Shown here: positions 1-47,461 of the stretch, one piece after another
How the letters are laid out: the number at the start of each line of letters is the position of its first letter
How positions within the stretch are numbered: the first letter of the stretch is position 1
NCBI GenBank assembly: GCA_900088475.1
Contig: FLMG01003843.1
Span: 1 to 47,461, forward strand
Reading direction: 5' to 3'
Length of the DNA stretch: 47,461 nucleotides
Source: Hyphochytrium catenoides
Lineage: Eukaryota; Protista; Hyphochytriomycota
The notes under the pieces: model-generated
What the model saw: only the letters and a program-made list of their open reading frames with translations
The model's database searches: none
Told to the model about the DNA's origin: nothing
Made by a program: the position numbers and the translations under genes

Positions 1-896
1 TGTCATCAGCAGACTGCAGCTACTCTTACCTAGCCGCTGCCGTATTCATTGCAGCAGCTGCGCCATCAGAAGGAGGCGGGTAGCGGGCTAGCAGTAAATA
101 AACAGCCGCTGATTAGTGGCTTATTAGGCTAATAACTACTACTACTACCACTGTACCGTTTCAATGAGGCGGGCCTCTTGTTGGCAAGCCAAGCAGTTAT
201 TGATTGTTGCGGCGCTGTAGTAGTTGTATTCACCACAACAACGACCAGCAATAATAGGATACCTCACCCTCGCCAGAAGCACAATAAGCTCTGCTGTTCC
301 ATGCGCGGAGTAGTAATACTTTAGTGCGTTCTTCGCCCATGTGCCGGCAGATTGGGTCAGAAGAAGAAAGAACCATTTTCTTCTTTGCTTTCTGAAGATC
401 TGGTCTTGAAGCAAAGAAGCTTCTAACTGATTGCAACAAAGCTTGTTGGTTCCTCAGACTTCGCGGCGCTTCATCGTTCATTTCTACCTGGAGTTCTATT
501 GTCCGCATCGCAATTGCGGTCTACATTTGCATCTCCAGGAGATCGACAGCACCACTGGAAGAGTTGACAGCCTCCTCCCAGCAGCCATCTTCCTGTGTGC
601 CTGCTTGTTGCAACCACCACCGAGGGAGGCAAGTTCTTCTCTGCAGAGACTCATTGTCGCTCGCCAGGTCAGGTTAGTGATGTTCTTCTGACTCAGTCGG
701 CCATAGGATTAGCTAGATAACACCATTGCCTAGAGGAATCCCTACCACCCAGCCTAACGTCATTGGCCGTGTATCCCTACAACGCCTTTTCGCCTTGCAC
801 TAGAGCGATTCTTTTCGCTTAGGTCAAGGTCTTAAAAACGAAAGGAACCACTCTGCTGCTCCAACGCACCTAACAGATCATTTTTTATCAGGGATC

Positions 897-2049
897 ATGG
901 CGGCTGACAGCGTTCAGGCTCTTCTATTAAGGGTCTTCATTCCAACCACCATTTACATCGGTTACCAGGTCCGTGTCCTTTTCGGTAGATATCATTGTTT
1001 ATCCATGTAGTAACCACACAAAAAAATCTGCGCCTCGGGTGCGGCGCCTTTGATGACCTCTTTATTCCCGCAGATGTACTTCAGTAACGCCTCCTTTGAC
1101 GAGAATCTTTTGAGCCCCGTTCTGCTTCTGATCGGTCTCCAGGTAAAACAAGTTCTGCACCCTCCTAAGCATCCATTTACCTAACTGCACACCTGTAGTT
1201 TATACTATTCACTTTCAGTTACGTGATGACTGTCGACACAGGAGCAGTTGTCGGAAAGCCAGGCAAGTGACCGCTTGCGTCCAGTAAACATCGCACAACT
1301 GCAGCACGTTTCCGTCGCTAACGACTAGATTGTCCTCTTTCGCCGTTTTGTGCCGTCTCTTCAGCTGCCAAACTTAATGAGCTCAAGTTCGTTCAAGGAG
1401 AGCCCGTCGACGTGGATCAAGGGCAGGTGACGGTTGTCGAGTTTTGGGTAAGATGCTTGATATTTGCCCACCTTACTCGGCACACTATTTATCTGTGACG
1501 GTCACATTCATGTTCCTAGGCTACCTGGTGTCCACCATGTAGAACGAGTATCCCACACTTGAGCAAGGTCTATGACACTTATAGAAATCAAGGTACAAAG
1601 CTATATATCGATCACACATTATCACGTTTGTCGCCCGTATTGACCCTAACCACTTAATAGGTGTCAGGATTGTTGGGGTGACAGTGGAGGATGAGCAACG
1701 AGTGACGGACTTCGTTAATCAAATGAAGAAAGACTTCCGGTACCCGGTCGCCGTCGATTCCACTCACAAAGTCTCCAAGGCGTAAGATATCTTATACAGC
1801 GGAGTATCTATCCACCTACTCAAGCTCGTCCCGTTTAGCTATCCACATTCAGGCATCCCACATGCAGTAGTTGTAGGCAAGGACGGACTCATCACCTGGA
1901 CGGGTCATCCGATGAACGGCTTAGAGGTAATTCCTGATTCGTAGGACTATCCGAGAGTGGTCGTGGAGTGAAACGTTTAAACTGCTCCTGTGTAGGCGGC
2001 AATAGAGAAGGCCCTCACTCAAGCCTCAGGCAAGCCCAAAGCAGAATAA
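897..2049 (+). CDS. Membrane-anchored TlpA/ResA-type thioredoxin-fold disulfide reductase (8 exons)
   Basis: Manual splicing gives MAADSVQALLLRVFIPTTIYIGYQ|MYFSNASFDENLLSPVLLLIGLQ|FILFTFSYVMTVDTGAVVGKP|AAKLNELKFVQGEPVDVDQGQVTVVEFW|ATWCPPCRTSIPHLSKVYDTYRNQ|GVRIVGVTVEDEQRVTDFVNQMKKDFRYPVAVDSTHKVSKA|YPHSGIPHAVVVGKDGLITWTGHPMNGLE|AAIEKALTQASGKPKAE*. It has the EFWATWCPPC active site, the GIP cis-Pro loop and a hydrophobic N-terminus. It is absent from the ORF track because the exons are short. Confidence 0.88.
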
Positions 2050-2079
2050 GGACATGGAGGGTGTCTTGTCGCGATCCAA

Positions 2080-2547
2080 TCAATTCCCTGTGCTTTTTCT
2101 CGAAGCTTTGCCCCACGCCCTGAGGATACTGAAATAGTACCTGCATGCGTTCTGGCTCCTCATTATATCCCTGAAGCTCTGGAAGTCTGCAGAGGCTACG
2201 ACGATTGTAATGAAGGTGTTGAGCACCTCAGCACCAGTACTGGAGGCTGAATTTGTGCTCATCTGTAGCTCTTTACATAACGTCATGAATGAGTCGGCGC
2301 TGTAGCCATGGGCCGACAAGCATTCCGTCAGGTCTCGTTCCATCATATTGACAAAGGTCTCGTGTAATCTGGAGCATTGCAGAGGGTACTCTGTGCTTTC
2401 TGTGGAGTCAACAGTTTGCGGAACCAGCTCTTGGAAGCTGTCTAGCAAGTCCAAAGTGGCTCTTTCCCATCTACTCGTTCTCTCCTCGCTCAGCACATCT
2501 TTAATGATTGCCAGTAGCTCTTCCGTCTTTTGTGCTGATTGGGGCAT
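2080..2547 (-). CDS. BART (ARL2/ARL3-binding) domain protein, ARL2BP/CFAP36-like
   Basis: Intronless 155-aa ORF. The segment EYPLQCSRLHETFVNMMERDLTECLSAHGYSADSFMTLC...IVVASADFQSFRDIM follows the BART pattern (E..h..F..l.E..L...L...G.s.e.F...C...a..DF..F..mM). Confidence 0.7.
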   Translation of the reverse strand: MPQSAQKTEELLAIIKDVLSEERTSRWERATLDLLDSFQELVPQTVDSTESTEYPLQCSRLHETFVNMMERDLTECLSAHGYSADSFMTLCKELQMSTNSASSTGAEVLNTFITIVVASADFQSFRDIMRSQNACRYYFSILRAWGKASRKSTGN

Positions 2548-3546
2548 TATGAGTTATGATCGTTGCTTAGGCTTGGGATGGACTCTGACAGTATACAAGG
2601 TAATAACTGGAGTCTGAAATGCTCGGCCCACATTCATTAACGAATGAGCCTAGGCTGGCGGCGGACAAGGGTTATGGCTGCCTTATCCAAAGTTCAAACC
2701 TGTGACTGCCAACTAGGGATGCAGCCCAAATTTGGTTGAGATTATGTTCTGCCTCGATTGTGGCTTGGGGCTATCTTTTGTCCTCACCTCTTAAGATTGG
2801 TAAGACAACCATACTTGGATTATTGTGCGCCTATCTCCTGCCCTAACCATAGTAACCAAGAATAAGCAGCGGATCGTGACTGTAGAGCCCTGCGGCGGGG
2901 GAGGCAGTAAGAGGAGCGGCAAGAGGAACGCTCTAGAAGATGCAGCAGCGGCCACCATCGTCCCACATCGTCAGATAACTTTTGGGATTGTCGTTACTCT
3001 TTTCTTGATGCTTCCCTACAGGTAGCTTGTCTGTCCTCATCCTGTGCTGTGCGTTGTTGCTGTGATGTGCTGTACTGAAAGTGTAGTTGGGCTCTCTTCT
3101 GGCTCTCTGGCTCTCCCATCCACCTTCAAGTTTGACTGCCTGTGTGATACGCATAGTTCTAGGGCCATAGGCCATAGGATGGGTAGGGCGATAATGGGCA
3201 TGGCTCTTGCGCGGCGAGACAGATTGGGCATAGAGTTAGCGGTTCTATAGGGAATGTAGAGGGAGAGATTTCTCTTCGTCCACTGGCTCGAGTGAGTGAG
3301 CGCTCCTCCTGATGCGTGAGCTTTGGCCCTCGAGGCAACAGAGCCTCAGTCATGCTGCTGCTTCTCAGTAACGCGCCACGGAAGAGCTCCTTGACCAGCA
3401 CTCAGCAGTCACACCGACGCTCATCAGCAGAGGCACACACCTTCGCCACCTCAACGGACAGGCTGACCGTTGTCTTCGCAGTCTCCTTGGCCTCCTTAAT
3501 CGAAGTAAGAAGAACCAGCTATTCAGCTGCTCCATTGCTCAGACCA

Positions 3547-4152
3547 ATGAAGAAAGGCTTGGGTGAGAAGAAGCGGCATGCGTCGTGGGGCACCTCCCCT
3601 GTGAGCATCAGTATCTCAGGAACAAGTCAGCTGGGAAGCACCACTATGTATAACCTTCACATGGAGAACACACTGACATCCTACTGGTGGAAGGTGGAGC
3701 GGAGATACTCTGAGTTTCTCCTGCTAAGAAACAGAATTCATCATGCACTAGTGACGACTGAGCATGAGCACTGTCCTGGATGCAAGTCCTTCCTTCTGCA
3801 TTTGGAAAAGATGCGCTTTCCCAAGCGGTTGGTCATTCTCAGAAGCTCGCATTCCGTCATCCTCGACCGACAGAAGACCCTTCAAGACTTCTTGCAGTGG
3901 CTTTCTTGGAGAATGTACAATCCTGAAGTCAAACGCTGCATTAACTGCGGACACAAGATAGCGGCGCATCTAGAAGAGTTCTTGGCAGATGATAGCACGC
4001 AGAAGGTTCATGTAGAAGTAGAAGGCCAGCTTTTCGCGGAAGCACGAGCTGTTCCTGCTTCGGTTCGAAAGCTGGCCTCGGCGAGCTCTTCGAAGCGTCT
4101 TCTTAAGAATGGCGAGAGCATTGACGACGGCAAGACCATGAGGATTGCTTGA
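3547..4152 (+). CDS. PX (phox homology) domain protein
   Basis: TMYNLHMEN...WWKVERRYSEFLLLRNRI...FPKR...VILDRQKTLQDFLQWL is a canonical PX signature. The start is uncertain, with in-frame ATGs at 3352 and 3547. Confidence 0.85.
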   Translation: MKKGLGEKKRHASWGTSPVSISISGTSQLGSTTMYNLHMENTLTSYWWKVERRYSEFLLLRNRIHHALVTTEHEHCPGCKSFLLHLEKMRFPKRLVILRSSHSVILDRQKTLQDFLQWLSWRMYNPEVKRCINCGHKIAAHLEEFLADDSTQKVHVEVEGQLFAEARAVPASVRKLASASSSKRLLKNGESIDDGKTMRIA

Positions 4153-5426
4153 GGGTCTTATCGCCTGGAAGCTAGTTTTGCTGAAAGAGTCAGTCATCTC
4201 GCTCTCCTCATGAATAGAGTATTTATATCGAAAGAATAGACGTTGGAAATAGTCGCCACCTCGCGGATCGTCAAGCAATTAAGCTGCTTAGGGACCTTCT
4301 GGAGGCAGCTCGGTGGGAAAACGAGGCACATGGATTGCATAGACGCTAGATCTTCGGTTTGACGGGAGCGACGCATTCTGCTGCTGTTGGGCATGCCAGA
4401 GGGCTTTCTCTTCTTTGATGCTTAGCAGTTTCAATACACTCACTCTGTGAGAAATATCCAGTCTTTCACATAACGATGTTAGGAGGCCTAAGGCCAGGAG
4501 ACTGATGAGAGAGGAGGTCGTCATAGGTCTGGAAAGGAGGGGAAACATGAGCAGGAGAGAGTATCAGTCGACGAGAAACTCAGAGGAGGGTTCTGGGCTG
4601 GAGAATTTGTCGTCTGTTCTTCCGTCAGTCCAGACGACTCTTCAGCTGAATATAATATGGTGTCGTAGCACCTCCGCAACTTTCGGATGGAGCTATGATT
4701 ATCCATCATCCATTTTAAAAAAATATCTATCAGTGGCTTCCACCTTCCCCGACGTCGTATCGGGCTCACTGAGATCATCAACCCAAACAGCCTAATAGGT
4801 CACCGTTGTAGTCGTACCGTCAAGGTCATAGTTGTACACTGAAGGTAGTAACCAGGGAGATGTAAAACGGTTCTGTCATTGAAAGGGTGCGTGATGCTTG
4901 CGTGTCCTCCTCGCCCCTCATTTTTTCTCCTGTAGTATGAGATGCTACGCTGCTGTCTCTCTTCATAGTCGCCTTCAGCCAATGCGCCTCTCCCTTCGAT
5001 CTACGGGGGCGCCTTCTATTCAGCGGGAAGCTTCAGCCACGTGGATCGCGCTAGCTCTCAAGGACTACATCATGGATTGGACAGTGACCGATGGGCCATG
5101 ATGTGGCCACGAACCCCGTAAGAGCCACCGTTTTGCGAGAGGCGGCGAGTCCGTGACAGTAGGGCCTGCCTCAGTTCCTCTCATTCAGCATCGGATGAGT
5201 TCTCAGGCGAGAAGAAGGTCTTAGTGAGAGGGAAGTCTAGGGAGCCAATGCTAGAATGATGGGACTTTCGTGCTTGAAAGGCTATGCTTTTTTCTGGCGG
5301 TGCTTCACAAGCAGACAAGGGGTACTGCTAACTTCCCCCCGTAAAGCAGGATGCTGAAGCAGATAGGCTGCCCACACTTTACCCTGTCTTCCCAGCGACA
5401 CCACTAAGGAGATTATCACTCAAAGC

Positions 5427-7083
5427 ATGAAGCTTCCCAGAATACGGCCGCTGAGAGGGTTAGCCAGATACTGGCGGCATGCACTGCGTGATGGAGAACA
5501 AGGAGAGAAGACTTATCGCCTGGAGGGAGATTTGGCTGTAGCCATTACTACGCTACCCAGAAACGGTGATCCTGTCCCTGAAGACCAAATGGATGAACTA
5601 AAGTAAGTTAAATAGAGAAAGTATGAATGCCTTGCCCGACGACGTCATATTGAGCCTGCCACAGGGCCATATTGGACTCCTGGCTGGATGACAAGAATAA
5701 ATGCAGTCCAGATGATATTATCCCTGGCGATATGAGTGGCAGCACTGCCCTCATTCTTGCGTCAAAGCTAGGCATTGTCACGGTCATACCGTTACTTCTT
5801 GAAGCAAAAGCAACAGTAGATAAGCCTAATAGGGTAAGGCAGAGATAACGTCGAATCTGAGTTGGACCCCTAGGCTGAAACATGATACTTCTTTCTTTAG
5901 AACGGAGAGACAGCACTCCTTGCTGCCTGTGAAAAGAATCAAACTGAGGCTGCCAAGCTGCTTCTAGACTTTGGAGCAGATCCTTCCGTTATGGATAAGG
6001 TATGTTAACAAATTCCCACCTTCCTCGTTCCAGCCAGAAAGTCTCAGACCCGTTTTCCTCTTATAATTCTCCAGCTTGGCATGTCTCCCTTAATGTATGC
6101 AGTGCGCAACGGTAACTTGGAGCTCGTAAAGGCGCTTGCAGCTCGCCATGCCTGGCAGATGGCACCCGACGAGGTAGAGTCTCCCAGCGCACGCTGCCAA
6201 GTGTATCTGGGTTGACTTACTAGAGAACTCTTCAAAGGCTCATCGCGCCGGACATAAGACAGCCATAGACTATGCCGACGAGTTTGGCTTACTCGAGATC
6301 AAAGATATTTTGCTAAAGGATTTGACATGTAAGACAGACTGCGTTTGGGACACGTGAAACTGCATCCTAGAGTTCTCAATTGCTGCCCATGCTGTAGACC
6401 AGCTACAAAGAAGGGAGGAGAACTTGCTAAAGCTGCCTCCCTCCAAGCGTCCCATGCCGCAGGATGTCTGCGAAAAGCGTCAGGATCGCCCTATCACTCC
6501 CACGATGAAGGAAGGAACTCAGACGAATAAGGCTAGAGTTAGAGAGGAGAGAATGATTAGTCCCGGGCAAAATCCTCCATACGGTAGGAAAGGGCAACTA
6601 CGCGACACTCCCAGCAATAACTCGATGGTAGCAGCCACCAGTCCGGAGAGGTGCATCTCGGCTGGTGATAAACTTAGCTCGGAAACCCAGCTCTTTCTTG
6701 GGAGAGTGAATGAGAAGGGCTTCCGATGGCAGCGCATGGGTCCGGCAAAGTGGAGATCCTTGCAGATTGATGATCCTAGTGAGAGTCGGCACAATCCAAA
6801 ACTGTCGGAGGACCAACTACCAGCTACCCTGGAAAAGGAACAACCATCCTGGGCACTCCAGGGACAGATTTCGAGCAACAGAACGTTCACGAACCGAGTC
6901 GGGGACATTATTGAGGAGACTAGGCGGCACGGTCGAGATAAAAGTTCAGTCCCAAATATCGTAAGATTGTGCCCTCCAATACCGACAGCTTCGCAAATGC
7001 GAGATGTGGACTATGCGAAGCCGCCAGTTCAAGAGACCCTTTGTTACAGCAGTCCTCAGCGCGCGGAGAATGTCCTTCGCTAG
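5427..7083 (+). CDS. Ankyrin-repeat protein with low-complexity C-terminal region (multi-exon; 3' end uncertain)
   Basis: Spliced exons read GSTALILASKLGIVTVIPLLLEAKATVDKPNR|NGETALLAACEKNQTEAAKLLLDFGADPSVMDK|LGMSPLMYAVRNGNLELVKAL...|KTAIDYADEFGLLEIKDIL. A phase-1 intron (acat|gtaag...tgtag|ac) joins these in frame to ORF 6424..7083. A gtaag donor at 6961 suggests further exons may follow. Confidence 0.8.
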
Positions 7084-7564
7084 CTGTCACCATCATAGCC
7101 GTTGATGTTCCACCGTAGCTAACTCACAGACTCGGGGCGGTTGAACCCTTCTCTAACCGTCCCCCAAACAAGTGCCTATGGCGTTGTCTAGCAATAGTCT
7201 TTCGACTGGGACTAGCGTTGCCGGGATGCTCCTATTGACTACTTTCTGCTGGATGGTTACTACTTTTGGTCTTCGGGTTGACTCAAGAGAGACTTACATC
7301 CCAAAAAGACCACGTGCCAAGGAACCCACGCCCTCTGAGAATAGCTGGTACTAGGAGGCCTGAGCTGCTGCTACTAGAAGATCTGAGTTCCCCTGCTTCG
7401 TATAGCATGTGCTCCTTTCGGAGAAGTCCTAGGAACGGGGTCCTCATGCACACAACTCAGTCCATACTTAGTCTCTTCTCCTCGCATGCCACACCAGTCA
7501 TGGAAGATGATACGGACAAACTCTATAATAGATGGTAGGAACATTTTATGCAGTTTTCCTCGTG

Positions 7565-7612
7565 GAGGCAAAATATTGATAGCAACCAGAGGCAACATAT
7601 TGATAGCAACCA
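7565..7612. repeat. 24-bp tandem duplication (1 mismatch)
   Basis: gaggcaaaatattgatagcaacca / gaggcaacatattgatagcaacca. Confidence 0.9.
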
Positions 7613-7715
7613 CCAGCAGGGACCGCTTTGAACAGTGTGAAAGACAAGGAAACCGGAAACACGTGCGATTTCAGCGAAGTATTCGAACGAGTAGTAGAAG
7701 GCACTCTGCACTCTT

Positions 7716-8251
7716 CATTGTGCTAATACCACTTTATCGATTGGAAAAACTTCGTCCCGGTACGAGCTCCCAGCGATCCTTACTACCACGGTCTTGCTGC
7801 TGGGCCTCAGCACTAGAAGAGATCTAATGGACCACCACGGCATTAAGTAGCGTCAGCTTGCTCTAAGGTCCATGCTGTGTACGGTGTCGTTCCGCAATTC
7901 GGCAGCATGATGCTTGTCCAGGCTTGTCTTCCGTTACCTGCAGCTTCCGTAGTACTGTATGCAACAGCAGCCACAGTCTATCTGGCGATCGGTTTCGCTT
8001 CTGGTCTTCGTGATCCCTAAGCAGCACGTTGACAAGTACGCGTCTTCCCTCTCTCTTCGAACCTCATCAGACGTTGATAGTGTTCCAGTGCTTGGTAGAA
8101 CTGTCGCCCTGATAAGGTGCTTCCTAGGAAGGTCTCCAGAAAGCTGTGGTGCCCAATAATCAGCACCATGCGACAGTCCAGTAGAACATGCTTCGACTTC
8201 CAGTTTCCATTTTCTTGCACGACGAATGAACAGCACCTTCTTCTTGGCCAT
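7716..8251 (-). CDS. Hypothetical two-exon protein (~140 aa)
   Basis: ORF 7934..8251 (MAKKKVLFIRR...CIQYYGSC) has an AG|gtaacg donor that splices in frame to cattag|A, giving RSLLVLRPSSKTVVVRIAGSSYRDEVFPIDKVVLAQ*. No homology recognised. Confidence 0.35.
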
Positions 8252-8446
8252 CTCAAGATGAGCATGCTTATTTGCTAGTTCTAATTTTCAAGAGAACGAC
8301 AAAACCCATCCCATAATTCTGTAGGTGATCGCTGATCGCTGCACTACTACGGTAAAACAGTTCTAGAAAGGCGAACCAACAAATTTGCCCCGCTGTAAGA
8401 ATTACTAGGACAATAGTAAGCCCAGCTCCGCTACGCAGGTCTGTCA

Positions 8447-8480
8447 TAGTCTGGGAAGAAGGTTAGTCTGGGAAGAAGGT
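8447..8480. repeat. Perfect 17-bp tandem duplication
   Basis: tagtctgggaagaaggt occurs twice in a row. Confidence 0.9.
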
Positions 8481-9476
8481 TCATAGTAGTTCAAAGCAAG
8501 GCCTTGTTGTTTTATAAAATGGGGTTAGGTTAAAATGGTTAGGATATCGGCTCCAACCAAGCGCTGTTATCTGTTTCCGAGTTCGAAGATGCAACAGATT
8601 CAGCAGGCAGTATATTTTAGTCCTACCTCCAGGCCGCCAACCGCTCACCGCCTTGCTCTTTACCTATCGCGCTAATAAGAGCTCTAAGAATGCGCCTAAG
8701 ATGGATGCTCGAGGAGGAAGGACGATTGGCTACCTTCGAAGAATATCCCATCAAGTTCCGTCTCCGCCAGAAATTATCTGCAGGGTGTGAGTGTCGATGA
8801 CGCAGTAGTTCTATGCAATCATCTATGACACACCTATGGCTTTTGACAAAGAGGTCTTGAAAAAACTTGAAACATCTGAAAGCATGAGCCCATCTACTCG
8901 TAGAACCCGATGAAAATCTACAGATTGTCCTACCTGCCGTTAAGGTCCGAATGTCTGAAATAAGTGTTTGTTCTCTTCTCTCAGTTCTACGAAAAGAGCT
9001 ACTACTTCTTGGCGTGCTACTACTAATAAAGATCCTTCTTCTGGCACAATTGAATAAGTGGTTAGCTGGTATCTCCGTCTGCTGCTGAGCACACTACTAC
9101 TCTCAGAAGCTGTTTCCAAGGTATCTGATGCTTTCTTGTGCCGTACTACTACTTCTAGCAGTAGACAGAACAACGGCGCCGGCGTAGCTAGCTCTTTATT
9201 TGATGGCTCCCTGCTTCCCCTGGCAATAGGGGGGCTTAGGATTAAACCAGGGTGCTTCCTGGCCAGAAGAACTTGTGCCCGACTATTAATGCCGGCCCAT
9301 GCCGGATCATCGCAGAGAAGAGACAAGGGCCAGAGAGGCCAAGACAGGGCCAAGCTCTCTTAGTATGAAGGGAAGTCAGCTTTTTCCCGCTCCTGGGTGA
9401 CTGCTGATAAGCCTCTTCCACAGGCCTTTCACTCTTTAGGGACAGGACTACTCTACATATGCTCTCTTCTCAGATC

Positions 9477-9504
9477 TCAATTACATCTGAACCTCACAGG
9501 CACA
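9477..9504 (+). promoter_or_regulatory. Conserved upstream element of secreted paralog A (candidate initiator/TSS region)
   Basis: tcaattacatctgaacctcacaggcaca is 25/28 identical to 12676-12703, while the rest of the two leaders is not visibly alignable. Confidence 0.6.
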
Positions 9505-9556
9505 CGTCGACTCAGCGTCCGCTTCCTGAAGAGTTGCCCCTCTAACGAATAAAAGC

Positions 9557-10351
9557 ATGCACTACGTTCATTCCGCATCCACGACCCTCTCGTTGGCACT
9601 AGTTTGCCTATTCGTCCATAGCTTCAAGGCTGTCACAGCTGCTGATGACGGCGTGGCTTGCAAAGATAAATGCTTACGAGGAAACTGGCAGGTTGCTGGC
9701 TGGGCCACTTATCCTGATTCCCCAGCCTGTTGGAAAAATGAAGGAAGCTACTTTAGCTGTTTTGACAAGATCAATGGAAACTGTCCGTGGGGAGGTATGA
9801 CGGACTGCACAACCGTCCCGGCCCCAACCGTCACGCCTGCTCCAAGGCCTACTCCTACTCCTACTCCCAAGCCAACACCGGCCACCGGGAACCCGACCCC
9901 TGCACCTACTCCCAGGCCAACACCAACCGCTGAGAACCCAACCCCTACTCCTACTCCTTCTCCCACGCCAACACCAACACCAACGACAACCACTAAGAAC
10001 CCAACTAAGGTCTGCCTAGGAGTCTGTCTTCGGGATAACAATCAGCAAAACGGCTGGGCTAGTGCTAACGCGGGCGCTCCACCGTGCTGGAAGGATGAGG
10101 GCACCTACTTTAGCTGTTTCGACTACCTTAATGACAAGTGCCCCGAGGGAAGTACTATCAGTGACTGTCCCAAAAGTGAGATGCCTCCTCTTTGCGATGG
10201 ATGGGGAGCTTACTGCGGAACAAGCGACTGCATCAACCCTGCGCGGCGAGGTTGTTGCTATGACCCTGCTGAGAACAGTTACTTCTCCTTTTGGTGGTAC
10301 GTCAATGGCCAGGCCAATGATGAGTGCAAATCGCCTTTGGTCCGGTCATAG
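9557..10351 (+). CDS. Secreted Cys/Trp-rich repeat protein, paralog A (signal peptide, 6-Cys module, Pro/Thr linker, second module, C-terminal Cys domain)
   Basis: Intronless 264-aa ORF with a hydrophobic signal peptide ending VTA|A, an internally duplicated CxxxCLR..W..PxCW..YFSCFD..CP..DC module and a PT-rich linker. A close paralog lies at 12778. Confidence 0.92.
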
Positions 10352-12675
10352 GTGGACCCACCAGATGATGACGTCCTTTACAGATTGCGCTAAGTTCTAC
10401 ACTTGCCTCGGCATCCGAATCTCTCCTATAAACAACATAGCTTCTATATGATTTTTAATATGATCAAAAATATAGAATAATGAAGAAGTGATATTACTTT
10501 TAGCTGTTTCCACTACCTGGGCCCAAATGCCCTCTGGCACGTCCGACTGAGTGTTTCGAGACTGAAATGCCTCTTCCCTTCTTCCGCCGGTCAACACTTA
10601 CCGCGGAGAATGATGAAAATTGACTGCGTCAGACGGTCAGACACCTCGATTGGGGAAAGTGGGGGAGAGGGGAAAGGGTTGTTGCTGACCCGCTACTACG
10701 AAGAGTTTCTTCTCCTTATGAAGGTACAATCATTATAATCAACGATGGCCAGCCCAAAAATCTGAGCGAAACCTCCTCGGAGGTGGAACTAACTACCATT
10801 ACGCTTCTTATAGGTCGGGCCGTCCTTGAGAGGATATGTTCTGAGCGGATTGACAACTGGATGGACTGGACAAAAGACAGTGTAGGCAAAGCCCAGACAG
10901 GACATTATAAACAAGTACTCTCTCAAGCTGTTGTTGATTGAGGACTGAGAACAGTAACCTTGTGAATTTCAGTAGGTTTATGACAAACATATTCTAAAGT
11001 ATTTATCAGCCCCGAAGAAGGTACGAAGACAAAACCCGCCGTCGGGTTCGTAGGGATATCGAGGTTGATCGAGGTTGATACAGAAGCAATGATTCACAAA
11101 GTGCTCAGATTACCAGCTGTGCTGTCGATGGAAAGGTCATAAAACACATATAATGTATGGCGACCTTTATCTCAATCCTGTCATAATTCCCTGAAAAAGA
11201 GAGAGCCGAGAGCAGAGTGATCTCGAGTTCTATGTACCTTGAGTTTCAGGCATTTTGATGTGCAGCGCAGTGTCATCATGGACGCCCGTCTGTTTACTGG
11301 GTGGCCGTTCAACTACAGAATTACCAGCAACAATCCGATGATTGCGGCGAATAAAGAGATGCAAAGATCAACAAGTCTGAGTTTGTGGGTAGAGCGCTTT
11401 GAGTCCTTAACAAGTGTAGTGCTTGCTGGAAACCCGTCTGTTTTCTGGGTTGCCCGTTCTTTCTTTGCTTCCATGTCATCTTGTTCTATCTCTGTAAACA
11501 AATCCAACCACAACCTCCTAAGAATATTTGCCTCTGTCATTGTGAGTATTATGGAGGAACTTTCACCTCGCAACAAGTTCGGCGGTTCAGTCAGCCAGGG
11601 GCTCCTCGACCGCATGCCCAAAGTACGCCGTCAACCTCTGCAAATTAGTGCCGGAATTATTCAGTGAAGCGATGATGTGAAGCGGTGTTATTACTACAGC
11701 ACTAGAAGACCATTCCCTACGAGCTTAGCGGTACCTCAGCATGTCGGGATATTACCGTACAAGAGGACGATCTCCTATTCTTATTACCTCAGCTCGTCTT
11801 TCTAAGATTTGGCAAACGAGCCTCCTTGATTTTGAGTTGAACCTTGCACGCCGGTTCAAGGACAGGGAGGAATCAGCTGATTTTTGTGCTGCCTGCCTCT
11901 TCTATGGCGCCTCTACTACTACTCCCTCGTACAAAGTGTAGAACACACTCCTTTCCCCTTCTTGTGGTTTCTATACTTGCACTACGACGGGAAGTATAGT
12001 TCTACAACCAGTAAGAATAGGCTCTCTTGTAGTAGTGAGGAATTTTGTTTGATTGACTCTTGTGAGATTCGACCTTGCAGAAACATTAGGCGTTTCGGCC
12101 AAATCTTTTGGATTCATGGTGGTGAGTTAGCCCTCCTCTCTGTCAATCCACCAGTCGTTCTCTGCGCCGCCTTGCTTTGTTAGGATCTTCGAGGGTTGCC
12201 CTTGATGATGAGATAGTAGTAGAGCGACTAAACAAGCAAACCACTGGAAATCAATGTGTTGACCATGGTTCAAACTTCCATCCAGAAACAAGATGAGGTC
12301 CGTGGACTGATGTGAGGCAAAGAAATAGACCGCTAGTAGGCCTGTTAGCTCGTTTTTTGGTCCCAAGTAAGGGTTTCTTCCTGCGCCTAAAGAGCATCCG
12401 CCTCGCAGAGAGAAGCGGTAATGGAGAAATAAATATCACAAGGGAAAGGGAGAAGGCTGTTGTTGATTCACACCATTACCAGATGCTTCCATGCTGTTAC
12501 CCTTTATCTGTCATGTCCTCGTCCCGCGTCGTCTCTCTTAAGAGGCTTTTAAGATGACTGTTGGATCGTTCCAGAGGGGCTTTTGCCCTTCGGGGATACG
12601 AATGATGAATGGTGCCCCACTCTACCAAGCAGACAATAATAAGAGCAGAAGGCTAGCAGGGATCTCCCTCACTTT

Positions 12676-12703
12676 TCAATTCGATCTGAACCTCACAAGC
12701 ACA
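12676..12703 (+). promoter_or_regulatory. Conserved upstream element of secreted paralog B
   Basis: tcaattcgatctgaacctcacaagcaca matches 9477-9504. Confidence 0.6.
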
Positions 12704-12777
12704 ACATAGAAGTTTGCTCCACCGAGCTCAACTAAGGGGCCATCATCAAAACTAGCCATCCTTCGAAAGGAGCCATC

Positions 12778-13458
12778 ATGCACTTCCTTCAATCTGCATC
12801 GCTAGCCTTGGCAGTACTTTGCGTTTCCTTCCATCGCTTCACGGCTGTGACAGCTACTGGTGGTGGCGCGGCGTGCCAAGGAAAATGCCTACGCGGAAAC
12901 TGGCAAGGAGGAGGCTGGGCCACTTATCCTGATTCCCCAGCCTGCTGGAAAAATGAAGGAAGCTACTTTAGCTGTTTTGACAAAATCAATGGAAAATGTC
13001 CATGGGGAGGTATGACGGATTGCACGACCGTGCCAACACCTACTCCAACGCCAACCCCTACTCCAACGCCAACACCTACACCTACTCCAACGCCACCACC
13101 AAGTACTGAGAACCCTACTAAGGCGTGCTGGGGAGTTTGTCTCAGGGCTAACAACAAGGAATACGGCTGGGCTAGTGCTAGCTCGGGCGCGCCACCGTGC
13201 TGGAAGGATGAGGGCACCTACTTCAGCTGTTTCGATTATGTTGACGGCAAGTGCCCATGGGGTGGTATGATTGATTGCCCAAACACTGAGAAACCTCTCT
13301 GTGATGGTTGGGGAGCTTACTGCGGAACATTAGATTGCATCAATCCTGCTCGTCGAGGTTGTTGCTATGACCCGACCAAGAACAGTTACTTCTCCTTTTG
13401 GTGGTACATCAATGGCCAGCCCAACGATGAGTGCAAACCTCCTCTTATCCGCTCTTAG
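12778..13458 (+). CDS. Secreted Cys/Trp-rich repeat protein, paralog B
   Basis: Intronless 226-aa ORF with the same architecture as 9557..10351 but a shorter (PT)n linker. All Cys positions are conserved. Confidence 0.92.
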   Translation: MHFLQSASLALAVLCVSFHRFTAVTATGGGAACQGKCLRGNWQGGGWATYPDSPACWKNEGSYFSCFDKINGKCPWGGMTDCTTVPTPTPTPTPTPTPTPTPTPTPPPSTENPTKACWGVCLRANNKEYGWASASSGAPPCWKDEGTYFSCFDYVDGKCPWGGMIDCPNTEKPLCDGWGAYCGTLDCINPARRGCCYDPTKNSYFSFWWYINGQPNDECKPPLIRS

Positions 13459-14083
13459 ATGGACTCGGTGGTCTCCACTTCCCTCCTGGGGTGCTCTACT
13501 TCCTCCCTTTGCCGCGGCATCCTTGAAGTATAACTCTTTTAGCGAGACAGGTTTTATAAATCAATAGTAATAGTACTTTTACAAGCCTAAAGATCAGGCA
13601 TTCTGGCCTACTCAATAAAAAAGTGTTAAGAACAGTAAGCTTCTTACGAAGCGACTGCACAGAGTAAGCGAAGGTTCTAGCTAACGAGTAAAAAAAAGCA
13701 AGAAAGTGAAGGAGAAGAGAGAAAATATATGAATGTGGACTAACCCTAACTCTGTCGTCCATCGTCGACTGGGCTATAATGCTGCTCCCGCACTGTTGAT
13801 GTCCGTTGTTGCCCCAACTGCAAATACTCTTATACGTAGCCGCTAACGTCCTACATTCCAGTAACGCCCGGATCACCCCAACCTTGAAGTTTGATAGAAG
13901 GGATGGACCTCAGCAGCTACCAGACTGCGCCTCGGCATGGCCATTGACGCCTTCCAACTTGCCGCAGCTGTGTCCCGCGCTTACCTCTCTCAAACAAGTT
14001 GACCCTAGTGTTAACCACTGCGCGGTGGTGCCTACGGCACTTAGTAAATAGGCTGGTAGAAGTTAAGCTCAGGAAGATCAAGC

Positions 14084-17000
14084 ATGACCGATAAACAGGA
14101 CAAGAAGAAGGGGAGCACTCCCCCTGAGGCATCAGGCTCTGGCATCTTAAGCAGCCGCCGGAATGTATCTCTTGAAGGCCAGCAAGGAGCCAAAGCTGGT
14201 GGAGCCAAGGGGCCGGCTGCCCGGGGAGTGATCAAGTTCAAGACAAGCTTCAAGAACACGATTTTTGACGTGATGAAAGCTCGAGGTTGGCAGCAAACGT
14301 AAGACGGTGGAGGATTTTGGGCCTTAATTGCCTCTGCTTAAGCTCATCCACATCCCTGCCTTACTTTTGGAGTCATCCGCTTCAAGGTCCTCCTCTCAGC
14401 GCTCTCTCTAAGTTATTCTTCCCCGACAGCGTGATCTGCATGTTTTATTACAGCTTCTAGTTTACGAGAGCCTGCACTCGCTTTCTTACAATCCAGGAAT
14501 GACGAGACAGACTGGGATATTCTGTGGTATGATAGAGATGTAATCTTCGATGTGCTGGACCGCTGTCATCTTGAGAATTGGCAGCGTGTGAACCATTTCA
14601 GAAACAACAGAGAGGTAAGAGTTTGCAACTCGCTAAGGGCATCTACATGGACACAATGAAGGGGATGTTTTGCGGACTCTCTGAGTAGGGTCTCATCTTC
14701 GCTTTTATACATATCACCCGCTTTTGCCGTAGCTTTGCAGGAAGCATTGTCTTATCAAAAACTTAAAGCGACATAAGCGACAGTTGGAAAAGGACGGCAG
14801 GTAAGAATAATTGAGGCATCAAGCCTAGACTGCGCGCGGATAGCTCGCGAATAGTCTAACCGTCCACTTCCCGTCCCTACCTTATGCTGTCGCTCTGTGG
14901 TCCATCAAAGAGTTGAGGAGGCAAACTCATACAACTTTTTCCCAACAACATTTGTCCTTCCCGGCGATTACGCCTTATTCGTCGAGGTAAATGGATCCTC
15001 AGCTCTTCTCCCTCTTGCCAGTGTATGACTCTTCGTATCAACTCTTAGCCTCCCTTCTTCACTAACCCTTTGCCCTGCCTCATTCGCGTTATGAAGGACT
15101 TCAAGAAGGAGCAAGGTGTCTGGATCATGAAGCCCGCGACCAAGTATGCCTAGAACCTAAGCGGCGTCAGGTTGACTTCGTCTGATTATAAATGCCTTAC
15201 CATAACTTTAGAGCACAGGGAAAGGGAATATTTCTCTTCACGAACCTGAAAGATGTCAGCGACTGGAAGACTAGCTCCAGGTGGGATCCAAAAGCTGCGG
15301 AGGTGGAGCAGTACGTGGTACAAAAGTATATCACAAACCCTCTGCTGTTCGGAGGTAAAAAGGTGAGAAAATCTGTCTGCTCTTGTATGGAACTCGCCCA
15401 AGTACGGCCCTCCAATCATCTCTCCTTCGAGCTCTCTCGACTTTTGCCTAGTGCCATCCAACGCTTTTTCTGAGTCCCTGTCTTCTCTCCTGTGTCTGCA
15501 GTTTGACCTACGCCTGTACGCTCTGGTTCCATCCTACAGCCCGCTCAAGATCTACACCTGCAGGACTGGGTTCTGCCGCTTTACCAATGTGTAAGTGGTG
15601 GCGAATGTTGACCTCTACAGACGCCCCTCTTCAATTCTTTTACCCTTCCATCGGTAGATCTCACTAGAACTCTTCTTTATATAGAACTCTTCTTCTCCCC
15701 TAGACGGAGGCCGCTTGCTGATCTTATAGTTTCTTCCTTACAGCCCTTATTCTAAGGACCCAGCAGATATTGCCAACTCATTTATGCACCTTACGAACGT
15801 GGCTGTCCAAAAGCACTCGGACCAATATGACACCAATGTAAGGAACGCCTCCGCTTTATAGCTCGATCTTGGGTCTCGTCCAGTACTGCGTATAAGCGCT
15901 TTCTTTGGTGTTAGCCCTCGTCGCTGTTGGTCGGTTCTGACATGTCCCTTTCTTATAGACGGGCGGCAAGTGGGAGCTGCGGTACATGAAGATGCATATG
16001 ATATCGAGATTCGGCAAAGAGGCTACTGACCGGTGCTTCAGAGACATAGAGAAGGTGATGATTAACACTTTGCTCAGGTAGGAAGCACAAGGGCTTCTGG
16101 CTTCGTACCTTCCGGCTCTCATTTCTTACAAAAGCCGTCGTATTCAAGTTGTCTGAAGAGGATTGCCTTTGAAGCAGATTCTGACTCTCACAATATTCCT
16201 CGCTGGCACGTTCATCCTCCTGCTCTTTTGCCTTTTTGACCAGTGTGCAGAAGATAATCATGGCCGATAAGCACTGCTTCCAGCTCTTTGGCTACGACAT
16301 CATGATAGACGAGAACCTCAAGCCGTGGCTGCTTGAGGTGAATGCATCTCCCTCAGTAAGTGCCCACCCCTAATACTTTGTGATCTTCCAAGCTTCTGAC
16401 CACTAGGGCCTTCCAACATTGCCTTCTCTACACTATTATTTGTCTCTTTGGACCTTGTTCTAGTCATGATGGTCATGTGCGTTCCTGTCGACTGTTGCTG
16501 GCTCACCTGTTCTGTCTCGACTCGTCTCTGCCTGCAGCTGACTGCCAACACTGCTGCGGATTATCGCCTAAAGTGCGATATGTTGAATGATATGCTGGAC
16601 ATTATAGACTTTGAGCATCGGTATGGAACAAATGCGACATCTCTCTATTCTCTTGGGATTGCGACTTGAACTATTTGGGAATTCCTTTGTCACTGCTCTA
16701 AATAGCTGGTGATGGTAACGTTCACACTGGAACTTCTTTTCATTACTCTTGCTACTGCCTGTCTCTGCTACCCTTGCCGTGAAGCATGACCGGCAATGAG
16801 CGTCGAGTGGGTTCCTTCGATCTGGTCTACGATAAAGGAGAGCACATCCAAGTCGAAGAGACCAGCGAATATAGTTCGTTTCTAGGTAAAGGACTGAAAG
16901 AAAGAAGCAGTGTAGCTTTGCCCCCATTGTCCTTTGCATTTGGTAAATCTTGCCGGTCAAACTAATTGACCCAATGAGATCTGGTTCTATGTTCACCCTT

Positions 17001-17306
17001 CTCTGAAAAGTCAGGATGAAAAGTCAGCGTGCCTTTAGACCCTAACTCGTATCACTTTTCATAGGCTGCGAACACAATACAGCCAAGGTGCCACTAGCAG
17101 CGCCAGGGCAGGCAGGTCGATCAGGGCCCGAACGCTGCCTTTCCCCTAAAGGGAATATGACGGAAGACGAGAATGAAGGAGTTTCAGTCAAAAGTTCATC
17201 TTCGTCAGAAAGGCTAGACGCCCAGCAGCCTTCTAGGAGCGTTAGATCACAGCGACCCAAGAGTGCTAGAAGCTCTCCTCGAACAGAAATTTCTGTCCAG
17301 AGTTAA
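14084..17306 (+). CDS. TTLL9: Tubulin polyglutamylase, TTLL9-like (about 13 exons)
   Basis: Spliced motifs: [148 protein letters not shown]. Confidence 0.92.
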
Positions 17307-17563
17307 TGTTGAGGTTAAAGGTTGAGCAAAGGCCCTCGTCTAACTCTCAGAGGGCAGTATATGAATTTATCGCATCCTTGTCCCCTTCAAATGATTTTCT
17401 ACAGATTGGCCACAGAAGACAGCATTCTCGCTGTCGCCAGTAGGTTTATGATTAGCATTATTAGGTGCGAGAAAGTGAGTGGTGCCCGGCTGCGTAAGGG
17501 TTTGTAGAGTACAAAGGTCGGGTCTAGTACATGCTAGGCCGCTACATGCTAGATAGGAGTGAA

Positions 17564-20500
17564 TCAGGTGTTACGGGGTGGACCTGCCATTAGCTTCAAT
17601 AGGGATTGCACTCCCCGCTCGAACACCTGCTGATCTTCGGCACTGAAGCCTGTTAAACTGCTCCGAAACTTTTCAATGACTTCAAGAACGTTTGTCTGCA
17701 AAATCATTCAAGAAGAATGGAAAGGCGGGCGTTTACGTAAGCCCAAAGAAGGCGCTGATAGGGACAATGGCAGTAAGTGAGTAAACAACTAACTGCAGCA
17801 CAAGGACTTAAAGACTAGGTGCCACTGAAGCCACTTGCCTGAATAGGCTTGTACAGGATGCTCTCGGTCTCCACATTGTCAAGATACAGCCTCATCTTGA
17901 GAAATATACGCGGCAATTCGGCATCAATTCTTTCCGTCGCGTCTTTCAGAACTTCCTGTACCTTGTCTGGCCAACCACAGAGTGTTCAAGAGGTCGGAAT
18001 AGCAGACGCAACAATAAATGAAGTTGGAACCGAAGAAAGGCAGCAAGGTGTGCACAGAGTAGCAGATAAGTTCTGTGAGCACAGCCCGCCTCCTAAACTC
18101 TTTATGTCAATCGTCCCACCTGGTTGAGCAAACGCTTGGCTGGCAATACTCTCACCAGATGCAGCGAAGGCCTTCGCCTACACGGCACAGACTGTAAATG
18201 ATGAGCAACACAAGGGGTAATTGATTCAGGGGATAGACCTTTGCTAAGAAGGCGGTAATAGGAGCTGATAGCGTGGCAGTCGTGTTGTCAATGAAAACGT
18301 TGCAAGATACTTTCAGTTCGGCCTCCAGGTTCTATGACGAATGCACAGGAAAGGTTAGTGTGAACAGCTCCCTCCCGTTACATCTCGCCCTCATGCATTC
18401 CTCCTCTCTCAATTGCAAGATCACATAAATCCTATCATGGCGTCTTTACTGAAGGCGCTGCTTAGTCACCGCACATTGTCGGACGAAGCAGCAATGTTAC
18501 GCTAGCCCGTTATAACCTTCAATTGCGTCTACAGATCTCTCTTTGACCGCAGTTCGCCCACTGAGTCCATCCTGCTCTTGGTATTATGTCTGCCAGCGTT
18601 GCAGTCACACAACCCACCTTCTTCGTGTCCACCTTCTCCTCTGATATTTTTGGCAATCCAGTAGTTAGGACCGTCACTAGGGGGTTTGACGAGATGGAGA
18701 ATATGCCCGATATATTTGGACTTGACCACAGTTGAGAAAGTGCGCCTGCAGTCAAAGGTGAGGGATCTCTTAATGAGCTACCACGGAAAGCAGCAGTATA
18801 GATAGAAATTTGCAAGGTCGGCCAGCATGGCAGAACTGTATAGAAAGGAATCTGACGACATCACAGGTAACGAGTGGGATACGATGGCCTCAAGCGCTAG
18901 GACCAAGCTATGATCTATCACCAATTTGATGACCTAGGAGACTTCGTGTCTAGCATCTGCCTACCAGCGGTGGACGAGAAGTCTAAGGTCCTCTCCATGA
19001 CACTGAAATTGATGTCAAAAGGAGTGATCTGCTCACGCAATGTGAGAAGATTNNNNNNNNNNNNNNNNNNNNNNNNNNNNNNNNNNNNNNNNNNNNNNNA
19101 TCCGTTTTCCAGCTTCCTTTAGCGTGCTAGCACAGACTGAAACAGCTTCCTGTGCGACCTTCTCAAAAATTGTCATCTGATGGGGAGTAAGTAGAGGCGG
19201 AAGAAGGACAAATAGGCAAGGAGTGGACGAGAGAATGTATTACGAGGAAGTCGGCATCGTAAGTAACAAGGTGGTAGCTCATACGCGCTCGCTATAACAA
19301 AGATGTGTGGTGACGTCTTACATCCACGTTTCTATAGAGTTTAGATAAGCACATAAGAGTGCGCTCTAGCGTTGGGTACCAGGAGGAATACATCCTAGCT
19401 CCCCCACTAGACTTCTGTGTCGCCAATGCTATCAGGACGAAAATCATGTTAAGTGGGAAGGAAAGACGAGCCAGCTTAAAAAAGGCAAGTCAAAAGTAGA
19501 CGAATTCAAATTTGGATTCTAGAGTCGTGCCAAGATAATGCCTCGAAGCAGAGAGAGATATTGGTTATCCTCATACCTTCCAATTTGCCAGGATAGTCCA
19601 GATCGGCCGCAGTGGGTTCGAAACCCTCAATCTCATCCCCAATATACCTAAGTCAAGCAGAAGCAAGCGATAAGCGATGCGACGTTTTGGGACACAGACG
19701 AAGCTCTTACTTTTCAGCACAGAATATCAGGCGCTCTTGAGAATCCTGAACAAAACGATAAAGAATCTGCTCCAGAGCCTCAGCTGCTTTACCTTCAGTG
19801 GAAAGAAGAGGGTGGTAAACAAACACCAGACTGATAGCATGGGAACTTAAGAATATGCAGAGCGTCACCAATGCGGCTTACCTCTAGGACGAATGAGTTC
19901 GTCTATGACCTCAGACTTCGATATCCGAATGATCTCACAGATTGTATCCATGCTCTCTTGATGGATGACAAGTGGCCGAAGTTGAGCGTACAGCGCACCG
20001 CAGATATCTACCAGCATGCCCCTGCCTCGGCAAATGGGAAATCAGGTCGGGGTTGAAGTGAGGCGTGACAAAAGGACTGAACTGGCATGCAAATGAAAGG
20101 CCAAACCTTAGTCCCGACCCCGACTCGTCCACCCGCTGGGGCGCCTTATGCTGGCAGAAAAATTGCGAGAAGAGTTGGAACTCCAGGACGCATATTTTCA
20201 CCATGTATGAGCAACCAGCACGCAGCTATATAGGGTGAAGGAGACACGTATACATCTATGTGAGGATAATGGTAGACGAGGTGATCAGAGCAAGAGAAAC
20301 TCACTCCATCGACGAGGCCTTCAGACCCAATAGCTGTACCAGCCAGCCCCTCCATGTGCGCGGTGACAATAGGAGTAAGTAGTAGTGTTCGCTGATGGAA
20401 GAATGCCTGGTGACACTCAAGGACCATGGCAGCGGCCCTACGGGAAAGGTATTGCTGAGCTTGGCATTTTTACCAGGCAAAGAAGAAAGGACCCAGAAGT

Positions 20501-21837
20501 GACCAACGAGTATTAGCATTGGAGGTCAGGCCTTACTCTCGGAGGCCAGCTCTTTGTTCAATGAGATTGGTCATGGCCCCGATCCGAGAAGCTAACCCAC
20601 TAAACCGTGAGTAGTAGGAACTCAGCTCTAACTTTTCTAGGCCCCCAACAATTATATCCTGGGTCTCGAAGTTAGCCATGGTCCAATAAAGGAAAAGCTG
20701 ACCCGAAGAGAGACACCCCAAGCAAAGTGCTAGTACCCACATAACAGTGTCTCGTGGTCAAAAACAAGGGGGCGAGGTTCTTCATATACCTGTTGCAATG
20801 CCTGTGCAGAGAGAAGCTGCTGTGTTACGATCTCCAAAGTCTTGGTAACCTCTTCTTTTGCCCGACTAAGGCCAAAGAGCTGCAACTCCTTAAATTTCGC
20901 CCGATAGAGTGCCGCATCCTTGAATTCCCTCTGATCAGCGCCCCAGCAAATAAGGCCGGACGTCATATTGTTCCCCACACAAGGGTTGTGAGCACGATAG
21001 AGACCACTTGATGAGAATGGGTTGCCTACTCACATTTGTTTCCATGTATTGAATGCACTCATCTAGCTTCTGCAGAGCAGTAGCGTACGGAGCTTCGTCT
21101 GGATGATGCCTTGCACTAACTGGAGCCCCTAGTATAACGCTGCCTCCAGTTTCCGATTCTACGGGCAATCCCAGGAGGTCTCCGATCTCCCTTAAAGAAT
21201 CAAAGACCTTCAACGGTTCTTCCAGATGTTTGACCTAGTACATGGAGTTAAAAGGTGGAATTCCTAGGCCCAAGACTAAGGCGTACGTGGATGCCGCTAC
21301 CTGTGACTCAAGCTTTGCCTGGTCTCCTAGAAGTCGCTCACAAGTATCATGCAAAGAACTGGTGTTGTTTCTCACTAGGGCGTGCTGGGCACCCATTCGT
21401 GTAAGCAATTCCATGGCCAAGTCAACAATTTCCTGCAACGCCTTACACTTCCCATGGTAAGTGCAGATGTTATCGGTCCACGTCCTGTACAAAGAGATAG
21501 ATTAGGCTGTCTGCCCCTGGAAAGGAAGGTATTTTTGATCTACCTAAGTGTCAAGGTAGCAGGGTCATTTGGGCACACTTCCGCCTTCACTTCAACCGGA
21601 AGGTTGGCATAAAACTCCTTTAAGGTGAGGCTCTTAGCGGTGCCACCCTAGCATACACGGAGTTAAGACCAAGAGCAAACTAGGATGCCATCCATCACGC
21701 TGATTGCTAGAACATACCGTCCCAATTGTTCCTTCTTTGGCAAGACTAAACGGTTCCATGCGGGAATATATCCCATCAATAGAGGCCACCTCCTCTGAGA
21801 GGGCCTCAACGAATTGCTGGGCATCAAAGGATGTCAT
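17564..21837 (-). CDS. COG3: Conserved oligomeric Golgi complex subunit 3 (Sec34), multi-exon
   Basis: Exons include TSSLHDTCERLLGDQAKL, LQKLDECIQYMETN|REFKDAALYRAKFKELQ, YSRF, ECHQAFFHQRTLLL, LRAGCSYMVKICVLEFQLFSQFF, WYPTLERTL, AQEAVSVC...LLTLREQITPFDINFSVMERTLDFS and LYLDNVETESILYKPIQ. The start context is gccgccATG. Confidence 0.9.
19053..19099. other. Assembly gap (Ns) inside a COG3 coding exon
   Basis: The N run lies between ...LKEAGKR and NLLTLREQI..., where COG3 homologs carry the roughly 15-residue segment containing DGxLFLIK. Confidence 0.9.
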
Positions 21838-22890
21838 GGCGGCAAGTACATCAACAGATCTCCGGACTTCTCAATGGCTTTCTTCCCAGGGCTCAAAGTA
21901 TCTCAGCCCGCCGATAGTAATATAATGTAACATCACAGTCCCAGCGTGCCCTATAACCATCTTGAGCTTAGAACCTGTTATGAAAGCCCCTCTCCATGTC
22001 TGATGATGGAAGCGGCAGGCGGCAAGTCTCTTCGTCGCTCATCATGAAGATCTACGTCTGCAGAACTATCCGTGAGGACTAGCAGCGAATGCAGATCCGG
22101 AGGAGGAGGAGGGAAGGCCTTTTGATCTTTTGATGTTGAGAAGTGATTGATGATGGAATATCTGACGTTAGCGGTCCTGTCAGGATCAATGATGAAGTGA
22201 GGAGGAAGGATCACAGTGATTGATAACTGCTCGTGTTGTGACGGCTATAACGCTATAACAGACTTGAAGGCCTTTCTAACCCTAATCGTGCTCCGATCTA
22301 CTGAATGATGCGGAGGGTTTGGCTATAATTTGGGAGGGACTTGAACCTAATAGAACGCCGCCAAGGGCTCCCAATTGGAGATACATTTGGCCTTATGAAC
22401 TATACTGTCTCCCTTGCTCTCTGTCTCGTGCATCCTTCTACTCTTTTTGCAATTAGCCTAGCATCTAGACTCTTTTCTTTCACCACTGTCTCTCGCAAGA
22501 TGCATCTTCTATCCGCTCTGTCTTTCCTCCCACGCTTGCCGCAGGCTAGTGATGGCAAAGCCCACCACCCATCGAACAGCCCAACATCATCCATCCCGCC
22601 ACGCCAGGCTCGCCAGTTCAAGGTGCAAGAGGAGTGTAGAGAGAGGATCAGGCGCAGACAGACCGCTTCTTTATGTCGATTGTGCATCCTCTCTCTCTTT
22701 ACTCCCAGCTTTCACCTCTGTCTGTGGCGAGGAAGTCAGTGTGAGCCGGGGAACCGACGGTATCGCGGATTCTTTTCTGCGGTACGAAGTCTCTTTGGCC
22801 AGTCTTCCACGCGCTCTTTATCCATTAAACGGCACTGTGTACGGAGATCGCCACTATTAAACTCGCGACGAACCCAGTACCTCCTGAGCC

Positions 22891-24919
22891 ATGGAAGGAT
22901 TCCCATCGATCGAAGGTTTTCCCTTGTTTGACAAGGTGCTGCATCTCAAGAGCTCCATGGAGCGAAGTTTGGGAATGCCGCCGCTTTACCTCGTAGGCAC
23001 GGCACTACTTACAGCGGTACTCTCAGCAATCCTCATCCGCCATATTGTGGAGCCGCTTATCCGACGTAAGCACCACCTTCTCATTGACTGGGTCAAGCCC
23101 TTATCCATTGAACATCGCCTCTAATCCTAACTCTCACATTTCACGTTTGGTATCTCATTCAGTCGCCTTCCTTACTCATGGTCCACGTGTACATCTATGG
23201 TGCTCGATTACCTTAGGCCCCTGCACCCTTCAGCTGAACTACACCGATTCTTCAGACTTTGACCTTCTAACTTCACCTGTCGCGCTCTTATTCTTCAAGT
23301 TCGTGGCCGCATGGTCATCAAGAAGATGCTTGAAGATGCGAACATTGTTGTGGGCAAGGACATCGTTGTCCATGACGAACGGATGTGGTTTGACTGGGTT
23401 ATGAACGGGATGCTTGGCATCGGCGAATCTTACATGGCAGGACAATGGGAAGCCGTCACTCCTCTGGATGAGGTGTTGACGCGACTGCTATCAATGCCTG
23501 CTTCTCAGAAGAGAAAGCTCTTCAAGTCTTGGAACGCACGATTTGCCCACCTGGCAGGTCGCATTTTCAACTATCAGTCCACAGCAAGGGCCGGGATTGT
23601 TGGCGCTCACCATTATGACATTGGAAACGACTTCTACTCCCTGTGGCTTGGCCGCCAGCTGCAGTACAGGTTCACCATCAGCTAATGCTTTTCTTTGATG
23701 TCTCACTACATGTTACTTTGTTTGTTGCTGTTGGTATCTTGGCAATGGTGTCTTGATTGGCTTCACCGTTTATCCTTGACCCCGATCCTCCCTACCCCTC
23801 GCATCAACGCGACTACACCTAAACATATCTCCTAGCATCACACTTATGCCTTGCTCCCTACTGTCAGCTGCGCGTATTGGAAGGGTGCACGAACGCTAGA
23901 AGAGGCCCAAGACAATAAACTCAAGCTTATTGGCGATAAACTGAAGCTGCAAAGGGGTATGACGGTCCTAGAGATTGGCTGCGGCTGGGGAGGCCTGGCC
24001 GTCTTCCTGGCAAAGCACTATGGAGTCCACGTCACGGGAATAACCATCTCTAGGGAGCAGCTGAAGGGTGCGGCCGACTATGCTGCCGCCCATGGAGTCT
24101 CTCATTTGACCAGCTTTGAGTATCAGGTGAGCATTGTGCTTAGATCTGTATAGGACAATTAGCCTATCCGCACTACCCGCCGGCCTACTGTTGCCATCGG
24201 GTTCTGGTTTAGTCCCACCCTTTGTCTTCCGTAGTCTCGATACTCTTTAGATGGCATACAGTGGCATTATTAACTGCTCGATCATGTTTCTGCCCCGCGT
24301 CTTGTTCCTCTTTTCAGGATTACCGTTCCATGACGGGCCAATTCGATCGTGTTGTGTCTATTGCTATGCTCGAAGCGGTGGGTTACAAAAATATGGACGA
24401 GTACTATCAGGTCATCAGGCGTTGCCTGAAAGACGGCGGAATCGCGATGGTGCACTCGATCGGATCCAATAGGAGCACAAAGACCGCGCACCAACGATGG
24501 ATTACCAAGTATATTTTCCCTAATGGCTTTCTGCCCTCTAGCAAGCAGGTACCTTAGCCCTGCTCAAATGGTCCCTTGCCTCTCCCAACCTAACTTTGTA
24601 TGCTATGGGCTTGTGACTCTCTCTGGATCAATGATATTCTTTTGCCACTCCTTAGATGTGTGAGTTTGCCGAAAAGAAGTTGGTAGTCGAGGATGTGCAG
24701 AATCTGGGTCCGGACTATGACAAGACCTTGATGGCATGGAACGAAGGCTTCCAGAAGGCCTGGAAGGAAGGCAAGGTGGACAAGGATATCGTGTTCAAGA
24801 GGATGTGGGAGTTCTACCTTCTCTACTGTGCTGCTGGGTTCCGCTCGAGAAACATCCAGCTGTTCCAGTTCGTTTACTCTAAGTTCCGTTATGAGCGCTA
24901 CGATGCACCACGGAATTGA
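22891..24919 (+). CDS. cfa: Cyclopropane-fatty-acyl-phospholipid synthase (bacterial Cfa type), 5 exons
   Basis: Motifs: DIVVHDER..GMLGIGESYMAGQW, NYQS..RA..VGAHHYDIGNDFY, CAYWKGARTLEEAQDNKL, VLEIGCGWGG (SAM motif), DYR..GQFDRVVSIAMLEAVGYKN, WITKYIFPNGFLPS, VVEDVQNLGPDYDKTLMAW, RMWEFYLLYCAAGFRSRNIQLFQ. Confidence 0.95.
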
Positions 24920-25160
24920 TGGGTGAAGCAGTATCGTCCCAGACCAGGAAGCTTATAGCAGAGAAAGGGGGTTAACGTGTAAGAGTAGCGAAGGAGAGTT
25001 CCATGCGAGGACTCCTTGGATGAAGGATAAATTTTATCAGAAAATGGTTGGTGGTATCCTCCCTAGGAAAGGCTTTAGCAGCCAATATTTGCATTTAAAC
25101 ATTAGGTTTGCATTGTGGGACCCATGAAGTTCCACAGGCTGCTCCGCTTTAAAACGCCCT

Positions 25161-27450
25161 TTAGAGCCTATGCAATTGCATCTTCTCGGAACCTTCTGTA
25201 GTTAGTCTGGATGGCTTCTTTCTGATAGTGTTTGGCTGTCCTGTCACACTGAGCACTCTTTCATAGGTTCTGGGGGATGAAAGCATGGTCAACTATCTGA
25301 TGGAGAGACAGATACACTTGACTCTGGAAGACAGAAGGAGGAGACTTTTTCTTGACAGACACGAAGGTGCTGTCAAACATTTGGGCTACTAAATCTTTCA
25401 ATCATCTTAGTAGAAGAGAAATGCAAGCGAACTTCGTAGAGGCCAAACGGCCAAGGGATAACGTATCGGCGAACAGAAGAGTGGGGCCAGTCCTTACCGT
25501 CCATTGATATCCACCGGTGCTGGCGAGTACCTTAGAAGCGTGGTACAAGGGATATAAACCGAGGTATTGTTTACGCTGCCAACCGAGAAACCGGTGTAAC
25601 CTGCCATGGCCCCGTGCACTACGCTATAGGCCAGATCCAGACAATATAGTGAGTCAAAGGCGTTGGCGGGCACTGATCGAATCTTGTAGGATGGTTCAAT
25701 GAACTTAATCGTGGCCGTCTCGCCAAAGGATTTGAAGTACTCTTCAATCCTGTGTTTCACTAAGATGCCAACCTTGGCTTTCTCTTGCTTGTTGGCTACA
25801 AAGGCAGCAGCTCAGAGTCAAGAACTCCAGAGCAATGACCAGCACATATTCGATAGACATACCTCGTGCTGCGGGATTATCTTGGATGCTTTCCAAGAGA
25901 TCTCTACCCCCAGCACCCCTTGCCACCACGATGACGGCGTGTCCCTTCTTTTCCATGACTTTTTTGAGATGTGGCAGACAGCCATATGCCCCTTCCCACT
26001 CAATGGGGGCCTCTGGAATGAGGCACAGGTCAACGTCTCCACTTGAGAGAACGGCATGAGCAGCAATGAAACCAGCCTCTTTCCCCATCAAGTGCACGAT
26101 GCCCATGCCATTGGGTTTGTTACAAGAAGCCTGCATTGAGGGGCAGTCAGCGGCAAGCCAGGTCAAAGGATACCAAGAGACATACATGATGGAGAGATAG
26201 ATGACGTGACGACTAGCTGAGAAAAAAACAACCATAACCACGAAGGATTGTTCGCAAAGAAGGCATGGTAGAATGTATGGGTCCATGGTGGAGAGAGGGA
26301 TAGACGATGACCAGATTATCATGGAAGTGTCAGAGGGGCTAGAACGAACCTCAGCCTTGGCAGACGCAATGGCACGGCAAGCCTCTTGCACGGCGGTGTC
26401 GTGTCCGAAGGAGCGGTCCAGCAGTCCGAAGTCATCGCTGATAGACTTTGGCACGCACGCAACAGTCAAGACCAATTTTCTTTCCTTTATCTTCTGGCAG
26501 AGCTCCACAGCCACCTGGAAGTACAAAGAACCGTCATAATCTTTGCTGGTTTTCAGCATTTACACAAAAGAAGGAGGTACGTTATGAGAGTTGATGCCTC
26601 CGAGGATGTAGAGCTGGGAGACGTTGAAGTGCTTAAGCCAGTCGAGGATTTCCTCAGTGTCTACTGGTCCTTCCTCCTTCATCTTGGATGACCCGATGTA
26701 GGAGCCACCCTGATGGTGAATGTCTCGCAGGTTCTTTGAAAGGAAGGGGCAGGGGAGGCGGCGGGTTCATTTACGTTGTAGATGGTGCAAACACGGCTGA
26801 AAGCAAGCGACTCACCTCGGTACGAAGCTCTATGGGGCCCAGTGGATGTGCAGGGTCGCGATGTGCAAAACCTAGAAAGCCACCTCTGAAATATATGTAG
26901 ATAGTGTAGGTTAGCAAGGGATCCAAGGATTATGCGCCATTGATGAGATCTTACCTGACACCATATACCTTTGAGACACCATACAAGTGAACAAGAGACT
27001 GGGTTATGCCCCGGATGACAGTGTTGATGCCTGGACACAGCTGTCCTGAGCAAACAACTGCCGCATTCAGAGGCTTCATCTTAGGGTCGAAGTAGATCTG
27101 TGTGCGTGGTCCCGCCGCGAGAAAGGAGCGGGCCCAAAGCTTTCCGGAGTCAGCGTTCCGTTGGCCATCCAGTATGACGTAATCATCCTCTCCTGCCGGT
27201 CTATTGTATCCAAAGTCGCGTACTTTGGCAATAACGGAGTGTACCTCTTGATATCTGATATTTTCTGCCTGTGTAGGTCGTTAGCGAACTAGCTGATCGC
27301 CTGATAACAACTGGGGAATACCTTAGCATCCTGCTCCGGTGCCCATTCTTTGAGGGAGGCAACTCTGTAGCGGTAGATTTTGGAGATTTTCTCACCCTCC
27401 AACTGATGCAGACCTTCGTCCAGATTCACGTCCAACCTACTGGTCGGCAT
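25161..27450 (-). CDS. 6-phosphofructokinase homolog (plant/kinetoplastid-like group X) with degenerate catalytic motifs
   Basis: Spliced: FLAAGPRTQIYFDP..AAVVCSGQLCPGINTVIRGI, IHHQGGSYIGSS, QLYILGGINSHN, VACVPKSISDDFGLLDRSFGHDTAVQEA, NGMGIVHLMGKEAGFIA, VDLCLIPE, GHAVIVVARGAG, IKFIEPSYKIRSVPANAFD, VHGAMAGYTGF, RTYERVLSVTGQP. Confidence 0.9.
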
Positions 27451-27748
27451 TGTGCGGAGTGACGGCTGTTTGCGCAGGTCGTAAGGTAAGCGCTTTCTAA
27501 ACGATTGAGAGCTCTAGAGCGATCAAAGAGACAGAGCGAACGCAGCGCCAGGTTGGCTGAGTTCACGTCAACAGATGGAATCTAAGGAATGAACGATGGC
27601 TTCACAGCGCTGCAAGACACCGAGTGGTCTTATCAGCCGTGAGCTCTCGATTTTCTGAGACCTTCTCAAGAGACAATCCTCTGCATGTCTGCGGGTGCAA
27701 AGACAGACGCCCGATGGTTCATCGGCTGTCATCTGTCATCATGACCGT

Positions 27749-27769
27749 TCTCTCTCCTCTCTCTCCCTG

Positions 27770-27802
<33 letters not shown>

Positions 27803-27830
27803 GTCTCTCTCTCTCGCGCGCGCGCGCGCG
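27749..27830. repeat. Compound microsatellite: imperfect (CT)n followed by (CG)8
   Basis: A ctctct... tract runs to 27814, followed by cgcgcgcgcgcgcgcg at 27815-27830. Confidence 0.95.
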
Positions 27831-28414
27831 TCAAACAGAAATCCTCCTCTCTGCTTTGGGCATGTCGTTCTGACAGGCGAAATCTTCACGCTCTTCGCTC
27901 TTAGTCACCATCATCCCTGATAAGGGGTCAACAGGTGGAGGTTATATAGAATGAGAATGCGCTTGTGCGGGTCGGTAACGGCTATCTCGCCCCTCTGATC
28001 TGATGAGATAACACGTAGGAAGAGCTTCAGAAGCTGAATCAAAGATTCAAGAGACAAGATCCAGCTCGGATCAAGGCTTCGACTCTCTTTGTGTAGAGGG
28101 TTCCTGAGCTCTCCCATCTATTGAACCGATCATCCTCGCTCAAACTCTATAAGATAGAGACTGCTGGACGTTATCTTTGATGAGAGACTGAGAATAACAT
28201 CGGCGGCTTGGGAAGGACAGATAAACATCCCCCAGTCGACATGAGCGCCGTGGAGAGATGACTGGACGAATGATGTGCCACAAGCTCTTACGCATTGTCT
28301 AGGCCAGTGTCCATATTGCAGATCTAGGCAATAAGGGCACCGCCACTTCTCAATGGCATCTTACTTCCTCAAACCCGGTTTCCAGGCTTCCAGTTCCCAA
28401 GAGTTTTAGATACG

Positions 28415-31283
28415 ATGGAGGTTTTAGTTTACAACGTGTCTCACAGTGATTTAATAGTCTCCTTGGCAGCTGAAGAGGATCAGCAGCGAGACGGTCCACA
28501 GCGGGAAGGCCTAGATGCCACCAGTTCCACCTCTACAGGTCCGTCTGCTCTTCTCTATGGCCCAGGTCACACTGGTCTCGTGAACCTTAGTAACACATAT
28601 ACTCCTTGGATCAGGGACTCGAGGATCCATCAATGAAGTTCTAAGCCATGAGATCCTTGCCAAGCCCAAATTTAGCTGCTTTCAACCCACTAGCGAGCGC
28701 ATTTTGGATGCGTTAGAGAGCCTATTGCTTAACGATGGTGTGAAGGAGGCTCTGGTCCCGGAATACTCGAGAGACTTTACAAGGCCCAACCTCAATCTAG
28801 TGCTAGCTTGCAGGACCTCCGGGATACCTGTGGGGTATGGGGCGTGTAGCCTGACATCTTCCCAGTGCCTTCACTTTGCTTACAACCTGTCCTGGCTACG
28901 TTTATAGCTTTCGACTAGATGCTAAACCTATTCCAGTACAGAGTGTGCACAACTTTCGGGTTCGCGGAGGATTTGAGGTGCGTGCGCTGGGGGGTGAAGA
29001 GAGCTCCAAAGCTAGTCTTGCTCATTCGTCCCGCAGACTCTTAAGCGTTTAGACGGCAGAAAGCTGGTAATCACAGGTGTTTACTTCCCCCTACTTTCTA
29101 TGCTGCTCCCAAAATGGACACAGATTCTGCATGAGGCAGGATCCTCGGGTAAGTTGAGTGTCTTGCCGCCCAGGTGACGGGACTATAGCTTTCTCTTCTC
29201 CTAACCATCCGTTGTCAGCAAGCAAGCGGGTTATATACCTCATAAGTGGCGCTGGGATACCTCGAAATCCCGAGCACTCTATGTACGACAACTCCACCAT
29301 TGGCACTGCTAAGATTATGCAGCACTTCATAGAGCTTTACCACCCAGGGGCTCGACCAATCCACCTCCACAGCGGATCGAATATCTTCACGTGAGCCTGA
29401 AAAACTCTTGTTGATGATCTAGTATGTCAACACCGGCTAAAATAGGCTCCTTGCTGCTCGATTGTATCGGTAGCTTTGATGATAATGTCCACTTTGTCAA
29501 CAACTCGCTTAGAGCGGCTCTGGAGCGGCAACGAGCGGAGATTGCGGATAACTGTGAGGGGGACTGGATCAACAGGTGAGTAGGGCTTCGACACGGGGTT
29601 GCCGGTGCTCTTTGAAAAGGGTTAAGCTCGTCTCCTTATTGCTACTTGCCATCCTATTTGCCCCTTTCGTTGTCGTGTCAAATGTTCCTTGCGGCACAAG
29701 TCCTGCGGCGGCTTCACGTAATGTTATTCTACTCCTGGGAAGGAATAGAACTTATTACCTCTCTCTGTCACCTCCTGAGTTCTCCGGCCTACTGGTGGTA
29801 CCTATGGCATCATTCCGCGGTACTTAACATGGCCCTCTGTTTCTCTTGTGCTTAGGTTTCATGTAACCATTGCAATTGGTGACGGGGCTCCCGCTCGTCT
29901 GGTGGCGATTAATGCCAGCCTTCGACACTATTGCCCATCTTATCTCCATATCTGGCAGGTAAGTTTATCAGAGTTGGCCACTTAATGGAAAAAGCCTCTG
30001 GACTAGTAAACCATTGGTGGCCAAGCCTACGGCCCCATGCCATGGTTGCCTAGCGATGTTCTATTCTTACCTCTACTCTACTCCGCCCTCTATTGTGAGG
30101 AACCCAGTTCCGCCTTATTGTCTATTTGGCCTAGCTATTGTTTAGTTTCCCGGCAATCATTGATCTGACGACACGATGCACAGCTCAAAACCTTCTGGCA
30201 CGAGCAGAAGATATCAATGGAGGACATTGAGTTTCATAATTTTGCTAGCATTGAGTCATCTCCTGCCATGGAGGTCCATAAACTGGACGATATGGCTAGG
30301 ATGGTTGTGGCTGAAGTTATCCGACGGCGGGACCTGTTTCAGGACTCATTGAAGAACGGAAACGAGCTGGCAGAGTTCTGGCTCCGGAAGAGCAAAAAAC
30401 CTGTTATTGCGGTGCTCGCTGTGCAGAAAGACCCACATGAGGAGCCCAAACTCTATTGTGGGACCAATCTGGAGGTCTCTATGCCCACTGGTAAGCTGAA
30501 AAGGCAGGTGGTGTTGGTGCCTCTTAAACTAGATGCTATGAGGTATAAGTTCGACATCTAGACGTCAAAAGGGACATCGAGGGACAATTGGGGATGGTCC
30601 AAAAGGAGTCTGAAAGGAGTCTGACACACCGTCACCCAATCAAATTGCACCTCGTAAGGATCGCTATGTGCGGAGAGAAACGTCATTGGTAACGCGCTAG
30701 CCAACGACCTAACCCTCCGAAGACGTGACCTGAAGATGGTGGCAGTAATGAGCTTAGCGATGCCCAGTAAGCCACTTCCTATGGCAAGGTCCTCTGCCCC
30801 TCCGAAGTTGGTAGACGCCAAAGATATGCCTCCCCCTACGGCGGCTATCATACACAGGACCACGACCACCCAAGGGGGAATGGAAGCTCCTGAGATGCTA
30901 CGGTTCATAGAAAGGAAGCTCGCAGAGCCACGTCCCACGAAGATTGTTATTGACACTGCCAGCACTCCAGGTCTGGTTATTGCCTCCTATCTGTAAGGCT
31001 TCTCTGGGTTGACTCAGGTCCCTCTGTTTTCCTTCCCCCAGACTACGGCTCTTCGGCTCCATCCTCGCCAGGCTCAGCAGCACAAAGACAAAAGAAAAAG
31101 CGCCCTCGGACATACAGTGTTGACGAGAAAGTTCTGGTAGAAGAGGGAGATAGGAACCCATTGCCTCCATGTGGCGCGTGCAAGGAATGGTTGAAGAAGA
31201 TTGCGGAGGTGAATCCTACTTTTAGAGTACTCACATTCACCGATATGCAATGTAGTGGAGTGTACGTTAATTTAGTTCTTTAG
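28415..31283 (+). CDS. CDA/CDD-fold zinc deaminase with large N-terminal alpha/beta domain (resembles the LmjF36.5940-like protist deaminase family), about 10 exons
   Basis: The C-terminal part reads EFWLRKSKKPVIAVLAV..GTNLEVSMPT|GSLCAERNVIGNAL...NPLPPCGACKEWLKKIAEVNPTFRVLTF, giving an intact CAE and PCxxC zinc site. Upstream exons splice in frame from MEVLVYNVSHSDL. The family name comes from recall, not from a search. Confidence 0.85.
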
Positions 31284-31380
31284 GTCGAACCCTGCATAAC
31301 TAGCTATATTATATAAAGGTCTACGACGACTCAGCTCACCTCCTAGAGGCTCTGTGCCATCTATTCCTTGTGCTGCTGGT

Positions 31381-32706
31381 CTACCTACAGTCGCTGTCAA
31401 GCATTGCGACTGGAACTGAGGGGCGACGACAGCCTGGGTACTTCGTTTCCGGTACCTCCACTTGGATGGTGGTGTGGCTTAATCCATGCTGCTTAAGGTA
31501 AGTCTGGGCTTCCACCAAACAAGTATCGGGATCATTGCTAACCAAGTGCACGCTGAGGGAAGCTTTGCCCACTGTCAGAGACCAGACGTGCATATGATGT
31601 AGGTCAATTACGCTAGGTAGTGCTCTTAGACCTTCCTTGAGCTCTTCTGGATCCAAACCTTCCGGAACCCCTTCCATCAGCACATGAACACTGCGTCTCA
31701 CGATATCGATAGTTGAAAATAGCACCAGAACGGAAAAGAGGAACGTAGCTATGGGGTCAGCCAGCTGCCACCGTGGATTATACCAGATAAGCCCGCCTGC
31801 GACACAGACACCCACGCTTTGAATCAGATCCCCAAGTGCGTGGATGTACGCAGCTTCTACATTCAGGTTCTTAGCTCTTTTCTTAGCCTGACCGGGGTTA
31901 GAGGTCTCTTTAAGGTGGGCTGAGCCTTTTTCCTCATCTTCCTCATCACTGCTATGGTCGTGAGAATGATCGTGAGAATGACCATCGTGATGTGAGCCAT
32001 GCGAATGCTCATTTCCTAGTCCTTCCCTCTTCTTGCTATCATTTTTGCCGTGGGAATGGGCGTGGCTTCCATGAGAATGACCATGATCGCCACCCGGGCC
32101 ATGACTGTGACCATGGCCCAGAATGCCCATAAGAATGAGGTTGATGAGAAGCCCTAATGCCGCTACGAAGAACATCAACCTTCCATCGACATGCTCCTTA
32201 GGGTTGTCGGAGAGAATATCTGCGGTTCGTAGGACTGCTTCATAGAACAATACGCCTGTCATTAGCCAGATAACCTAAGCATGTAAAGCAGGGCAATGTA
32301 AGAGTCAGGGTGGAAGAAGAGGTTGATTTCCAGCTTGTTTATGCGATATTCTTACCAAGACGCTAATAAGCGCTCCTAAAATCTCAGCCCTGTGAAACCC
32401 GAAAGAGAGCTTGGAAGTAGCAGGCAAACTGGTCATCCATATAGCAAAAATACTGATCAGAAAGCCCGCCACGTCCGAAAGTAGATGCGCGGCATCAGTC
32501 ATGACCGCAAGACTGTTAGCGAGATAACCGCCAACAATCTCAGCTATCATGAAGACACAGCTAAAGATAGTGGCTTTCAGGAGCCTGTTTCTAGCCATTC
32601 GGGACTCTTCTGATAGCTTGAAGCGCTTTCCAGAGCCATCCTTGGTGCGAAGCAATGGAGATTGCTCTGTAAACCCATGGCAAGCCTCTTTTGTATCTAC
32701 CGCCAT
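31381..32706 (-). CDS. Cation diffusion facilitator zinc transporter (ZnT/MTP1-like), 2 exons
   Basis: Motifs: FMIAEIVGGYLANSLAVMTDAAHLLSD, SFGFHRAEILGAL, a His-rich cytosolic loop, NLNVEAAYIHALGDLIQSVGV, ADPIATF, HHMHVWSLT, HTTIQVE. Confidence 0.95.
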
Positions 32707-32727
32707 TGCTTGTTATGTTATAGGCCT

Positions 32728-32878
32728 TCGCGCTGACGTGGGTTCCTTCAAAGGCCGGTAATGTCGCTTGCGCTGAATGAGAAGTGCCAATCGGCCCGGT
32801 GTCGCGCTGACGTGGGTTCCTTCAAAGGCCGGTAATGTTGCCTCCGCTGAACGAGAAGTGCCAATCGGCCCGGTGTCG
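32728..32878. repeat. 74-bp tandem duplication immediately upstream of the zinc transporter ATG
   Basis: Units 32728-32801 and 32802-32875 differ at 4 positions. Confidence 0.95.
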
Positions 32879-33436
32879 GCGCTGCAGAGTCCGCAACCTT
32901 GACGCACCGGCGATGAAGGGAATTTTGATGGTTCCAATAAGGCGTGGTCTGTTCATCATTGGCGGCACCTGGGCTGCTCTCAACTCTCAACCCTGAGGGC
33001 CACATCTCTCTCAAGGTATCTGTCTCGCTCCCTGTCACTTCGTATGGCTGTGCCCTCGACAGCTATCATCCACTCTTCCTATCCAGAGATCTTGAAAGCT
33101 CGAGAGTTGCGGGAACGTGTGGGGGAATGAAGTCCTGGAGGATCTCTGAGGATATTGGCGGGTACCGGTTATCCAAGATCTGTTGAAGTTTCAATAATCT
33201 TCATCAAAACCTCCGCTTGTTCTTGAGCCAGATGGCGGCTGTGATGAGATGTCGAACTCCTCCTGGTCGCATTCAGTCACCGTTGTGAGATGAACTAAAA
33301 CCTTGTCTCTAGGTCATCAACCTACCACCTAACAATAGCTTTAAAGCTTCCGTACCTTAGTTTTATAGGTATTACCAAGTGGAACTAGGATCTTTATTAG
33401 TGGTAGTAGCTTCGAAGAAGAAGGATTTCGATCACG

Positions 33437-34630
33437 ATGTCTGCTGCCCCGTGGCCGGATAGAGTCAATAAAGCAGCTTTAGTGACTGGCGCTGGGGGAG
33501 CGATGGGCAGCTCCTGCGTAAAAATGTTGCTAGAGGAAGGCTACAGGGTGCGTTTTACCGAGGTTTAGGTCATGGTAAATTGGCCTGTTCTCCCCCCAAT
33601 CACCACTATTTTCTCTCTGGTAGGTCGCTGCTGTAGACATCAATGAAGGGAGCCTGCGGCACCTTGACGTTGACTGTGGGCCTGGTGTCTCAGATAAGCT
33701 GCTAACTATCGCATGCGATATAACATGCTCGAAAGCTGTCAGCCAGGCATGCGAGCTAAGCCAGGAGAGGTTTGGCACAATATCGGGTAAATGATCCGTC
33801 AATTGAAACTCGGGCAGCAGCTCCTCATCACTAGCATCTAAACTATCAAAAAGAACCACCTGATACATTTGGCTGTATAATATAGTCCTAATCAACAACG
33901 CGGGAATACTAAGTAACGCTCGCTGGGAAGAGACTTCGGATGACGAGTGGCGTTCCGTCATGCGTACCAATGTCGATGGGGCATTTTTCTTCTGTCGCTG
34001 CTTGGTAGGCGCCATGAAGCAGCAAGGTTACGGCAGAATAATCAATGTCGCAAGTCTGGCAGCCAAGGTTGGCGGCATCACGGCCGGTCCAGCTTATGCA
34101 GCTAGCAAGGTGGAGCTATAGTCTTAGAAGGACCGTCTCCTTCACCTAGAAGCTCTAACCCTCCCTCCTGTAGGGTGCCATGATGTCACTTACATTCAGC
34201 CTTGCACGTGAGACCGCTTCCTCAGGGGTCACCGTGAATGGGATTGCTCCTGCCTACGTTGTCACTCCAATGGTACTCAAGGACGCCCCAATTTACAGCT
34301 CACGAAATGCAGCGATGGGATACCGCTAATTCTTGGCACCTTTCGCCTACTCATTCATATTTATCCTTTACGACTCTACAGGTGACTGAGAAGCTCTCCG
34401 GGGCCAAAAGGGAGGAGCTGCGTTCACAAATTCCAGTGAAGAGATTCTGTTCGCCAGAGGAGTTCTGCCATACTGTACGGTTCCTAATTTCCCCGCTTGC
34501 AGGCTTCATCACCGGAGAAATCGTCGATCAGGTACCGCGAAAGAGCCTTCTTTTCGCCTCAATCTTTCCTTCTGCGGTGACATGCCGGCGCTTTACCCGT
34601 CTGCAGAATGGTGGCCTTCATATGGATTAA
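33437..34630 (+). CDS. Classical short-chain dehydrogenase/reductase, FabG (3-oxoacyl-ACP reductase)-like, 6 exons
   Basis: Spliced: AALVTGAGGAMG|VAAVDIN..ACDIT|VLINNAGIL..GRIINVAS..AYAASK|GAMMSLTFSLARE..GVTVNGIAPAYVVTPM|..IPVKRF..FITGEIVDQ|NGGLHMD*. The TGxxxxxG, NNAG and YxxxK motifs are present. Confidence 0.93.
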
Positions 34631-36011
34631 ATGGATCCCACTCCTCAGCCTGGTCTAGGACATCGTCCCGCTGGAGCTTATTTACTTAGGTGATGCCGTT
34701 GGGGCCGCTACTGTTTTATTCAACAGCAAGGAAAAGCTTCACGCCGTTTTGAAGCTCTTCTAAAGAAAATAGTGTTACGTTTGTATGGGTGGAAGGTCTC
34801 TTCTGCTATTGAATATCATTTACAGCTAATAGTTCTGCTGTTACAATGTACTACTCAGAAGGAGGGAAAAGAAGAACTAAACCAGGAAGAAGAAAGGAAC
34901 AAGAAGGGACACCGAAAGTGGAGCTACAAAACCCTTGGTCTTGGTAAATATTAGAAACATGAGAAGGCAGGACCTGACATGCCTCGTAAGGGTCGGCCAT
35001 ATCAAGATTGGTCATAAGCAGCTTCTTACTCTCGAACCCAACCTACGAAATGTGTCTCAGGATAAGAAGCCCAACATCAAAGACCAAAAGTGGGAGAGAT
35101 ATTTCAGGCACTAAAAAGTTTAGGGGTAGCAGTGAAATAATGTACTCGTCTCGTCACAGTGTGCCTTGGTCTCTCCTCGAATATTCGCTGTCAACTTGAG
35201 AAAGGCTGTATCCCCTATTGAAAGCGGTAATGACTGTGAAAGGTTAGCCCTAAATTCTATAACTCCCATCCTAGTGGAAGGCATGCCACCGCACCGCCCT
35301 CCTGTTATTGTCGCACAGTCATGAATATGATGAAATTGCTATGTTCGTTGTCGTTGTTTCTCGTTGTCATCATTGTCATCCTTACACAAATGGCCGAAAA
35401 TAGTCTGTAGGTTTTGGGTTCTGAGATTATACTGTCTTCAATAACCGTGAATCTCCCTGCTCTCTGTATGTAAATAGCACGGCCGACATCGGAGTAACTG
35501 CACTTTTCCCAAGCTTCATCGCCATCTCGCAGCGCTTCTGTCTGGGTCTGGGCCCAATAGAGACCTAGATGTACATCCATCCGAGCTGTCGACTAGACTC
35601 ATAGCTAACAAAGAGAGAATGATTTGATGCTATGTGTATTGTGCTCCTAAATGAACAGAACCGGAGCGAGGAACGGGTGGATTAGGGTGGGGACATCTTG
35701 AGCATCAAGCTAGAGGGTTCTGAGAGGAGTCTGGGTTCGATAAGAATTCTGGAACTCCATGGCAACCAGCCAGCATTCTTCAAATGCCACCATTCTTCCG
35801 TTAGATAAGCCTTTTGCAAGCAGTTCCTACGAACGAGACGGCGGTCATAAGGTGAGCATGACGACTTATAATCCACAAGTAATCTCTTTAAGCTGAGCTG
35901 CAGGCGAGTTCTCAGCCTTCATTCTGCGCACCGTCGGCCAACCCAAATGAAGAACGAGTGAGAGACGCCTCTACAAGGAAAGGTGAGGCCTTGCCCAGGG
36001 CCAAGGCAATC

Positions 36012-39000
36012 ATGGAGGAGACGTCGGCGGAGGAGATGTCTTCTGTCGTCGACGTATCGACCTTCGCTGATGACGGTGAAGGCATCCATAGTAGTTCACA
36101 AAGAACCACTGCGTCTGCTGGCACTACGGTACCTCTAAGTGACGGAGCTGAGACGGACTCCAGTCATGCTGATGTTATCGGGACAGTCTGCGAGGGGTTT
36201 CTTCGCAAACGATTAGCCCACACTCGGTATATGGGAGGGCCAAGGTACTGCCTGCTGATAGGGAAGCGAATGCTTTGGTACTCGTCCAAGAGAGATGCAA
36301 GGATGAACAAGCGCTGTAGGTAGGTCAAACTTTACCCCAGCAGCTGGAGACTACCTTCTTGTTCAGCATGATTCTTCGTTGGCAAAACTCTTTACGCTCT
36401 GCACTTTTACCCTACACTTTACTTGGTCGCTTCTAATCTCATGGTTTCCATTGCACCGCTCAGAGGCGAAGTCAATATTGTCGATGTGAAGGCTTGGACT
36501 GGAGAGGGACGACTGCATCTTTACCCTAATCCCTTCTCATTGATCCTGTCAGATGGCAAGGTAAGGTTTTCGCACATCATTCCTGTTGGCTTGATAACGC
36601 TTATGTCTAGTCTCTATTTGCTTCCAGGAGCTGCATTGCTCTGCCTCATCGCCAGAGGATAAGGAGCGGTGGGTCAATGCAGTGATGAATAGTCTATCAA
36701 AGACCCAGGGAGGGTTTAGCGAGGATCTTGCCATACAGGAGCGCAAGGAGAATAGAATCTATTTATTTGGTATTCCGCTGACCTCGGCAGGAGCGGGAGC
36801 TTTAGCTGGCGGACTGATAGGGACCATTGCGGTACCGGGTAAGTCCTATCTTATTCACCTGGGAAGCTAAGTCTAGCCATTAGACAAATACTCCCAAGTT
36901 CCTCCCGCCTGATACCTCATATGTCATATGGCAGGAATCGGTACTGCTGTGGGAGCGGCCGTAGGGGCTGCTATCACCTTTGTAGAGGCTGCCAGGAGAG
37001 TAATGATCTGGCGTCGCTTGGACCATGTGCGATTCCGCTTGGACCCACTGAGGAGCAGAGAGTTCTCAAATAAGGAGTGCTATACTTGCCATAAAAGATT
37101 TCTAGGACGTCGGCGTGCACTCTGCGGATCTTGTGGGCAAGTTTTTTGTGTCAACCACTGCAACAAGGTAAGCATCTGTCAAGCTTCTTTGCTTGGTGTC
37201 TCGTCGCACGGAGTGAAGGTTCTATTCGCTCTCCGCCATTCGGCAAGTCTGCGTCTTTCTGTCCTCCCTGATGCTATGGCACAGCTTCACTATTGGTAGC
37301 GAACTGACGACTGGCTCTCTGTCTTTAGCGCATAGTGGTGCCACAAATGGGGCAACGCTACCCATCCAAGGTTTGCGATCAATGCTTCAGGCGGCAAGAT
37401 TTCATCAACTTCTTATTTCTCCAGACAAACGCCCTGATACAGCTTGCAGCCAACGAGTCTCTATTCCGCACCCTTAAGGATCCTTACGTAACCTCTATCT
37501 CTTGTGAAGAGTTATGGGAAAACTTCTCTCGGGCATCAGCAGATGGAGTTGCCTCTTCCAGTTTCACTGTGCTGAGTGAATCGGTGGTGCTTCATGCCAT
37601 TACAGCCCTTTTCCATAATCGGCGGGATCCAATGCAGTTTCTTGCCTCTCTTGCGGCCTTCCCGTTCCTGGTGGAGACACGAATGGAAGATATTGAGTTC
37701 TTCTGGCCGCAACTAATTCACATCTTTTGTTGTTTTACTCCCATTGTGGACGAGTCAATTTTCCAGGTGCGTTACTGAGATATGAGTACTTGACGGAGGC
37801 TTCTTTCCTACAGCGGTAACTGTGGCCTCTGTAGGTTTGTTACTTTGCTAGGTTTGTGAGGGCGGTATGCCGTCGATCTGTCCATATCGCCCACCAGACG
37901 GTCTGGTTACTCCGTGCTGCATATCAGGACAAGGTATGGTTGCTTGACATCGAACCGATGCTCAAAACATCTCGTGCTGTCTTGCCGTAGATGTCGGATT
38001 CCTTCGTCTTTGTTTCTGTGCTCTATCCTGTCCTAAGCCGGTCCTTAAAATTGCGCTATTGGCTACCTATTATGGACGCTAATCCATCGACGGCTGCAAA
38101 CTAGGGCGATTATGGAGCCAATCAAACTCTTTCTCTTCTCTCTTTGCTGAACGAGATGGACGCCGATACGAGCAGCATGTGGGGTGAGGTTCTCTTCGAT
38201 AACGCTCCAGCCCACCAGAGAGAAAAAATTCTTAGCCAAGAGAAAGAATATGCCCTCGCCATCAATGCTATCTCAAAGGTAAGACTTCATCTTTGGGATG
38301 GACTATCCATGGGTCTCAGCATACTGCGGGCTATTGCATTAGGTGGAATGCGCTTCTGATCTACGGGATTGGTTGGATGCCATGACTCTGGAAGAGATTA
38401 CAAACGCCAGGGACCGGGTCCTGGCAGCGGTAGACTCCGGTGTGTCTCATCCTTCTGGTTCCGAGCGCTGCTCTCTCTTGCACCTTCCTGAACGTTTTGG
38501 TCGTTCTATCTTGCTTTGGATTATCCTTCTCTGCTTAACACCCGAATATGCGATTCCTAAATATGGCGAAATCTCACTGCCTGCCCCTTGATTGAACAGG
38601 AAACATACCAATAGACATTAACGGGACCGTCTCTATCGGGCAACGTAAGTGTCTCAACCAGAGTCATTTGTTCCATCCGATACTGACACTGAAAGCCGTG
38701 GCTGTCTGCGCACGACAGACTTTATCTATCCCTGGCAAGCTCCAGGGCCCAACACAGAGGACAGGCGGAAAGAGCTTGCGTCGTTAGTGTCTGCAGGCGA
38801 CGAAACTACTGGTGCTCGACACCCATTTCAAGGGGGCGAAATGACTGGCTTCTTTGAAGGTCAAACCCGGTAAATTTCATCACAAAGCAAATTGTCGTTA
38901 TATGGAGATGAAGAGATAGACAAATAGAGTGGTAGAGGTATATGGCTTCTAGACGCAGCCTGAGAGAAGGAAAGACTTAGAATATCGAGAGTTATGACGG

Positions 39001-41053
39001 AGAAGGCGAAGGTTGAGGTCTTGGGAGATCGAGCAAAACAGGCACGGGAAAGAATCGATCGGTAGCTGACCATCGGTCTTCCGTAATAGTTTCATCAAAA
39101 GCATTACCGATATCGCGGAAAGACTTCGTTTCATCCAGCCAAGATCGAGGCGGAAGGAGTTCCTGCACGAGATGCTTCGCCAAGTTAGGATCCCAGAGCT
39201 CTGCTATATTCCCCTGTGCAAAGTCTCCGACCCGCTCTACAAAGTGCTCAGGGTGGTTCTTGGTAGGACGATCTCGCTTTGTATATCGAGCTACCTTCTT
39301 TTCCCGAATGAAAGCTGATTGACCTTTAGTCCGCAATCCTGACCGCTGTTTTTCTCTTGCGCCTCTTCTCTAGATGAAGGAACAGTGTTCTCGACCAAAG
39401 CACGAGCCCCCACCATGATCCTTTTCGAAGTGGCTAAAGTTGGGGACAACTCCGTCAATGCACTAACAGACCTCAACCGAGAGAGGAATACATCTTCGGC
39501 ACTGAGCTACATCGAGGTCCTAGACGTCAACATCTCAGAGATAGATATGCAGGACTTTGGGGATGATGAGGATAGAAGAGGGAGCGTGAGGGAGAGAGCC
39601 AACTCTGATAGTCCAAGTTTGGCAGATGGCTACGAACCCGCGGTGGAGTCGAGGAGAAGAGCCAGCCACGACGGTGTCAGTTCTATCTTCGCAGTAGACT
39701 CTCAGACTCCTCGCCTCAGCGTTCTTCTTGGGAGGAGTAATAGCGCTGCCGTCAGTGTAGAGGAACAGGCTTTTGGTATGCCATGGAAGCGGAAAAAGGA
39801 GGAGATTAAGAAGAGGAGCACCGATGGCTCTCTTCTAGGATGGGACATCGTCTCTGTAATTGCAAAGAGCAATGATGACATGCGACAGGAGGTCTTCTCT
39901 TTACAAATCGTAAGGTTGATGCAGAGAATTTTCCAGACAGAGAAGAGAGATCTATGGCTCAAGCCCTATCGAATAATGCCTACAGGGTCTAATGTAGGGC
40001 TTGTACAGACTCTCTCCGATACCGTCTCACTTGACAAGCTCAAGAAGTGTGAAGGTATGGCTATCAACCTCATTGTTCTACGTATCAGCGCCTGGTCTAT
40101 TCGCTCCCTTCTTTGTCTCTCGGTCTCTCGGTTCTCTGTTTGGTCTCTGCTTTGCGTGCTTTTGCCTAGCTCAAACAGAGGTGGATCTTCTATGGAGATA
40201 TTGCTTCATATCAGGCGAACGTACTTCAAGGCCTCAATGATAGTTGTCTTCCTTCTCCTTCTCCCTTTAAAGGTAGCTTGGTTGCTAGCATCCTGACGTA
40301 CCGTCGTTTTGTTTATTAGGCTACACTTCGCTCCGTCTGTTCTTCGAGGACACTTTCAAAGGGTCGCAGCATCGTAAGGCCGTCGATAACTTCATCCGGA
40401 GTGTGGCGGGCTACTCGGTGGCTGCTTATGTGATGCTCCTCAAAGACCGACACAATGGAAACATCCTTTTGGACAGAGAGGGCCATATAATACACATAGA
40501 CTTTGGCTTTCTGTTTGGGCACGCTCCAGGCGGCGTGTTCAGTGTGGAGGACGCACCTTTTAAACTGACTCAAGAGATGGTGGATGTAATGGGCGGAATT
40601 GGGTCTGATGGCTACGCTCGTTATAGGTCGCTAGTGGCGCAAGGCTTTCAAGTAAGCCTTGCTTTCCAATACCTGCATCATTGGCCCCATTACTGTGTCT
40701 GGTATCGAGCATGCCTTGTTGCATTCTCCGCTTCGTCCTCCTTCCTCGCCTTACTGATGGCAAACATCTTAGGTCCTAACACTTATTCTGTCTTCACATT
40801 GCAGGCACTGAGCGAGAAGCATGCTGACATTCTTACTCTAGTACAGCTGACAGCGACAGACTCTCCCTTCCCCTGCTTCGCTAAACGTAGTGTCAGTCAA
40901 GTCCTTTCTGGCCTTCGTCGAAGGCTCTTTGTTGGAGTACCAAAGGAGGACCTTCGAAAGCAGGTAGATAAGCTCATCAAAAAGAGCTTAACGTCACGCG
41001 GTACCAGACAATACGACATCTTCCAGCTGAAGTCCAATGGCATTCAGCCCTAG
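36012..41053 (+). CDS. Type III phosphatidylinositol 4-kinase with N-terminal PH, glycine-zipper hairpin and FYVE-like domains
   Basis: PH: [39 protein letters not shown]-like: [26 protein letters not shown] helical: IEFFWPQL. Kinase: [74 protein letters not shown]. Confidence 0.92.
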
Positions 41054-41579
41054 ATTCACGGAGAGCCTGGCCAGGGGCGGTACTTGGTCGTCACTGTTTA
41101 TAGGTGTTGGTATATGTGGTCTAGCTCCTCTGTAGCATATAACTCTATCACCATATCAATTTATCATCGACTCTACACCAGAGAGAGTTGGGCCCATGCT
41201 AGTCCCGTAACATAGTGTGTCATCTATTTTGCAGTGTGTGAGGTCGGTTAGACGGCTGCTAGCGTCAAAGCATTCGCAATAGACTCAATGGGGACTCTTA
41301 CTTCACTAAAAAGCTGAAAGCAGCTTGATGGGGTTGTATATTTGTACTGACAAGAAGCAAGATGGATGGAGCTTGACTATGACTACAATTATAAACTTGG
41401 TTGGGACAGAGTGCGTCCATAGCTCATAGCGTACGAAAGTCTGCCTATGAAGCTGATATGCGTAGATGGAGGCCTGTCCGACCTTGATAAGTTAAGGGGA
41501 AAAAGTGACAGAACCGGAAGCGCCAACGGTTCTTTTAGGCTTTTTTCGAGCTGGACCTTTGAAAGATGGATGGCTGCAC

Positions 41580-43569
41580 TTAAGCAATCAAAGGAGGTGT
41601 TAGTCTCCTCTCCTTCTCCCGTTTCAACCGCCTTGGAGTAGCCAGAGGAGACATTTCTGGAGTCGCTGTAGGGAGGAAGTACGACAGACACGTTAACCAT
41701 CATCAGCAAATGTTTAGCTCATAACACAGAGAAATCTAATCTACCTTCTTGCTCTATCTGTTCATGTCTCTCCTTTAGGACTGACAGCTGACCGGCAAGG
41801 TCATCAAAGAGCTTAGCAACGGAGGCACTAAAGGGAGACACGAGGGGAGGGCAGGGTCAAATGTCCGCCTCACGAAAGCTTCTCGCTGAAGAGCGTTTTG
41901 CTATGAAGACTAAGAGCCCACCTATTTCCTCCCTGGGTATGCTCCACCTCCGTCCTTAAGTCGTTAAAGAGTTGCTGAATTTTAAACAGAAGAGTCTGGT
42001 CTTCCTCTTTTATTAACGTCTCCAGCGAGCTAGGTGTTGCCAAAGGTTAGTCAGTCAGTGAGATGATATACAGCCACACCAACGACCATTCTTCCAACAA
42101 GGAACTCCCGCAATCAACCGTCGTCTTCACTGTTTCCGAATATTTCCTCGCTTGCTGCCTACTCCGCTCTCCCTGTCCATCTTCTTGGCTCAAACTATCA
42201 AACTCATATGGTAAGTTTGTTCCTAACCCTGAGTCTTCCATATACACCGTGATTTCCCTCCCCTTGGTGATCTCACACCATCACCTCACCTCACACAAGC
42301 TACACGCTCTACCTACCTCTTCTGCTGTTGCAGCTCCTCCAGCTTCTTTGTCAGCTTATTCATCACATATTCCTGTTCTGCCTCCAATTCATTTTCCAAG
42401 TCGATCTTTTCTCTCTTAAGCTGCTCAAGCTTCATCTTGAGGTTGTTGGTTAAGTTAGCCTGCTCGTGCTCCACCTCCTTTGCAATCTTCTCCTTCTCCT
42501 GTCTCGCCTCTTCCAATACCTTCTGGAGTTTGTTGACAATGTACTCGTGCTCCGCTTCAAGCTCATTTTCCAAAAGAACTTTCTCTTCTCGAACCTGGAA
42601 GAAATGGAAGAACGGAGGACATCTAATCAGTAAAGAAGATTGAAAATTGATAAAAACGGAAGCCAGGGACGAGAACCCTAGAGCTGTGTAGACACCGTGC
42701 GGCAGAGACGCTGCCTTCGCGAAGTAGCAATAGCGCAGGAGTGGCAAGCAAGAGGCGAGATATGAGCCTTCAAAAAGAGAAGACGTCTATCAAGGCGGCG
42801 ACTTCAGAAGGAAAGGGACATTGAGACTCACGGCAGAGCATGGTTGATAAAGATAGCCCAAAGGCAGTGTGACGACAGGGAGTACTGTATTGCAGCTGAA
42901 AAGGTGTCGCACAGAAGAGAAGGAGAGAGGCACAAGGTCTCTCAAAGCTATGTGTGACTAGGTGGCAACCTGGATAAGCTTCTTCTGCAAGTTATTCGTC
43001 AGCATCTCCTGTTCCCGCTCGACCTCTAGAGCAATGTGCTCTTTTTCCTTCTTCAGCTGGACCAGGCGCCTCATCAACTATTGGTACGAGGATTAGGAGG
43101 ATGACAGAGAGCATGATGACCACGTTATGAAAGGCTACTGTACCCGATTTGTTATGGCTTCTTCCTCGATCTCTGCAGCCGAGCTCTGAGAGGTGAGAGC
43201 ATTAAAGAGTCAGAATTCAAGACAACCATGCCCATACAGCCTACGCTGGACCAGACGGGCCCAGGTCTGGAAAGGGAGGACGACAAAGCAGAAGAGAGAG
43301 TACACAGAACCCCAGACCGGAGCGGGTAATTCGCCGCTACTACCTACCACGTTGATGAGAGCGCTCCTCAAGTTCCTGACTTCCTTCCGCAGCTTCTCGT
43401 TCTCCTTGAGGAGGGTGTCGATTATCTCATCTTTGGACGATACTCCCAGCTGCAGATCCACGGGCTTTGGCGTCAAAGGCTCCGAGAGCGCTGGAGAGCT
43501 GGGGGACGGCATACTTATCTCCGGTGAGCCGATTGGGAGTGGCATAATGTGAGACTCAATAGTCGACAT
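41580..43569 (-). CDS. CCDC6 (H4/D10S170)-like coiled-coil protein, multi-exon
   Basis: AEIEEEAITNR|LMRRLVQLKKEKEHIALEVEREQEMLTNNLQKKL..|VREEKVLLENELEAEHEYIVNKLQK..LKREKIDLENELEAEQEYVMNKL carries the characteristic CCDC6 repeats. Later exons splice to ...RRLTPPLIA* at 41580. Confidence 0.85.
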
Positions 43570-43871
43570 CTTGAAGCAGCGCTGGCGGGAAGACCCCTAC
43601 GTTGCTTTCCGAAGGCAAAGACCGTGTAGAGAGCTTATGTCGTTTCCGACTTGCCAAAGTGTTACAGCGGCGCCAGAGCTGAGATATCAAAGGGGAAGAG
43701 AATCTGAAAAGATGCAGCAAGCCTTTGACGCTCAGACAGAGAGAGCTCCACAAAGACTCAAAGGTGATCGCTGCAGTTCCGTGTCTGCAGCGGCGGATGA
43801 TCGTCCCAGTTCTCAGCTTATCAAAAAGAAGGTTCTGTCTTCTTGTGAGTCAAACAGCAGTGGCAGGTGTC

Positions 43872-44386
43872 AGAGAAGAGAGAAGAGGGAAAAGAGAAAA
43901 GAGACAGTTGGGAAAGAGGGCGGGACAAGTGATAAAGTGAGAGAAAGAGAGGCAGAGACTCTAAAGAGGAAGGAGGAAGAGAAAGAGAGAAGAGAGAGAG
44001 ACAGACAGAGAGAGAGAGAGGTGAAGAGAGAGAAAGAGAGAGAGGGGGCGAATAGAGAGAGAGAGGTGAAGAGAGAGAAAGAGAGAGAGGGGGCGATAAG
44101 AGAGAGAGAGGTGAAGAGAGAGAAAGGGAGAGACAGGAAAGGTAAGAGAGCGAGAGAGGGGAAGAGAGAGAGAGAGAAAGAGAGAGAAGAGGTGATACGA
44201 GGGAGAAAGAAACAAGTGAGAGAGAGAGAGAGAGACTGAGATTGGGAAGACAGAGAGACGATTACAATGGTTACTGAAGGGTACTGAGGGAGACAGAGCG
44301 AGAGGAGACACACCGCCAAAAGAGAGTGAATGTAGAGAGACAGAGCGAGGTCCCAGAGACAGGAGGGACAGGAGGAGACAGAGACG
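43872..44386. repeat. ~500-bp GA-rich polypurine low-complexity tract with three 45-bp higher-order units
   Basis: The + strand is almost pure A/G, and gtgaag recurs at 44021, 44066 and 44111 (45-bp period). Confidence 0.93.
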
Positions 44387-45283
44387 AATCTTGCTCCTTC
44401 AACAGGAGAAGCCCCAGACCAAAACCTTAACATTTTTACCTAACCTGATCGTTAGCCGGCAAGGATGCTTCATCCTCCTCTCCAATCGTGTACGGAACCC
44501 TGAGAATATTCCACTCACTGGCTTTTACTACTTTTTATAAAGGAGGTCATTTATCTTATTCAGTTTGTAAAACATTTATTACTATTTTAGCTCTTTCTCC
44601 ATTCTCCTTTGTTGCTTCGTAGTACATATTGCATCTCTTCTGCTGTTCTGCTTCTTCAAACAGTAGTCAATTACAAACATACTACAACGTACTAATTTCT
44701 GGATAATAAACTCCCAACAGTAAAAACCGTTTCCACCTGAAAAATTAACTACTAAAAAAAGGTTATCAACCAACTCAACCATCCACAAGAACAGTGTAGA
44801 ACTACCTCTAAAAACAGACTTTAACCAGTTCTCGTTTTTATAACAAAAGTGTCGCTCCACGGCTGAAGTTTTAGTGGAGAGAGTAATAAATCCTTACTGA
44901 CTATAAAAAGTGTATAAAAGGTGACGAAGATTGATGACCCTCATCTGGAGTGAAGTGAAGCTCTTTGAAGAGTGGGACCGCGATGGTGCGGGAGGCACTG
45001 TCAGCCAAGGACAGCAGAATCATCATCATAGTCTATAAAGGAGCAGGAGGCGAGGAAGAGAATAGGACATCAAGCGATAACTCTTGCCCACATGAGTGGA
45101 CTAACCGCCGCAGCCGTGATCCTCAATCTGCGTACTCTGTGATGCGCAACGCTGAACTCGGAGGTCGCTGAACAAGTAAGTGATACATCGAAAAGGCGGT
45201 AGTCGAGTGGCGCTTCCCCGAGAACTCAGCGAAAGTAGCGTGCACACTTCCACAGCTTTACTACAGGGTTACTGAAGGGAGGA

Positions 45284-45514
45284 ATGTATCGTCGTAGGGC
45301 TCCTGTCCGTAACTTGCCCATCAAGTTTGCGGATCAGTGTCTCTATCCCAACGGCTGGAGCTCACAGAGCTTCAAGAAGTGTGCCATCAAGGACGATGAC
45401 CCACTTTTCAGTATTGGAAAGTGGGAGAGAGACTTCCTCGCCGGTCCACTCCGCATCGCAGTGTACATCGGTGTATTTCTGCTGATCATCTTTGCCAACT
45501 CCCTCCCATTTTAA
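45284..45514 (+). CDS. Hypothetical 76-aa protein with C-terminal transmembrane helix
   Basis: ATG-initiated ORF ending in IAVYIGVFLLIIFANSLPF, preceded by a probable intron (gtaagt at 45176, cag at 45255 or 45266). No homology recognised. Confidence 0.45.
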   Translation: MYRRRAPVRNLPIKFADQCLYPNGWSSQSFKKCAIKDDDPLFSIGKWERDFLAGPLRIAVYIGVFLLIIFANSLPF

Positions 45515-45591
45515 TGGTCCATACTGCAACACTAGGAAGCGAGAAAGGAAGGAACTCCCTCAGCCTCATCCGCGGCAAATGCCATACAACA

Positions 45592-45711
45592 NNNNNNNNN
45601 NNNNNNNNNNNNNNNNNNNNNNNNNNNNNNNNNNNNNNNNNNNNNNNNNNNNNNNNNNNNNNNNNNNNNNNNNNNNNNNNNNNNNNNNNNNNNNNNNNNN
45701 NNNNNNNNNNN
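45592..45711. other. Assembly gap (Ns)
   Basis: Run of N. Confidence 0.99.
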
Positions 45712-45972
45712 ATATGGAACAAGCCCAGAAAAAAGTGGCAAAGGAAGAAGACTAAGCACCGCGGAAGAGGTGATTTTTAGTAAGGTGGAGTGAAACATTC
45801 AAAGACTAAAATAGAACAACAGTAGACGGCGGCACTGGTCATCAAGCAAAGTTGACCGAGGCAGATGAGTAGCTAAGGTCTGATAGATGGAAGTGCTCAA
45901 AGAGCAGCCACGAAGGCGAAGAGAATCCCACAATTGAGTTAAGTTTCTAAAGGCAATAAGCAGACCCTGGTA

Positions 45973-47461
45973 CTACCGTCTACGTCTTTGTGAGCGCCTC
46001 AGTGGCGGTGGAGCTGCATCTCCACGTTGTCTAGAGTCGGAAGAGACCTCCTTGACTTTACGCTTCTTTGAGGGCTCTGGTCGCTCCTCTGGCTCTTCGT
46101 CGTCTGGTGAAACTCCGTTCTTGCTTATCTCTTCAACTTCGTCTCGATTTGATTCCCCTTCTCCATCAGATGGACGATCTTTCCTATTACCGCCAGCTAA
46201 TGACTCAACCGAGATTGTCTGGATGGGTTCTGCAGACTGTTGTTCTATCACCTCATCCTCGGTCTCGGACGTCGAGCTTGACCTCTTGTCGTTCTGTCTG
46301 CCCTCACCACGGTTCTCTTTGTCGCCTAAGTCAAGTGTAAGGGTTTCTTGCGTCTTGTCCTCTTCAGTCAGGTTTGTCGGTTCTTTGGCCGTAGCTGTCT
46401 TCTGTTTCTTGCTTTTGGGTGGTGATGACGATGCTCTCCCATTTCCTTTTGACTTAGCTTTCGTCTTCATACTGGCAAAGGTGTTGTTCATGGCTGATCC
46501 TGCAGCTCTCATGGCTTCTAACATTCGTTCCCGGCGTGGACTGCCAGCTGTTGGGCCGTAGGAAGGAAGCAGTCAGATTTGTCGTTACTCGAAGAGATAA
46601 ATAACGGGAGGAATGAGGAGTCAAAAGGACGCTACTTGCACCAAACCCTAAGAAAGAAGTCCCAGCAGAGGAGATTGACGGTCCCCGTAAGTGACAGGGG
46701 TATTCATAGAACAGAAGACTCCATTACTGCTTCGACAAGCGGGTACGTTGGTTGCCCGACACTACCTTCTTCTCTACCCTCCGCTTTGGCGTGTGCCTCC
46801 AAGACTCCAAGAAACTCAGCCATAGAAATAGCCTTCGACTTCACCGGCTGAGAGAAGATATGGTCCAGAGACATCGAGAAGTCGTTCAGCGATGACTTGA
46901 CCTTCTGAATTTCTATAGGACAAGGGGAAGAAGAAAGATGAGGCTCTGTAGACAGTAAGCTTCTAATTTGGAACAAAAAAAACGCGCTGTGAATGCACGA
47001 CATCAGACACTATATTGGCGGAAAAGACAGTCGTGGATCACTATGAGACCGAGAAGTTAATGTTTGAGCTCGTGACCTTTTCTCAAGGGACTTAAAACCT
47101 TTCCATCCGACATCTTCCCATTCTTTCGTCCCTGCTCGGTGAGGTCGAGGATACCTCGGAGTGCATCCTTTGTCTGTATTGACAGCAATGCAGGTTTTCG
47201 TTAGTAATAGTGTCTTCCTCTTTTGATACATGGAGGGCCTCTCAGCAGGTATGGGTAAAGCTTAGAATAAGAGGCGCTGTCAATCTCAAAGGAGAAAGGT
47301 TTTCAACGATAGGTAGGCATCGTTATGCGTTACCAATGATCAATGACGGAGCTGTACGGAGAACGTATCTAGTCGCACCTCTTCCTCATAGGTCCTGACA
47401 ATGTCACAAATCTTCTGTATTCTCTTCTCAGCAGCAAGGCTAGCGTTCACCTTGAGCTCAT
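45973..47461 (-). CDS. 3' part of a multi-exon gene (helical/coiled-coil region plus charged disordered tail), truncated by the window edge
   Basis: In-frame splicing gives ELKVNASLAAEKRIQKICDIVRTYEEE|TKDALRGILDLTEQGRKNGKMSDGKVLSPLRK|EIQKVKSSLNDF..EGREE|AGSPRRERMLEAMR...PSKKRKV...RRSQRRRR*. The tail has NLS-like motifs. Confidence 0.7.

What the first reader, a model, noticed from the sequence alone, without database searches (positions are those of the whole stretch)
28415..31283. Eukaryotic deaminase whose N-terminal domain looks CARF-like: candidate nucleotide-signal-activated editing or defence enzyme
Exons at about 29219-29958 encode KRVIYLISGAG..NSTIGTAKIMQHFIELYHPGARPIHLHSGSNIFTFDDNVHFVNNSLRAALERQ..FHVTIAIGDGAPARLVAINASLRHYCPSYLHIWQ. 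The strand/helix order is Rossmann-like. The strand-GDGAPAR-helix-strand segment, preceded by FDD and a helix, parallels the Csm6-type CARF segment (DFD, helix, LNLSSGTPAM..AL). It is fused to a CDA-fold domain with intact CAE and PCGAC zinc ligands. CARF-effector fusions are cyclic-oligoadenylate-activated immune effectors in prokaryotes. From recall, this protist deaminase family has been described only as having an uncharacterised Rossmann-fold domain, with unknown substrate. The CARF assignment is my pattern-based inference.
Basis: partly seen in the sequence, partly recalled or inferred. Interest (0 to 1): 0.78.

Follow-up and report, generated by a model that had tools for sequence, protein, structure and literature searches.

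The report
Eukaryotic CARF-sensor cytidine-type deaminase gene
A protist gene encodes a zinc deaminase fused to a sensor domain of the CARF type, so far known only from bacterial CRISPR immunity, and its bacterial relatives sit beside type III CRISPR genes, which suggests a microbial eukaryote kept a bacterial signal-gated immune enzyme.

Summary
Window 28415-31283 (+) holds an intact 10-exon gene of 511 codons, with GT-AG at every intron. Its last three exons match Pfam PF14421 (LmjF36.5940-like CDD/CDA deaminase) and keep CAE and PCGAC.

- The sensor module starts at the first exon (strand 1, YNVSHSD) and carries a roughly 150-residue insert.
- An AlphaFold model of the whole module was made on the Albugo orthologue, because exons were not joined. 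Its 19 best matches among 48,161 PDB chains are all CARF proteins (Z 13.0-8.3). The first non-CARF chain ties the weakest of them at 8.3.
- Bacterial homologues with the same architecture in one ORF lie next to type III CRISPR-Cas genes, or a Csm6-like gene, in 7 of 19 loci. One sits directly downstream of a GGDD Cas10 and RAMP genes.
- Eukaryotic members form one clan, nearest to CRISPR-linked bacterial members.

No held paper describes a CARF-CDA effector or a eukaryotic CARF. Makarova 2014 reported finding none in eukaryotes. Ligand, substrate and oligomer state are untested. The pocket motifs differ between bacteria and eukaryotes, so the eukaryotic ligand may differ. The scan had not noted this before.

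The parts
28415..28538 (+). Exon 1: start codon, CARF strand 1 and motif I (MEVLVYNVSHSDLIV; YNVSHSD at 28430-28450)
   Evidence: It matches the N-terminus of P0009/P0002 (MEFLVHNISHSDLIV) and of the bacterial ORFs (LLVHNVGHHD). It hits profile A3 at positions 2-27, E 2.5e-9. In the model this strand has pLDDT about 97 and aligns to residues 1-3 onward of CARF chains.
28639..28834 (+). Exon 2: first part of the insert subdomain between CARF strand 1 and helix 1 (..EILAKPKFSCFQ..)
   Evidence: Profile A3 positions 29-86, E 1.7e-7. tblastn with P0009 residues 43-70 hits here.
28908..28977 (+). Exon 3: insert subdomain, continued (FRLDAKPIPVQSVHNFRVRGGFE)
   Evidence: Weak but collinear profile match at positions 89-110. 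The tblastn hit of P0009 residues 124-242 spans it. GT-AG borders.
29037..29148 (+). Exon 4: end of the insert and CARF helix 1 (VYFPLLSMLLPKW)
   Evidence: Profile A3 positions 122-149, E 2.1e-8. The conserved FPLL..LLP.W helix is seen in A1/A3.
29219..29390 (+). Exon 5: CARF strand 2 (RVIYLISGAG), NST helix cap, strand 3 (IHLHSG)
   Evidence: Profile A3 positions 154-209, E 1.5e-19. 52-55% identical to the oomycete proteins.
29474..29575 (+). Exon 6: FDDN motif and the long helix before strand 4
   Evidence: Profile A3 positions 211-241, E 2.1e-6.
29856..29958 (+). Exon 7: CARF strand 4, motif II (GDGAPAR at 29878-29898), helix, strand 5 (YLHIWQ)
   Evidence: Profile A3 positions 245-278, E 2.2e-15. 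hhalign places this motif on CARF motif II of Csm6, Can1 and a TIGR02710 CARF protein.
30184..30490 (+). Exon 8: last CARF strand (LKTFWHE..DIEFHNF), linker, and start of the deaminase (..FWLRKSKKPVIAVL..YCGTNLEVSMPTG)
   Evidence: Profile A3 positions 279-309. PF14421, 47.1 bits.
30659..30766 (+). Exon 9: deaminase catalytic helix SLCAERNVIG (CAE at 30667-30675)
   Evidence: PF14421, 54.9 bits. It aligns to the CAER of human CDA through the family profile.
31042..31283 (+). Exon 10: low-complexity insert, PCGAC zinc ligands (31167-31181), C-terminus and stop codon
   Evidence: PF14421, 72.7 bits. 485 library proteins at E<=0.001 with this exon as query.

Best explanation
The gene encodes a two-module protein.

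Module 1 covers exons 1-8 and is about 330 residues. It is a CARF-type Rossmann-like sensor domain. Its first strand is at the very N-terminus, and a conserved insert of about 150 residues follows before helix 1.

Module 2 covers exons 8-10. It is a CDD/CDA-clade zinc deaminase of the LmjF36.5940-like family, with the catalytic Glu and all Cys ligands intact.

The family arose among bacterial type III CRISPR-Cas ancillary effectors and passed once into eukaryotes, where stramenopiles kept it.

Likely mechanism (inferred). A small nucleotide-derived ligand binds the conserved pocket at the C-terminal edge of the CARF sheet, formed by motif I (SHSD) and motif II (DGxPAR) and probably lying across a dimer axis. 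Binding switches on the deaminase, which converts a free cytosine nucleoside or nucleotide to the uracil form. This parallels CARF-adenosine deaminase Cad1, which converts ATP to ITP.

In the CRISPR-linked bacterial relatives the ligand is most likely a Cas10-made cyclic oligoadenylate. In the eukaryote the ligand and its producer are unknown and may have changed.

Shown: gene structure, deaminase family, CARF fold, CRISPR linkage of the bacterial kin, and a single eukaryotic clan.
Inferred: ligand gating, substrate, dimer, direction of transfer.

My odds: CARF homology about 0.85; ligand-gated deaminase in the bacterial kin about 0.6; still ligand-gated in this protist about 0.4.
For: - Deaminase: PF14421 on three exons. 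The closest solved relatives are the human and mouse tetrameric cytidine deaminases, with the N-x-E and CAER motifs aligned.
- CARF fold: the truncated model already drew only CARF proteins in the top 46 rows of the re-alignment (Z up to 8.8) and CARF, RtcR or Csm6 clusters in the ESM Atlas (TM 0.54-0.63). I predicted that the conserved N-terminal strand is the missing CARF strand 1. The full model confirmed it: Z rose to 13.0 (Can2 8q3y), 13.0 (VC1899 1xmx) and 12.9 (Card1 6wxw, rmsd 2.8 A over 132 residues). The aligned chain ranges now start at residues 1-3, the top 19 rows are all CARF, and the first non-CARF row has Z 8.3. Foldseek's top 8 are also CARF (prob 0.97-1.00).
- Motif II: hhalign of the bacterial profile against Can1, Csm6 and a TIGR02710 CARF protein of pTT27 lands each time on their SGT(K/T)AM motif (P 0.0044, 0.0033, 0.037).
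- Conservation: residues conserved across bacteria and eukaryotes cluster in motif I (H6, N7, H10, D12) and around motif II (G287, A290).
- Context: L020 has a GGDD Cas10 and three RAMP genes, one of which passes the TIGR03986 cut-off, directly upstream on the same strand. L017 has Cas6, Cas2, RT-PrimPol, Cas1 and a 38-nt repeat array. L053 has Cmr2-3-1-4-5. L051 has Cas6, RT and a 39-copy array. L063 has Cas1, RT and Cas6. L050 has three RAMP genes. L002 has a Csm6-like neighbour. That makes 7 of 19 loci with usable flanks.
- Trees: eukaryotes form one clan (SH-aLRT 100), next to L001, L002 and L009.
Against: - No sequence profile links the module to CARF. There was no Pfam CARF hit for 35 members even at E 10 and no PDB sequence hit. 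hhalign probabilities are low (0.2-10%).
- The structure is a prediction for an orthologue that is 39-76% identical to the window's exons 5-10 exon by exon, not for the window's protein.
- The window's motif II, D-G-A-P-A-R, is one residue shorter than [DN]x[ST]xxx[RK] and has Ala where Ser or Thr is usual.
- Twelve of the 19 bacterial loci show no cas gene within 10 kb.
- Eukaryotes have no Cas10. The pocket motifs changed between bacteria (GHHD, STGT..M) and eukaryotes (SH[ST]D, DGSPAR) along a long branch, so cOA sensing may be lost.
- The very strong conservation of His, Asn and Asp residues could mean catalysis rather than sensing.
- The trees are unrooted and have long bacterial branches.
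Confidence: 0.55

Rival explanations
1. The module is CARF-derived but no longer a signal receiver in eukaryotes. It serves as an oligomerisation scaffold or as an allosteric site for ordinary (d)NTPs, as in dCMP deaminase regulation, in a housekeeping pyrimidine salvage deaminase.
For: The family is kept across stramenopiles as one clan, which looks like vertical descent. The pocket motifs were remodelled relative to the bacteria. An 11-member Myxococcota clade (10 distinct loci) shows no CRISPR link where flanks could be read. The deaminase is closest to free-nucleoside CDAs.
Against: The pocket residues are near-invariant across 35-70 members, more than a scaffold needs. The eukaryotes' nearest bacterial kin are CRISPR-linked.
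Confidence: 0.27
2. It is an RNA- or DNA-editing (mutator) deaminase, as Iyer et al. 2011 suggested for the family. The CARF-like module would bind nucleic-acid ends, such as 2',3'-cyclic-phosphate tRNA fragments as in RtcR, rather than a diffusible messenger.
For: Iyer 2011 (PMC3239186) proposed mRNA editing or DNA mutagenesis for the clade. RtcR-family clusters are among the Atlas structural neighbours. Like RtcR and Can1, the bacterial members lack the Lys/Arg after motif II.
Against: The Asn and Glu of the CDA N-x-E motif are retained (NLEVS), and the closest solved relatives are nucleoside CDAs. From my knowledge of CDA structures, that motif contacts the ribose. The best structural matches are cOA-binding Can2, Card1 and Csm6 rather than RtcR. 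The CCCH zinc fingers behind the editing idea occur only in the kinetoplastid members.
Confidence: 0.1
3. The N-terminal module is an enzyme in its own right, for example a ring-nuclease-like phosphodiesterase that uses the invariant His/Asn/Asp of HN-x-SH-x-D. It would process a nucleotide that the deaminase then acts on, as a two-step pathway.
For: Motif I conservation is unusually strong and rich in His (H6, N7, H10, D12), with further HS and H308 positions. Among the best structural matches are the ring nucleases Sis0811 and Sso2081.
Against: Many CARF sensors also degrade their ligand, so this does not exclude sensing. There is no metal or nucleophile signature I can tie to a known phosphodiesterase, and no coordinates were available to check the geometry.
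Confidence: 0.1
4. The resemblance to CARF is convergent, and the module is a generic Rossmann-like (HUP/USP-, SLOG- or SDR-like) domain of unrelated origin.
For: No sequence-level detection. The truncated model gave only middling scores (Z 8.3-8.8), with USP and KCC C-terminal domains at Z 6-7.3. Language-model features of exon 5 pointed to SDR-like Rossmann proteins.
Against: With strand 1 included, CARF chains stand up to 4.7 Z units above every other fold, and 19 of the top 19 rows are CARF. The motif II register agrees in six hhalign runs. Linkage to type III CRISPR is exactly what is expected of a CARF effector.
Confidence: 0.07

Closest known systems
Cad1 / CAAD (CARF-adenosine deaminase of type III CRISPR-Cas)
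   Same: An N-terminal CARF sensor fused to a C-terminal nucleotide deaminase. The bacterial relatives are encoded in type III CRISPR-Cas loci. The Cad1 CARF domain matches the model at Z 10.7 (9c68) and 9.8 (8z3k).
   Different: From what I know of these families, Cad1's catalytic domain is an adenosine-deaminase-type (amidohydrolase) fold acting on ATP. Here it is a CDA-fold zinc deaminase (CAE/PCxxC; PF14421). This CARF has a 150-residue insert after strand 1, and this family has a large eukaryotic branch.
Can2 / Card1 / VC1899 CARF domains
   Same: The best structural matches: Z 13.0, 13.0, 12.9 and 12.8, rmsd 2.3-3.5 A, covering the whole CARF domain from residues 1-3 to about 140.
   Different: By their PDB titles these are CRISPR nucleases, not deaminases. 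Sequence identity is only 9-11%. I could not test whether their cA4-contacting residues are conserved.
LmjF36.5940-like CDD/CDA deaminases (Pfam PF14421; Iyer et al. 2011, PMC3239186)
   Same: The window's protein is a member. Three exons pass the gathering score, and it has the N-terminal 'Rossmann fold domain' noted for the stramenopile and chlorophyte versions.
   Different: That paper left the N-terminal domain uncharacterised and proposed editing. The CARF identity and the type III CRISPR linkage of the bacterial members are not in it.
Homotetrameric cytidine deaminase (human CDA 1MQ0, mouse 1ZAB)
   Same: The closest solved sequences to the catalytic domain (E 1.4e-6). The N-x-E, CAER and PCGAC motifs align.
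   Different: CDA is a 140-residue stand-alone enzyme. Here there is a CARF module in front, and in eukaryotes a long low-complexity insert before PCGAC.
RtcR CARF domain
   Same: It is a CARF outside CRISPR loci that lacks the basic residue after strand 4, like the bacterial members here. RtcR clusters are among the Atlas neighbours (TM 0.54-0.57).
   Different: RtcR is a sigma-54 transcription activator, and it is a weaker structural match than Can2 or Card1.

Membership tests
CARF superfamily | Six-stranded Rossmann-like core with a strand 5-6 hairpin; closest structures are CARF domains | tested here: met
   The model of the orthologue P0009:1-343 (pLDDT 86.1) has top 19 PDB rows that are all CARF, Z 13.0-8.3, with the best non-CARF row at 8.3. 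Foldseek, the re-alignment and the Atlas agree. This was tested on an orthologue, not on the window's joined protein.
CARF superfamily | Polar, usually Ser/Thr, residue at the end of strand 1 (Makarova 2014, PMC4012209) | tested here: met
   The window has VLVYNV-S-H-S-D. The family has [SG]H[HST][DE], with H10 invariant in 70 sequences. Whether these residues superpose on the Ser of ring nucleases could not be checked residue by residue.
CARF superfamily | [DN]x[ST]xxx[RK] signature just after strand 4 | tested here: inconclusive
   The window has D-G-A-P-A-R (family consensus D-G-S-P-A-R). This is one residue shorter, with Ala for Ser/Thr. Bacterial members have S-T-G-T-x-x-M without Lys/Arg, like Can1. 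hhalign aligns the motif to the SGT(K/T)AM of three CARF proteins in the same register (P 0.003-0.28).
CARF superfamily | Detectable by CARF sequence profiles (Pfam/NCBIfam CARF families) | tested here: not met
   None of the 35 members hit a CARF Pfam family at E<=10. There were no hits in PDB sequences. NCBIfam gave only cytidine deaminase hits for L020.
CARF superfamily | Genomic association with type III CRISPR-Cas (for effector-type CARFs) | tested here: met
   Seven of 19 bacterial-type loci with usable flanks carry Cas10, RAMP, Cmr, Cas6, Cas1 or Csm6 genes or arrays within 10 kb. This does not apply to the eukaryotic gene itself.
CARF superfamily | Homodimer with the ligand pocket on the two-fold axis; binds cyclic oligoadenylate | not testable with these tools
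   Only monomer prediction was on offer, no coordinates are returned, and there is no ligand docking or biochemistry.
LmjF36.5940-like CDD/CDA deaminase (PF14421) | Profile match above the gathering score | tested here: met
   Exons 8, 9 and 10 score 47.1, 54.9 and 72.7 bits against a cut-off of 27.1. Full-length homologues score 180-210 bits.
LmjF36.5940-like CDD/CDA deaminase (PF14421) | C[H]AE in helix 2 and PCxxC in helix 3 (Iyer 2011) | tested here: met
   SLCAERNVIG at 30661-30690 and PPCGACKEW from 31164. Both motifs are invariant in A2 and A5.
Cad1-type CARF-adenosine deaminase | Adenosine-deaminase (amidohydrolase) catalytic domain | tested here: not met
   The catalytic domain is CDA-fold (PF14421), and its nearest solved relatives are cytidine deaminases. 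It works like Cad1 in architecture but is not a member.

The most novel reading that the evidence does not exclude
This would be the first CARF-domain receptor in eukaryotes: a type III CRISPR ancillary effector taken up by an early stramenopile and kept as a messenger-gated cytosine-nucleotide deaminase. That would imply microbial eukaryotes run an oligoadenylate-like second-messenger pathway that ends on a CARF sensor, with a non-Cas10 producer. Unchecked notes of this scan mention OAS-type synthases in the same genome. It would also mean bacteria have an undescribed class of cOA-activated CDA-fold effectors.
Probability: 0.3. Interest if true: 0.92.

Novelty: new variant of a known kind. 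Interest (0 to 1): 0.8.

Why it matters
CARF sensors are the receivers of type III CRISPR second messengers. Makarova et al. 2014 reported that extensive searches failed to find CARF in eukaryotes. Here a CARF-fold module sits in a protein family present in oomycetes, diatoms, brown algae and other stramenopiles.

Three things follow.
- It gives the 'uncharacterised Rossmann domain' of the LmjF36.5940-like deaminases (Iyer 2011) a concrete, testable role.
- It points to an undescribed bacterial effector class, CARF plus a CDA-fold deaminase, alongside the adenosine deaminase Cad1. A 2024 survey of type III effectors mentions no deaminase.
- It adds a candidate to the list of prokaryote-derived immune modules in eukaryotes and poses a sharp question: what ligand, made by which enzyme, does a eukaryotic CARF sense?

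The bacterial loci with an adjacent GGDD Cas10 offer a direct experimental route.

Tried and rejected
- SLOG/LOG hypothesis. I first suspected this from the SGxG and DGxxAR motifs. No LOG or SLOG chain appears among the top 50 structural matches, so I dropped it.
- SDR-like Rossmann. The Atlas language-model neighbours of exon 5 alone pointed this way. It is only a generic strand-Gly-rich-loop signal, and the fold searches do not support it.
- Pfam, NCBIfam and PDB sequence searches of the N-module gave nothing relevant. The weak AraC_binding, 2'-5' RNA ligase and roadblock hits are noise.
Adding the N-terminal strand and the insert resolved this.
- hhalign against single CARF sequences gave low probabilities. 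I use it only for the register of motif II.
- Makarova 2020 (CARF classification) is not held, so I cannot exclude that a CARF-CDA family is listed there.
All window searches were exon by exon by reference, and the structure work used database orthologues.
- The window's own protein was not among the proteins returned (best about 50-55% identity).
- The search for a cyclase in this genome was limited to earlier notes.
Full report
GENE AND OBSERVATION

The region 28415-31283 (+) holds one gene, for which I derived a 10-exon model: 28415-28538, 28639-28834, 28908-28977, 29037-29148, 29219-29390, 29474-29575, 29856-29958, 30184-30490, 30659-30766 and 31042-31283. All introns are GT-AG. The coding total is 1536 nt, in frame, which gives 511 codons plus the stop.

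Each exon was translated and searched on its own. CAE lies at 30667-30675 and PCGAC at 31167-31181.

The exon order is supported by collinear matches to full-length homologues. For P0009, exons 5-10 map to residues 187-242, 244-274, 278-311, 312-415, 417-450 and 520-594. Exons 1-8 also match a profile of the family's N-terminal module collinearly.

The organism is an intron-rich stramenopile-like protist. Its closest proteins are oomycete ones at about 50-55% identity, and its own protein was not among those returned.

DEAMINASE MODULE

Exons 8, 9 and 10 each pass the gathering score of Pfam PF14421, the LmjF36.5940-like CDD/CDA deaminase family. Iyer et al. 2011 (PMC3239186) defined this clade. 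[quoted passage not shown]

The family profile's closest solved sequences are the human and mouse homotetrameric cytidine deaminases, with the N-x-E, CAER and PCGAC motifs aligned. From what is known of CDA structures, this favours a free nucleoside or nucleotide substrate. That step is inference.

THE N-TERMINAL MODULE IS A CARF DOMAIN

Sequence searches gave nothing. There was no Pfam family and no PDB sequence hit.

- Foldseek's top rows were CARF proteins, but only at weak E-values.
- An exhaustive VIA-align scan put CARF chains in 13 of the top 16 rows, at a middling Z of up to 8.3.
- In the re-alignment of Foldseek's list, the first 46 rows were all CARF proteins or the related SAVED, with Z up to 8.8.
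- The ESM Atlas gave a bacterial PF14421 cluster first, followed by Cas02710, Card1-CARF, Csm6 and RtcR clusters.

In these alignments the CARF chains started at about residue 13. Their first strand had no partner in my model.

Bacterial homologues found in GTDB genomes all begin with LLVHN[IV]GHHD, and 99 eukaryotic proteins carry E[IL]LVHN[VI]SH[ST]D. The window's exon 1 starts MEVLVYNVSHSDLIV. I therefore predicted that this N-terminal strand is CARF strand 1, followed by an insert.

The model of P0009:1-343 (70 sequences, pLDDT 86.1, pTM 0.85) confirmed the prediction.
- Z rose to 13.0 (Can2 8q3y), 13.0 (VC1899 1xmx), 12.9 (Card1 6wxw; rmsd 2.8 A over 132 residues) and 12.8 (Can2 8bao; rmsd 2.3 A).
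- The aligned chain ranges now start at residues 1-3.
- The top 19 rows are all CARF proteins, including the Cad1 CARF domain at Z 10.7.
- The first non-CARF chain is at Z 8.3.
- Foldseek's top 8 are CARF with probability 0.97-1.00.

MOTIFS

Makarova et al. 2014 define CARF by two features: a polar Ser/Thr at the end of strand 1, and [DN]x[ST]xxx[RK] after strand 4.
- Strand 1 here ends in S-H-S-D. In the family this is [SG]H[HST][DE], with the His invariant.
- After strand 4 the window has G-D-G-A-P-A-R, against a eukaryotic consensus of ADGSPAR. The bacterial members have LS-x-S-T-G-T-x-x-M.
- I fetched three real CARF proteins from T. thermophilus pTT27: Csm6, Can1 and a TIGR02710 CARF protein. 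In six hhalign runs the best local alignment always placed the family's motif on their DLTSGTKAM, NLNSGTTAM or DLTGGTKPM motif. P values were 0.0033, 0.0044 and 0.037 with the bacterial profile.

The probabilities are low, so this supports the register, not homology on its own. The residues conserved from bacteria to eukaryotes sit in motif I and around motif II, at the C-terminal edge of the sheet, which is the usual ligand site.

The window departs from the family consensus in two places. It has Y for the usual H in LVHN, as a few diatom proteins do, and FTFDDN for FRYDEN.

BACTERIAL RELATIVES AND THEIR CONTEXT

Sixteen GTDB loci and 12 bacterial-type metagenome loci encode the whole architecture in one ORF. 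The bacterial type has EVSLPTG and the eukaryotic type EVSMPTG. Seven of the 19 loci with usable flanks carry type III CRISPR-Cas components:

| Locus | Neighbouring CRISPR-Cas features |
|---|---|
| L020 (=L003) | Gene lies directly downstream, same strand, of a 510-residue Cas10-palm protein with an intact GGDD motif and three large RAMP proteins, one passing the TIGR03986 cut-off |
| L017 (=L009) | Cas6, Cas2, RT-PrimPol and Cas1, plus two identical 38-nt repeats ending GTTGAAACA at the contig end |
| L053 | Cmr2-Cmr3-Cmr1-Cmr4-Cmr5 and an array |
| L051 | Cas6, RT and a 39-copy array |
| L063 | Cas1, RT and Cas6 |
| L050 | Three RAMP genes around a 987-residue gene |
| L002 | A Csm6-like CARF-HEPN gene immediately downstream |

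L025 lies beside Wadjet (JetD) and a Schlafen/AlbA_2 gene. The other 11 loci show no cas gene within 10 kb. A cas locus covers only a small part of a genome, so this level of adjacency is far above chance.

PHYLOGENY

In two trees the eukaryotic sequences form one clan (SH-aLRT 100). A split at 98-99 groups L001, L002 and L009 with them. CRISPR-linked members fall on both sides of the midpoint root. An 11-member Myxococcota clade (10 distinct loci) shows no cas gene where flanks could be read.

The trees are unrooted and the bacterial branches are long. Transfer from bacteria to an early stramenopile is therefore the parsimonious reading, since CARF and type III systems are prokaryotic, but it is not a demonstrated one.

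MECHANISM

Shown: an intact gene, a CDA-fold catalytic domain with all catalytic residues, a CARF-fold N-module, and CRISPR linkage of the bacterial kin.

Inferred: by analogy with Cad1 and other CARF effectors, ligand binding to the CARF pocket activates the deaminase. This probably happens in a dimer or higher oligomer, since CDAs are tetramers. The deaminase then depletes or converts a cytosine nucleotide.

In the eukaryote the ligand is unknown. The pocket motifs differ from the bacterial ones (GHHD to SH[ST]D, and STGT..M to DGSPAR), and there is no Cas10. A changed ligand, an allosteric (d)NTP site or a catalytic role of the module are live rivals. Unchecked notes of this scan mention OAS-type nucleotidyltransferases elsewhere in this genome. 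I could not examine them.

NOVELTY

Makarova 2014 states that CARF was not found in eukaryotes. Searches of the held literature found no CARF-cytidine-deaminase effector and no eukaryotic CARF. A 2024 survey of type III effectors does not mention deaminases. Makarova 2020 is not held, so prior listing of the bacterial family cannot be excluded.

The protein family itself is known (Pfam, Iyer 2011). What is new is the identity of its N-domain, the CRISPR link and the eukaryotic CARF.

VERDICT

The CARF reading is supported, with corrected domain limits. The functional claim is plausible but untested. This is a new variant of a known kind, with interest 0.8.

Noticed in passing
window 31381-32706 (-): A cation-diffusion-facilitator (ZnT-type) zinc transporter gene with a long His-rich loop (HGHSHG...), in at least two exons. 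It is tail-to-tail with the deaminase gene, and the two stop codons are about 100 bp apart (Cation_efflux and ZT_dimer).
   Followed up: partly
window about 27760-27840: A CT/GA dinucleotide microsatellite about 600 bp upstream of the deaminase start codon. It reads as SLSLSL / ERERER in the ORF list.
   Followed up: no
L033:6678-7505 (-) and L034:6547-7374 (-): A Bd3614-type deaminase gene (PF14439) lies about 5 kb from the CARF-deaminase gene in a Myxococcota MAG. Iyer 2011 notes both families as shared between Bdellovibrio-like bacteria and algae.
   Followed up: no
L025:947-9731: The bacterial homologue L004 sits beside a Wadjet-like set (JetD_C) and a Schlafen/AlbA_2-HATPase gene. This is a defence island without cas genes.
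   Followed up: no
L017:899-7403: In the island with the CRISPR-linked homologue there is a LOG/SLOG-like gene (LDcluster4), an AAA_16 STAND-like ATPase and a PD-(D/E)xK-FtsK fusion.
   Followed up: no
L020:939-2471: The Cas10-like protein upstream of the homologue has only 510 residues. Its single Pfam hit is Cas10-Cmr2_palm2 and it keeps GGDD (IVLGGDDY). The adjacent RAMP proteins are large fusions with partial similarity to gRAMP/Cas7-11, so this may be an unusual type III subtype.
   Followed up: partly
L021:9489-9854 (-), L027:7382-7747 (-): A conserved 121-residue MazG-like gene lies divergently upstream of the homologue in two related Myxococcales genomes. This may be mere synteny or a nucleotide-pyrophosphatase partner.
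   Followed up: no
P0190 (385 aa): A database protein combines TruB_N/TruB_C/PUA (Cbf5-like pseudouridine synthase) with a piece matching the family's N-module (E 6e-11, 30% coverage). It is probably a merged gene call on a short contig.
   Followed up: partly
P0043, P0096, P0116 and other diatom proteins: Diatom and other ochrophyte members carry 150-360 extra residues before CARF strand 1, and long low-complexity inserts inside the deaminase. No Pfam domain was seen in those extensions.
   Followed up: no
window 28430-28432 and 29389-29390 + 29474: The window's protein has Tyr where 90% or more of family members have His (LVHN to LVYN). It also has Thr for the near-invariant Arg of FRYDEN, encoded by the codon split between exons 5 and 6. 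These could tune or weaken the pocket.
   Followed up: partly
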